NCBI GenBank assembly: GCA_965240325.2
Contig: OZ251229.1
Coordinates: forward strand, 2,480,001 to 2,544,000
Direction: 5' to 3'
Source of the DNA: Rebecca billardiae RCC1528
Taxonomy: Eukaryota > Protista > Haptophyta
DNA: 64,000 nucleotides
Shown here piece by piece: positions 1-64,000 of this stretch; the stretch's first letter is position 1, and the number at the start of each line of letters is the position of its first letter. The translations under genes were made by a program, and so were the position numbers. Under the pieces are notes generated by a model. It had not been told where the DNA came from. It made no database searches and saw only the letters and a list, made by a program, of their open reading frames with translations.

Positions 1-123
1 ATCATCAGCCTTCGGGAATTGGGAGTAGCTATTGGCCTTTTGCCCTCTGGCGAGCCAGTTGTGCGCAAGCACTTGAGCAGGCCTTGAGCAGGCTCGAGGC
101 CACTTTTCTGCGCTCACGTGGAC

Positions 124-1020
124 ATGATGCCGAGCACGTCAGCTGGCGACGCCGACGAGGACCGCGCTCGCCGCGTATTGAACGTGCTGCTCGATTCCGG
201 GGCAGTGAAGAAGGTGGCTAAGAGCACGCTCCAGAGCATCGCTGCTGCCATCTCAGTCGTGAGGCACAAGCAGGACGTGCCCTCTGCGGCGGTGAAGTAC
301 AACGTGCCCAAATGGTCGATCTACAACTTCGTTCGCAAGGTCCGCACCGTGCTGGAGGACGAAGGCGCAATCGGCAGGGGGAGCGCGACGCGACTGATCA
401 CCGACTTCACCACGCGCCCCGCAGGCCAGCTCCCTCCCTCCTCCTCACCCGGCCCAACAGCTGGCAGCCGCTTTGCGGCACTCGCCGCGCTCGACGGGGA
501 AATGCCCGCTGCAGAGAAAGCACAGCCGCAGCGGGGGCGCCCGGCCGGCTCGCTCAGCCTGCTGGGCACGCTCAACCTAGGCGTCACGTGCTACCTCGGC
601 TCGCTGCTGGCGGCGCTGCTCGCGTGCCCTTCCATCGTCTCGCTCGCCACATCTGCCGCGGCTGAGCAGTCCACCAACCCCATCGTGTCCCGAGCATGCG
701 CTCGCTGGCGCTCGCGCATGTCAACTGCGAGTGGCCCAGCGAGGTGGGGCCGACGCGTAGCTTGCTCGAGCCGCTTAACGACGCGATCGCGGAGGTCTGT
801 CGGTGGACAACGGCGTTTGGGCAGCAGCAGCAGGACGCGTGCGAGGTGCTGTACAAAATCATATGGAGGCCCTGGCTGGCTGCGACGAGGCGTGCTCATA
901 CCTTGGCTTGCTCGAGTGCCTCGGTCAGCTGGCGAGCGAGCAGCCCTCGCAGCAGCAGCGCGTGCCGACGCCGACGATCTCGCAGCAGCAGCGCGTGCCG
1001 ACGATCTCAGTCGGCCATGA
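124..1020 (+). pseudogene. Frameshifted HTH (pipsqueak-like) + ubiquitin-specific protease (peptidase C19) fragment
   Basis: N-terminal IAAAISVVRHKQDVPSAAVKYNVPKWSIYNFVRK resembles a psq-type HTH. GTLNLGVTCYLGSLLAALLACP (~565-630) matches the USP Cys box GLxNxGNTCYxNSxLQxL. After a frameshift near 695, FGQQQQDACEVL (~817-850) matches the USP QQDAxE motif. A second shift is likely near 860. No His box seen. Confidence 0.6.
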
Positions 1021-1155
1021 CTTCGACTGTACACAATCGGCGCCTCGCCGGCGGCTGCGATGGGCCCGTCCGGCCGCGCGGCGGGCGGCGGCGCGCCGCT
1101 GGATGGAGTCTACTCGCTGCCGGGCTCGCGGCCGGGCGGGCCCACTCTCGATCGC

Positions 1156-1250
1156 GACGGAGGGTGCGACGGAGGGTGCACCGCCACCGCGGGCCCCGAA
1201 CTACGTTCGTTCTACGGAAAAGGACCGCGGAACGCGGTCATATATATATA
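1156..1250 (-). mobile_element. Terminus of a hairpin-ended element; same end as 1928 and 58581 in opposite orientation
   Basis: The reverse complement TGACCGCGTTCCGCGGTCCTTTTCCGTAGAACGAACGTAGTTCGGGGCCCGCGG is nearly identical to 58581-58634 and similar to 1928-1983. It directly abuts (TA)n. Confidence 0.8.
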
Positions 1251-1251
1251 G

Positions 1252-1319
<68 letters not shown>
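1251..1319. repeat. (TA)n microsatellite
   Basis: About 33 TA units with one GC interruption. Confidence 0.98.
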
Positions 1320-1321
<2 letters not shown>

Positions 1322-1927
1322 AAACAAAGCAGCTGCTGGTCGTGGCAATGTGCGGCTCGGGCGTGCGGCGGTAGGCGCGCAGCCGAGCGGCTTGCTGAGA
1401 CGAGTTGGGCATCCTCTGCTGGAGGTCGAGGCGATAGGTGTCTCGGGCGCGCAGCTGTTGTGCGCTGCCGAGTCCTACCTCGCGCGGATCGAGGAGCGAG
1501 GTGCGCGCCGATGATGCCCGCTGAATGCCCCCTTTTGGGGCTCCGACGAGGCGGCAAGAGCCAGAGCAGCTCGCCTTGTAACGAAGTGGAATGGCTCGGG
1601 GGCGCCCGAGAAGCCACTCTCACTCCAGGTGATGTAGCAGCCAGCCGTGTACCCGTAGAAGGTTCATGACGAATTCTGCGAGCTGGGTGCAACAGAGTGA
1701 GAGGCCACACGGCGAGCCCCGCCGTCACGCAGCAGCTCGTACACACTCAGTTATTGTACCAATAACAGGCCACATATATAACTACGACTACTGATCGGTC
1801 GCCCCGCGCCGCATGCAATTGCAAGCAGTGACGATCAGCCCCGGCGCTCTCACTCTGCCGCGGCGGCTCTGCCGCGCGGCGCAACTATAGTACTATTAGA
1901 CTATACTACTCATCTTATAATCAGTTA

Positions 1928-4113
1928 TGACCGCGTTCCGCGGTCCTTCCGTAGAACCAACGCAGAACTTTAGGGGCCCGCGGTGTACCCTCCGTCGGCT
2001 GCTGTCAGTCTGACATGCGTAACAGTCGCCTGAGCTGCCACCGCCAACTCAGTTGCCGCCCACCGGGCCGGCGGGCCGAGTCACTGTCGCCGACGCCGAC
2101 GCGCCGCCCGGGCCGCGCGGGGAAGCGGCCGCCGTGGCGCGGGCCGGCGCGTGCGCGCGTGCGGGCGCACCTGCTTGAGGTGCTCGCGCTGCGCCATGCG
2201 CTCGACGACGGGCCGCTGGTCGCTCAGCCGGCTCGCCTCGTGCCGGCAGAGCGAGAGCGCGCGCCACGCGGCTGCCCCGGCCTGCCGCTGCGCAGCCGCG
2301 CACCGAGACCGAGCGGGAGCTCGGGGTGGAACGAGGCGAGCGGGGCGTCGCGCCTGCCGCCGCGCGTGCGCGCCTGCTCCACCGCGCCGCCGTGCTCGCC
2401 CGCCGCCTCCTCCGCCGCGTCGGCGGCCTCGAAGACGGCGGCGGCCAGCCAGCGGCAGGCAGTCGGAGCCCGTGCGCGCTCAACCGGCGCCGATCGCCTC
2501 GACGGCCGTCTACTCCACAGCTGGCTGCTCGAGCTGCTGCACGGGGCGTCGCGACGAGGGCGCCGCGCGCGCCCAGCGCGTCCGTCGCCGCGTCGCGCAG
2601 CGCGTCGAGCTCGGCGCCGCGCTTCGCCAGCTCGGCGCACAGCGCCTCCGCGCACACGTGCTGGCATGCAGCACGGCCTCTCTAGTCTCTGGCATCAGTA
2701 TCGCCGTCGACCGAGTTGAGGAGGAGCTCGCGCTCGGCGTCGAGGAGCGAGCTCGCGTGCTCGAGCTCGCCCTTCAGCTGCGCGAACTCCGGGCGCATCC
2801 GGCTCATCTCCGCTGCGTGGCTCCGGGCGCGCTCCGATCCTCAAGGCGTCGCCAACGAGCTCGTGAGCGTGCTCCGGACTCGGCTCGCCCTTGCGCGCTC
2901 CTCCTCGAGCGACGAACGCGCCCGCGGGCAGGCTGTTGACCGCCGCCTCCGCCGCGATCTCGCCGCCCCCGCCGCGATCTCGTCGCGCATGCTTTGCAGC
3001 GGGGCGCTGTGTGCGCGCCGTCGGCACGGCCTGGCGAGACTCTGAGGCGAGACCGCGGACCGAGACGCGCGCGACGCCTCGGGGAGAGCCGTCGGAGCGG
3101 AGCGCGAGGGCGAGAGCAGAGCGCGAGGGGGAGACCAGCGGCCGGCCGGCTCCCGCCACCGCGCGCGCACCGCGGCGTACGCGGCGCCGACACGCACGTC
3201 CCCGGCCAGGGCGCCGCAGCGACGAACGCGAACGAGCGAGCGAGCAGCCGTGGGGACTCGCTCGCTACTCGCTAGACGCTCGGGCAAAGACCCTCCGTGC
3301 TCGTTCGAATAAATATACGGGGCCGCGCGCGCGCCTGGCGGCTCCTGTTTAGTGAATAAGTAGCAAAACTTGATCACTTCCAAGTGCCCGTAGTGTGTGG
3401 CCTATGTTTCCAGCACCAAGTGATGCATCGGTAAATAACAGCGCGCCGCGCGCGCACGCAGTACGCCGACATGCAGTAGTTGAGGAGGACCCTGACCATG
3501 CACATCAACATGCACTTTCAAAAGGTTGCGCTTAGGCCCGGTTTGTAGGCGGGTAACTTGTTACGGTTTAACAAGCCGCCATAGGCGCCATTCAAAGAAT
3601 CTCGTTTCACATTAGTGCACAGGCGGTTCATCCATCGAGGCAGGCGGGTAATGTGGTTGAACAAGCGCTATTCAAAAGGATCTCTTTTAATATTATAAGG
3701 CGGTTCATCCATCGAGACAGGCGGGTAGGTGTTTAAACAAAGCGCTATTCAGAAGCATCTGGCCTCATAGCTGTTTTCGACCCAAAACAATCAAACGTCG
3801 CTCGGCAAACTCGTACTCCAGCATACAAGAATGACAAAAATACTCACTTGTTTCACCCCCGGGGTATCTGATCCCACGTCCGTCCATCGACTTATGCGGA
3901 ATGGCGTGGGCGCGCTTATTTCGTCAAGCGCGTAGTTGCTAATGCAGAGCACTATGGGCCAACGTACCCCTCGAAAAAGCGAAAACTCACCCTCCAACAC
4001 CCCTCAAAATCGTCCCCCGTCCCCTTTTCTTTGATCAAAAGATCTTTTTGACAACGTAGTGAGGGCCCCCGGCGGGGCTCCACGCTACGCGCTCCGCCCT
4101 ACACCGCGGGCCA
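1928..4113 (+). mobile_element. Non-autonomous repeat element, copy A (TA|TGACCGCG ... CCGCGGGCCA|TA)
   Basis: Colinear homology with 58581-60546 over the first ~1.1 kb and the last ~120 bp. Both copies share the same termini in AT-rich spacers. Contains a frameshifted minus-strand coiled-coil-like ORF remnant. Confidence 0.8.
3548..3760. repeat. Degenerate ~77-bp tandem repeat (about 2.5-3 units) inside element copy A
   Basis: AGGCGGGTA...AACAAGCGCTATTCAAA..ATCTC and AGGCGGTTCATCCATCGAG recur. Confidence 0.75.
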
Positions 4114-4277
4114 TAATAATCTAGCTTACAGATTCTTCATTCTACTCATACTGTAGTCGAGTAGTATAGTCGCGGGTCACGGCCGGCTGCCAAGCGCAGG
4201 ACGGTGCTAGCTATAGTGCTGCCACCATCAGCGCCTGCACTCGCAACAGCAGCGGCCGATGAAGCACGACCACGCGC

Positions 4278-6728
4278 TCATCGCAGACTGCTGGGCAGTG
4301 CTGTGACTTGGTCGTCGTCGTCGTCCGACGCCACCGAAGGGGGGCCGCGCGCCTTCTTCGCGGGCGACTCGCCGACAGCCGCGGCACCGTCGTCCTCACC
4401 AGCCGCCGCGTCGTCCGCATCAGCGGGCCGCGCCGCGGCCGGCATGGCGGCGGGGTCGGCGCCGAGCGTGCGCATGCCGGGCGTGAGCGTGGTCGTGCCG
4501 CCGGGCTCGTCGGCCGCCTCCGCCGAGCCGCCACCGCGCCGCCGGCTGGGCGGGGTGGCGGGCGCGCGTGCGTTGGCTGCGTCGACCAGCGCGCGCTGCA
4601 GCGCTGCCTCCACCTCCTCCGGCGCGCTCGCGCGCGCGAGCACGCCGCGCGCGCTCGCGGCCGCGAGCAGCGCCGCCCACGCCCCCTCGTGGGTGCGCGC
4701 GAGCTCCGACACCCTGCCCACCACGACCAGCAGGTGGCGGCAGCGCGAGAAGGCCACGCACAGCAGGTGCTCGTCCGCCGCGCGGCTGCGGCTCGATCGG
4801 CCGGACTGCCCCGTGGCGCACGGCGAGAAGAGGACGACGTCCGCCTCCGAGCCCTGCAGCCTGTCGACTGTGTCGACGCCGCAGCCGCGCTCGGCGTCGG
4901 CGCCTCCGTCGGCGGCCGCGTCGGCGGCCGAGGGCCGATCCCGCGTCGCGACGCTGTCCATCGGCACGCCGAGCGCCTTGGCGCGCAGGCAGGCGTTGTG
5001 CGCGTGGAACGGCGTCAGGATCAGCGGCGGGCTCCGCGCGGCGCCCTCGCCCGCGAGCGCCTCGGCGCCGCCCGCCTGGAGCCACTCGCGCGCGCGCAGC
5101 GCCGCCTCCGCCTCCTGCTCGTTGTACGACGAGCGCAGCGCACGCTCAAACGCGCTCCGGCCGAACTCGAGGTCGAGCACGAGGAGCGGCGAGACGGGCG
5201 CGGCGCGCGCCGCCGCCTCGCCCGCGTCGACGAGCCGCCCACCGTACCACAGCCCGGAGACGAGCTCGCGCAGCAGCGGCGGCATGCGGTGCTGCTCGCG
5301 CAGCAGCACGGACGGCACGCGCGCGCGCTCGGCCGACGACGCGTCGCGGCCGCCGCCGTCGGCGCCGCCGGCGCCGCCCCGCCCCGCCTGCTTGACAAAG
5401 CGCTCCTGCAGCGAGCGCCCAAAGCCGAGCGCGCGCATCCGGTCGCTCACGTACGGCTGCAGCTGCTGCGGGTCGCCCACGAGCACCAGCTTGCGCACGC
5501 GCGCGCACCGCCCCAGCGCCAGCAGCGTCTGCCCCTCGTCGATCGCCGCCGCCTCGTCCACCACCACCAGATCGAACGCCCACGCTTCGCCCGCGCAGGC
5601 CTCGCCCGCGCCGCCGCGGGCGGCGGCGGCGGCGGCCGCGCGCGGCTTGCTCGCGTGGTAGATGGTGCTGAAGACCAGCGGCCGACTCGCCAGCATCGCG
5701 CGCCCCTCCGCACTCCCCTCATCCGCGTACAGACCCAGCTCGAGCACTCCCCGCGACACATTCGGCCGGTACCCGGCGCGCGCCGCGTGCCCGGCCATCC
5801 CGGGGTCGCTCAGCGCGAGCTTTGCGAGCAGCTGGTCGATGGCGGGGTTGGAGTTGCACAGGACGAGCGCGCGCTCGCCGCGCGCGAGCGCGGCGCGCAG
5901 CACGCCCTGCGTGATCAGGTGGCTCTTCCCCGTGCCCGGCGGGCCCTGCACGCACACGACGCCCGCGGGCACGCTCCGCTCGAGCGCGAGCGCGCGCAGC
6001 TGGGAGCCGTTGAGCGCGCCGCTCAGCGCGGGCTGCGCGCGCAGCGCGTCGACGGAGGCGTCGAGCTCGGCGCGCGTGGGGAGCGGCGCGGCGGCCGGGT
6101 CGACGATCGCGCGCGCCAGCGCATCGTCGAGCTCCGCGCTCCTGAGCGCACGCAGCGCGCTCAGCTTCGTCTCCTCGAACGCGCACTGGCCGAGCGGGCG
6201 CGCGCGCAGCTCGCGCGCGCGCGAGGCGCGCAGGAGGGCGTCCGCGTCCTCCTGCCGGACGCGGAGCTGCGCGCCGCTCGCCTTGGACGCGCCGAGGCAC
6301 AGCCCGATGCACACCGCGGCGCTGCCGTCGAACAGCGCCACGACGTACTTGGAGAAGGACTCGCGGCCGGTCGGCCGCCTTTCAAACGCGCGGCTCAGCA
6401 GCTCGGCGAAGAGGCCGGTCTGGGGGCCCGGCGCGCGGCGCAGGCTGGCGCGCGCGAGGACGAGGCACTTGGGCGTCCCGCCACCGACCTCGCCCGCTGC
6501 CTCCTGGGCGCAGCGGAAGAAGGCGAACTCGAGGTCATCGCGCTTGTTCTGCGAGACCGCGTGCGCGAGCTCGTCGGCGAGCTCGGCGAGGGACGCGTAG
6601 CTGCCGGCGGCGCGGCGCTCGTCGGGCGCGGCCTCCGCGTCGGACGAGCCTTCGTCGCTCAGCCGCGCGCTCAGCTGGCCCGCGTCCATCGCGAGCACGA
6701 GGTCGTCCGCGAGCGGCGTTGCCGACAT
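4278..6728 (-). CDS. Superfamily-1 helicase, Upf1/DNA2/NAM7-like (AAA_11 + AAA_12)
   Basis: 816-aa ORF with LNGSQ, VQGPPGTGKS (Walker A), SNPAID, VVDEAA (Walker B), LVGDPQQL, LREQHRM, TVDRLQGSEAD and VAFSRCR. Confidence 0.9.
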   Translation of the reverse strand: MSATPLADDLVLAMDAGQLSARLSDEGSSDAEAAPDERRAAGSYASLAELADELAHAVSQNKRDDLEFAFFRCAQEAAGEVGGGTPKCLVLARASLRRAPGPQTGLFAELLSRAFERRPTGRESFSKYVVALFDGSAAVCIGLCLGASKASGAQLRVRQEDADALLRASRARELRARPLGQCAFEETKLSALRALRSAELDDALARAIVDPAAAPLPTRAELDASVDALRAQPALSGALNGSQLRALALERSVPAGVVCVQGPPGTGKSHLITQGVLRAALARGERALVLCNSNPAIDQLLAKLALSDPGMAGHAARAGYRPNVSRGVLELGLYADEGSAEGRAMLASRPLVFSTIYHASKPRAAAAAAARGGAGEACAGEAWAFDLVVVDEAAAIDEGQTLLALGRCARVRKLVLVGDPQQLQPYVSDRMRALGFGRSLQERFVKQAGRGGAGGADGGGRDASSAERARVPSVLLREQHRMPPLLRELVSGLWYGGRLVDAGEAAARAAPVSPLLVLDLEFGRSAFERALRSSYNEQEAEAALRAREWLQAGGAEALAGEGAARSPPLILTPFHAHNACLRAKALGVPMDSVATRDRPSAADAAADGGADAERGCGVDTVDRLQGSEADVVLFSPCATGQSGRSSRSRAADEHLLCVAFSRCRHLLVVVGRVSELARTHEGAWAALLAAASARGVLARASAPEEVEAALQRALVDAANARAPATPPSRRRGGGSAEAADEPGGTTTLTPGMRTLGADPAAMPAAARPADADDAAAGEDDGAAAVGESPAKKARGPPSVASDDDDDQVTALPSSLR

Positions 6729-6859
6729 CGCGACGTGCAGCGCGGAGGTCCTCCGTCCCTGGTGCGCCGCCGCCCGGCCGCCGCCCCGCCGGCCCTTGGA
6801 GGGGCCCAGCAGCCGGCCGTGTGCATCGTGTGGCGTGGGCGTGTGGGGCCGCTGGCGTC

Positions 6860-9080
6860 ATGGCGGCAGGAAGAGGACGCGCCGCGAAAGGCGCGGTGGT
6901 GCTTCTCCTCGGCCTCGCGGCCGCGTCGCGCGCGCAGCCGTGCGCCGACGTGGCCGCGTACTACGCCGACGTCAACGCGTCCGCGTCGGCGGCGCTGCAC
7001 TCGGCGCTGCACGCGCTGATTGCCGGCCACCGCGTCGTGCCGTACTCGGGCACGTACGACGCGCTCGGCGCGCTCGACGCGCTGCCGGGCGACCCGAGCC
7101 TCGTGCGCACGATCTACGGCAGCCCGATGCCTCGCGCGGCGCAGTACGACGGCGGCCACGGCTGGGACCGGTGCGCCGCCGCCCGCGGGCGGGCGGCAGC
7201 GCGGCGCGAGCGGCGCGCGCGCCGCCCCTTCGCCCGGCGCTCGACGCGCGGCGCGCGCGCGCGCCCACCCGATCCCACCCCACCCCCGTGCGCGGCGCGC
7301 GCGCAGCGAGCACTCGTGGCCCCGCTCGCTCGGCGTCGGCTCCTCCGGGCCGGACGCCTCCGACCTGCACGCCCTCTTCCCGTCAGCCGTCGCGCTCAAC
7401 GCTGCGCGCGGCAACAAGCCGTACTGCGATTGCGCGGCCGGGCTGGGCGGCGGCTTGGAGGGCTTGGAGGGCGGCGGGGCGGGGTGCGCGTCGCCGGCGC
7501 ACCCGCTCGCCGCGCCGACGAGCACCGCCTCCGCCTCGTGCTGGGCGCCGCCGCTCGACCGCCGCGGCGACGTCGCGCGCGCGCAGCTGTACATGGCCGT
7601 GCGGTACGACGGTGCCGAGCGCGACACGACAGAGCTGAGCCTGCGCGGCGCGAACGCGAGCGGGGTGCTCGCCGAGCTGCTCGCGTGGCACGCGGCGGAC
7701 CCGCCGGACGCGCGCGAGCGCGAGCGCAACGCGCGGATCTGCGCGGCGTACCAGGCCAACCGCAACCCCTTCGTCGACCACCCGGAGTGGGCGGCGTGCG
7801 CGCTCGGCGCCGCCGCCGAGTGCGCGGCCGCGAGCGCAGCGCCGCCGCCGCGCGCGCCGCCGAGCCCGGCGCCGCCGCCCGCGCCGCCCGCGCCGCTCGA
7901 CGCGGCGGCGGGCGAGCTCGCGGTGATCGGCGTCAACTCGGGCGAGCCCGCCGAGCTCCTCCTCGTCGCGCTCGTCGACGTCCCGCCCAACGCCACCTAC
8001 TCGCTCACCGACGACGGCTGGCGCGCGGACGGCGGCGGCTGGCGGCGCTCGGGCTTCCCGACACACGCGTGGGGCGTGGGCGGCGAGGGGCTGCGCGCGG
8101 GCGAGGTGGCGCGCGTGGCGCTGCGCGGGCCGCGGCTCTCGCTCGGCGGCGGCGTGCTCTACGTCTACCGCGGCCCCGCCGACCGCCCCTCCTTCGTGTA
8201 CGCGGTGCGCACGAACGCGGACGGCTTCGACGTGGGCGGCGCGGACGCGGCTGACGACGGCTCGCGCGCGGGCGCGCTGCCGGCGGCGCTGCAGCCGGGC
8301 GTGACGGCGCTGGCGCTCGGGCGCGGGCAGGCGAGCGGCGCGTACGACGCGTACCTCGTCGGCGCGTCGGGCTCGCGCGAGCACCTCCTCACCGTCATCT
8401 CCAACCGCGACAACTGGCAGCGCTCGGTCGCGCGCGTCGTCTTGCTCGACGGCCTGCACTTCACGGTCGCGCCGCCGGCCGCGCCGAGCCGCCCGCCGCC
8501 GGCGGCGCCGCCCGCGCCGCCGGCGCCGCCGCTGCCGCCGGCGGCGCCGCCCGCGCCCGCGCCGCCGCCCGTGCCCTGCCTCCGCCCGTGGGAGCTCCTC
8601 GCCCACCCCGCCCCGCCGCCCGGCGCGCGCGTGTGCGTCGAGGGCGTGCTGACGGCGCTGCTGCCAGCGCTCGGCGAGGGCGGCCACCTGCTGCTGCAGG
8701 CGACGGACGCGGAGGGGCCGGCGGCGGGCGGCGGGGCGCGCAACCGCGGGCTGCTCGTGGACATGTACCTCGCGAGCGCGGCGCACGGGCCGCGCAGCTG
8801 GTACGACGCGCTGCGCGTCGGCACGCTCGTGCGCGCGCACGGCGCCGTGCGCCGCGGGTACGCGCACGCGCAGTGCGCGACGGTGCTGCAGCTTGAGGGC
8901 GGCGGCGACGCGTGCGCGGCGCTCGGCGGCGCGGGGCCGTGCGTGGGCACGCTGGACGGGGCGGACCGGCTGGGCGAGATCTCGCGCGTGCTGCTCGCGC
9001 CGCCGGGCGCGCCGCCCGACGAGCCGCCCGCCGGCACCGCTCGCTGGGCGGCGGTGGTCCAGTTCCCACTCGACGGCGGA

Positions 9081-9137
<57 letters not shown>

Positions 9138-9307
9138 CGCTCGGCGGGCGCGGGCGCGGAAGGCGAGTTGGCGTGCGCGTACGACCCGTCGTTCGAGCTC
9201 AAGTACCGCGACCTGCCGCCGAACTGGCACGACACGGTGCCCGCGGACAGCGCGGCGTGCATGCGCTCCTGTGCCCTCGCGCAGTTCGAGGGCATGCTCG
9301 TCACGCT

Positions 9308-9377
<70 letters not shown>

Positions 9378-12300
9378 CGCGGCGAAGGCAGCGGCGGCGG
9401 CGGCGGCGGCGAAGGCGCCGAGCCGGGCGAGGACGGCGGCGCCCGCGGCGCGCGCGGCTTCGTGGTCACGGACACGGCGCGGCTCGGCTCGCTCGGCACG
9501 CTCACGCTCGCCGCAGCCGGCTCCCGCCTCGTGCACCCGACGCACGTCATGCCGCCGGGCGCGGGCGCGCGTGCCGCGCTCCGCGCCGCGGCCGCGTCGA
9601 CGCTCGTGCTGGACGACGGCTCGTCGGCGCACTCGCCCGCGCCGCTGCTGCTGCCGGACGGCTCGGTGCTCGGCGCGCCGGGCGGCGCGCGCGCGCGCGA
9701 GGGCGGCGCGCGCGTCGGCCGCGTGCGCGCGGGCGACGCCGTCCGCGGCGAGGGCCCCCTCCTCCACCTCTTCGACGTCGCGAGCGCCTACGGCGTGAGC
9801 GGGCCTGCGTGGCGCGTGCACGGCGGGCACGTGCGCGGCGTGGACGGCGCCGGCACGCCCGTGCCGTCGGCGATGCGGCTGGAGGCGGCGGCGGCGCGCC
9901 CGGCTGCGCCGGCGCTCGCGTGCGAGCGCGAGTCCGACGTGCGCATCGCCTCCGTGCACGCCGGCCGCTTCTTCCTCACGCCGCAGCCGCGCGGCGCGGG
10001 CGGCGCGGGCGGCTCGGCCGCGGTGTGCGGCCCTGCGTGCGCGCGCGGCGCGTGCGCGCCGGGCGGCGCGCGCGCGCCGTGCGAGGGCTGGCGCGCGGAG
10101 TACGCGCCGGAGCGCTACACGCCCGCGGAGACGTGCGCGTGCGCGCCTGACGCGTGCACGGGGCTCTGCGCGGCGTACCCGCTCTCCGAGCTGCAGCGCC
10201 AGGCCGCCAAGCTCGGCGCGGGCCTGCGCGCGCTCCGGCCGCAGCTGCTGCTGCTGCAGGGTGTTGAGAACGATCGGACGGCGGAGGCGGCGGCGGCGCT
10301 CGGCGCGGAGCTGGGCGGGCTGGGCAGCTTCGCGCTCGCGCGGCCGCGGCCGGTGCTCGCGGACGCCGACGCCCCCACCGGCGCGGCGCACGCCTCGCGC
10401 GTCGCCCTGCTGTACGACAACTCGACGCTCGAGCTGCTCGGGAGTCCTGCGGTGCTTGAGGACGGTTGGGCTCGCGGGGCGAGCGGCGAGGGCGCGGCGC
10501 GGCTCGGCTGCGACGGGCTCGGCGGCGAGGAGGGCGGCGCGGCACGCAGCGTGTTCACCGCGTCGCAGCCCGTGCTCGCCGCCACCTTCGCCGCGCGCGC
10601 CACCGGCGAGCGCCTCACCGTCGCGAGCCTGGAGCTGGCCGGGCGCGCGCCGTCGGCCGAGCTGCGCGACGGCTGCTCGTGCCAGCCGGAGGAGGGCGCG
10701 CGCGGCGGCTCGGACGACGACGACGGGGCGGGCGGCGCGGCGGCGGGGCTCGGCGCGAACGGCACGCGCGGCGCGGGCGGCGCGGGCGACCCGCCGCCGT
10801 GCGCGCTGCGCGGCGCGCCGTGCGCCGAGTGCGACGCCGGCGACGGCCAGGGCGCGTGGGCGGGCGCGCGCGCGGCCGCGGTGCGCGCGCTCCTCGCGTG
10901 GCTGGAGTCGGAGCCGACCGGCGCGCGCGCCGCGCGCGTGCTGCTCGCGGGCGAGTGGGGCGCGCACGCCTTCGAGCCGCCGCTCGGGCTCGCGCAGGCC
11001 GCGGGCTTCGAGCGCCTCGAGCCCGAGCCCGCGCTCGACCCGCTCCGCCACTCGAGCTCCGAGCGCGGGCTGTGGGGCGCGACGATTCACGCGCTCGGCT
11101 CGCGCGCGCTCGCCGACGCGGTGGGCGGCCGCGTCGCGCGCTGGCACTGCAACGCGGACGAGCCGGCGGCGCTGCGGTACGGCATGTCGGGCAAGGCGTC
11201 GGGCGCGCTGCCCGACGCCGCCGCCTCCTGGTGGGCCGCGCCGCACTTCGCCACGGACGCCGACCTCCTCCTCCCGGAGACGCCCGCCGAGGGCGCGCCG
11301 CGCGCCGCGGTCGCGTTCTCACAGTGGGCCTCGCTCTACGACGAGTCGGCGTACGCGTTCGCGCCGACGGACCCGCTGGTGCTGTGCGCCGACCTGGGCG
11401 TGTCCGACGCGCCGCGCGCGCCGCCCGCGCCGCCGCCCGGCCCGCCGCCCGGCCCGCCGCCCACGCCGCCGCCGGGCGCGCCGCCCGCGCCGCCGCCGCC
11501 GCCGACCGAGATCGCCGCGCCGCCGTCCATCAACGCGCGCGCGCCGGGCGAGCTCGCGGTGGTCGCGCTCAACTCGGGGGCGGAGGCGTCGGCCGTGGTG
11601 CTGCTCGCGCTCGCGGACATCGGCGCGAACACCACCTACTTCCTCACCGACAACGGGTACAGGCTGCCCGGCGCGTGGCGCACCGGCGAGGGCGTGGCCG
11701 AGTGGACGCCCGACGCGGCCGCGCGCGCCGGCACCGTGCACCTCGTGCCGCTCGCAGACTCGGGCGTGCATCTCTCGGCGGAGGGCGACGAGCTGTATGT
11801 GTACCGCGGCGCGGCCGAGCGCCCCGCGTTCGTCTTCGCCGTGCGCACGCGCGCCGACGCCTTCGACGCGGGCGCGACCGACACGCACACGGGCGCGCTG
11901 CCGCCCACGCTCGAGCTGGGGAGCACCGCGCTCGCGCTCGGCGCGGGCGCGTGCTGCGGCGCGTACGACGCGGCGGCGCACGGGCTCGAGGGCACGCCGG
12001 CGCAGCTGCTCGCGCGCATCGCGAACGCGTCGCTCTGGACCACCGCCGACGCGCCGCTCAACCTCACCGACGCGCTGCGCGCGCGGTACACCGTGCACGG
12101 CGCGCGCCGCGCCAAGAACGTGACGCTGACCGCCGTGGCGTGCGGCGGCCTGCTCACGCTCACGGCGGCGGGCGTGTTCGTCGCGCGCACGCTGCGCCGG
12201 CGGCGCGTGCGCGGCAAGCTCCTGCGCCAGCCGCGCCGGCGCACGCGCTCGACGCGGCGCATGCTCGACGACAGCTCGTCCGTCCAGGAGTCGGACGACG

Positions 12301-12458
12301 ACGACCACCAGCATCATCAGCACCCGGCGCGCGGCGTCAACGGCCACTCGAGCATCGAGATGGTGCCCGTCGGCGAGCGCGCGGGCGCGCCCGAGGCGGA
12401 GCGCGCGGCGAGCACGCTGCCAGACGAGCGGCAGATGCTGCGCCGCGGCAGCTGCTGA
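6860..12458 (+). CDS. Membrane-anchored extracellular nuclease: endonuclease I (EndA/Bsn) + lamin-tail-like + OB + ExeM/NucH-type EEP + lamin-tail-like + TM; intron 7171-7306
   Basis: Signal peptide (VVLLLGLAAASRA). The GT..AG intron restores WDREHSWPRS. Also DLHALFPS, NAARGNKPY, RGDVARAQLYMAVRY, ERERN and QANRNPFVDHPEW. ExeM-like FEGMLVT, LVLDDG, DGQG and WHCNADEP. C-terminal TM helix followed by RRRR. Confidence 0.85.
9075..9377 (+). repeat. Two (GGC)n poly-Gly tracts (~9075-9137 and ~9309-9377) within the nuclease
   Basis: Two in-frame GGC runs of about 20 codons each. Confidence 0.95.
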
Positions 12459-12701
12459 CGGGCTAGGCCTCCGAGCGACCGGCTTGCTGACAGCGCAGAC
12501 GCCAGCCATCGTGCCGCGCGTTCCTTGCTCGTCCGGATTTGAACTTGCCGGCTGCCCGCCGCGCGCTCGCGAGCGCCGCTGCAGTCGGTTATCGAAGCCG
12601 TCACCTGCCGCGGTAGCAGTCAGCAGGGCGGCGACGCACAAGCAGCCGCTCCCTGCGCTCGCCCCGCTGCGCGCGGCGAGAGACCAGGGCCGCGTCGCAC
12701 C

Positions 12702-13727
12702 ATGTCGATCGAGCAGCGGTACACGTTCTTCACGCAGTGGTATGACCCCACCGCCGCGCTCACCCGCGTGTACCAGCTCGTGTACTACACCGACAACACG
12801 ATCGAGATCTTCGACATGAAGAACCGGAGGACGTTCCTCAAGCGGATGAAGTACCCGGACCTGAGCCTGCGCGACCTGTTCGTGGGCAACACGGTGACGG
12901 TGTACGCGCGGCAGCTCAAGGTCACCGAGTACGGCGACCGCTTCACCGCCGAGCGCTTCGCCGAGTCGTCCGAGACGGCGCTCGCGCTCGTGAAGCGCGA
13001 CGCGATGGTCGACCTGCCCGCGCTGCTCAAGACGTTCGCCAAGGCGGGGCTGATCCTCGCCGAGATGCGGCTGTGCGAGGTGCCGGCCGCGTGCCCCGGC
13101 CGCCTCCCCGAGCACGCCGCCGGCGCCGTCGCCGTCCTCCTCAAGGCCGCCGACGCGATCCAGACGGTCGGCCAGATCGCGGCCGTCTCGGACGGCGCGT
13201 TCGTCGCGCTCGGCAGCGCGGAGGAGGTGGGCGCGGCGGCGGAGATGCTCTTCGGCGAGCGCGCCTCGGCGCTCGCCGCGCCCGCGTGCGAGGACTCCAC
13301 GCTGCTCCTCGTCCGCCCGCACGCCGTCAAGGCCAACCTGCTCGGCCAGGTGCTCGAGATGGCGGCGGCGGGCGGCTTTGTGCTGCGCACGCTCTCGACC
13401 TTCACCCTCTCGCGCGCCAACGCGGAGGAGTTCCTCGAGGTGTACAAGGGGGTGGTGCCGGAGTACCGCGAGTACGTCGACGAGCTCACCTCGGGCACGT
13501 GCTTCGCCGCCGAGGTGACCTACGCGCCCGACCCACCGCAGTCCGTGCCGCACCTGCGCGCGCTCGCCGGCGCGGCCGACCCGGAGGTCGCGCGGCTGCT
13601 GCACCCGCACTCGGTGCGCGGGCTGCTCGCGCCGAGCAAGGTGAAGAACGTGGTGCACTGCACCGACCTGCCCGAGGACGGGCCGCTCGAGGTCGAGTAC
13701 TTCTTCAACATCCTCGCTGGCGCGTGA
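12702..13727 (+). CDS. NME7: Nucleoside diphosphate kinase 7 (DM10 + NDK), axonemal
   Basis: DM10 N-terminus (RYTFFTQWYDP...DNTIEIFDMKNRRTFLKR...DLFVG), AEEFLEVYKGVVPEY, GAADPEVAR and NVVHCTDLPEDGPLEVEYFF. Confidence 0.92.
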   Translation: MSIEQRYTFFTQWYDPTAALTRVYQLVYYTDNTIEIFDMKNRRTFLKRMKYPDLSLRDLFVGNTVTVYARQLKVTEYGDRFTAERFAESSETALALVKRDAMVDLPALLKTFAKAGLILAEMRLCEVPAACPGRLPEHAAGAVAVLLKAADAIQTVGQIAAVSDGAFVALGSAEEVGAAAEMLFGERASALAAPACEDSTLLLVRPHAVKANLLGQVLEMAAAGGFVLRTLSTFTLSRANAEEFLEVYKGVVPEYREYVDELTSGTCFAAEVTYAPDPPQSVPHLRALAGAADPEVARLLHPHSVRGLLAPSKVKNVVHCTDLPEDGPLEVEYFFNILAGA

Positions 13728-13945
13728 GCGCTCAGCGCAGTCAGCCGAACCGGCGCGCTGGGCACTGGCAATCATGCGCCCCGGACGGGTCACGAGCGAG
13801 CCTGGTGCCGGTGGCAGGCAACGAGTACGACTTCACCGTCACGACTGACGACAGTTGTGAGCTGAGCCCGCCTGCCGGCGGCGTGGCGGCCCTGGCCCTT
13901 GCGCAGCAGCATGCATCGCGGGCCGCCGCTGCCAGCGGATAAATA

Positions 13946-14015
13946 CTATAAGCTTGAGCCATCAGGCCGTTCGGTATATAATAATATATCCGTATAACGG
14001 CCTGGCTATCTTATA
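13946..14015. repeat. Imperfect foldback/palindrome in AT-rich spacer
   Basis: CTATAAG...CAGGCCGTT..CGGTATATA pairs with TATATCCG..AACGGCCTG...CTTATAG. Confidence 0.6.
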
Positions 14016-14146
14016 GTATCTGACCGCTGACGGGACTCGGAGAGTCCGGGACTCGGTCCGAACCCCATTCCCCATCAATGAGACTGATGAGTCAACCCGT
14101 CAACCAGTCAGTCGGTACTGATTTATGACGATTCTACTCCCCTGGC

Positions 14147-15863
14147 TAGGGGGGCCAAACCGCCCATTTAAAAATGAAAAGCAAAGTCGCGTCGCATTTT
14201 CGCTCCGCCCTCGGCCTTTTAGGGTGGCGCGGAGCCTTTTTCTCGGACCTCGCTCGAAAATCGAGCTCCGACGCCTTCGGGCGCTCAGAGCTCGGTTCCG
14301 CTCCAGCACGAGCGGCCGGAGGCAGTGGACCGCCGCGCGCTCGCGACCTTTGAGACGCCGAGATGGTCTCGGGTGCGCGCGCGCGTGACGCTGGTGGGCG
14401 CTACTGACCCGTGCCTTTGCGCCACCAGCGGCTCACCACCCGCTTCTTGGCCACCTCGCGCCGTGCGCGGCGCGCGTCGGCCGGCTTGAATTGGTGCGCT
14501 GCGTACGCCCGCTACGCTACCGCACGGTGTGGCGCATGATCAACTCGGACCAATGAGATCGATGCTCGGACCAATCGTCCATGTATGTCTGTGAATGCCC
14601 AGCTCGCCTAACCTGCCCTACTGCGCCGGAATCGCCGTCAGCAGACCGGCGCGAGCTCGCGCACAGCACCTCCGCGGAGCTCGCAACTGTCATGTTCCGC
14701 TTGTAGGGCCCGTGTTTGCACCTGCCGTGGCACTTGCGATGGTCAGTACGTTGGGTATGGGTCACGTGTGCCCTCTGATGGCGTCTGGGCGCCTCCCATT
14801 CGCCTCTCAGGACGTCGCGGACGTGCTCGCAGGCAGCGGTTGGCTCATTCGACAGGTCCGACGTGCACTCGACCGTGCCTGCAAGCGCGCCCCTGTGACG
14901 CTCATGCCTGCAGAAGCAGATGCAGATGGGCCCTCATGCACCCTGGTGCGCCCAAGACCGGCGGGAGCGTCAGAGACCGTCTCAATCTTGACACCTTGCA
15001 CACGCCGGCGCTTGCCGTTGGGCTCCGCGCAGCCAGCCAGGAGCGCCGAACAACGCCGGATCAGCCTCTGTAGGCCGAATATCCGCCCCTAAGCCCAGAA
15101 ATAGCGCGGAACAGGGTAGTGCGTACCTATGTGGACCAATCCCATCCAGCCTGGTTTGGTGCAGACACGCCAGCCACCGCCTGGAGCAGACGTTTGCTGC
15201 CGAATCGCATGCTCGGCACTGTGCCGCACTGCGACGACGACAGATTTGACCTGCCTCGTAGGTCTCGGCCAGGGAGCGGTGACGGTTGGCTCGAGTGACT
15301 TTAAACCGTGACTATGACCGAGAGCACTCCCGGGCTGAGGACGTGGGGCCGGTGCTTTGGGTCTAATATGTCTGCAATACGCCGTACGCGTGGCCGTATA
15401 CACAGTCTGAAAACGTATCTCGCAGCTCGAGATCAGATGAGGCTGTATTCATCAGCATGGCGCCTATATACACAGTGGGTATGTAACGATCGGTGGCTTC
15501 TAGGAAACTACATATTTGACAGCCTGCCAGTACACAGCCTATATCGCATGTTGGGACCTGCTGCTGCTGGGGACTCAGAACGATCTCGCTGAGATGCTCT
15601 AACAAAGTGAGGTCGACATGGTCTATATGTCACATATAGGACGACCGTTACATGCCGTTTCCAATAAGTTCAGGCTCATTCTAATAAGTAAATATGCTAG
15701 CCGTTACGCCCTATATTCAGGGTATGTGCACCTGATTTTTTTACATGGCCGGCCCAGACCCCTCCAGAGGGCAAATGATCCAGCCCGAAATCAGCTCTAA
15801 ACACTCGCTAGGACCCGCGCTCGTGGCTGTCAGTAACGCTACAGTGCCACTTTGGCCCCCCTA
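14147..15863. mobile_element. Non-autonomous hAT-like DNA transposon (1717 bp)
   Basis: Perfect 13-bp TIRs TAGGGGGGCCAAA (14147-14159) / TTTGGCCCCCCTA (15851-15863). 8-bp TSD CCCCTGGC (14139-14146) / CCCCTGCC (15864-15871), 7 of 8 matching. Interior is lower in GC with no recognisable transposase. Confidence 0.85.
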
Positions 15864-16286
15864 CCCCTGCCGCCGTCCGACTCCGCTCCTGCGATCTATT
15901 AAAAGTAGTATAAGTGCCGCACTTTATTTGTCTTTAAAGACTAAGTGACTCCGTCTCCGACGACGACGGCCCGCAGCCCCGGCGCTCCGAAGACCGAGAC
16001 GCTGGCTCCGCGCTGCCGCTGACGCTCCGGGAATTATGAGTCGGATCACTATATTGCTTGTAATAAAAAATAATTTCATTAATAATATTGTTGCTATTAT
16101 TCATTCACTGATAATTATGACACTGGCGGGCAATGCTGGCCGCGCCCGCGCCCGGCGGCGCCCGCGGGCCGCGGGCGCGGCGGCGGCGGGGGCCGGGCAC
16201 CGCGTTGGTCCGGGGCCCCGCAGAGCTGCGGGCTGATGCAACCTCGGGCACCTGCCGCTGCGACGATGGACAATGCCAGTATGGGG

Positions 16287-16998
16287 TTAGAGCCCCATCA
16301 CAACGGCTGCAGAGATCAGTGTGGGCCGCGCCGGCCTTCCCGCGGAAGGCTGCTTGCGCGCGCGGAGCCGCGCCGCCGGGTCGGCCGCATCGTGCCCGAA
16401 CAGATGCCCAAGGTCTGCGCTGCGCGCACCAGCTGCTTCTGGGGCGGGGCGCATGGCAATGTGTGGCAGCCTGCGAGGCATCACGCGCGAAGGTCTGCGG
16501 GGCGCGCCGCCGCGAAGAACGCCGAGCGTGTGCTCTAGCTCCTCGCGCTGCGCTCGAGATCGAGCGAGGTTGTGCTCCAGCTCATGGATGCGGTCGTAGT
16601 TTGCATCGAGCCTATTGGGTGTTGCGCACAGGGCGGAAAGGGCTTGATGAGAGGCGGTCGTGGCGCACGCGGACGCGTACGCGCGAATGCGTCACACGAA
16701 AGCTGGCGCACCTGGACCTCATCAAAGGTCGTGCGCGCTCCGCGTCCAGCCTCGCATCCTGCTCGCGATTCGACTTGGCTTGCGTGGGTGGTGCTGCCAC
16801 CACGATTGGAGGGAGGGGCGAGGGGGCGCCGACTGGTGGCGGTGGGGGCACCAACAGCGTCGCCTGCTCAGGCTGCTCAGCCCAGTGTGCGCGTCGCCCC
16901 TCAGTCGCCCGCCTTCTCGGCGGCGGTTGGCGTCCAGCGCCGAGCCTCGCCTGGGCCGTGGAGGCCGCCATGTCCACCGTTGCGGTTGAAAGCGTCAT
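16287..16998 (-). CDS. Hypothetical protein with a short coiled coil; intron 16612-16711
   Basis: A CAG|GTGCGC donor and TAG acceptor join ORF 16612-16998 in frame to RLDANYDRIHELEHNLARSRAQREELEHTL and on to ORF 16287-16484. Divergent from the RCC1 gene. Confidence 0.5.
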
Positions 16999-17261
16999 CG
17001 GCTCATCCGATGCGTTTCGTCGTCACAGTCCCCCACACTCGTTCGTCGTTACACGTCAGCGGCGAGCGCTTGCTCAGCAAGCGCTGGCTGCTGCCGAATC
17101 AGTCCGCGCTCGTTGGCTGCGACAAACCGTCATTTTCCGACAGTTTCTGGTGATGTCGATCCGGCGGCGGCGGCGACGATTGGTCGTCCTCATTTGAGCG
17201 CGCTTGCCGTGCAGCCGCCGCCGCCGTAGCACCTCCTCGCGCCGTCTCCGCGCCAATCCCG

Positions 17262-19118
17262 ATGCCCCCGGCACGCCTGATCTTCACCGTGCGCCGCGCG
17301 TTCGACGGCGACGACGGTACGCGCAAGTCCAAGGCCCTCCGCATCACGCTGCCCCAGTCGCCCAAGTGGGAGCAGGCGAGAGCGGCGCAGGTGCTCGACT
17401 TCATCCGCGAGCGACACGACGCGCTCGGTCTCGCGAGCCCGAGCACGCTGCACCTGAGGACGACGCGCGGGCCGATCGGCAACCACGAGCCGCTTCGTGT
17501 CCACGTGGCCGCAGGCGACGAGGTGGACATCCTCGACGGCGAAGCGCCGCCCACGCGCCGCTCGAACGTGTGGCTCTGGGGGTTAGGGCACACGCTGCAC
17601 CGCGTGCCGTCGCTCGCCGGCGCGGACGTGCGGAGCATCGCGCTGGGCAACTCGCACGCGGTGGTGCTGACGGGCGCCGGTCTCGTGCTCACGTGGGGCG
17701 GCAACGACTTCGGCCAGCTCGGCGACGGCACCGAGCGCGCGCGGCGCGCGCCCGCGCTCGTGGGCGCGCTCGCCTGCCAGCAGCTCAAGATCGTGTGCGC
17801 TGGCCCCAACATGACGGCGGCGGTGAGCACCGAGGGCGAGCTGTACACGTGGGGGCAGTACCAGCCGTCGAACCGGCCCACCCGCTTCGTGGACAGCTGG
17901 TGCAACGGCTTTGGCGCCACGCCGTGCGGCACGCGCGTGCTGCAGGTCGCGTGCGGCACCACGCACATGGGCGTGGTGGTGCTGGCGGCCGCGGACGGGC
18001 CGGCGGCCGCCGAGTCGGCGGCCGAGGAGGGCGCGCACGAGGTGTACCTGTGGGGGTACAACGAGCACGCGCAGTGCGGCCTCGGCGGCGTGCGCGAGCT
18101 CTTCGGCCTGCAGAAGCCCACGCACGCGCTCCAGCTGCCCGCGGAGCTCGGCCCGCCGGTCGCGCTCGCGTGCGGCGCCGCGCACTCCCTCGTCCTCACG
18201 CGCAGCGGCGCGCTCGTCGGCTGCGGCTCGAACGAGCACGGGCAGCTCGGGCTGCCGACGCGCACGACGCGCGTCGCGCCGACGCGCGTGCTGTGGGGCG
18301 ACGAGAGCGTCGCCGTCGCCGAGGTGCGCGCCGCGGGCCACGCCTCGCTCGTGCGCATGCGCGACGGGCGCGCGCTGCTGCTCGGGCAGTTGGAGGGGGG
18401 CGGCAGCTCGCTGCCCGGCGGCTCGCTGCCGCCGCAGGGGCCGGAGGGCGGCGGCGGCGGCGGCGAGGCGGGCGGCGGCGGCGGCGGTGCTGCCGCCGCC
18501 GACGCCGCCGACGACGGCGACGGCGTGCCCCAGCTCTCCTCCCCGCTCCTCGCCACGCGCGTGCCCGTCGGCGACGAGGTGCGGGCGATGGCGCTCAGCG
18601 CTGCGCACGCGCTGCTGCTCGACGGCGGCGGCGCGCACGGCGCGCCGCCGCCGGCGGCGCGCGCGCCGATGACGGGCTTCGGGTACAACCGGTACGCGCA
18701 GGCGAGCGCGACGCCGCTGCCCGCGGCGCCGGCGTTCCTCACGCCCGACGCCGCGGCGCGCATCGGCCACGACCACTTTGGCTGGGAGCACGTGCTCGCC
18801 ATCAGCTGCGGCGGCGGCCAGTCGGCCGTGCTGAGCGCGGAGCGCCACTCGCTGGCGGAGCTGTGTGAGGGCGTGCTGCTGCGCTGCCTCGGGCTCGACT
18901 CGTGCGCGACGCTGCTCGACGCGGCCGTGCGCACGCACTCGGCGCTGCTCGCGCGCGAGTGCGTCGCGTTCATCGAGCGGGTCGGCCGCGGCTGCGTCCT
19001 CGGCGCCAGCGTGCCGGCAGACGCCGACCTGGCGCACGCCGACGCGCGGCTCGTGCGGCTCATGGCGGAGGCGCGCGCGCTCTTCAGCGGAGCCGCCTCG
19101 GCCACGGGCTCGCAGTGA
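17262..19118 (+). CDS. RCC1-repeat protein with a possible N-terminal ubiquitin-like fold and C-terminal BACK-like helices
   Basis: Repeats IALGNSHAVVL..VLTWGGNDFGQLG, VACGTTH, LWGYNEHAQCGLG and LACGAAHSLVL..GSNEHGQLG. Tail LAELCEGVLLRCLGLDSCATLLDAA..LLARECVAFI. Confidence 0.85.
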   Translation: MPPARLIFTVRRAFDGDDGTRKSKALRITLPQSPKWEQARAAQVLDFIRERHDALGLASPSTLHLRTTRGPIGNHEPLRVHVAAGDEVDILDGEAPPTRRSNVWLWGLGHTLHRVPSLAGADVRSIALGNSHAVVLTGAGLVLTWGGNDFGQLGDGTERARRAPALVGALACQQLKIVCAGPNMTAAVSTEGELYTWGQYQPSNRPTRFVDSWCNGFGATPCGTRVLQVACGTTHMGVVVLAAADGPAAAESAAEEGAHEVYLWGYNEHAQCGLGGVRELFGLQKPTHALQLPAELGPPVALACGAAHSLVLTRSGALVGCGSNEHGQLGLPTRTTRVAPTRVLWGDESVAVAEVRAAGHASLVRMRDGRALLLGQLEGGGSSLPGGSLPPQGPEGGGGGGEAGGGGGGAAAADAADDGDGVPQLSSPLLATRVPVGDEVRAMALSAAHALLLDGGGAHGAPPPAARAPMTGFGYNRYAQASATPLPAAPAFLTPDAAARIGHDHFGWEHVLAISCGGGQSAVLSAERHSLAELCEGVLLRCLGLDSCATLLDAAVRTHSALLARECVAFIERVGRGCVLGASVPADADLAHADARLVRLMAEARALFSGAASATGSQ

Positions 19119-20042
19119 CTTGCACCTGGGTGTCCCTCGCAGCGCGTCGCGCGATCGCACGGCGTTGTTGGGGCGCGACGAGGAGGATGGATGGGTTCGA
19201 TTCATCACGCGCAGCGGTGAAGGCGACCGTTCGGTGCAGCGCCGCATCGTCGTCAACGGTGGCAGCGCATGAATCCAGCATCATGACTGCGCTAGTGCTA
19301 CTAGTACTACGTCTACGGCTACGCGCGGTGATCGCGCGCGCGCGGACAGCGCCTGCGCCGGCGGCTGATGCCGTGACTGGCTAAGTGGCTTCGGACGCCG
19401 TGAGCTGCGCGGGCTGTCGTATAGCTTTATAATTAACTGGCTTAAGCAGCTTTAAAAATACTTATATATATTATTAATTACTTATTATATTATTAATAGT
19501 CAGTTCAGGGGCGTTCCCCGCATTGGTCATACGCCAATAAATTGAACCACCTTCCTAAATCCTATTGCAACGAGCTTCCTTCATTAATCATTTTGAACTA
19601 TAGTATGATCTAATCCGCTACTGAGTACTGATCTAACTGATCCGGTCCGTCCGGATTCACTCACTCCGTCTCCGAAGACAGATCACGATGACAGTCTTTA
19701 AATGATGACGAACTATACCGACGAAGGTGCTGATGAATATGATGAGTAGGATATAGGACTCTGCTGACTCCGTGTCGTAACGTGACTGCTCTGCTGAGCC
19801 TGACACTGTCACTGACAGTGACTGCCAGTGGAGGGCCGCCCCACGAGGACTCGGCGACTGTCGTCAATCAGGCGCAGGCCGGGCGAGCCGTGAGGGGCGC
19901 AGGTGGCCAGCATGTCACAAGACGCGATGAAGATTGTGGGCGCGCGCGGCGCTAGCCGCCAGGATGGCGCGTATTGCTCCCTTCGCCCGCCCCCCCCCCC
20001 ACCGCGCCGCATCCGAGTGCGCGGCGCCGGTGGCCAGCTCGG

Positions 20043-20582
20043 TCAGAGCCCGTCGTCATCGACCGGCACGTTCTTGTACTTCCGGTCGTCTGTGAGGTTC
20101 TGGAAGACCTCGTTGGACGGCGAGGTCCATGCCGGCACCGTGCCGATCGATTCAGAGAGCCACGACATCAGCTCTGTCTGGTTCTTCTTGAGCACTGGCC
20201 GGCCGTCCCGCCACTCGCCCTCAAAGATCCGGCCCTCCGTGTCCGTCTTGATGCCCTTGCCGTGCATCTTGCCGTCCTTCCACTGCCCGACGTACTTGGA
20301 GCCGGTGCTCCATGTGTAGGTACCGAAGCCGTGGATGCGCCCATACGTCACCTCGCCGATGTATTTGTCGCCGATCTTCCACGTGTACACCCCAAGGCCT
20401 TGCATCCACCCAGACTCCCATTCGCCCTCGTACTGGTCGCCCGATGCAAACATGTGCGTGCCCCGCCCGTTCTTGAGCCCGTCGCGCCAGTCGCCTTGGT
20501 ACTTGGAGCCATCCGAGTAGACGCAGACGCCGGTGCCGTGCACCTTGCCGTCCTTGATTTGCCCCTCGAAGTAGCCCTCCAT
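20043..20582 (-). CDS. MORN-repeat protein
   Basis: About six YxGxWxxGxxHGxG repeats with 23-aa periodicity. Confidence 0.9.
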   Translation of the reverse strand: MEGYFEGQIKDGKVHGTGVCVYSDGSKYQGDWRDGLKNGRGTHMFASGDQYEGEWESGWMQGLGVYTWKIGDKYIGEVTYGRIHGFGTYTWSTGSKYVGQWKDGKMHGKGIKTDTEGRIFEGEWRDGRPVLKKNQTELMSWLSESIGTVPAWTSPSNEVFQNLTDDRKYKNVPVDDDGL

Positions 20583-20826
20583 CGGCGCCTACAACGCAGG
20601 CGGCCGCGCTGCTGCTGCTATTGGCGGCTTCGCAGGAAAGCCAGCAGAATGGAGCAGGATCCCGTGGAGAGATCCCGGCTATCCTGCTGCGCACCCCGGC
20701 AGCGTCGCGAACGATCCCCGGACTCCCGCTTGCGCAACCGCGTGGACCACCACGACTCCGCCGACTCGTGAGCAGCCGCGAGGTTCGGACGAGCCTGCTC
20801 GAGCGGCCGGCCACGAGCTCTCGCGC

Positions 20827-22111
20827 ATGGGCTGGGCCGTCGTGCTCGCGGCACTCGGCGCGTTCTGCTCGCCGCAGCCGTCGCAGCCGCCCCTCCGGAC
20901 GCTGGGGCAGTCGATCACGCGGGTCTCGCCGACGCGTCCACCCGCGCTCGCGCCCTTCCCGACTCCGCGCGTGCACGCGCGCTCCGCTCGCTCGGTGCGC
21001 GCGGCCGTGCGCGGCGGCGTGGCGGCGACTGGAGACAGCGGGGCCTCGCCCGAGCCCGCGCCTCGCGGCATGCGCAAGTGGCTGCTTCGCTACCGCACCT
21101 TCCTGCTGCTCGCCGCCCTCATCCTGCAGAAGTGCGTCACCGACATCCTCACCAACTACTCGCGTAAGCAGACCGCCTACTCGGCGACCTCGGTCGCGCT
21201 CGTGGGCGAGGTGGTGAAGTTCCCGCTGCTGGTGGTGGCGGTGATCGCGTTCGGCGGCGGGGCGAAGCGCGTCACGCCGGTCATCCGCGGCTGCTTCACG
21301 AAGCAGCCCTTCAGCCTCACCTGGGTCAGCCTGTGCTACTCCGTGCAGAATGTGCTCTACTTCCTCGCGCTCTCTCACCTCTCGCCCGAGTCGTACCAGG
21401 TGCTCAGCCAGTCCAAGCTGCTCTTCACGGCGTTCCTGATGATGGGCATGCTCGGCACGCGCCTGCGCGCGATGCAGTGGAGCGCGCTCGGCATGCTGCT
21501 CGGCGGCTCGCTCCTCGTGCAGCTGTCGGAGGCGTCGCGCGCGGTCGTCGACGGCGGCAACGCGTACCTGGGCGGCGTCTGGGCCATCCTCGGCTCGCTG
21601 CTCGGCGCGCTGCCCAACGTGTACTACGAGAAGCTGCTCAAGCAGCCAGGCACGGACGAGTGGGTGCGCAACATGCAGATGACCTTCTGGATCTTCCTGT
21701 GGATCATCGTCTCGATGGGCTTCGAGGGCAAGGGGCTGAAGGCGCTCTCGTTTGTCGGCTTCACGCCGATCGTGTGGACCATCGTCGCGCTCAAGTCGCT
21801 CAACTGCCTGCTCATCCCGGCGACGCTCAAGTACGCGGACAACATCCAGTATAGCTATGCGAAGCCCACGTCTATCGTGCTGACGTGCATCCTCTCGTCG
21901 CTCGTGAGCGGTGTGTCGCCCGCGCCCCGCCGGCTGCGAGTCGCGTGCGGGCGCGCGTCCGCGCAGCGCCGACCGCCCGCCCTCACACGACCCCTGTGCC
22001 CGCGCGCATTGCACAGGCTCGCTTCCAACACCTCGCTTCCTGGCGGGCATGGTGCTGGTGCTCGGCTCCATCACCCTCTACAACCGCAAGCCGAAGGCGA
22101 AGGAGGCGTAA
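20827..22111 (+). CDS. Nucleotide-sugar transporter (SLC35A / CMP-Sia-UDP-Gal family) with a bipartite-like leader; intron 21911-22016
   Basis: YSATSVALVGEVVK, YSVQNVLYFLAL, YQVLSQSKLLFTA, QWSALGML, NVYYEKLLK, WVRNMQM and LKYADNI. The GT..AG intron restores the last TM helix. Confidence 0.9.
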
Positions 22112-23139
22112 TATGACGCGCACCCACGTCCTCCGCCATCCGCCTCGCGGTCCAGTCCGGTCGGATGGCAACTTGGTCTGGTGGACCTACGGCTCACTCA
22201 GTAGACGGCGTACCGTCACCGTGCTCGGTCCTGCGGGATGGGCCGCACCGAGCCCTCAGGCTTCACCTTGCCGCACGAACCTCGACCAGTCGACCCCATG
22301 CCGAGCGCAACAAAAGGCCTGCTGGCCGCCTGGGGCCGGTCGGTTTCGTCCGCCCGAGCCGACCAGTGCAGAGTGCTGCCAGTGGACGCACGCGGAGCTT
22401 GGACCCGGAGGCGGAGTGGCGGAGCTGACCGCTGTCCGCTTAGCGGCGGCTTAGCCGTAGCGCCAGCGGGAGTTAGCGTTATAGATCACCGATTGGTGAA
22501 CCGGCCACTGCTGAGGCGGGTGCAAGGTCGACCGCGGGCGACTGTTACACAATAATAATCAATATACACTAGGCTGCTGATGAGCGGCCACCACCGCGCG
22601 GCGTTGCCGCTGCCCTGGGCGGCCTGGGCCGCCGGCGCCCGGCGCGGCGGCCTGGCGCGGCGGCGCGCAGCCTCAGCCCAGCCAGCCCAGGGACAGGGTC
22701 AGGGTGGCGGCCTGGCCGGGCGCCGCGGCCCGCGGGCGGCCAGCCCCTCTCACTGAGTCACTACTACTACGGTATATTTAGTCTCATCAGGCCTCATGGC
22801 AAGGGCCGCAGACTACTCCGGCATCAGAGCCAGAGCCTGGCCTTTCGGCGCGATCGGTATCCGTCCGCTTATAATAAGCCTGTGGCCGTGTCCTGAGGCG
22901 TCGGGCACGTCGGCGTCGTGGCCCGCCGATTCCGGGCCCTCCGGCCCCCGCCGGGCCAGACCGCCGCCGCCGGGCCCCGGGGCGGCCGATCCGGAGTGCC
23001 CGAGTAATTCAGCGCCGGCTGCTGTCGGTAGTCGTCGTCGGTGACTCGCCCGCGAGATCAAGCGAGTCTCGATGACGGGCTGTCGCGCCAATGCCGCCTC
23101 CACGCAGTCCACGTGCAGCGTGCCATCTCCAGCTGCTAG

Positions 23140-23946
23140 CTACCTGCCGCCTCCCGGTATGAATGGCTTCGGATTGGGCTCGCGCTTGCCCGGGGGTGGA
23201 AACTCCTCGTCAAGAACGGTGAGCGTGAGGAAAATGAGACGCATGCTCTGGCTCAGGATGGCTGTCTCCATGGCCGAGCGCTCCTGCTCGGGCTGACTTT
23301 CACCACCGAGGAGCTCCTCGAGCTTGAGGGCCTGGAGGGTGAAGCCGCGCCGTTTGCGGTCGACCACGCCGCGCACGAACGGCTCGAACTTGGCGCGCGT
23401 GTCCTCGGGCACGGTGGCGCCCACGTTGGCAGCGAGGCGCGCCGGGTGGTCCACGGCCTCAAGAGTGAGGTACACGAGGGCAATCCACAGGCTACGGAGA
23501 TCCACCTCCTCCGCCATTAGGGGCCGGCCCGCCGTCTGCGTCTCGACCATCGAGAGCGCAAGTGAGATCGCCGGGATTGTACACCCAATCTCGTAGGCTC
23601 CCTTCGCGGAGACAATGAAGAGTTTGAGCGTGTCCACGTAGCCGCTTGAAACATCCATACACGCACGCACGAAAGACACCTCTATAAGCTCGGCAACCTT
23701 GGCCGTCGTCAACTCGGCGGGTGGCTCATTATTGTCGCTTGCGTCCGCGAGAACCGCCGCGCGTTTGCAATAGGAGGGCTGCAGGCAGGTGTTGCCGTTG
23801 GTCGTGAAGCGACGACCAAGGCAGTGCTTTGGAGCGCGTGGCTGCACCACGAACGCCGAGGTCGTGCTCGCGGTCAGCGCGAGCACGAGGAGCAGGAAAC
23901 CGCCGAGACGGCCTACCTCACGTGTGCGGCATGGACCCGCCATCAT
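23140..23946 (-). CDS. Plastid-targeted hypothetical protein
   Basis: Hydrophobic signal LLLVLALTASTTSAF (ASAF-like cleavage site), a basic transit-like region, then a globular acidic domain. Confidence 0.75.
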   Translation of the reverse strand: MMAGPCRTREVGRLGGFLLLVLALTASTTSAFVVQPRAPKHCLGRRFTTNGNTCLQPSYCKRAAVLADASDNNEPPAELTTAKVAELIEVSFVRACMDVSSGYVDTLKLFIVSAKGAYEIGCTIPAISLALSMVETQTAGRPLMAEEVDLRSLWIALVYLTLEAVDHPARLAANVGATVPEDTRAKFEPFVRGVVDRKRRGFTLQALKLEELLGGESQPEQERSAMETAILSQSMRLIFLTLTVLDEEFPPPGKREPNPKPFIPGGGR

Positions 23947-24969
23947 TCCATCAATACTGTACGGTAAGCATCATCAGCCGACAGCAGGCCGTTTTTACTG
24001 ATATGCGAATTCGCGGCAGGGTCGCAGGAGCACGGCAGGAGTGAGCAGGACGGTGGCGGTGGCGGTGCAGCGGCGAGCTCAGTGTCACCAGTGATTGCTC
24101 ACGAGTCACGACTCATGATCACGAACGGCTGAATCCTAGGTCTGTCTGTGTCTCTTCAGTCTTCATTCTTGCATGTTGAGGGAGTCGTCGTCGCCGATGC
24201 TGATCACACGGAGGCCAGTAGCCAGTAGGCGCCCCTGAGGGATGCGCACGCCGCTGTAAAGTCGTGTATTTGCAGTCGTCGCCGCGACCTTGGTCATCAT
24301 GTAGTAGTCCCCGCGTCGTCGTCCGAGGCTATTCAAGTTGACTACGAGAACGATATTGTATTTTGTAAGTGTTACACATTTAACGCCAGCGTAAATTACA
24401 TGTATATATATATACCGACGATTACGGGCCGGGATCCGGTTCCAGCGGTTCCTGGACTCTGGACTTCTGCTGGAGTCTGGAGGCTCGCGATGGCTCAGCA
24501 GGAGCGGCGCCGCGGGCCTCGAGCGCCGGAGGCGCGGAGCGCGGGCACCACCCGCCAGTCCACCGTGAGGCGGGCTGACTCCGAGATTGTGCCGCCGGGC
24601 GCTGTGAACAGTGAAGTACGTGATGACGAGCGGCCACTAGTACTACTCGGCCAAGGCCATCATCAGTCCCGGCTCAATACGGCTAGGCTGCGGGGCGGCT
24701 CTGGACTCACTGGAGCGCGCTGCGCGGGCCGTTGCCAGTCGGCGCAGCGGCAGTCCGCGCCACGCCCGGGCCGCGTCGCCCGCTGCCGCGTCGCCGTCGG
24801 AATCCGACAGCAGCGAAGAGTCCGGTGAGGCGACTCGGTCAGACTCGGCCTGGACGGGAAGAGGCGAGCGATCAGCTCGGCATCCGACTCAAAAGCCTCC
24901 GGGATGAATGTCTCCATGGAGATTGGAGTCTGGACGCTGAGGATGGTGGATGGATCAGCAGCGCCCCGC

Positions 24970-26061
24970 CTAGCGCGCGCTCACCGAGCCCTGCGCGTGG
25001 ATCCCCGCGGCAGGGAGCTCGTGCGCGTCCACCTCGCGCAGCGCAGCGAGCAGCGCATCGATCGTCGCGTGCGCCGCGCTCAGCTCGGCGCGCAGGGCGT
25101 GCACCTCCGCGCCGCGCGTTCGGTACATGGGTGCGGCGCCGCCGTCAATCACGCTGACGGTCGCGCCGCGCTGGAGCTTGGCGAGCTCCTTAGTGCGCTC
25201 AGAACGCGCGTCCTCCTCCCAGCGCGCCGACGCCGGACCACGCGGCGGCTTGGCGCTAGCGGCGCTGGCCGTCGCGCCCGCGCAGAAGCTCGAGCTGGCC
25301 GAGGCGACCGCGGCCGCGCTCGGGCCGCTCCCGCGGCGGCGGCTGCGCTTGGCCATCTGCGCGTTGGCCACGTTCGAGCGCACAAAGTCGCGGGTCCAGT
25401 TGAATGTGAACGGGTGGAGGTGCTGCGTGTCGTCCGATATCAGCGCGTCGGCGAGCGCGGCCTCCGCCGCCGCGGCGATCGTGCTCCGCTGGTCTGCCAG
25501 CTTGAGCGCTCGCACGCCCTGGCCGCCCGGCGAGCGCAGCGCAGATGCGATCGCCGAGATGCCGTTGCCCGAGATGTGGTTGAGCTCGAGGTCGATGTGC
25601 GTGAGCGGGCACGCCTCGCTCCGGATCATGTGCTCCGCGATGTACGCCGCGTGCTCGTCCTTCAGCTCGCACCCGATCAGCCGCAGTCTGACTAGGCCGC
25701 CGACGGGCAGCGCCTCGAGCAGCTGGCGCGTCTCCGCGTCGCTGAACTTGGCCCACAGGCCCTCGATCTCGACGTTGGTCGGGTCGATGGCGCCGCTCTT
25801 GATCCGCTCGACCTCCTCAGCGAAGGCACGAGGCGTCGCCGTCCTCATCCCGCCCTCCAGCCGCGCATCGAGCTTGGAGCGGAACGCTCCCATGTCCGAG
25901 CGTCGCTCCCGCTGGCTGACGGCCTCCTCGTGCCGCTGCTCCAGCTGATGCCGCGCGCGGTCCTCAGTATGGCGGTCGACGCTCTGCGCCATCGCCAGGT
26001 ACGCGGCGCGGCGGGCGGCGATCGACGGCATCGCCGCCGCGTCGCCGTTGGCCCCAGCCAT
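24970..26061 (-). CDS. Tropomodulin-like LRR protein, copy 1
   Basis: LTHIDLELNHISGNGISAIASAL...LKLADQRSTI..AEAALADAL...FTFNWTRDFVRSNVANAQM resembles the tropomodulin LRR cap (LNVESNFISG..LKIDNQ..FGYHFT..R..NAMM). Confidence 0.7.
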   Translation of the reverse strand: MAGANGDAAAMPSIAARRAAYLAMAQSVDRHTEDRARHQLEQRHEEAVSQRERRSDMGAFRSKLDARLEGGMRTATPRAFAEEVERIKSGAIDPTNVEIEGLWAKFSDAETRQLLEALPVGGLVRLRLIGCELKDEHAAYIAEHMIRSEACPLTHIDLELNHISGNGISAIASALRSPGGQGVRALKLADQRSTIAAAAEAALADALISDDTQHLHPFTFNWTRDFVRSNVANAQMAKRSRRRGSGPSAAAVASASSSFCAGATASAASAKPPRGPASARWEEDARSERTKELAKLQRGATVSVIDGGAAPMYRTRGAEVHALRAELSAAHATIDALLAALREVDAHELPAAGIHAQGSVSAR

Positions 26062-26416
26062 CGCGCTCGCCGTCGACTCGCGTTCACGCGACGGTGCGCG
26101 TTCCAGCGAGTCCAACGATGGCTGCGGCGCTGTCGTCGCCCAGTGAGTGGCATCTTCAAGTCAGGGCGACGAACGCACGTTGGAGAGTCCACAAACCGGC
26201 CTTGGTCATTTCAGCAGCCGCGATGACGCACGAAAAATGATTTGGACGCAGTATTCGGGCATATTCGACGAGGATTTGTCATATCATCATGACTCGGGTT
26301 GTCGGCTCGTCGCGCAGCACCAACTCCAAACCGCGCGGCCCCGCGATCATCGAGTCCCTGCATCGAAGTGATGCACACGTGATACTGCTCTGAGTAGCTA
26401 CACGAGTGTCAGTAAC

Positions 26417-27391
26417 TTATGACTTTCGTGCAAATGACATGAACGCACGCACACAGCTGAAGCAACGCGCATCCTCCTCCCAGCGCGCCGACGCCGGCTC
26501 ACGCGGCGGCTTGGCGCTACCGGCGCTGGCCGTCGCGCCCACCGGCTCACGCGGCGGCTTGGCGCTGCCGGCGCTGGCCGTCGCGCGGCCCGCCGGCTCA
26601 CGCGGCAGCTTGGCGCTGCCGGCGCTGGCCGTAGCGCCCGCGGAGACGCTCGAGCTGGCCGAGGCGACCCTGGCCGCGCTCGGGCCGCTCCCGCGGCGCC
26701 GGCTGTGCTTGGCCATCTGCGCGTTGGCCACGTTCGTACGCATAGAGTCGAGCGTCCAGTTGAATGTGAACGGGTGGAGGTGCTGCGTGTCTTCCGATGT
26801 CAGCGCGTCGGCGAGCGCTCTCTCGGCTGCCGCGGCGATCGTGCTCCGCTGGTCTGCCAGCTTGAGCGCTCGCACGCCCTGGCCGCCCGGCGAGCGCAGC
26901 GCAGATGCGATCGCCGAGATGCCGTTGCCCGAGATGTTATTGAGCTCGAGGTCGATGTGCGTGAGCGGGCACGCCTCGCTCCGGATCATGTGCTCCGCGA
27001 TGTACACCGCGTGCTCGTCCTTGAGCTCGCACGCGATCAGCCGCAGTCTGACTAGGCCGCCGACGGGCAGCGCCTCGAGCAGCTGGCGCGTCTCCGCGTC
27101 GCTGAACTTGGCCCACAGGCCCTCGATCTCGACGTTGGTCGGGTCGATGGCGCCGCTCTTGATCCGCTCGACCTCCTCAGCGAAGGCGTTCGCCGTTGCC
27201 GTCCTCATCCCGCCCTTCAACCGCGCCTCGAGCTTGGAGCGGAACGCTCCCATGTCCGAGCGTCGCTCCCGCTGGCTGACGGCCTCCTCGCGCCGCTGCT
27301 CCAGCTGATGCCGCGCGGTCTCCTCGGCTTGGCGGTCGACGCTCTGCGCAATCTCCAGGTAAGCAGCGCGGCGGGCGGCGATCGACGGCAT
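26417..27391 (-). CDS. Tropomodulin-like LRR protein, copy 2 (tandem duplicate with altered C-terminus)
   Basis: Highly similar to copy 1. GATASAGSAKPPREP is triplicated and the C-terminal coiled coil is replaced by a short tail. Confidence 0.65.
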   Translation of the reverse strand: MPSIAARRAAYLEIAQSVDRQAEETARHQLEQRREEAVSQRERRSDMGAFRSKLEARLKGGMRTATANAFAEEVERIKSGAIDPTNVEIEGLWAKFSDAETRQLLEALPVGGLVRLRLIACELKDEHAVYIAEHMIRSEACPLTHIDLELNNISGNGISAIASALRSPGGQGVRALKLADQRSTIAAAAERALADALTSEDTQHLHPFTFNWTLDSMRTNVANAQMAKHSRRRGSGPSAARVASASSSVSAGATASAGSAKLPREPAGRATASAGSAKPPREPVGATASAGSAKPPREPASARWEEDARCFSCVRAFMSFARKS

Positions 27392-27669
27392 CGCTGCCGC
27401 GTCGAGGTGGCGCACTGGGTGAGAGCGGATCGTCAACCGGATGAGGAATCAGCATTCAGCATCAGCAGCGAAAAATGAATGCTGCTGACGAATTTGGCCA
27501 GGATTCGTTTCCGCAAACGCGTGCGCTTGGCGGCCTTCCACGCCGTGCGCAACTCATCGGCCCCGGTGCCAATGCCGATGGCCGATCGAGAGACGAGAGT
27601 CCCTGATCAACTTCAACAGTGACAGTTTACGTAGTAGCGAGCTCAGTCCGACCGAAGCTGATAGCTGCG

Positions 27670-30033
27670 TCAGCCCATGTGCTCAGGCAAGGACTGGGAC
27701 CGTTGGTCCCGAGCGGTGGACCCCGCCGGCTTCGCCGCGCGCAGTCGCAAGCGGGGTGCGAACGTGCCGCCTCCGCGCGCCTTGCCCGGGCGGCTGGCGG
27801 CCGAGCCCGTCGTCGAGCGAAAACTGCCCGACTGCGACTGGCACGCGGACGCTGTTGTCGACGCGCAGAGCGACGAGCCGATCGAGCAGCCGACCGAGAG
27901 GCCCTTGGCCGTGATCGCGTCGCTCGCGATCGTGGCGTCCTCGTCGTCGCTGTCCGGGTCGACGCTGCGCTGGCTCGACATGGAGGGCGAGGGCACGGTG
28001 CTGGGCACGTTGCTGGCCACCTGCTGCCGCCTCGTCGTGCGGGGCGTCCAGCGCTCCGCGAGGATCGCGCGCAGAGCGGCGCCGCCGGCACCGGCGACAG
28101 CGCCGGCGTTCGTGATGGGCTCGTCGGATGCACTCGGCATGTCGGCCGAGGCGTCGGCCGACGCGTCGGCCGAGGCGTCGGCCGATGGGCTCGGCTCGAG
28201 CATCGACGTGCCGGCCTCGGCTGGCGCAGGCGGGCGCGCGGGCGGCGCCGGCGGCGCGGCCTCGTGCCGAGCGAGCGGCGCGCCGCTGTGCGCCCACGCG
28301 TGGAACGGCAGCGGCTGGCGCGCCATCGCCACGCCGGGCCAGTCGACGTTGTCGCCCAGGTTGGCGCGCGGCAGCGGCGCGGACTGCGGCACCTCCGCGA
28401 GCCGCGGCTTGGCGCGCTCGGCCTCGGCGAGCTGCTCGAGCGCATCGCGCAGCCACGCGATGCCCGCCGAGTCCTTGTCCACGCACGCGTCCAGGCCGGC
28501 GGCCTCGAAGGCCTCGCGCTCGGTCGAGCCGACGGGGTCGCCGGTGAGGCCGATGATGGCGCCGACGAAGCCCGCCGCGCGCAGCCGGCGCGTCGCGTCG
28601 GTGCCCGTCATCCGCGGCATCTGGTTGTCCATCAGGATGAGGTCGTACGGGCTGTGGCTCGGGCGGCGCAGCACGCGCTCGAGGCACTGCGCGCCGTCGA
28701 CAGCGTGCTCGACCTCGCAGCCGAGCGGCTTGAGGAGGGTGGCCTCGAGGCTGAGGTGGAGGAAGGGGTCGTCCTCGGCGTGGAGCACGAGCAGGCAGTG
28801 CCCGCTCTGCTCGTCCTCCTTGACGGCGGCGACGCGATCCTCGGCGCTGAAGCGGCTCATGCCCGTCGGCGTGATGGGCGCCGACCGCGAGTAGCGGCGC
28901 GGCCGGAACGGCGAGTAGCGCGGCGGCGGCGGCAGCACGATGCGCTTCTGCTTGGGCTCGTGCCCGGCGGCGGACGCGAGGGCCATGTGCTCCACGTTCG
29001 CACAGCCCGTGCCCGGGAAGCGGTTCGGCGGCGCCTCCGGCGTCGGCGCCGCCGAGGCGATGTCCTCGAGCGTCATCGAGCGCAGCCGCTCGCGCGCGCG
29101 GTTCTTGCTGCGCGGCGTGGTCGTGTCGAGCATCTCGCTCTCCTCGGGCACGCTGCCCTCGATGGCGCGGGTGGTGGAGCCGCGGCGGGAGGGCGCGCGG
29201 GGCGCGAACGCGACCTCGCGGCAGCGGATGAGCAGCTCGCACGTCGCGCCGCGACCCTCGCCCGCCGAGTTCAGGTCGATCGCCGACTTGTCGTGCATCT
29301 TCAGCACGCGCGTCGCGATCGCGAGGCCGAGGCCGGTGCCGCCAAAGCCGCACAGCTGGCCCTTCGTGACCTGGCCGAAGACGTTGTCGCCCGAGGCGAG
29401 GCGCACACGCGCGAGGTCCTGCGCCGCCAGGCCGACGCCGTCGTCGACGATCGTCACGCGGAGCGTGCCCCAGCCCGGGCCGGCGGTGCAGAGGCCGACG
29501 CCCGCTCCGTCCTCGTCCACGTCGGCCCCGTCGATGCGCTCGACGCAGACCTCGACGGAGCCGCCGGACTCGCACGCGCGGATGGCGTTCGAGACGCCCG
29601 AGTTCACGCACTGCCGCAGCCGCCGCAGGTCGCCGTCGAACCGCCGGCCGTCGTCCTCGGGGCAGTGGCGCCCGATGTACTTGGTCGTGAGGCTGACGCC
29701 TCTCGAGAGCGCGATGCTCGCAAACGTGGACTCGACGCCCTCGAGCAGCTCGTGCACGCCGAAGGGCGCGTACTCGAGGACGAGGCGGTTCGAATCAGCC
29801 GCCTCGAAGTCGAGCATGCTGTTCACGACGCCCTCCATCACCTCGGCGCACGCGCGCATCGATGCGACCGTGCCGCGGACGCGCGGCTCGCCGAGGCTCG
29901 TCGCGTCCGGCAGGCTGTCGAGCTCGGCCGCGAAGCCCAGGATGGAAAGCAGGGGCGTGCGGATGTTGTGCATCACATGGCGGATGAGCCGAGCCCGCGC
30001 TATCGCGGTCTCCTTCACGCTCACGTCCTTCAT
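27670..30033 (-). CDS. Hybrid histidine kinase (HisKA + HATPase + receiver)
   Basis: H-box MHNIRTPL, GDLRRLRQCVNSGVSNAIR (N-box), IVDDGVG (G1), GGTGLGLAI (G2). Receiver LHAEDD, YDLILMDNQMPRMTG, IIGLTG and DACVDK. Start codon uncertain. Confidence 0.9.
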   Translation of the reverse strand: MKDVSVKETAIARARLIRHVMHNIRTPLLSILGFAAELDSLPDATSLGEPRVRGTVASMRACAEVMEGVVNSMLDFEAADSNRLVLEYAPFGVHELLEGVESTFASIALSRGVSLTTKYIGRHCPEDDGRRFDGDLRRLRQCVNSGVSNAIRACESGGSVEVCVERIDGADVDEDGAGVGLCTAGPGWGTLRVTIVDDGVGLAAQDLARVRLASGDNVFGQVTKGQLCGFGGTGLGLAIATRVLKMHDKSAIDLNSAGEGRGATCELLIRCREVAFAPRAPSRRGSTTRAIEGSVPEESEMLDTTTPRSKNRARERLRSMTLEDIASAAPTPEAPPNRFPGTGCANVEHMALASAAGHEPKQKRIVLPPPPRYSPFRPRRYSRSAPITPTGMSRFSAEDRVAAVKEDEQSGHCLLVLHAEDDPFLHLSLEATLLKPLGCEVEHAVDGAQCLERVLRRPSHSPYDLILMDNQMPRMTGTDATRRLRAAGFVGAIIGLTGDPVGSTEREAFEAAGLDACVDKDSAGIAWLRDALEQLAEAERAKPRLAEVPQSAPLPRANLGDNVDWPGVAMARQPLPFHAWAHSGAPLARHEAAPPAPPARPPAPAEAGTSMLEPSPSADASADASADASADMPSASDEPITNAGAVAGAGGAALRAILAERWTPRTTRRQQVASNVPSTVPSPSMSSQRSVDPDSDDEDATIASDAITAKGLSVGCSIGSSLCASTTASACQSQSGSFRSTTGSAASRPGKARGGGTFAPRLRLRAAKPAGSTARDQRSQSLPEHMG

Positions 30034-30771
30034 GCTCCGCGCGAGTGATTGCGGGGGGATCGCGGACGCGGGGCCGACCCAATAATGTGGGTACTTGGGT
30101 AAGGTCGCATCGACGAAAAAGGAGCGACCACGCCGAGATCGCGGATTCGCGGCTGCCCAATCACGGGCCAGATCATTGAACCCCATTGGCCAGTGAGCAG
30201 AAAACGCCGCTTTGTGGCATATCAAAACTCCAGAAGTTTCGACATCAGGCCGAATCGACAGTCGTGCTAATGAGGGCTTAAGGTCTTAATAACGAATAGC
30301 AATAGCAAACCAAGATCCGTTTATTGTCATTTGCAAACTCACTTGGTTGCAAAATGAAGCGGTATTTGCGCGCAGCCGATATGATACGCGTCATCACGGC
30401 CAATTTCAACAGGCAGCATTGCGGGTAATATACTAATATGTGTGCTTCGATTCATGAGGGAACCGATTTTTTCGACAACTTCGACCATCTTCGTCGCGCT
30501 AAAACTTATTAACGGATACCTCCCTAATTTGCCTCGCTCCGTCGAATCATCAGTAATCAATCACGAGGGTAATGACTCACTGATGAATACACCCCCGACA
30601 GCCGATACTAATCGAAACTCGTGTAGCCAGCTGGCGAGCGGCAAGGGCATCATCTGGCTTCGGCCCTTCGGGATCTGGCACCGAACTGCAATCTGCTGAT
30701 CTGCAATTGCATGCATGCAAATTGCAATGGCCGATGGCCGCGGCCTGGCCCGGCACGACGTGGCCGTCAAC

Positions 30772-33478
30772 TCATCGGAGCGACGGCCGGGCACTCCGAG
30801 GCGGCTGCTCGTCGAGCGCGGCGCGCACCGTCTGGGCACGCCTGCTCGGGCTCAGCGTCGCGCTCGCCGCACCGAGCACGCGCTTCCCGCCGCGGAGGAG
30901 CGGCGAGCCGGTGGGCGTCGAGAGGCTGAAGCGCGCCGATCCGCGCGCGCATCGCGCGCCGCTGGCGCTGCCCTCGATCTCGTCGGCGCGCGCCTCGGGC
31001 GCGACGCGCATGCGCGCGCCGGCCGTGGTCGGCTCGCGCGCGACGTACCCGCGCCACGCCGCCTGCACGTACGACGCCGCGTAGAACGTGGAGACCTCGC
31101 CGCACGCCGGCCGGTCGCGGTTGAGCGCCGAGAGCGACGGGAAGGCGCGCTCGGCGCGGTCGGCGATGTACTTGCGCTCGCCCTTCTCGCCAAGGTCGAC
31201 GCCGTACCTGCGCCTGGCGCACGCGTACAGCACCGCGTGCATGTGCACGACGCCGCCGTGGTCGGGCACGCGCAGGTCGCGCACGTGCGCGAGCACGTCC
31301 GCGCGGTTCATCTCGGTGCCGAGCAGCCCGAGCGGCGGCGGCACGGTCATGAGCAGCGAGGCGAGGTGGCGCGAGTGCATGGTGTAGCTCGGCGCCGTGC
31401 CGTCGCGCAGGTCGAACTCCGCCCACGCCTCGACGAACTGCCGCAGGTGCATCGGCGTGATCGGCGCCTCGTACTCCTCGGTCACGTCCTCGAAGTTCTC
31501 GAGGATCACCGCGATGAAGAGGTTGAGCATGAACACCGTGCACAGGATGTAGTACGAGGCGAAGTAGACGATGGCGAGCGCGGGCGAGACGCGGTAGCAG
31601 TCGTGCATCAGCCCGTTCCAGCTCTCGCCCGTCGCGCAGCGGAACAGCGTGAGCAGCGCGAGCCCGAACGACTCGAAGTTCGCCCACTCGTTGATGAACT
31701 CGTAGTCGGTCGTGTCGGCCGAGAGCAGCTGCGGCACGGAGCCGCGCACGCCGTGGAAGAGCTGCACGCCAAAGATGGCGTACACGCAGATGAGCAGCAG
31801 CAGCAGCGAGCCCACGTTCACCAGCGCCGGCGCCGAGAGGAAGAGCGTCTTGAACAGCTTCGTCAGCTTGCGGAACTGACGGAGCTGCGCGGCGCGGGCG
31901 CGCGCGCGCGCGCGCGCGAGCGAGGGGAGCGGCCGGGGGGCGGACGCGCGGCGGCGGCGGTGGCGGCGCGCGGCGCGAGCGATGGAGGCTGAGCCGAGCG
32001 CGTGCGCGCGGCCGGCAGCACCCCCGCCAGCCCGCCTCGCCCCTCGCCCGGCGCGCGCGCGCGCGCGCGCGCGCGCCGCACCAGCCGGAGCAGCCGCGCG
32101 ACACGGAAGATCCTGAAGACGCGGATCAGCACCGGGCTGAGCGCCAGGTTGTCGACCGCCGCCGCGTCGAGCAGCGCGTCGGCAATCGACACGAGCACGA
32201 GCGCCAAGTCGAAGCGGTTCCACCGGTCGGAGAGGTAGTCGCGCACGCCGTACGCGCCGGCCTTGAGCAGCGCCTCGAGGAGGAAGAGCGCCGAGAACGC
32301 GTACCCCGCCCAGTACAGCGCGAGCGAGAGCTCCGCCGGCTGCTCGAGGTGCACGACCGCGAGCGCGAGCGCGTTGAGCGCGATGCAGCACGCGACGCCC
32401 ACCTCGAACGGCCGGCCCTCGACGAGCGTGAAGAGCGCGGAGCGCACGGCGGAGACGGGGCGGAGCATGCGCGCGGGCACGCGCAGCGCGAGCATCATGT
32501 GGTTCATCTCGACCCACTCGCGCTGCTCCGCGGTGAGCAGCACCGAGCCCGTCGCCTCGCCCTTGATCTTGTTGAACTGCTCGATCACCACGCCCACGAA
32601 CAGGTTGAGCATGAAGAACGCGCCGACCACGATCCACGTGATCGAGAAGATGGCGGCGGGCGGGTTGACGTCGCGGCTCGGGCCGACGTCGACGGCGTGC
32701 GGCGAGGCGTCGATCGTCGCGAACATCGCGTCGGGCCACATCTCGAGCGTCGTCATCTCGAAGAGCAGCAGCGTCGAGTTGCCGATGAAGTCGAAGTTGC
32801 CCACGGCCGGGTTGGACCACACGCGCGGCTCGCGCGCGCCGCGCGCGCCAAACTCGCCGACGCACGCGTCGCGCTCGTGCACGCTCGGGTCGGAGCACGC
32901 GCCGAGGCGGCCGGCAAAGAGCTGCACGCCGAGGATGCCGAAGACGAGCAGGAAGAGCAGGAAGATCAGCGTCACGTTCGACACGGCCGGCACCGAGCGC
33001 CACAGCACGTCGATCACCACCTTCATGCCCGGGTTGCGCGAGATGAGCCGCAGCGGCCGGAGCGCGCGCAGCGCGCGCAGCGCGCGCAGCATGCTCAGCT
33101 CGTTGGAGCCGTCGACCGCGAGCTCGGAGAGCGCGAGGCCGACGATCGAGACGGCGACGACGAAGAAGTCGAGGCAGTTCGCCGCGTCCTTCAGGTACGC
33201 CCTGCGCGTGAGCAGGAAGCCGTGCGCCACCACCTTGAGGCCCATCTCGACGCTGAAGAGGGCCGTCAGGAGAATGTCAAGGACGAGCAGCGCGCGCTGC
33301 CGCGTCGGGTCGAGCTCGAGCGGCGAGTCGAGTACGAGCGCGACGGACGAGACGACGATCAGCACCATCACCACCTGCTCGAAGCGCGCGTGCCGCACGA
33401 CGCGCGTCGCGACCACCCGCACCGGGTGCGTGGGGCCGAAGAGCAGCAGAGTCCGCTCTTGCTCCGCCGCCGCCTCCT

Positions 33479-33515
<37 letters not shown>

Positions 33516-36388
33516 TGACGGGCTGGACTCCGTCGAGGCGGGCCGGTCCGGCGGCGCGGGCGAGGCGGCATCCGCGGCGCCGGCACTGCGCGGCGGCGTG
33601 GCGGGGACGAGGGCGCCGCCGCCTGCCGCGGCCGGCGTGGCGCTCGCAGCGGGTGCGCCCTCGGCGGGCGGCGCGCGGCTCGCGCCGCCGCGCGCGTCCG
33701 CGCCGCTCGCGCGCGGCGCGGCCATTCGGCGCTCTGAGGCGCGCTGCGTCCGCTGCAGCGAGCGGAGCAGGCGGCTCTCGGTGCCCGTGGTCGAGCGGCG
33801 GAACAGCCCGCGTCTTCGCCGCGCCCCGGCCGCCGCGGGCGCAGCCGCGGGCGCGGACGCCTCGGGCGCGCCCGCGCGGCCGGCCGGTTGGCGCGGCGGC
33901 GGCGGCGCGTCGGCCGCCGGCTGCGCGTCTCGCGACGGCACGCGCCTGCCTGCCGAGTTGCCAAACGTGCCCTTCACGCTGGCGAGCATGCGCCGCGTGT
34001 ACTCCTGCTTGCTCGCCTCCGTCTGCGCCTCCTCCGTCGACTCGAAGTTGGAGAGCAGGATCGCGACGAACAGGTTGATCAGCACGAAGTTGCCCACGAC
34101 CACGAGCGCGAGGAAGTACACGTACGCGGGCGAGGTCGGGCGCGCGCTCGCCTGCAGCGCGCCGATCGTGTCGAAGAACACTTCGTTCCAGTTCTCGCCT
34201 GCCGCGCGGCTCGGCGCGCGCGCGTGTGAGCGCGAGCGAGCGCGCGCGCGAGCGCTTCCCGGCGAGCCCGCCCGCGCCGAGCGCGACCACGGCCCGCCCG
34301 GCCGCGCGCATCCAGACGGCGCGGTCGCGGCGCGGGCGCGGCGAGCGCGCGGCGCGGGCGCGCACCGGAGATGACGACAAAGATGGTGATCATGGACCAC
34401 GCGAGGCTGTTGAAGTTGGTGTGCGGCGTCTCGGCGAGGACCGCGGGCACGCGCGGGTCGCCGTGGATCGTGCCGAACATCTGCATGCCGAGCAGCGCGA
34501 AGATGAACATGATGAGCAGCAGGATGCCCGCCAGATAGGCGATCGAGTTCAGACTGTCTAGGACGGTCTGCAGCACGAGCTGCAGGCCCGTCCACGAGCG
34601 CGCGAGCTTGAAGACGCGCATCAGGCGGAAGGTGCGCAGGACGGAGAGCTTGCCCGGCGTCTGCACCGCCGACTGCGCCAGCACGATCTCGACGAGCGAC
34701 ACCGCGACCACCACCGCGTCGAAGATGTTGAACCGGTCGGCCACGTACCGCGCGACGCCGAGCCCGGCCAGCTTGAGCAGCAGCTCGAGGCCAAACAGCC
34801 CGGTCAGCACGTAGTTGGCGAGCTCGAGGGCGCGGGCGAGGTCGGCGGGCATGCCGTGGTACTCGCACGCCATCAGCACCGTGTTCACCACGATCAGCGC
34901 CGTCACCGCCTGCGTGAACCGCGCGCTCGAGATGACGGCGTGCGCGGCGTTGTGCGGCGCGGCCGCGGCGGCGGCGGCGCGCGCCGCCTCTTGCGCCGCC
35001 TCGCGCGCCGCCGCCGCCTCCTGCTCGGGCGAGACGCTCTTGCGCGTGTTCTCGAAGGAGAGGAAGATGACGGCAAGGAAGAGGTTGACCACGAAGAACG
35101 CGAGGAAGCCCACGAGCACCACCATGAAGAGCACGCCGCCCGCGTCCGAGTGCCCCGCCATGAGCATGTACGTCGTGTCCACCCACCCCTCGAGCGTGAG
35201 CGCCTGGAAGATGTTGTACACGGCCGCGCCGATGTTGTCGAAGTGGGTGACGCCGTGGTTCGGGTTGTACGGCGGCGCGAGCGCCTGGCGGCAGAGCTGG
35301 CCCGCCGGGCACCGGTAGTGCGCGGTCAGCGCCTCCGGGCACACCACCGGCGCCGAGCGCCACGCGTGCGCGTTGACGCCGCAGTAGCACACCGCCGCGT
35401 CGTCGACCGGCTCGGCCGCGGACGCCGACTCGTAGCACCGGTACCGCAGCGAGCCCATGAAGAGCTGCACGCCGACGACGCCGAAGAGCGAGAGCGCGAA
35501 GAGGAAGAGGAGCACCACGTTCGCCATCATCGGCACCGCGTCGATCAGTGACTGCACGATCACGCGCATCCCGCGGATGCGCGTGATGGTGCGCAGCGGG
35601 CGGAACACGCGGATCGAGCGCACCGCCGACACGTTCTCAAACTGCGGCAGCAGCGCGAGCCAGCCGAAGACGACGACGGCGAAGTCGATCCAGTTCCACC
35701 CGTCGCGCAGGAAGGCGCCCTGCGGCAGCAGGATCCCCATCGCCAGCACCTTCATCACCATCTCCGCCGTGAAGAGGATCTGGAACGCGAGCTCGAGCGG
35801 CTGCGCCCACGGCAGCGGCTCCGTCCACGGCTGCTGCAGCGCGAGGAAGAGACAGTTGACGCAGATGAGCGCGAGGACGACGCGGTCGAACCAGGGGAGC
35901 TCGATCAGCGCGATGATCGCGCGGCGCACCGGGTTGTGCGGCGCGAGGCACAGCAGCACTCGCCCGTGGTACGAGCGCAGCCGCGTGGTGTACGGCTCGA
36001 CGCCGGCCCAGTCGGCGGCCGGCTCGCCGTCCGAGCGCGAGCCGCGCGAGGAGCGGACGAGGCTGCTCAGGCCGAACGAAGGCGTGCGCCGGCGGTCGGT
36101 GACCGCGGATCCGACTGGCACGGGCATCCCCGTGAAGCTCGACGCCCTCGACGGCGGGCTGCGCGCCGTCGACGAGGTCCGCACGAGCCGGAGGATCGGG
36201 AGCGCCTTACGGCTGATCCGCCCCCAGCTCGTGTGGCCCCGCTCGGCGAGCACGGCGGGCTCGGCGGAGGCTGGCGGCGCCTCTGGCAGAGGCAGCACGT
36301 TGCCATCCTCGTCGAGCTGGTGCACGCGGCGCGAGCTCGGGGAGCCTCCTAGACGTAATGGCCTTGGCGGGTTGCTGGCGGTCGCCAT
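30772..36388 (-). CDS. Four-domain voltage-gated Ca2+ channel alpha subunit (EEEE filter); introns 34199-34365 and 31885-32081
   Basis: Four 6-TM repeats with S4 arginine arrays (RSIRVFRPLR, RTFRLMRVFK, RALRALRALRPLR, RVFRIFRVARLLR). Pore loops TLEGW, SGENW (joined across an intron), TLEMW and TGESW. C-terminal EF-like region and IQ motif (VQAAWRGY). Confidence 0.93.
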
Positions 36389-36748
36389 CCTAACGACTAC
36401 CGCCGCGCGCGCGCCCCTCTGTCGGTCCGGGTCCACCCCGGACTGTCTTCGTGAGGCCGAGACGCAGAGACGCAACCGCTCGCCAGCTGCGGCAACGGAC
36501 TGACAACAATCTCACTCGGTCCGGGTCTCGTCGAGTCTCCGCGCGCCTTTTGCACGGCGTTGCTCTCGCGTAACGTCGCGTATTCGCTCGCCGGGACACC
36601 GTTAGAAAAGTTGTTTCGCGTCCCTTTGCCCTTGATCATGAGCTGCTCTCACTGAGCTACCAGGGCCGTGAGCTGCCAGGGAGTGCTCGTCGGCTGCAGC
36701 GCGGCGGCGTCTCGAGCGCGCGGAGGAGGCGCCTCGCGCGGGGGGAGG

Positions 36749-39700
36749 ATGCCGCTCCCTTCGGAGGACGAGACCGCCCAGATGGTGTACGTGGATGACG
36801 ACGTGTACGCCAGCGTCCACCACGAGCGGCGGCGCTCCATCTCGCAGAGCCTCGCCAAGCTCATGTCGGCGAAGAACAATGCGATCCGCGAGGTGGCGTC
36901 GCTCGCGATCGCGAGCCAGATCGAGGTGGACTGGAAGATGCGGCAGGTCTTCCAGGACGATAACGACCTGGTGAACGCGGTGGTGTACAACCTCCGCGCG
37001 CCCGAGGACGAGATCCGCCTCAACTGCGTCAAGTCGTTTGCGTCGCTCGCGCGCAACAAGGCGGTGGCGAGCGCGCACGCGCCCAAGGCGCTGCCGCCGC
37101 TGTGCACGATGCTGCAGGAGCGGCCGGGCACGGCGCCGGCGGCGGTGCGCGCGGAGGCGCACGCCGAGCCGTCGGCCGCCGCGCCCGCGCCCGCCTCGGT
37201 GCAGGAGCAGGCCGCCCTCGCCATCTCGACCGCGCTGCAGTTTGAAGCGCCGCAGGGCGCGCTCAAGCCCAAGCACGCGCGCCGCATCATCGAGCTGATC
37301 GGCAGCGGGACGGGGGCGGCGCGGATCTCGGCGGTCGAGTCGGTGGAGGAGGTAGCGCGCCACCTGCCCATGCGCAAGTTCATGGCGCAGCGCACCGACG
37401 CCGTCGACGAGCTCGTGCACATGTACGGCGCGGCCGAGGACGGCTCGAGCGCGAGCGAGCAGTCGTTCCGCGCGCTGCTGCGGATCGGCGAAGACGCGCT
37501 GCCGCAGATCGTGGAGATGCTGCTCGGCAAGATGGAGGAGAGCCTGTCGGGCGAGGACTTCTCCGTCACGATGCGCCTCATCACGCGCGTCGCGCAGCTC
37601 CTCCCGCGCCTCGTCCGCGAGAAGCCGGAGCTGGCGGCGCAGATGGCAAGCCTGCAGCCGGCCGCGTTTGTGTGCGAGAAGATGCTGCACGCGGCCGACC
37701 GGCCGCAGCGCGTGGCGGCGGTGCAGCTGCTCGACCTGCTCGGGCCGCGGATGCTGGACAAGATGGCGCGCGCGCCGGCGATCACCACCGTCACCAAGCT
37801 GCTCACCGACGGCTGGGACACGGGCGCGTCCGCGCGCGTGCTCGCCGTCCTCGTCGACCCGATCGAGTCGGCCGCGCCCGTCCTGCGCGCGTTCGTCAAC
37901 GCGACCAAGCCGGGCGTGCCGATCTCGCCGGGCGTGCGGCGGGCGGTGGTCGAGGTGCTGCTCGGCGCGGTGCGCAACGAGGGCGACCGCGCGTGCCGCG
38001 CCATCGCCACGCAGCCCGGCCTGCTCACCTGCATCGTCGCGTCGATCTCGGCGCGCGCGGACGTGGACACCACGTCGCTCGCGCTCGGCCTCGTGCAGGC
38101 GCTCGGCGAGTCGGACGCGCAGAACATCGGCGAGATGCTGATGCTCAGGTCGCCGCCGGGCGGGCTGCTCACGCCGCTCGTGCACCTGCTCGAGCACTTC
38201 CGCGGGCTCCGCGCCGACACCAAGTTCGCGTACACGCCGGCGGTCGGCGCCGACCCGCGCCGCCTGGATGACGCTCGCGGCCGGCACGCTAAGCTGGAGG
38301 CGCACGTGGCGGTGACGCTGCAGGCGGTGGAGATGATCGAGGGCGCGATGGGCGCGATGTCCGAGGCGCAGCGCATGTCGATCTGCGAGTCCCTCCCGCC
38401 GCTCCTCGCCGAGCTCGTGTACACGCCCATCCTCGCGATCCAGGCGACAGGCACCCGCTGCCTAGCTGCACTCACGGCGCTTCCCGGAAACCTCTACCAC
38501 CTGCTGAAGGAGCCGAAGGAGGAGAAGAAGGCCAAGGGGCTGAAGGGGGCGAAGGGGGCGCAGAAGGGGGCGGGGCCGCCCGAGCCCAAGCCGGGCAAGG
38601 TGCGCATCCCCGGCACCATCGACTCGCCGGGCACGGTCGTCGCGCTCAGCGCGCTCGCCGAGATCCTGTGCGCGGCGCACGGCGCGCTGATTGCGCTGCG
38701 CAAGCGCGACTTGGAGGAGAAGGCGGCGCGGATCGAGGAGGCGAAGGAGAAGCGGCGGCTGGCGCGCGTGCGCGCGCGCGCGGTCGCGCTGGGCCTCGCG
38801 CCGCCCGCCCCCGTGCGCGCGTCCACCGCGCCCGCGGGCGCGCTGCGCCCCGGCCGGCGGCCGAGCGTCGGCTCGGAGCGAGCGGGCGCGGGCGGCGCGC
38901 AGCAGGGCGAATCGTTCAGCTCCAAGGGCGGGGGGCGGGCGGGCGGGGCGAGGGTGACGCTCACCGCCGAGGCGCTCGAGGGCCTGGGCTCCGGCGCCGA
39001 GCGCGCGCAGGCCGCCGTGCACACGCTCGGCAAGAAGCCCAAGAAGGCGCGCGCACCCAAGCCCAAGGCAGGCAGGCCGGGCGAGCGCGGCGGCGCGCGC
39101 AAGGGCGGCAAGGGCGGCGCGCCCAAGCCTCCGGCGGACGACCTGGACGGGCTGCCGATGCTCGAGCGGCGGGACTCGAGCAGCTCGATCGCGTCGACCG
39201 CGGTCGCCAGCGTCTGGGGCGCCGTCTCCGAGGCCGACTCCGCCGCGCGCTCCGAGTACGAGCAGGAGGAGGAGGAGCAGGCGACGCCTCTTCACGACCC
39301 GGTGATTGCGCTTGGCGCCGAGATCGGCGAGCCTCAGAACCGGCTGCTTGCGCTCAAGGTGCTCGAGGACGCGTGCACGGCGTTCAACGACGTGTGCCGG
39401 CGCGAGATCGGGCGGGACTTCTGCGCGCTCCGCCTCCACCTGCCGCACATGCTCGCGCGCGTGTACATGGGCGAGCACTCGCAGCGCTGCCGCGAGGAGT
39501 GCGCCGCTTCGCTCGTCAACCTCGCGGCCGTGCCGTCTGGGCATGTGCGCTTCGCCGCCAGCTCGGTGCTGCAGGGCGTGACGGCGACGATGCTGCGCGA
39601 GGCGAACGAGCACCAGCGCGAGCGCGCGATCGTGCTGATCCGCAACCTCGCCAAGCAGTCCACGCGCGCGTGCGAGGCGCTCGCCAGCTTCCCCGAGGTG

Positions 39701-41690
39701 CTGAAGGGACTTGCGCGCCAGCTGCTCGCGCCCGAGACAACGATCATGCACGCGGCGGTCGCGGCGCATGCGCTGCTGCTGCGCGCGCCCGCCGTCGCGT
39801 CGAGCGTGCTCGAGGCGTGCGGCAAGGAGGCGCTGGAGGGGCTGGTCGTCGCGACCGAGTCGAACAAGCCCGCCGTGCGCCACGACGCCGTCTACTCCAT
39901 CTCCAGGCTGCTCTCCGGCGGCGGCGACGAGCGGCTGCGCATGCCGCTCGCCATCCAGCACGGCCGCACGCAGACGCACCTCGGCGCCGCGCTGCTCAAG
40001 ACGGACGTGCGCGGGAACAAGTCGGTGCTGCAGGCGCTGCAGCGGCTGGCGGAGGGGGTCGGGCTCGCGCGGCACTCGCCGCTCGTCACCGGCGCCGTCG
40101 AGGCGCTCTCCGAGCTCGCCGTCCTCCACCCCGTCGAGCTCGACCTCGTCGCGCTCGACCAGGCGAAGCAGCAGAAACACGGGCCGAGGCGCAAGGGGCG
40201 CATCACCACGTACTCGCTCAAGGAGATCTCGCGCAAGGAGGAGAAGGGGAAGGTGGTGGGGCCGGCGGCGGCGAGCGCGGCCGCGGCGAGCGCGCCGCCG
40301 GGCGCGCGCGCGCCGCCGAGCAGCGCGGCGTCGCGCAAGCTCTCGCTCGTCTCGGAAGAGGACGGCGGCGGCGGCGGCGCGAGTGCCGGGCCTGAGGGCT
40401 CGTTCGGGAAGCGACGATCGATGCGCACCGCCGAGCCGCTGCGCTCGTCGTGGGGCTCGGTGCGCAGCGCGTCGCGGGTCGCGGGCAGCGCGTCGGTGCG
40501 CTCGATGTCCGCCGAGAGCACGCGCGCGCTCGGCCACGCCTCCTCCGACGGCATGCCCCGCCTCTTCAAGGCGCCGCGCCGCGAGACGCTCGCGCAATCG
40601 CGCGGGGAGTACATGCGGCGCGTCGTGTGCGCCGAGATCGCGCTCATCGTGGGCAAGGCGCCCGGCGGCGGCCCGCTCAAGGCGCTGCTCAACACGCTGG
40701 ACGGGGACGACGACACGACGCGGGTGCGCGCGCCGCACCGCCCGCGCCATCCGCGCGCCGCGCGCCGCGCCGCGCCGAAGCGCGCTCGCGCTCACCCTCG
40801 CACCGCCGCCGGCTCTGCGCGCCCGTGCGTCGGCGTCGCGGCCGCGCGCCGCCGCCCGCGCAGACGGACGCGGCGATGAGCCTGGCGGACCTGGCGGTGC
40901 ACAAGCACAACGCGCAGAAGCTGGGATCCCCGCAGATCCTCGCCATCTTCGAGCGCGCGCTCGTGCACATGGAGCAGCGCGGCGGGCCGCACTACCTGCT
41001 CCGCGCCGCCATGTTCCGAATGTTTGCAAACATGGCGGCCGCACACCCGATGGACGACCTCGCGCGCATGCTCAGCCGCTACCTGCCCAGGCTCGTCGAG
41101 TACTGGAACGCGGACTACCAGCCGCTGCGGGTGCGCGCGCGCACGCCGGCTGCTTCGCGCGCCGCGAGCGCCCGCGCAGCCCGGGCGCCCCGCGCGGAGG
41201 TCCGGCGCAGCTGCACGCGGCCGAGCCGCCCGACTCATCCGCGCGGCTCCGGCGCGCGCGACTGCGCGCCGAGCAGAGCAACGCGCTGCACGCCTTCGCC
41301 AACATCTGCTCGATCAACAAGCACCTGGTGCAGAGCACGATCGCCGCGGCGACGGACTGGCACCTCCACCTCGCGATGGTGTTCGAGTCCGCCGTCGACG
41401 ACCCGCTCGACCCGACGCTCAGCGTGATGATGGACGGCGCATGCAAGGTGCTCACGGCGCTCATCACCAACTCGGAGAACCTGGAGTACTTCTCCAAGAA
41501 CACGCTCATCGTGACGATGCTGCTGCAGTTCATGTGCGCGGACCCGTTGCGCTCGCGCAAGGAGGCGGCGTGGGCCATCGCCGGGCTGTGCCCGCTCTCC
41601 TCCACCGGCGTGCTCGTCGTCGGCGGGGCAGCCGCGCGCACGGTCGGGCGGTACAACGACCAGCAGAAAAACGTGCTGCGTATCGGCTGA
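36749..41690 (+). CDS. Large armadillo/HEAT-repeat protein; introns 40724-40863 and 41131-41276
   Basis: Helical ARM-like repeats (AASLVNLA, AIVLIRNLA, AVYSISRL, KEAAWAIAGL) separated by Lys-rich linkers. GT..AG introns join three frames. Confidence 0.8.
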
Positions 41691-42098
41691 TGAGGTGCTG
41701 TAGATCGCGCACATGAGAGAGAGAGAGAGGCGGCGAGCGGGCGTCGTCGCAGCGTGCTGAACGTAGTAGTCAGCATATCAGTTGATCATCGAGCCACCGT
41801 GTCCGATGTTACGACCGGCCTCTCTAGAGTCTCTGACGGTCGTGGCGACGTATAACATTGACGATTTAATGATATATATGATGATGAATATTTATAGTAT
41901 GATGCATATCCGATCTATATGATGATCTACCTCGTCCGAGGAGTAGAACAATCTGCTGAGTTTCACTCAGCACGCGCGAGCTTTCATATACCAACACTCG
42001 TTCGATCAAGTCATCTAGTCATACAGTGTCACACATCATCCGATGATGATTCTTATGAATCATCGGATTGCCCCGAGTCCGCGCAGTGCGCTCAACGC

Positions 42099-42716
42099 TT
42101 AGTTGAACGGCACCGGCGAGCCGAGGAGCGAGTTGATGATGTACGGGTTGCCGTCGAGCTTCTCGTGCACCATCAGCGCGAGGATGCCCATCTGCGCCGC
42201 GCGGCCGTTGTTCAGCTCGATCGCGCGCTTCTGGAGCTTGGTCTCCTCGTCGAACGAGTCCCAGCCAAAGTCGAGCGCGCCGTTGCGGAAGTCACCGACG
42301 AACTCGCCATCGCCGAGGTCCTTCATGACCGCGAGCTCGAGGAAGCCAACGAACGCGAAGATCTGCGCGAGGCCCGCCGCCGGCACGACCGAGAGCGCCG
42401 CGAGGCCGTTGGGCACGTCAGCGAACGGCAGGCCGTACGCGAGCTCGCCCGGGAGGCGGATGCCGGCCGACGTCACGACGTGGCCGAGCACGGCGAGCAT
42501 GCAGATGCGGCCGTGCTTGATCTCGACGAAGCGGAGGCGGTCGAAGCGCTCCTGGTCCGCGCCGTCGAGCAGGTTCAGCGGATCGATGAAGCCGAGGGGC
42601 GGCTGCGCGCCGAGCTCCGACTCGAAGCCCATCGACACCGCCGCGCGCGACGCCGACGGCGCGCGCATCGCCGGGCCGTTGAAGGCGAGGGCAGAGACGA
42701 GGATCTGGGCGAACAT
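42099..42716 (-). CDS. Lhcf: Fucoxanthin-chlorophyll a/c binding protein (Lhcf), copy 1
   Basis: GAQPPLGFIDPL, FDRLRFVEIKHGRICMLA and ELNNGRAAQMG; signal MFAQILVSALAF. Confidence 0.95.
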   Translation of the reverse strand: MFAQILVSALAFNGPAMRAPSASRAAVSMGFESELGAQPPLGFIDPLNLLDGADQERFDRLRFVEIKHGRICMLAVLGHVVTSAGIRLPGELAYGLPFADVPNGLAALSVVPAAGLAQIFAFVGFLELAVMKDLGDGEFVGDFRNGALDFGWDSFDEETKLQKRAIELNNGRAAQMGILALMVHEKLDGNPYIINSLLGSPVPFN

Positions 42717-42832
42717 GACGACTGCGGGCGGTGGAGCGAGCGCGCACGCGCACACGCGGTCAGCGCGGGTGCGGGGTGGAGGCGCGCGTGCGGCGCGCGC
42801 GGGTCGACGTTCGGACGCGGTGCGCACCTGAC

Positions 42833-43103
42833 TGAAAGGTTGCCTGAGAGGTGACGTGCGATCGAGCCGCGCCCATTATAATAATAGCAGCTCGTGCTAC
42901 ATCGTACCGTATCATAATTTGGCCCGCCCATAATTAGAGGTGCATCTCCACAAAAGATTCTCTCGCCATAATTTCCACCCTGTTTGGTCCCACAACGGGC
43001 CAATCGCGCGCGGGAGAATCGGCGCGGGCGCCGCATCTTGCAACCGTAAACGTCAAAACTTAAATTAGCGCTGTCGCATTCGCGCCCAACCTTCACTCGT
43101 TCG
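42833..43103. promoter_or_regulatory. Putative bidirectional Lhcf promoter
   Basis: AT-richer spacer between divergent genes; TATAATAA near 42878 and CCAAT near 43000. Confidence 0.5.
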
Positions 43104-43219
43104 GTCAGGTGCGCACCGCGTCCGAACGTCGACCCGCGCGCGCCGCACGCGCGCCTCCACCCCGCACCCGCGCTGACCGCGTGTGCGCGTGCGCGCTCGC
43201 TCCACCGCCCGCAGTCGTC

Positions 43220-43837
43220 ATGTTCGCCCAGATCCTCGTCTCTGCCCTCGCCTTCAACGGCCCGGCGATGCGCGCGCCGTCGGCGTCGCGCGCGGCGGTG
43301 TCGATGGGCTTCGAGTCGGAGCTCGGCGCGCAGCCGCCCCTCGGCTTCATCGATCCGCTGAACCTGCTCGACGGCGCGGACCAGGAGCGCTTCGACCGCC
43401 TCCGCTTCGTCGAGATCAAGCACGGCCGCATCTGCATGCTCGCCGTGCTCGGCCACGTCGTGACGTCGGCCGGCATCCGCCTCCCGGGCGAGCTCGCGTA
43501 CGGCCTGCCGTTCGCTGACGTGCCCAACGGCCTCGCGGCGCTCTCGGTCGTGCCGGCGGCGGGCCTCGCGCAGATCTTCGCGTTCGTTGGCTTCCTCGAG
43601 CTCGCGGTCATGAAGGACCTCGGCGATGGCGAGTTCGTCGGTGACTTCCGCAACGGCGCGCTCGACTTTGGCTGGGACTCGTTCGACGAGGAGACCAAGC
43701 TCCAGAAGCGCGCGATCGAGCTGAACAACGGCCGCGCGGCGCAGATGGGCATCCTCGCGCTGATGGTGCACGAGAAGCTCGACGGCAACCCGTACATCAT
43801 CAACTCGCTCCTCGGCTCGCCGGTGCCGTTCAACTAA
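43220..43837 (+). CDS. Lhcf: Fucoxanthin-chlorophyll a/c binding protein (Lhcf), copy 2
   Basis: Protein identical to copy 1. Probable 5' UTR intron CAG|GTGCGC...CCCGCAG at 43109-43214. Confidence 0.95.
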   Translation: MFAQILVSALAFNGPAMRAPSASRAAVSMGFESELGAQPPLGFIDPLNLLDGADQERFDRLRFVEIKHGRICMLAVLGHVVTSAGIRLPGELAYGLPFADVPNGLAALSVVPAAGLAQIFAFVGFLELAVMKDLGDGEFVGDFRNGALDFGWDSFDEETKLQKRAIELNNGRAAQMGILALMVHEKLDGNPYIINSLLGSPVPFN

Positions 43838-44555
43838 GCGCGCGGACGGCGGAGTGCGCACTGATTGTGTGCGGCCATTGAGCTAAGTATGCTGCAGAAG
43901 TGGCAGCCGCATCTAGGATGTATGACAGTTTGACCATCGTGAAGTGTGACTGACAACTGACAAAACACGGGAATATTATGCGCACGCATGCCACTCTGTG
44001 CGGTGCCGCGGACGCCGCCGGCTGGTCGCCACTATCACTGTGACTGACGAACTACCGCCCTTGGACGAACGGTGCAAGCACTCATATTGACGTTGCAAGA
44101 AAACCTACTGAGCCCCGGCCCAGCGCGGGAAGCGGCGACACCGCCCTGCGGCGTGGTTCGCCCCGCGCTTGTGGGGGCTAGCGGCTTGCGCATCGCCATC
44201 GGAGGAAGTTCTTGGCGCCTGTGGGATGCTCGTGAAGTGCGTTTGCCCGCGCGAGCACGCCAGGGGTGCATTCCTCTCGCTAGCCTCGCGCCGGCGCGCG
44301 TGCGTGCGCTCGTTCGGAACAGCATGTTGAACCCCGCGATCACGACCGCGTGAAGCCCGCGCACGTGACATTGTGCCGGATGACAGGGCGCCTGGGGCCG
44401 GGCAAGTATACTACGGATGCATACGTCGGGATGACATCGTATGCCACCCTCGCTAGTGCACCGAATGCCCCTGATGTGCTGTCCCGCGTGCATCACGACC
44501 AGTCCGCCGTGCCGTCGTCGAGAGTGACCCACCCTGCACCCAACTTCAGACTGCA

Positions 44556-44673
44556 ATATTAGGTCCCAGGGTGATGCTCAGGTCCCTGGAGGTGTTGGGC
44601 CTGTATCATGGTGTCAGGGAGACCCAGAATGACTTATTCGCCGGATGCCCATCATGCCGCTGAGACCTAATAT
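44556..44673. mobile_element. Candidate MITE (~118 bp)
   Basis: ATATTAGGTCCCA...TGAGACCTAATAT inverted ends (12 of 13 matching), consistent with a TA duplication. Single copy in the window. Confidence 0.4.
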
Positions 44674-44829
44674 ACCCGTGTAACGGTCGGGGCTCTAGGT
44701 TTTCTTGCACCATCAATAGCTCTGCATCCGTAGCTGCGTGTGTTTCGTCATATCGTTTCAAAAAGTGCAGCAAGCAGATTTCTCCGGCGCAGAGTGGCGG
44801 CCTCCATCTTGGCAGTGCACACTAACGCC

Positions 44830-45911
44830 ATGCAGCAGTTCGGGCGCTCGAAGACGGTGAACAAGGAGCTGCCCGTTGGCAGCCGTCCCGCGCACCAGAA
44901 GTGGCTCGATCACTGCCACGAGATTCACCGCCAGCGCCTGCAGACAGTCCGGCCGATGGTTGACAACAAGTGGGGTGGCAAGGCGGGCGACAAGAAGCAG
45001 ACGTACCCACACCTCAACAACAATGCGAAGAAGGCGCTGGCGCAGGGGGACAAGCTGGCCGAGCGAGAGCTCGAGAACTACATCCTCCTCGCGAAGCTTT
45101 CCAAGTGCGCGCGGCGACGTCTCCGCGCTGAACGCTCACAGCGCGTCGCGTCGCTTACGCGCTCCGCGCGGCGTTCCCTCGCGTGCGCCGGCCGCCGCGC
45201 AGGATTCTGCAGCGCGAGCCGTCGAACACGCACCACCAGCGCGGGGTGCGCCCGTCGTCGGCGAAGCAGCCCGTGTACTCCGTCCATTCGACCGCCCGCG
45301 AGGCCGAGCTGCGCAGGATCCACCAGGAGAACCTGGCCATCGTGCAGCGCATCCAGAGCGGCCGGCCGCACATCCGCGTGCAGGAGATGGAGAAAGACTA
45401 CGCGCAGAGCGTCAAGTACAAGGAGATGATCTCGAGCTTCAACCGGCAGCGTGGCGGCTCGGGCCCGGCGCAGCTCGACGGCAGCCTCACGGCGCGGAGG
45501 GCGTCCCGGCCGGGCTCGGCCTACTCGTCGTCTGCAGGCGTGCCACACGTGCGGCCCAGCAGCGCTCCGATCGGAAGCAGGCGCGCGCGGCAGCTGGACG
45601 TGAGCGAGTACAAGACCGCGCTGCACGACCGCCGGGCGAGGGGAGCGGCCGGGCGGCACGACCTCCCGCCGGTGCCGCCGGCGTGGGGAGAAGAGCCCGC
45701 CGATGCCACCGGCAGGCGCGGCGCGGCGGACGCCTACGGGTACGACGCGCTGGCGGCGGAGCGAGAGTCGGAGCGGCAGCCTCCGGCTCCGGGCGCAGAG
45801 GATGGGCGCGACGCGCCGCCGGCCGCGGACGGCGGATCGGCTGCGGGCGAGGGCGCGGGCTTGGAGGCGGCAGAGCACGAGCCGCTCCCAGAGAGCCCCG
45901 TTTACAGGTGA
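44830..45911 (+). CDS. CFAP97/KIAA1430 (Hemingway)-family cilia-associated protein; intron 45105-45202
   Basis: HRQRLQTVRPMVDNK, YPHL...KK, ERELENYILLAKLSKI and RRIHQENLAIVQRIQ match the family pattern. The GT..AG intron restores the frame. Confidence 0.75.
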
Positions 45912-46639
45912 CGACGCAGCTAGCTCTGTGTAGTTACCGCCGCGGAAAGCAGCAGAGTGCCAGAGAATGCGCCCGGCTTCGGACGCGGGACGGCGGCGCC
46001 TCAGCACAGCTCAAGCTATGCGCGCCGTGATTGCGGATCATGCATAGTAGGCCGCGACGCCCCCGGGCGCCTGGTCGCCCCGCTGGCGGCGGTGGCGCCA
46101 CCGCCTCGGAGCCCTCTGCTCGGCGGCTCGGACTGAGTCAGACTGTCAGTGAGTCGGCCGAGTGAGTGAGTGAGTTACGCCCGCGCAAGTTCGGAGTTGC
46201 CGACGGTACGGTCTGACGGAGTAGTCAGAATTACCGAGTTACGACTTATTATTCATTATTGATGAATGGCGCGTGCCGCCGCGCAGCGCCAGCCGCAGGC
46301 TGCTAGTATGGCAGTTCAGAACTGGCACAGTCACACTTGATTGATAATATGTGAGAATGGTTATAACACGATGACGATGGCACACGCCGCACACGGCTCG
46401 TCGACGTCAGCCGGCTCAGCAGTCCGAGGACCGCAGACCGGCCACCGGGTCTCGGCCGTGACTGCCCCGCAGCAGCCCGGCCCGTCGCGGTCACTTTTAG
46501 TCAACGTGATTACGTGTACAGCCGCGGCGGCGCGGCCATAAATATGATGCCATGAAAGCTGATAATATATGCTGTAATAATGAGTATAAATGACGCTGTA
46601 TCATTCTGCATCAGCAGTCGACGATCGGGCACTGCCGAC

Positions 46640-46690
46640 GACGAATCAGGAGACCTGCGCCGTCCTACCTGTGTCGTTAAATCATAGAAT
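46640..46690 (+). repeat. 51-bp dispersed repeat, copy 1
   Basis: 46 of 51 bases identical to 48577-48627. Confidence 0.8.
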
Positions 46691-46974
46691 GAATCAAATT
46701 ATATATATATATATAACTAATAATAACAATACCACTGATACTAGCTATACTAGTACAGCAGCTAGCCGTACAGCCGATTCTGACAGATGGAATCACAGTC
46801 ACGGACAACGGGACACCCTCCGTCTCCAATTTCAGTACTAATCATTCGACAGACGAATACTCATTAGTCATTACGCATCACGAATAATTACTGCGCCGCC
46901 ATCGTGCCTGGGCGGATGCGTGAGCGGTGCGATGGCGGAGAGTATTGTACCAGCCAGAAGCCAGGGAGGTGTTC

Positions 46975-48138
46975 ATGACGATCACGATGGACACGGCAGC
47001 AGAAGCGCGCAGTCGCGCAAAGCGCCTCGATTCGACGGCGATTGGCCTCGCTAGTGTAGTGCTCGTAGTCGTCCATTCGCCCTCACCTGCCTCTGCATCA
47101 GCCGGAAATTATGCCAGCAGCTGCAGCACGAACATCTCAGCAACGAAAACAACGGAATGGCGCGACGTTCGTGCTGCAGCCGCCGGCGGCTGCAACACGA
47201 GCGCGACGGAATGGCGCGAGGTGCAGATTGACGTCGCCATCGTCGGCATGCCCAAATGCGGCACCACATACCTTCGCAATCTCTTGGCAATGCACCCAGA
47301 GCTTGCATGCCCGAGCACGGCGCTTGGCGAGGACCCCAGATGCTTGGAGGAGACATCCAGGACGAAAGGGACGCCTTTGTGGCAAGCCCGCCCTCCGGTC
47401 GACTTTGTGCGCCGCATGTGCGCGACAGCCATGGGACCTGGCAATGGAACACGGAGGCGCGTGGTGGTCGGCGAACCGATGCTTCTTTTTCGGCCGTGGC
47501 TCCCTGGCAGCATTGTGCATATCCCCTGCGCCCGCGCCATCGCGTGCATCCGCGAGCCGATTGCATGGCTGGTTTCGGCCCGCAACCACGTGCTCAGGCA
47601 AATGCACGCACATCGCCTGGCTGCATGGCGGTGGCGGACACTGACTGCCTGTCCAGCCAATCATACACCGTCAACGCCACCCTCGCTCGCAGACATTGCG
47701 CTTGGCTGCAAGTGGAACTGGGTGCACAGCATGAACTACGACAATCTCCCGCGCCAACTGAGTGAGCTGGGGCATTTGATGCTGGGCGCGGACGATGTGG
47801 GGCCACAGAAGGCGTTCCAGCGCATGACCGTGGTCAGTCTCGAGGCCATCGAGCACGACCAGGTTGGCACATGGCTGAGGCTAACGAGGTGGCTCGGCCT
47901 CGAGGATGTGCGCTCCCTTGCAGAGCAGCCAGACCCCGTTGGAAAGGCCAAGGATCTGATTGGGGGGGGCTGGTTTCAGTCATGGTGCACTGACGTGAGC
48001 CCAGATGTGCGCGCTGCTGTGCACGGTCACTTTGAGCGCGCGTACAGCGCATTATTGGGCTTCGTCCTCCAGCGCCTGCCACTCAGCATTCTTTCCCCGA
48101 GCCAGGTGGCAGGCACGGCACGCGTGCTGACATGCTAA
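46975..48138 (+). CDS. PAPS-dependent sulfotransferase-like protein (type II membrane)
   Basis: 5'-PSB loop IVGMPKCGTTYLRNLLAMHP; 3'-PB motif IREPIAWLVSARNH; N-terminal hydrophobic anchor; intronless. Confidence 0.8.
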   Translation: MTITMDTAAEARSRAKRLDSTAIGLASVVLVVVHSPSPASASAGNYASSCSTNISATKTTEWRDVRAAAAGGCNTSATEWREVQIDVAIVGMPKCGTTYLRNLLAMHPELACPSTALGEDPRCLEETSRTKGTPLWQARPPVDFVRRMCATAMGPGNGTRRRVVVGEPMLLFRPWLPGSIVHIPCARAIACIREPIAWLVSARNHVLRQMHAHRLAAWRWRTLTACPANHTPSTPPSLADIALGCKWNWVHSMNYDNLPRQLSELGHLMLGADDVGPQKAFQRMTVVSLEAIEHDQVGTWLRLTRWLGLEDVRSLAEQPDPVGKAKDLIGGGWFQSWCTDVSPDVRAAVHGHFERAYSALLGFVLQRLPLSILSPSQVAGTARVLTC

Positions 48139-48576
48139 TCAGTTGTGACTGCGCGTCAACCTGGGCCGCTCTGCAGATTATAATTTATAATTATAATATA
48201 TCGTCAGCATCGGAATTTCGGATTCACCCGCGGCTTATATTATAAATATAAATATATCGATATTGCGGATGCCGCGCTCTGGCACTCAGTCACAACATCA
48301 CCCACCAGCTGCTGACCAAGAACAGGCTACACCATCGTCCACCATGACCTGCCACTGACCAAGTAGGCGACGACATCATCCGCACCAGCTGCTGACCAAG
48401 TAGGGGACGGCCTGGCCGACGCCAACATGCTCACTCGCCTTTGATTTCGTACCCATGCACTTCCTGGTGGGCCTGACGACGTCCGGACGACGACAACAAC
48501 GACATCCGCCATGGGGACCAACATCAACGCGCTCACACCACTGCCACTGCTGCAAGCTTCGACCAGTACCACTACA

Positions 48577-48627
48577 GACGAATCAGGAGAGCTGCGCCCT
48601 CGTGCCTGTGTCTTTAAATCATAGAAT
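48577..48627 (+). repeat. 51-bp dispersed repeat, copy 2
   Basis: GACGAATCAGGAGAGCTGCGCC...CCTGTGTCTTTAAATCATAGAAT; matches 46640-46690. Confidence 0.8.
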
Positions 48628-49199
48628 TAGTCAGTCCGAGTGACCGTAGCCTGATCTCAGCTGTCATTGTCAATGACTCAATACACCACTACCCTGATAC
48701 TCATGTAGTCATGAGCCTCATGCTGGTCGATGGCACAGATTATGATGGCCAGATCCGCACTGATCAGTACCGTGTTGCCAGTAGAGTCTAATGACTAATA
48801 ATGACGTCACTGGGCGGCGGTCTCATGCCGTCTGGGCGGTTCCGAGACAGTGCGACTCGCGGCCGATCGACTCACTATCGACGGACGTGTGACGCGGACC
48901 GTCACCGTGCCGGCCCGGCGGAGAGAGTGCCAGACTGCCGCTGGCGTCGGCGCGTCGCCATGCCACATGCGCAGAGCGGCCGAAGGCCAGCGCACTGGCA
49001 GTGACTGGCACCGCCACAGCCTCTCTAAGGCTCTATCATAGGGGCCACACTTTAGCTAGTCTCAGACTCAGTCAGTCTTAACCGATCTTAAGTCATAAGA
49101 GAGCGAACGACTTTACCCGCGGGACACGCGATCTCTATTTCCGGCTCACCGCCGTTGATGAGGGTCACCGGCTTTTTCCTTGGCGCCCACAGACTGGAC

Positions 49200-52100
49200 A
49201 TGGCCCGGCGCCGGCGCGCCGTCGCGCTGACGGCGCTGGTCCTCGCGGCCACGCCGGTGCGGCTGCAGCTCCCGCCGCTGCCTCCGTCGCCGCCATCCCC
49301 GCCTGAGCCACCCATGCCGCCGTCACCGCCGTCACCCGCCCCGTCCGCGCTCGCGAGCGCGTGCGTGAACGGCACGGATGGCAACCTCGTGTACACGGAT
49401 GGCGCGGTGCCCACGTGCTTCTCCTCGTTCGCGTCGGCGAACGTCACGTTTGCCGCGGCGCGTGCGCTGTGCGCTACCCTCGGTGACGCCCACGGCCTCG
49501 TCGGCCGGCTCGCGCTGCCCCCCGACGCCGATGCGCTGGGTGCGATCTTTCTCAATTTCGAGCTCTCGAAGCTCGGCGGTGCTGGCCCGTGGCTCGACGG
49601 CACGGACGCCGTGAGCGAGGGCGTGTGGCTCGATTCGACGGGCGCGGCGGTACCCTACCTCAATTGGCTGCCCGACAGCGACCCGCCAGCTGACGACACG
49701 GCGCGCAACTGCATGCACATTCGCGAGCCGCAGGTGTCAGGTGGGTATTACTCGGATCTGTCGTGCACGGCACAGCTGGGCTATCTGTGCCAGCTGCAGG
49801 AGCCGGCGTCGCCGAGCCCGCCGCCGCCGCCGAGCCCGCTGCCGCACCCGCCGCCCGTGCCGCCGCCGAGCCCGCCGCCGAGCCCGCCGCCCGTGCCTCC
49901 GCCGAGCCCGCCGCCGCACCCGCCGCCACCGCCTCCGCCCGGCCCGCCGCCGTCGCACCCGCCGTCACCGCCGCAGCCGCCGAGCCCGCCCAACCCGTCC
50001 CCGCCTCCGCCAGCTCCGCCCAGGTCGCCGCCATCGGCGCCGCCTCCGCTCTCGCCGCCCCCGAGCTCGCCGCCGCCCGCGTCGCCGCCGCCGCCGCCTC
50101 TCACGCACGTGCTGCTCGTGAAAGGCTGTGGCACGCAGTCGGAGGCGTGCGTGCCGCTCGAGTCTGCGGCGGCCGTCCGCTGCTGCCAGGCGTCGCAGGA
50201 GTACGCGTGCTTCGACGCGATCTGCACGGACGAGATGGCAGGTGGGAATCTCTCGCTCGAGCCGCTCGTCCCGGGCCACGACGGCACCAACGCGACGTAT
50301 GAGCTGGCCGCGGCCGAGTGCGCGGCGTGGGGGCACCGGCTGTGCTCGGCGGACGAGCTGCGCAACGGCAGCTGCTGCGCGTCAGGCTGCAGCCACGACA
50401 ACCGGCAGGTGTGGAGCAGCACGCGGTGCGACGCGCAGTCGCCTCCGCCGGCACCGCCGCAGCCGCCCAGCCCGCCCAACCCGTCCCCGCCTCCGCCAGC
50501 CCCGCCCTCTTCGCCGCCATCGTCGCCGCCGCCGCTCCCGCCGCCGCCGAGCTCGCCGCCGCCCGCGTCGCCGCCGCCCGCGCCCCTCACCCACGTGCTG
50601 CTCGTGGATGGCTGCGGCTCGATGGGCGAGTCGTGCGTGTCCGTCGACGCGACGGGCCCCGTGCGCTGCTGCCAGGCGTCGCAGGAGGACGCGTGCTTCG
50701 ACGCGATCTGCACGGACGAGGCGAACGGCGGCAGCCCGTCGCTCGAGCCGCTCGTCCCGGGCCACGACGGCACCAACGCGACGTATGAGCTGGCCGCTGC
50801 CGAGTGCGCGGCGTGGGGGCACCGGCTGTGCTCGGCGGACGAGCTGCGTGGGGGGTCTTGCTGCGGCACGGGGTGCACGTACAATCGGCGGCAGGTGTGG
50901 AGCACCACGCGCTGCAACGCGCCGCCGTCGCCTCCCACGCCGCCACCGTCGCCGCGCGCCCCGCCGTCACCGCCGCCCTCGCCGCCGCCGAGCCCGCCGC
51001 CCTCGCCGCCGCCGAGCCCGCCGCCCTCGCCGCCCTCGCCGGCCTCGCCGCCCTCGCCGCCGCCCCCTCCGCCCCCTCCGCCCCCTCCGCCCTCGCCGCC
51101 GCCCTCGCCGTGCGAGCTGCGCATGGCCGGAAGCGCCGGTCACAACGGCTCGTGCTACGCGCTGCTCAGCACGGGCCGCACGTTCGACGCGGCGCGGCTC
51201 GCGTGCGCGGACGCCTCGCCGCAGGCGGACCTGGCGGTGATCAGCTCCGAGGCGGAGAGCGCGTTCGTGCTCGAGAGCCTGCTCTCGGGCGCGAGCAACG
51301 CGTGGATCGGGCTGAGCGACGCGGACGAGGAGGGCGCGTGGCGCTGGGTCGACGGCTCGCTCCTCGCCGACGGCACGTTTGTCGACTGGTCGTCTGGCGA
51401 GCCCAACGACTCGGGCGACGAGGACTGCGCCGAGATGTACGCTTCCAACGGGCGGTGGAACGATCTTCCGTGCACCTCGCTCAGGCTGGCGCTGTGCGAG
51501 GTGGCGGCCGAGGCGTACCCGCCCTCGCCGCCGCCCGCGCCGCCGCCCTCGCCGCCGCCGGCGGTGTGCACCGAGATGAGCGCTGGCCCCTCCTCGTCGT
51601 CCTCGCTGCTCGACGGCTCGGCGTGCGAGCGCGAACCGAGCGACGATCGCCTCGAGTCCCTCTCCGCCGCGATGGCCTCCGAGCCCGGGCGCGTGGTCGT
51701 GTCGTGGGCGTTCGTCCCGGCCGCGTCGGGCACGTACAGCACGGACCACGGCGTCTCGGTCCGGCTGCTCGCGCGGATGCCCGGCGCGGCTGCATTCGAG
51801 ACGATCGCAGACCGCGCGTACGCGCCGTCTGCGCTCGAATTCGGTTCGACCAACTCCGACTCGCTCGAGTGGGCCGTGCCGTCTGACGCGGCGTGCGGCA
51901 GCGCGGTGCTTCGGCTCGCGCTGGAGGATCGCGCGAGCGAGGAGGACCAGGTCGACGGCGAGTGCGCCACCGACGCGGATGGCAGCCACTTCGACAATCT
52001 CGAGCTCGAGATTGCGCTCGTGGATGCAAGGCCGCCGAGCCCGCCCGGCGCGCCGCCGGGCTCGCCGCCAAGCCCGCCGCCGAGCCCGCCGCCGAGCGCG

Positions 52101-52785
52101 CCTCCGAGCCCGCCGCCGATGAGCCCGCCGCCGGGCTCGCCGCCGAGCCCACCGCCCTCGCCCCCGCCGAGCCTTCCGCCCCCGCCGCCGCCGAGCCCAC
52201 CGCCCTCGCCCCCGCCGAGCCTTCCGCCGCCGCCGCCGCCGAGCCCACCGCCCTCGCCGCCGCCGAGCCTTCCGCCGCCGCCGCCGCCGAGCCCGCCGCC
52301 CTCGCCGCCGCCGGGCCCGCCGCCCTCGCCGCCGCCGAGCCCACCGCCCTCGCCGCCGCCGGGCCTTCCGCCCTCGCCGCCGCCGAGCCCGCCCCCGGCG
52401 ACCCCGCCGAGCCCACCACCGAGCACGCCGCCATCGCAGCCGCCCAGCTCGCCGCCGATCCCGCCGCCGAGCCCACCACCGAGCCCGCCGCCGTCGCAGC
52501 CGCCGCCGAGCCCGCCGCCGAGCCCGCCGCCGTCGCAGCCGCCCAGCTCGCCGCCGAGCCCGCCGCCGAGCCCGCCGCCGGCCTCGCCGCCCGCGCCGCC
52601 GCCCAGCTCGCCGCCGGCCTTGCCGCCAGCCCTGCCGCCGGCGCCGCCGCCAGCGCCGCCCCCGTCCCCGCCGCCTGAGCCCCCCGGCAGCCCGCCACCG
52701 AGCCCGCCGCCCTCGCCCGGCCCGCCGCCCAGCCCGCCGCCCTCGCCGCCACCGTCGCCGCCGCCGCCCAGCCCGCCGCCCGGCC

Positions 52786-52820
<35 letters not shown>

Positions 52821-55800
52821 AAGCCCCCGCCCAGCCCGCCGCGCGTGCTCTTCGCGCCGCGGCTCGCGCGGGCCTCCTTCGACGCGAGCGGCACGCGCGT
52901 GCTGGTGCGCTTTGAGCCGTTTCCGCGAACGAACCGCGCGCGGATGGCGGGCGTCGCGCCGTGCGCGGCGGTGCTGGACGACGCGACGGTGGCGCTCGCG
53001 CGCGGCGACGGCTCGGACGAGCCGAGCTGCTACTGGGAGGACGACGACGTGACCCTTGTCATCAACCTGGACAGCACGAGCGCCATCCGGCCTGGCACGA
53101 GCCTGAGCATCCGAGACGACACGCTCGCGCCCGCGGCGTTCGAGGGCGCGTGCCCGGATGCGCTGTGCGTGGTCGGCGCGTCGATCGCGGTCGACGCGAC
53201 CGACCCGTGCGACGGCGCGCCGTGCCCGAGCCCGAGCGCGGTCCTCGCCGCGCCCGCGCAGCTCTCCGCGTGCCCGGACGCGACGCTCACGCTTGACGGC
53301 TCGGGCTCGGCGGGCGGGGGCGTCGGCGCCCTCCGCTTTTCCTGGGACGTCGAAATCGGCTCGACGGACAACGCCGATGCGCTCCGGGCGCACCTGCGCG
53401 CGCTGCCGGCCGACGCGAGCGTCGTCGAGCTCGGCGGAGCGGGCGGGCTGCTGACGAACGGCACGCACTTCGCGTTCGTCCTGGTCGTCGAGTCGGCGCT
53501 CGGGCAGACGTCGGCCGCCGCCGTAGCGAGCGTGAGCCGCTCCGGCAGCGGGCGCACGCCCACGTTGCGCATCGACGGACCGGCGACGCAGCTCTCGCGC
53601 TCGTCGCAGCGCGCGCGCGTGCGCGCGTCCGCCACCCTCGCGCCATGCTTCGACACGAGCGCGGAGGCGTTCGCGCTCGACTTCTCGTGGGCGCACGTGG
53701 GCACTACGGTGAGCGCCAGCGCCGAGCCCGCGGCCGACGTGCCTCTTCTCGACCTCTCCGCCGCCACGGGCCCGACCCTCTCGCTGCCGCCGGGGTCGCT
53801 GTTTGCCGGCCGCACGTACTTGCTGGTGGTGCGCGCGGCGATGCGCTCCGCGCCGGAGGAGTTCGCCGAGGCGGCCGTCGGCGTCGCCGTGCAGGCGGAG
53901 GCGCTGGTCGCGACGATCGCGGGCGGCGACCGGCGCGCGTCGGTGGCGAGCGCGCTCGTGCTCGACGCGAGCGCGTCGTATGACCCGACGCGCCTCCCGC
54001 CCGCCGCGCTCGCGCCGCTTGAGTTCTCCTGGGCGGTGTTCCGACTGGACGCGCTCGGCGAGGCGGTCGCCGAGGTGGGGCTGGGCGGCTCGGTGGCGGT
54101 GGGGGAGGCGGTGCTGGCGCTGGAGGCGGGCACGCTGCCCCTCGGCACATACCGCGCGACCGTCGCCGTGCGCGCGGGCGACGGCCGCGCGGCGAGCGCG
54201 AGCGTGCGCCTCGAGCTCGTGAGCGCGCCCACGCCCGTCGTCACGCTGGCGCCGCTCGACCGCGCGGTCTTCAACGCGGACGACAAGCTCGCGCTGCGCG
54301 TCACCTCGGTCGGGCTCGCGAGCCCTGCGCAGGTCGCGGCGGCGCTCGTCGCGGCCGGGCTGGCGACGGACGCGGCGGACGCGGCGGCGCGCAACCTCAC
54401 CGCCGCCGACGTGCCCTGGCAGTACGCTTGGAGTGCGCGCGCGCTCGCGAGCGGCGCGGCCGTCGAGCTCGGCTCGGCGGCGACCACCACGACCGGCGCC
54501 GCGCGGCGCAACCTCGTCGTGCGCGCGGGCGCGCTGCTGCCCGGCGCGGCGTACGCGTTCGAGCTCGGCGTGAGCGCGGCGGGGACGGGCGCGCAGGCGG
54601 TGCGGCTGCAGCTCACGATGAACCGCCCGCCGTTCGGCGGCTCGCTCGCCGTCTCACCCGAGTCCGGGACGGCCGGAACGACGAGATTCGATCTCGCGGC
54701 GAGCGGCTGGTCGGACGACGGCGCGGACCACCTGCCGCTGCGCTACGCGTTCGCATACGAGCCTGCGGCGGGCGCGGCGGCGGACGGCGCGGACGCGCGC
54801 TCGCTCGGCGGCGCCACCCTCTCCACCCGCGCCGCCGCCTTCCTGCCCGCCGGCACGCACCGCGCGCTCGTGCGCGTCTCGGATGCGTACGGGGCGAGCG
54901 CGACCAAGCGCGCCGGCGCGGCGGTCACGGTGGCCGAGCTGCAGCTGGACGACGCGGCGGTCGAGTCGGTGCTCGGCGCAATCGACGTGGCCGAGGCGAC
55001 GGGCGAGTCGGACACCGTCTACCAACTGGTCGCCTCGCTCGCCGACTCGCTCGAGGGCGCGGGCTCCGGCGGTGGCGGTGGCGAGCCGGGCGGCGGCGGC
55101 AACGGCACCGCAGGAGGGGGCGCGCTCGGCGACGCGGCCGCGCGCAGCACGCGGCTCGCGCTGGTGCGCTCGCTCGAGGACGCGGCGGGCACGGCGGAGC
55201 CGACGGAAGAATCGGTGCGGCTCCGCGCAGAGAGCGCCTTCGCCGTCCTCCGCGTCACGGACCAGCTCTCGGCCGACGCGCAGGTCGAGGGCGCCGCGCT
55301 CGCGCTCGGCGTCGCCGAGTCGGCGGCGAGCGCCGGCGTGGATGATGTCACCTCGGCGCTCCTCGCCTCCACCCTCTCGTCGCTGCTCGCCGCGGGTGAC
55401 GCGGAGCTGAGCGCGGCGTCGGCGCGCGAGCGCGATGACGCTGTGAGCGCGGCCGCGCGCACGCTCGCCTCCGGCCTCGTGCGCGGCGCGGTCGCGGGCG
55501 AGGACGGGCGCTCGGCGCTCTCGGCTCTGGTGAACGTGTCCGCGACGCGCGCGCTGCTCGAGGCGCTGGAGGACACGCCGTTCCTCGCGCCGGGCGGCGA
55601 CGCGGGCTCAGTGCAGCTGCCCGCGTCGATCGCGGAGGGCGCGGCGGCGGGCGGCGCCGGCGGCGGCGCGGTGCTCACCGACAGCCTCGACCTGCAGCTG
55701 GTGATCTTCGGCACGAATGTGCATGCGGACGAGGCGCTGCCGCCGGGCGGCGACGGCGGCGCGGGCGGCGCCGCGCCGGGCGCGCTGTCCACCAAAGTCT

Positions 55801-58312
55801 TCTCGGTCAACCTCGGCGCGCCCTCCTCCGCCCCCGACGGCGCTGATGGCAGCACCGCGCCGCTCACCGTGGCCGGGCTCAGCGCGCCCGTCGTGATCAC
55901 GGTGCCGCTCACGGCCGCGGGCGTGCCGCCCAACCCGGTCGGCGCCTCCGGCAGCTGCGCCGAGTTCAACGGCTGCGCCGGGCGCGGCGCGTGCGTCGGC
56001 GGCGCGTGCGCGTGCGACGCGCCGTGGGTGGGCGCTAACTGCTCGCTGCGCGCGGCGTGCCGGTTCTGGAACGAGACGCGCGGCGCGTGGGCCGCCGACG
56101 GCTGCACCACGCTCCACGAGCAGACCGCGGCGAGTGAGCCGCCCGCGCTCGTGTGCGCTTGCACGCACCTCACCGACTTTGCAGGCATCTTCATCCCGAC
56201 TTCGGTCGAGGCGCTGGAGGCGGAGGTGGCGGCGGTGAGCTCGTCGGCGAACACGTTGTCTCCCGAGGACATCGCCGCAGTCGCGAGCCCGAGCCTCGAC
56301 GACATCTTCGTCGACAACCCGATCGTGTACGCCACGGTGTTCGCGCTCAGCGCGGCCAACCTCCTGTGCCTCGCCGCCGCGGTCGGGATGGACCGGCGCG
56401 CGCGCGCGGACGCGGCGAAGCGCGCGCGGCGCGAGGCGGCACTGACCTCGCCGGCGGAGGCGCTGCGCCGGCTCGCGCACGTGCCGCCGGCGGCCGAGAA
56501 GCGACGGCACCCGCTCACGCCGGCGTCCGTCCCGCCAGCCTCGCCGCTCGCGCTCGTCGCCGTCACGCCCGCGCCGCCGCGGCACACGCGCGCGACGCGC
56601 GCGCCGGCGTCGCTCGGGCCGGCGGCCGAGCGCGGCGCGTGCGCGCTCGCCGACGCGCCCGGCGGGCACGTCGGCGTGCGCGCTGCGGAGGGCACCGTCT
56701 CCGACCGAGTCGAGTCGGCGCTCGACGCGCCCGACGCGCACGAGCGCGCGCGCGTCCTCCAGGCCGCCGTGGGCATCCAGCGGCACACGCGCGGCCGGCT
56801 GCAGCGGCGCGCGGCGGCGATCGCGCGCGAGCGGCGCGCGGCCATGCTCGCCGCGGAGGCGGTGGCGGCGGCGGAGGAGCGAGCGGCGGCGGCGCGCGTG
56901 CGGCGGATCGGCGCGGCGATCAAGACCGACCACACCCTCCTCGCGCTCATCTACGCCGACACGTCCGACGAGGGCATCCACCGCGCCGAGTTCGTCCAGA
57001 TCTTCTTCAACATCCTCGCGCTCGAGGGCGTGATTGAGTGCCTGCTCTTCGCGGACGCGCCGGCAGACGGCTCGATCCGGCTCGTGCAGCTCGTGCTCAT
57101 CTCGCTCTTTGTCGTGGTCGTCGTCGTGCCCGCGCTCATCCTCTTCAAGGCTGTCTTTGCCGCGACGCGCGCGCGCAAGCCCAAGGTGGTCGACCGGCTC
57201 TTCTCGCGGATGCGCGCGCTCGCGCACGGCGTGGGCGCGCGAGAGGGCGCGGAGGAGGCGGCGGCGCCGGCGCCGCGCGATGGCGCGCGTCTCTCTCGCT
57301 CGACGAGCGCAGGCGCCGCGCTGGCGGGCGCGCGCACGGCGCCCGCGGGCGCGGGCGCGGGCGCGCGCCGCCGCCGGCCGCCGCCGCCGCCGCTGCGCAC
57401 GGCGCCGCCGCCGCCGCCGCGCTCGCCGCCGCTCACGCGCCGCCTCGACTTCGACTCCGTGAGCGCGCCGCGCGCGCCGCCGCCGCCTTCGCCGCCGCGC
57501 CCGGCGCCGCCGCCGCCGCCGAGTGACGGCCGGCGCCGCCGCTCCGCGCCGCCGAGCGCGTCGGGCGCGGCCGCGCCGCCGCCGGTGGGCACGGGCGAGC
57601 TCCGCACCCTCTTCCGCCGGTTCGACGCGGACAACTCTGGCACGATCGAGTTCGCCGAATGGCAGGCACTTCTCTCGGCGCTCGGGATGGGGATGAGCGC
57701 GCGGCGCGCCCGGCGTATCTTCGTGCAGCTCGACGCCGACCGGAACGGCCTGATCGAGCTCGACGAGCTCGAGCGCTGGTACCAGCAGCAGAAGCAGGCA
57801 CGCGCGCGCGCGCCCGCGCGGCTGTGGCTGCGGCTGCGCGCGCGCGCTCGGCGCGGCGCGAGGAGGCGGGGGCAAGGCGCGCGCGCGGAGCGCGCAGAGC
57901 CCGCGGGGCGTCGCGTCTCACGCGCACCCCCGCCGCGCGCGCGCAGGCCGAGTTCAAGCGCGAGCAGCGCGCGGAGCGGTGGCGGCGGTACGCGCCCTCG
58001 CCGCTCGCCAGGTCCGCGCTCGCGTGGCTCTTCATGCTCTCGTGCTACACCGTGTTTGCGATGCTGATCGTGGCGTACGGCCGCTCGTTCGGGAACGCAA
58101 AGTTCGGCCGGCTCGTCGCGGCGTGGGCCGGCGCGCTCGCCACGACGTTCGTGCTGGAGGAGCCGCTGCTCATCACGATCTCGCACGTGATCCCGTGGCT
58201 GCTCGAAGGGATCGCGAGCAACGAGGCGGTCAGCGTGTTCATCGCCGAGATCTGGTCGTCGGGCGTCGGCAAGGCGGTCGCGGAGGTGGTGAACCTGTGC
58301 CGCGGGGGCTGA
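49200..58312 (+). CDS. Giant polycystin-1-like receptor: signal peptide, 2 C-type lectins, 2 Cys-rich repeats, SPPP stalks, REJ, EGF-like, GPS, 5 TM, IQ, 2 EF-hands; GC-AG intron 57798-57946
   Basis: C-type lectin motifs WLDGTD..EGVW and WIGLSD..EGAWRW..GEPND..EDC..WNDLPC. REJ motifs LDASASYDP and NRPPFGGSLAVSP. GPS CRFWN..W..DGC..CACTHLTDF. IQRHTRG. EF loops DADNSGTIEFAE and DADRNGLIELDE. Confidence 0.85.
52031..52840 (+). repeat. Ser-Pro(3-5) extensin/pherophorin-like coding repeat
   Basis: About 270 codons of PPSPPPS repeats; shorter tracts at ~49805-50100, 50440-50585 and 50920-51110. Confidence 0.95.
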
Positions 58313-58580
58313 GAGTCTTGGCGCGCGTGGGTGGCCGGGCCCGGTGTCATCGGAGCGAGTGGATGGTGGCCGCAAGCTGCTGAAGGGGGAGCGGGCGCCA
58401 CGGATGACACGATGATGATGATGTCGCGTAGTAGTACTAGTACTGCTAGTATATAACTCGATCCGCCTATATATATACTGCTCCGCCGGCCGGATATGAT
58501 CGACGGGCGGATGATGATGCTGATGATGCTGATGATGATACTCATGATTGTCGGGCGGATGATATATATATATATATATA

Positions 58581-60546
58581 TGACCGCGTTCCGCGGTCTT
58601 TTTCCGTAGAACGAACGTAGTTCGGGGCCCGCGGCGCCCCCTCCGTCGGCTGCTGTCTCAGTCTGACATGTGTAACAGTTCGCCTGAGCTGCCACCGCCA
58701 ACTCAGTCACTGCCGCCCACCGGGCCGGCGGGCCGAGGACTGTCGCCGCGGGTCCGCGGGCCGCCGCGGGGACTCCGGACTAGCGGCCGGCGCGCGCGCG
58801 CAGGCAGGGCGAGAGGCGCTGGCGCGGCGCGAGCCGGCGCGTGCGCGCGAGCGGGCGCACCTGCTTGAGGTACTCGCCCTGCGCCATGCGCTCGACGACG
58901 GGCCGCTGGTCGCTCGTGCCGGCAGAGCGAGAGCGCGCGCCACTGCTGGCCCCGGCCTGCCGGCTGCGCAGCCTCGCACCGAGACCGACCGAGCGGAGCT
59001 CGGGGCGGTGGAACGAGGCGAGCGGCGCGTCGCGCCTGCCGCCGCGCGTGCGCGCCTGCTCCACCGCGCCGCCGTGCTCGCCCGCCGCCTCCTCCGCCGC
59101 GTCGGCCTCGAAGACGGCGGCTGCCAGCGGCAGGCTGAGCCGCGCGCCGGCTCACTCACACTGTGAGTCACACCCGCGGTCGCCTCGACGGCCAACTATC
59201 CACAGCTGCTCGAGCTGCTGGAGGGCGCCGCGACGATGGCGGCGCGGGCGCCCAGCGCGTCCGTTGCCGCGTCGCTCAGCTCGTCGAGCTCGGCGCCGCA
59301 CTTCGCCAGCTTGGCGCCTAGCGCCTCCGCGTGTCACGTGCTCGTGCACGTCAGCCTGCTGATACGCCGCCGCCCATCGGCACTTCTGGCATCTGCGCGC
59401 GCAGCTGCTGCAGCTCGACGGCGGAGTCGTCGCGGCTGGCGGCGAGGGTGCGCACCGCGTCGATTGCCGAGGCCTGCAGCCCGGTGATCGCCGCGTCGAC
59501 GCGCGCGGCGATTTCCCCACGCAGCTCCTCGCGCCACGTGGCCGCCGCTCGCGTGGCAGGCAGCTGGGCACCGCTGCGCGACCCGGAACCGGCGCGCGTT
59601 TCACTGATGCTCCTGCTCGTCCTCACGCTGCTGCACCTCCGCGCCGCCGTCGACCGAGTTGAGGAGGAGCTCGCGCTCGGCGTCGAGGCGCGAGCTCGCG
59701 TGCTCAAGCTCGCCCTTCAGCCGCGCGAGCTCCGGGCGCATCCGGCTGCCGCGCCGCTCGCTCGCAGCGGCGCGCTCTGCTCCGGGCGGCGAGCGACGAG
59801 CTCGCGTGCTCCGGACTCGGCTCGCCCTTGCGCGCTGCTCCTCGAGTGACGAACGCGCCCGCGGGCAGGTTGTTGCCCGTCGCCCCCGCCGCGATCTCGC
59901 CGCCCCCGCCGCGATCTCGTCGCGCATGTGTCCGTGGCGCGCGCCTGCGAGGTGACAGGCGGGCCGCGAGCTCAGCCTCGGGGAGAGCGGAGCGAGAGGG
60001 CGCTGAGACGCGCGGCCTGCGAGGCGACAGGCGCGCTCGGGGAGAGCATTTTACTATTCACATTTAGAAGTGATCAAATTCCCCGAGCCCTTGCCTTGCC
60101 GTTTTTATCGGTTGGCGGTTGGCGGCAATCTCATACTGCGGCCTGCGAGGCGACAGGCGCGCTCGGGGAGAGCATTTTACTATTCACATTTATTAGAAGT
60201 GAATAGTGATCAAGTTTCCCGAGCCCTTGCCTTGCCGTTTTTATCGGTTGGCGGTTGGCGGCAATCTCATACTTAAAATCGCGCTCGTAACGAACCGTTA
60301 CACTAATGTCACGTCCAGCTGACGTCCAGATCGCACTTTACTTGAGGGAATCAGCTGGACGCGCTTTTTTTCGGCCTAATGGACCTCTCTATGCGATCTC
60401 AAAAACTCGAAACTCGGTCTCCGCCAGCCCTAAAAATCGCCCCCCGTCCCTTTTTTCTTGATCAAAGATCTTTTTGAAACGTGGTTCGGGCCCGCTGGTG
60501 CGGGCTCCACGCTGCGCGCTCCGCCCTGCACCGCGTCCGCGGGCCA
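58581..60546 (+). mobile_element. Non-autonomous repeat element, copy B ((TA)n|TGACCGCG ... CCGCGGGCCA)
   Basis: Homologous to 1928-4113 with the same termini; preceded by about (TA)9. Confidence 0.8.
60012..60273. repeat. Tandem duplication of a ~126-136-bp unit inside element copy B
   Basis: 60012-60137 and 60138-60273 are nearly identical. Confidence 0.9.
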
Positions 60547-60730
60547 TGATGATGAATAATATGATACTCATCATGACGCGATTGATGATATATGCTGATA
60601 TATGATGTCGCAGCAGAGTCGGAGACGCATGTGACTGACCGTAGTGTCCGTGAGGCCGCGTGGTAACAGTACGTCTGTAGTGAGGGCAGGACGTTACAGA
60701 CTGCCTGTGCACCCTGCTGGCCTGGCCTCG

Positions 60731-61774
60731 TCATGGCACGGTGTAGACTGGGTCGCCCTCGGCCGGGTGCGCCGTGTAGTTCTTTGCGCACGCCACCAGC
60801 CCCGGCTCCTTCTCGACCTGCTGCCGCACCTCCTCCAACCAGCTCGCGTGCAGGTCCCGGCGCGCCCACTCGAAGCGGAGCGGCGAGCCGCCTCTGACGA
60901 TCACGTAGTCGAGCGGCCAGTACACGGTGTTGTTCTTGAGCGGCGGCCAGAACTCCCAGTTGTACGTGCGCGGGCACGAGCGCCACTTCCTCACGCCCTG
61001 CTGGATGAAGCCGACCGCGCCTTGCAGGCTGAGCGCAAACGCCATGTCGTGCTTCGGCTCGGCGGTGTGCGCGCGCGTGTCGTTTGGCAGGATGTCGGGT
61101 GGCCGCGCGTTGGGCAGTCGCACGAGCATGTCGGGCCGCAGCCGCACGTACGTGCGGTACGGCGTCGGCTGGTAGCGCAGCGAGTACTCGTACGCGTCCT
61201 TGAAGCAACTCGCCGTCGAGTGGAACTGGACGGTGGCGGGGCGCGTGCAGCCGCCAGGCAGCTCGCCCAGCCTGATCAGCGCCACGGGGCGCAGCGCGTG
61301 CAGCAGCGCCTCGTCCAGCCCGCACTCGTCGTATCCGCCGCGGTGCGAGCCGTTCTTCACGTAGTGCCGCGTGTGGTAGTACACGAACACGTCGGCTCGC
61401 CACCGGCTCAGCAGCGCGGCGTGCGCGCGCGCGACCATCGGCAGACCAAAAGTGCGCAGCTCTCCGACCAGGCACACGGCCACGCCGCCAGCGCCGCGCT
61501 CGAACGCGGCCCTGTGCACGAGCCCCGCGTTGGCTCGGATCCGCAGCCCGTCCATGTTCCCGATCGCCTTCTCGGCATCGGGCTGGTTGCGCCGCCCCGG
61601 CGCGAGCTCGTGGCCGCCGCCTGCACGCCTCGGCAGGGGCTGGGTGGGGGGTGCGCCCACGGATGGGATGGGCACGAGCCAGCACGCCAGCACAGCAACG
61701 GTGCGCGTCGCGATGAACCGCCGACGGACGCGCACGCGCGATAGGGGCGGCCATGGATTCGGCATTTCGTGCAT
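60731..61774 (-). CDS. Secreted or anchored glycosyltransferase-like hypothetical protein
   Basis: N-terminal hydrophobic segment; VAVCLVGELRTF, ADVFVY and YRTYVRLRPDM resemble the xAxCxxGxxR...YDxxxRxRPD pattern. Function uncertain. Confidence 0.65.
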   Translation of the reverse strand: MHEMPNPWPPLSRVRVRRRFIATRTVAVLACWLVPIPSVGAPPTQPLPRRAGGGHELAPGRRNQPDAEKAIGNMDGLRIRANAGLVHRAAFERGAGGVAVCLVGELRTFGLPMVARAHAALLSRWRADVFVYYHTRHYVKNGSHRGGYDECGLDEALLHALRPVALIRLGELPGGCTRPATVQFHSTASCFKDAYEYSLRYQPTPYRTYVRLRPDMLVRLPNARPPDILPNDTRAHTAEPKHDMAFALSLQGAVGFIQQGVRKWRSCPRTYNWEFWPPLKNNTVYWPLDYVIVRGGSPLRFEWARRDLHASWLEEVRQQVEKEPGLVACAKNYTAHPAEGDPVYTVP

Positions 61775-62007
61775 ATGGATCTTCGTCCGCGGCCGTGCGC
61801 CCCTGCCAAGCGATTTCGGAGAGAGACGAGCCGCTCTGGATCCGGCTCTCCGGTGGATAGCTCCCGGACCAGCACAGAAAGGTGAAAGTTAGCCGGAAAA
61901 GCTCTCGTTCGTGAGCACAGGCGCGACCAGGGGAGCGCGACGCGGGTCGCGCTCGCTCGGCGAGGAGCGGCCCGGCGTCTCCCGCGCGCGGGGGGTGGGT
62001 CCCCGAC

Positions 62008-64000
62008 ATGCTCGCGCTCGGCGACATGAAGCTCTGGTGGCGCGAGGCGCTCGTGTGCGGCGGCGCGGTGTCGGGCGTGGGCGCGCTCTGGTGGCTCGGC
62101 GTGCCGGTGCACTGGCCGGCCATGCCCCTCGTCTTCCTCGTCCGGCTGTGGCTGCGGCTGACCGCGCTCCTGCACTGGGCGCTCGCCGCGCTGGCGTGCG
62201 GCGCGTGCGGCGGCGTGATGGCGTGGCTGCTCGCGCCGGCGTGGCACCTCGTGTGCTGGGTGTGCACGCCGGTGTGGTACGTGCTCGGCTGGGCCGCCTA
62301 CCTCCTGTGCGTCCTCGCCGTGCCCGTCCTGCCGCTCGGCGCCGCGTCCTGCGCTTACGTGCTCCGCTCGTTGGTGTGGGGCCGGCGCAAGGTGATCGAT
62401 GCGCTCCACGGCGACGAGGACGCGCTGGTCGAGCTGGCCGAGGGGCTGATCAACGACTGCACGTGGGCGTGGGGCTGCGTCAACGTGAGCGTGCGCGTCC
62501 AGCCCGCCGTGCTCAAGCCCGCCCGCCTCGCCGCGGCCGCGTGCGTGCTGCGCGTGCAGCGACACGGGGGCCTCGCGGCGGCGTACCGCGCTGACCCGAG
62601 CTTCTTCCCGCTGCAGGGCGTGCTGCGCGACGGCGAGCTGCCGGCGGACTGGTGGCACTCGGACGAGGTCCACGCGCGGCGCGTCCGCCTCGGCACGCTG
62701 CGCCCCCTCGACCGCGAGTGGGAGGGGTGGCTCGGACGGCTGAGGCGCGAGATCCCTCTCTCGACGCTCGAGGTGCTGGACGGCGCGTCCGAGGAGCTTC
62801 GGCCGCTGCTCGAGAAGTTCATGGGCTGGGCGCTGCTCTTCGTGGCCGCGCGGAACGGCAGCGTGCGCGCGCAGCTCGCCTTCGCGCGCGCGATGATCGC
62901 GTGCGACTGCGACCGCGAGGCGGGCAACCACGGGCACGCGCTTGCGTTCGCTCGCGCGGCCGCGGAGCGCGCGGCCGAGCCGGCCGCGCGCTCGGAGGCG
63001 TTCGCTCTGATCGGCACGCTGCTGTACCGCGGGCTGGGCCGCGTGCAGATGTGCACGGAGGAGGGCGCGCTCCGCGCCTTCCGCGTCGCGCTCGACGACG
63101 ACGAGCCGCTCGCGCTCTGGTGGCTCGGCTGCCTGGCGGTCTGCGGCGAGCTCGGCGTGCGCACGCACCAGCCGATCGGCGTGGCCCTCATCACGCGCGC
63201 GGCGCGCGTGCACGGCGTTGCGGGCGCGTGGTTCTCGCTCTCGAGCTGCGTGGCGCAGGGCGTGGACCGCGGGGGCGCGCGCGGCCGCACGCTCCGCGCG
63301 TGGGCGTGCTACCTGCGCGGGCTGCGCTTCTTCGAGACGCATTACCGCCGCTGCCTCCTGTTCACGCGCAACAGTAGCCGGCTGCGCGCGCGCTGGCCGA
63401 GCGGGCCGCTGCGCGAGGCAGGGTGCTGGGAGGGGCGGCACTACGCCGCGCTGCTGCGCGAGGACCCGTGCGCGTACGCCGGGCAGTCGGCTTCGGCGAT
63501 CAACCTCGTGCTCCCGCCGCAGCTGGCGCACGGCGGCGCGCGCGCGCCCGACAGCGGCGAGGGCACGGTGTTGCGAGCGCTGGCAGAGCGTCTACACCCG
63601 ACGCTGTCGGCGGCTGCGAGCGACTGCGAGCGCCAAGTGCTCGACGAGCTCTGGCCGCTCCTCGCCCTGCACCCGCCCCTGCCCGCGCCTCGTGCCGCCA
63701 GCAGCCGCGCCGCGCCCGGGGGCCAAAGCCGAGCGGGCGGCACCGCCGAGCGCGCGCGTCGCATCCAGCGGGGCGCGCAGCTCACGGAGGCGGCAGCGGC
63801 GGTCGGGGCGGCGCGCGCCACAGCGGTTGCGACGACGGCCGCGCCGAGCGAGCCGAGCGCGGCGGTGGCGGCGGGGGGCGACGGGGAGACGATGCGCGTC
63901 GGCGATTCGGACGCGGCGCGCCAGCAGCTGGGCCTCGCCTACCAGGCCGCCGCCGCGGTGTGGCTGGAGCAGTTCACCGCCGCGAATGGCCTCGAGCACA
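62008..64000 (+). CDS. Membrane protein with Sel1/TPR-like repeats (3'-partial; absent from the ORF track)
   Basis: ATG at 62008 opens a frame reading MLALGDMKLWWRE..., with a hydrophobic N-terminus and then AFALIGTLLYRGLG, ALWWLGCLAVCGELG and AWFSLSSCVAQG. No stop seen before the window end. Confidence 0.6.
   Translation, partial: MLALGDMKLWWREALVCGGAVSGVGALWWLGVPVHWPAMPLVFLVRLWLRLTALLHWALAALACGACGGVMAWLLAPAWHLVCWVCTPVWYVLGWAAYLLCVLAVPVLPLGAASCAYVLRSLVWGRRKVIDALHGDEDALVELAEGLINDCTWAWGCVNVSVRVQPAVLKPARLAAAACVLRVQRHGGLAAAYRADPSFFPLQGVLRDGELPADWWHSDEVHARRVRLGTLRPLDREWEGWLGRLRREIPLSTLEVLDGASEELRPLLEKFMGWALLFVAARNGSVRAQLAFARAMIACDCDREAGNHGHALAFARAAAERAAEPAARSEAFALIGTLLYRGLGRVQMCTEEGALRAFRVALDDDEPLALWWLGCLAVCGELGVRTHQPIGVALITRAARVHGVAGAWFSLSSCVAQGVDRGGARGRTLRAWACYLRGLRFFETHYRRCLLFTRNSSRLRARWPSGPLREAGCWEGRHYAALLREDPCAYAGQSASAINLVLPPQLAHGGARAPDSGEGTVLRALAERLHPTLSAAASDCERQVLDELWPLLALHPPLPAPRAASSRAAPGGQSRAGGTAERARRIQRGAQLTEAAAAVGAARATAVATTAAPSEPSAAVAAGGDGETMRVGDSDAARQQLGLAYQAAAAVWLEQFTAANGLEH

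What the first reader, a model, noticed from the sequence alone, without database searches (positions are those of the whole stretch)
49200..58312. Channel-less polycystin-1-like receptor wired to Ca2+: IQ where PLAT normally sits, EF-hands in the TM3-TM4 loop
Seen: a ~2300-aa ectodomain (two C-type lectins, one with EPN; duplicated Cys-rich modules; SPPP stalks; REJ; an EGF-like insert) ending in an intact GPS (HL|T at ~56166-56174). TM1 follows, then an IQ motif (~56760-56810), a PKD1-like HTLLALIY..HRAE segment, TM2-3, two canonical EF-hands (~57600-57780), TM4-5 and a stop. Known: animal polycystin-1 has REJ-GAIN, TM1, PLAT, TM2-5 and then a 6-TM TRP-like unit. Inference: this is an autoproteolysed, glycan-sensing 5-TM receptor that keeps only the polycystin N-terminal membrane module and receives Ca2+/calmodulin input directly, possibly for adhesion or mechanosensing.
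Basis: partly seen in the sequence, partly recalled or inferred. Interest (0 to 1): 0.78.

Follow-up and report, generated by a model that had tools for sequence, protein, structure and literature searches.

The report
Channel-less polycystin-1-like lectin receptor
A very GC-rich haptophyte alga encodes a ~2,990-residue surface protein with sugar-binding lectin heads on the self-cleaving front half of a polycystin-1-type receptor that has calcium-sensing motifs but no ion-channel half; it is one of at least 80 such genes in this genome.

Summary
Window 49200-58312 is a two-exon gene. Exon 1 is 49200-57797, the intron 57798-57946, and exon 2 57947-58309, followed by the stop. Tool results confirm:
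- a strong EPN/WND C-type lectin domain and a weak N-terminal one;
- a REJ domain;
- a GAIN fold ending in HL|T at 56166-56174;
- TM1, then an IQ-like motif just below the Pfam cut-off;
- TM2-3, two canonical EF-hands, TM4-5 and a stop.

The membrane module of the closest paralogue was modelled. Its best structural match among 48,161 PDB representatives is polycystin-1 TM1-5 (Z 13). A deep family profile weakly finds polycystin-1 at the equivalent post-PLAT/TM2-3 position (E 1.4).

No PLAT or channel domain is present in this gene. None was found in 20 sampled paralogues, or in about 90 public relatives that all end just after TM5.

The gene is not unique. At least 79-80 paralogues share the module. 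23 of 30 sampled have the EF-hand pair, and 17 of 25 the IQ-like motif. This scan has already reported the family on other DNA of this genome. Public relatives from Pavlovales are only auto-annotated, and I found no paper on the family.

Ca2+/calmodulin control, self-cleavage and glycan sensing remain inferences. The intron has a non-canonical GC donor, and no RNA run was listed.

The parts
49200..57797 (+). Exon 1 (2,866 codons): signal peptide through the second EF-hand
   Evidence: Continuous ORF. The end is set by the conserved intron position in six paralogues.
57798..57946 (+). Intron, 149 nt, non-canonical GC-AG (donor cag|GCACGC, acceptor gcgcag|GCCGAG)
   Evidence: Six paralogues have an intron at the same codon with GTGCG donors. 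L017 has the same acceptor context. The intron-free paralogue L016 is collinear across the junction. No RNA evidence.
57947..58312 (+). Exon 2 (121 codons plus stop): TM4, TM5 and a C-terminal amphipathic helix
   Evidence: 62% identical to the end of the intron-free paralogue, which stops at the same place. All invariant family residues are present: W27, G49, W60, E72, P73.
49200..49268 (+). Signal peptide (MARRRRAVALTALVLAATPVRLQ)
   Evidence: Read from the translation; an inference from sequence only.
49362..49844 (+). N-terminal divergent C-type-lectin-like domain, without EPN or WND
   Evidence: Pfam Lectin_C E 0.0011, 20.1 bits, below the 22.6 cut-off.
50100..50450 (+). 12-Cys module, copy 1
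   Evidence: No Pfam family. 77% identical to copy 2. Only 7 matches in the genome. The nearest Atlas clusters are uncharacterised haptophyte fragments.
50586..50936 (+). 12-Cys module, copy 2 (tandem duplicate)
51177..51500 (+). C-type lectin domain with EPN (51399-51407) and WND
   Evidence: Pfam Lectin_C 2.5e-25. PDB matches to DEC-205, mannose receptors and the DC-SIGN CRD, down to 1.4e-21 for DC-SIGN.
52032..52841 (+). Ser-Pro3-type stalk, 270 residues
   Evidence: Composition scan and translation.
53754..54950 (+). REJ domain
   Evidence: Pfam PF02010 2.1e-38, aa 1519-1917.
54987..56315 (+). GAIN domain with an EGF-like insert and the GPS; HL|T at 56166-56174
   Evidence: AlphaFold2 pLDDT 83.7, pTM 0.83. 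Foldseek top hits are GAIN domains of BAI3 (3.6e-10), BAI2, latrophilin, CELSR1 and GPR126. Pfam GPS 35.3 bits. HLT position.
56322..56390 (+). TM1
   Evidence: Hydropathy. Helix 100-135 in the paralogue model has pLDDT above 90.
56760..56813 (+). IQ-like motif (IQRHTRGRLQRR) in the first cytosolic loop, where PLAT sits in polycystin-1
   Evidence: Pfam IQ E 0.0029, 17.7 bits, below the 20.3 cut-off. The same position carries AAxx[ILM]Q[RK]xxRG[RK]xxR in 17 of 25 aligned relatives.
56928..57161 (+). Conserved DHTLLALIY...HRAE motif, TM2 and TM3
   Evidence: 79 matches in the genome. 173 public representatives. A weak profile match to polycystin-1 at its post-PLAT motif, TM2 and TM3.
57597..57785 (+). 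EF-hand pair with canonical loops DADNSGTIEFAE and DADRNGLIELDE, in the TM3-TM4 cytosolic loop
   Evidence: Pfam EF-hand_7 1.2e-09 and EF-hand_1 2.4e-10. PDB matches to calmodulin-like proteins. 23 of 30 sampled family members have two such loops.
58016..58192 (+). TM4 (58016-58081) and TM5 (58112-58192, with the family's EEP motif)
   Evidence: 80 matches in the genome. Helices 689-718 and 720-761 in the paralogue model have pLDDT above 90.

Best explanation
**What it is (shown by tool results).** This is an intact member of a large haptophyte family of surface receptors built on the front half of a polycystin-1-type protein.
- The ectodomain runs from the signal peptide to TM1, about 2,370 residues.
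- It carries one sugar-site-competent C-type lectin domain, a divergent lectin-like domain, two copies of a haptophyte-specific Cys-rich module and Ser-Pro stalks.
- These sit on a REJ domain and a GAIN domain with an intact HL|T site.
- Five membrane helices follow. On the modelled closest paralogue they resemble polycystin-1 TM1-5.
- There is no PLAT domain and no channel half.
- The topology puts the IQ-like motif (TM1-TM2 loop) and the EF-hand pair (TM3-TM4 loop) in the cytosol.

**How it probably works (inferred).**
- The protein cleaves itself at the GPS and stays as two associated pieces.
- Binding or pulling on mannose/fucose-type glycans by the lectin head strains or removes the outer piece.
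- The 5-TM bundle passes this on to its cytosolic face.
- There the response is set by Ca2+, through the protein's own EF-hand pair and probably calmodulin on the IQ helix.
- The output partner is unknown. Separately encoded PKD2-like channels are candidates.
For: - Domains: Pfam hits. The lectin domain matches DC-SIGN-type CRDs and has EPN and WND.
- GAIN fold on this gene's own sequence: pLDDT 83.7, with GAIN domains of adhesion GPCRs as top Foldseek hits at 3.6e-10.
- Polycystin-1-like membrane module, by fold: the model of the intron-free closest paralogue (61-62% identical; TM helices pLDDT above 90) has polycystin-1 8z6b_A as rank 1 of 48,161 chains. Z is 13.0 with 197 residues aligned, model 75-750 against PKD1 3063-3610. 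Every other listed row (Z 7.3-11.4) covers only the EF-hand region of the model.
- Polycystin-1-like membrane module, by sequence: a 98-sequence TM2-3 profile returns four PDB sequences at E<=10. Three are polycystin-1, aligned at the post-PLAT motif, TM2 and TM3.
- No channel: there is no PKD_channel hit in or after the gene. The nearest on this contig is about 250 kb away. 19 of 20 sampled paralogues and about 90 public relatives have the TM4-5 block at their C-terminal end, most within 25 residues of the last residue.
- The IQ-like motif and EF-hand pair are conserved at the same positions across the family.
- About 30 PKD_channel matches lie elsewhere in the genome.
Against: - No expression or splicing data were available. 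The intron donor is GC instead of the family's GT.
- The 5-TM fold evidence comes from a paralogue, not from this gene's joined product.
- Z 13 lies in the range that helical bundles can reach by chance, according to the tool's own note.
- The sequence link to polycystin-1 is not significant on its own (E 1.4). The smaller TM2-3 profile and both TM4-5 profiles found nothing.
- The IQ motif is below the Pfam cut-off.
- Cleavage, sugar binding, Ca2+ binding, calmodulin binding and any signalling output are all untested.
Confidence: 0.62

Rival explanations
1. Structural surface coat or adhesin. The family would be a set of hydroxyproline-rich, lectin- or propeller-tipped filaments that build or hold the cell covering. 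The 5-TM base would be only an anchor, and the cytosolic Ca2+ motifs would govern trafficking or turnover rather than signalling.
For: - Long Ser-Pro stalks resemble extensin/HRGP-type wall proteins.
- At least 80 paralogues share the base. Earlier notes of this scan describe other heads on it, and public relatives carry TIG/IPT domains.
- No output domain of any kind was detected.
Against: - A simple anchor does not need a conserved GAIN/GPS, five conserved helices with invariant polar residues (W, E, P), an IQ-like motif and an EF-hand pair kept at fixed positions across genera.
Confidence: 0.2
2. This copy is defective at its 3' end. The GT-to-GC change in the donor would stop splicing, the reading frame would run on to the stop at 58065-58067, and the product would be a 3-TM protein with a junk tail and no TM4-5.
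For: - Six paralogues use G|GTGCG at this intron, while this gene has G|GCACGC.
- No RNA run could be listed.
Against: - Exon 2 is an open frame ending at the family's usual stop. It is 62% identical to the closest paralogue and has every invariant family residue.
- From general knowledge, GC-AG introns are spliced in many eukaryotes.
- The acceptor is the same as in paralogue L017.
Confidence: 0.12
3. The five helices are not derived from polycystin-1. They would be an unrelated bundle that happens to follow a REJ-GAIN ectodomain, and the resemblance would be convergent or a chance match of helical bundles.
For: - HMMER profiles of TM4-5 find nothing in the PDB, and the TM2-3 match has E 1.4.
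- Foldseek did not list polycystin-1 among the rows shown.
- The tool warns that Z of about 13 can be a common arrangement for helical bundles.
- None of 32 distant relatives carries PLAT or PKD_channel, which would have bridged the families.
Against: - Two independent methods single out the same protein, out of 48,161 and 177,635 entries. Both align the same topological positions, TM1-5 by fold and post-PLAT motif plus TM2-3 by sequence.
- The module sits directly after REJ plus GPS, the pairing this report treats as the polycystin-1/REJ signature (PMC1934368 uses REJ, GPS and PLAT for the SpREJ subset).
Confidence: 0.12

Closest known systems
Polycystin-1 (PKD1) of animals
   Same: - C-type lectin domain in the ectodomain, REJ domain, GAIN/GPS with HL|T just before TM1.
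- The same N-out topology.
- A TM1-5 module that is the best structural match in the PDB.
- A post-loop 'H..L....(T)RA(Q/E)' motif before TM2 that aligns with PKD1's 'HIWLSIW..FTRIQ'.
- Ca2+/calmodulin regulation is reported for PC1, through a motif in its C-terminal tail (PMC4999191).
   Different: - No PLAT domain in the first cytosolic loop; an IQ-like helix lies there instead.
- No TM6-11 channel-like half, no TOP domain and no C-terminal coiled coil.
- An EF-hand pair is built into the TM3-TM4 loop.
- No LRR, WSC or PKD repeats; Ser-Pro stalks and a haptophyte Cys-rich module instead.
- At least 80 paralogues, against five in humans.
Sea urchin receptor-for-egg-jelly proteins (SpREJ1, SpREJ7 and others)
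   Same: - C-type lectin domains, REJ and GPS.
- Family members with fewer than 11 TM and no channel half: SpREJ1, 8 and 9 have one TM, SpREJ2 two, SpREJ7 six with a split REJ (PMC1934368).
- SpREJ1 binds a sulfated fucan of egg jelly (cited in PMC4700764).
   Different: - Half of the sea urchin proteins keep PLAT.
- That paper describes none with an IQ motif or EF-hands in the membrane module.
- The sea urchin family has 10 members.
Adhesion GPCRs
   Same: - A GAIN domain with a GPS directly before the first membrane helix; these are the top Foldseek hits.
- Modular adhesive ectodomains.
- A conserved hydrophobic stalk after the cleavage site (family consensus HL|TDFAG..VP.S).
   Different: - Five helices instead of a secretin-type seven-helix bundle.
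- No 7tm Pfam match.
Auto-annotated Pavlovales proteins: 'REJ domain-containing protein' of Pavlovales sp. CCMP2436 (KAJ1633484.1, KAJ1635852.1, KAJ1617166.1) and 'EF-hand domain-containing protein' of Diacronema lutheri (KAG8462819.1)
   Same: - The same TM2-3 and TM4-5 blocks, with GPS, REJ and EF-hands.
- They end right after TM5.
- These are members of the same family.
   Different: - Different ectodomain heads; TIG/IPT domains are seen in the relatives found by word search.
- They carry names given by annotation pipelines only.
- The D. lutheri genome paper does not mention them.
Ectocarpus Esi0130_0068
   Same: An algal, male-gamete-specific REJ plus GPS protein with 6-7 predicted membrane helices (PMC4700764).
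   Different: - It is 1,427 residues long, and the paper reports no lectin domain.
- It was not compared here, because no sequence was at hand.

Membership tests
Polycystin-1 / REJ (PKD1) family | REJ domain | tested here: met
   PF02010 2.1e-38, 132.6 bits against a cut-off of 25, aa 1519-1917.
Polycystin-1 / REJ (PKD1) family | GAIN domain with a GPS (HL|T/S) immediately before TM1 | tested here: met
   GPS 35.3 bits. HLT at 56166-56174. The model of 54987-56315 matches GAIN domains at 3.6e-10. Cleavage itself was not tested.
Polycystin-1 / REJ (PKD1) family | PLAT/LH2 domain in the first cytosolic loop | tested here: not met
   No PLAT hit in the gene at E<=0.1. Only two PLAT matches in the whole genome, neither at a family locus listed.
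Polycystin-1 / REJ (PKD1) family | TM1-5 membrane module of polycystin-1 type, by fold | tested here: met
   Tested on the closest paralogue, not on this gene's joined product. 8z6b_A polycystin-1 is rank 1 of 48,161: Z 13.0, rmsd 4.8, 197 aligned, PKD1 3063-3610.
Polycystin-1 / REJ (PKD1) family | TM2-5 sequence similarity to polycystin-1 | tested here: inconclusive
   The deep TM2-3 profile finds polycystin-1 at E 1.4 at the right position, as three of four PDB hits. The smaller TM2-3 profile and both TM4-5 profiles find nothing.
Polycystin-1 / REJ (PKD1) family | C-terminal six-helix TRP-like half (PKD_channel / TOP domain), giving 11 TM in all | tested here: not met
   No PKD_channel hit in the gene or in the remaining 5.7 kb of the window. 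The stop is shared with the intron-free paralogue. Relatives end after TM5. Not all animal members have this half (PMC1934368).
Adhesion GPCR | Secretin-like seven-helix bundle after the GAIN domain | tested here: not met
   Five helices. No 7tm family in Pfam.
C-type lectin (Ca2+-dependent carbohydrate-recognition domain) | CTLD fold signature with EPN and WND sugar/Ca2+ site motifs | tested here: met
   Lectin_C 2.5e-25. EPN at aa 734 and WND are seen in the alignment with DEC-205 and mannose-receptor CRDs, and DC-SIGN matches at 1.4e-21. Binding was not tested. The N-terminal lectin-like domain is below the cut-off and lacks both motifs.
EF-hand Ca2+ sensors | Paired canonical 12-residue loops (D-x-D/N-x-D/N/S-G-x-I-x-x-x-E) | tested here: met
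   EF-hand_7 38.8 bits and EF-hand_1 39.6 bits, both over their cut-offs. Both loops are canonical. In the paralogue model this region matches a calmodulin lobe.
IQ calmodulin-binding motif | [ILV]QxxxRGxxx[RK] on a helix | tested here: inconclusive
   The IQRHTRGRLQR consensus residues are present, but Pfam IQ scores 17.7 bits, below the 20.3 cut-off. The motif is conserved in 17 of 25 relatives and lies on a helix in the paralogue model. No calmodulin test was possible.
Haptophyte channel-less REJ-GPS-5TM family (not described in any paper I found) | Shared TM2-3 block (H-motif) and TM4-5 block (W...SW...EEP) at the extreme C-terminus, after a GPS | tested here: met
   79 and 80 matches in the genome. 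All invariant residues are present.

The most novel reading that the evidence does not exclude
The first five helices of polycystin-1 would be an old, self-sufficient receptor unit that works without any channel half. In haptophytes it would have gained its own Ca2+ sensor (an EF-hand pair plus an IQ helix) and been multiplied into a repertoire of about 80 receptors. Their interchangeable heads (lectins here; TIG/IPT in public relatives, and other heads according to earlier notes of this scan) would serve to recognise surfaces, prey, mates or microbes. If so, this would be an algal counterpart of adhesion GPCRs, and a simple system for asking what the poorly understood N-terminal membrane module of polycystin-1 does.
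Probability: 0.3. Interest if true: 0.8.

Novelty: new variant of a known kind. Interest (0 to 1): 0.55.

Why it matters
Polycystin-1 is the main gene mutated in human polycystic kidney disease. The role of its first five membrane helices is much less clear than that of its channel-like half.

This family keeps exactly that part, together with REJ and GAIN/GPS. It drops PLAT and the channel half and adds built-in calcium motifs. That shows the module can exist and be selected on its own, and it gives a natural minimal version to study.

For algal biology, about 80 giant modular receptors would make up a large and so far undescribed part of the haptophyte cell surface. This lectin-headed member is one of the shorter ones sampled and has a recognisable ligand class, mannose/fucose-type glycans.

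Tried and rejected
- **Cis-binding test.** Complex prediction on the gene's EF-hand pair against its IQ segment, with two Ca2+, scored 0.02 (mark 0.34). This is no verdict, and I do not use it for or against binding in cis.
- **RNA evidence.** The look-up of sequencing runs listed no RNA run.
- **Sequence searches against the PDB.** phmmer with the membrane region found only EF-hand proteins. The 30- and 32-sequence profiles of TM2-3 and TM4-5 found no polycystin. The 84-sequence TM4-5 profile found nothing.
- **Structure searches.** Foldseek against the PDB and the ESM Atlas shape search with the 790-residue model returned only EF-hand matches. The Atlas feature search of the TM4-5 part gave no usable hit.
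- **Word searches.** Searches for relatives found only three proteins.
- **Bridging test.** I looked for PLAT or PKD_channel in 32 distant relatives and found none.
- **Cys-rich module.** It has no Pfam family.
- **Alternative donor rejected.** A GT donor at 57779 with an acceptor at 57877 keeps the frame, but it does not fit the paralogues.
- **Downstream channel exon rejected.** There is no PKD_channel match in the rest of the window.
- **Spliced model.** The two exon translations were concatenated once inside a local script, only for residue numbering and hydropathy.

Full report
**Where and what.** The window is contig 12, 2,480,001-2,544,000, of a 72-Mb, 41-contig genome with about 60-82% G+C across the window. 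Earlier notes of this scan call it a Pavlovales-like haptophyte. My own searches agree: the named relatives are from Diacronema lutheri and Pavlovales sp. CCMP2436.

**Gene structure.** The finding lies in one long frame, 49155-58067, with an ATG and a signal-peptide-like start at 49200. A second frame, 57659-58312, carries the last two membrane helices.
- The closest paralogue, on contig 7, has no intron here. It runs collinearly from the EF-hands through TM4-5 to a stop at the same place.
- Six other paralogues have an intron at the same codon, with G|GTGCG donors. One has the same acceptor context, cag|GCCGAG.
- The gene model is therefore exon 1 at 49200-57797, intron at 57798-57946 and exon 2 at 57947-58309 plus stop, 2,987 residues in all.
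- In this copy the donor reads G|GCACGC, a non-canonical GC-AG intron. No RNA run could be listed to check splicing.

**Ectodomain.**
- Pfam finds a strong C-type lectin domain at aa 660-767, 2.5e-25. It has EPN at aa 734 and a following WND, and it matches DEC-205, mannose-receptor and DC-SIGN carbohydrate-recognition domains.
- The N-terminal lectin-like domain is weak, at 20.1 bits against a cut-off of 22.6, and lacks both motifs.
- The two Cys-rich modules are a recent tandem duplication, 77% identical. They have no Pfam family and only seven matches in the genome, one of them in the contig 7 paralogue. They resemble only uncharacterised haptophyte fragments in the Atlas.
- Ser-Pro stalks separate the modules. 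The longest is 270 residues.
- REJ is strong, at 2.1e-38.
- I folded this gene's own 443 residues before TM1, using a 26-sequence alignment. The model has pLDDT 83.7 and pTM 0.83. Its best PDB matches are GAIN domains of BAI3, BAI2, latrophilin, CELSR1, GPR126, GPR110 and CD97, from 3.6e-10.
- The fold and residues needed for self-cleavage are therefore present. Cleavage itself is an inference.

**Membrane module.**
- After TM1 comes an IQ-like motif, IQRHTRGRLQR, at 56760-56813. Pfam scores it 17.7 bits against a cut-off of 20.3.
- Next come the DHTLLALIY...HRAE motif with TM2 and TM3, two canonical EF-hand loops at 57624 and 57732, and then TM4, TM5 and a short helical tail.
- With the N-terminus outside, five helices put both the IQ motif and the EF-hands in the cytosol.
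- No PLAT or PKD_channel domain is detected in the gene. The rest of the window has no channel match; the nearest on this contig is about 250 kb away.

**Is the module polycystin-1-like?** The spliced product may not be joined for searches, so I modelled the intron-free closest paralogue from the GPS to its stop. It is 790 residues long and 61-62% identical to this gene's two exons. The membrane helices have pLDDT above 90.
- Foldseek saw only the EF-hand lobe.
- The exhaustive VIA-align search of 48,161 PDB representatives put polycystin-1 (8z6b_A) first. Z is 13.0, rmsd 4.8 Å, with 197 residues aligned at 18% identity. The model range 75-750 aligns with PKD1 3063-3610, which from my own knowledge of the human protein is TM1 to TM5.
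- All other listed rows, Z 7.3-11.4, cover only the EF-hand region of the model.
- The tool warns that Z near 13 can arise by chance for helical bundles, so I looked for independent evidence.
- Small family profiles of TM2-3 and TM4-5 found no polycystin in the PDB.
- After the large library search I built a 98-sequence TM2-3 profile. It returned only four PDB sequences at E<=10. Three are polycystin-1 (E 1.4, 11.6 bits).
- They align over 91 profile positions with '..DKHIWLSIWDRPPRSRFTRIQRATCC..' and the next two helices. That is the post-PLAT motif, TM2 and TM3.
- A deeper TM4-5 profile found nothing.
- Neither line of evidence is decisive alone. Together with the REJ and GPS context they make homology with the polycystin-1 N-terminal membrane module likely. 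I put it at about 0.85.

**It is a family trait, not a feature of this gene.**
- The genome has at least 103 REJ matches, 79 matches to the TM2-3 block and 80 to the TM4-5 block. It has only two PLAT matches.
- About 30 PKD_channel matches lie mostly in separate, shorter frames.
- Of 20 further paralogues fetched whole from GPS to stop, 19 end 40-70 residues after TM5 with a stop; the fetched stretch of the twentieth ended short of its stop.
- 23 of 30 sampled members, this gene included, have two EF-hand loops.
- 17 of 25 aligned relatives have the IQ-like motif at the same position. One subfamily lacks both motifs.
- The large library search with the TM2-3 profile found 173 cluster representatives at E<=0.001.
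- Named members are 'REJ domain-containing protein' or 'hypothetical protein' of Pavlovales sp. CCMP2436, and 'EF-hand domain-containing protein' of D. lutheri. One cluster holds a Chrysochromulina parva fragment.
- Of 32 distant relatives, 21 have GPS, 6 an EF-hand pair and 5 REJ. None has PLAT or PKD_channel.
In most it lies within 25 residues of the C-terminus.
- This scan has already described the same chassis on other pieces of this genome.

**Literature.** I found no paper on this family. The D. lutheri genome paper does not mention it. Related known cases:
- Ectocarpus Esi0130_0068, a male-gamete REJ-GPS protein with 6-7 TM (PMC4700764).
- The ten sea urchin REJ proteins, which have C-type lectin domains and 0-11 TM, several without a channel half or PLAT (PMC1934368).
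- Calmodulin binding to the C-terminal tail of polycystin-1 (PMC4999191).
- The stalk/tethered-agonist model for polycystin-1, in which the stalk acts on the TOP domain. That domain is absent here (PMC9672506).

**Mechanism.** The following are shown by tool results:
- the domain order and topology;
- a GAIN fold with its cleavage triplet;
- a lectin domain with its sugar-site motifs;
- canonical EF-hand loops;
- a polycystin-1-like 5-TM fold, on the paralogue;
- the absence of a channel half and of PLAT.

The rest is inferred. The protein would cleave itself and stay as two associated pieces. Glycan binding or force on the head would be passed through the GAIN domain and stalk to the 5-TM bundle. 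The cytosolic face would be tuned by Ca2+ through the built-in EF-hand pair and by calmodulin on the IQ helix.

In the paralogue model, EF-hand matches span residues 378-667. This suggests that the conserved helix just after TM3 packs on the EF-hand pair. I could not inspect contacts, so this is only a lead. A test of EF-hand pair against IQ gave no verdict.

**Verdict.** The gene is an ordinary, seemingly intact member of a large haptophyte family that is a new variant of the polycystin-1/REJ kind. Its own distinctive points are the lectin heads, the duplicated Cys-rich module and a GC-AG intron.

Noticed in passing
window 46927-48138 (+): The upstream neighbour is a 403-codon ORF with a sulfotransferase match: Sulfotransfer_3 at 3.4e-08, but only the first ~45 profile positions.
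   Followed up: partly
window 58400-58590: The 3' flank of the gene is an AT-rich patch of short repeats (GATGAT and TATATA runs) in an otherwise 70-80% G+C region. It may be a 3' UTR or terminator zone.
   Followed up: no
G000:C16:881490-881921 (-): A PKD_channel match (38.6 bits) lies inside a 6,448-codon open frame, so it may be a giant protein that does carry a channel half.
   Followed up: no
G000:C10:2963225-2963524 and G000:C33:704964-705284: These are the only two PLAT matches in the genome, in 553- and 848-codon frames. Neither coincides with a family locus listed.
   Followed up: no
L059, L063, L065, L066, L067 (contigs 37, 14, 3, 29, 16): A subfamily of the receptors lacks both the IQ-like motif and the EF-hand loops but keeps all five helices. 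The two Ca2+-related motifs were thus absent together in these five copies.
   Followed up: partly
G000:C19:1573818-1630144: At least four near-identical family members sit about 17.6 kb apart on contig 19. This looks like a recent tandem array.
   Followed up: no
L018 (G000:C16:440378-443851): In this paralogue the conserved intron after the EF-hands is a multiple of three with no stop. A plain ORF reading would therefore insert about 70 junk residues.
   Followed up: partly
G000:C7:1312057-1320468 (-): The closest paralogue, in a 3,346-codon frame, shares the rare Cys-rich module as well as the membrane module. The two genes are therefore whole-gene duplicates on different contigs.
   Followed up: partly
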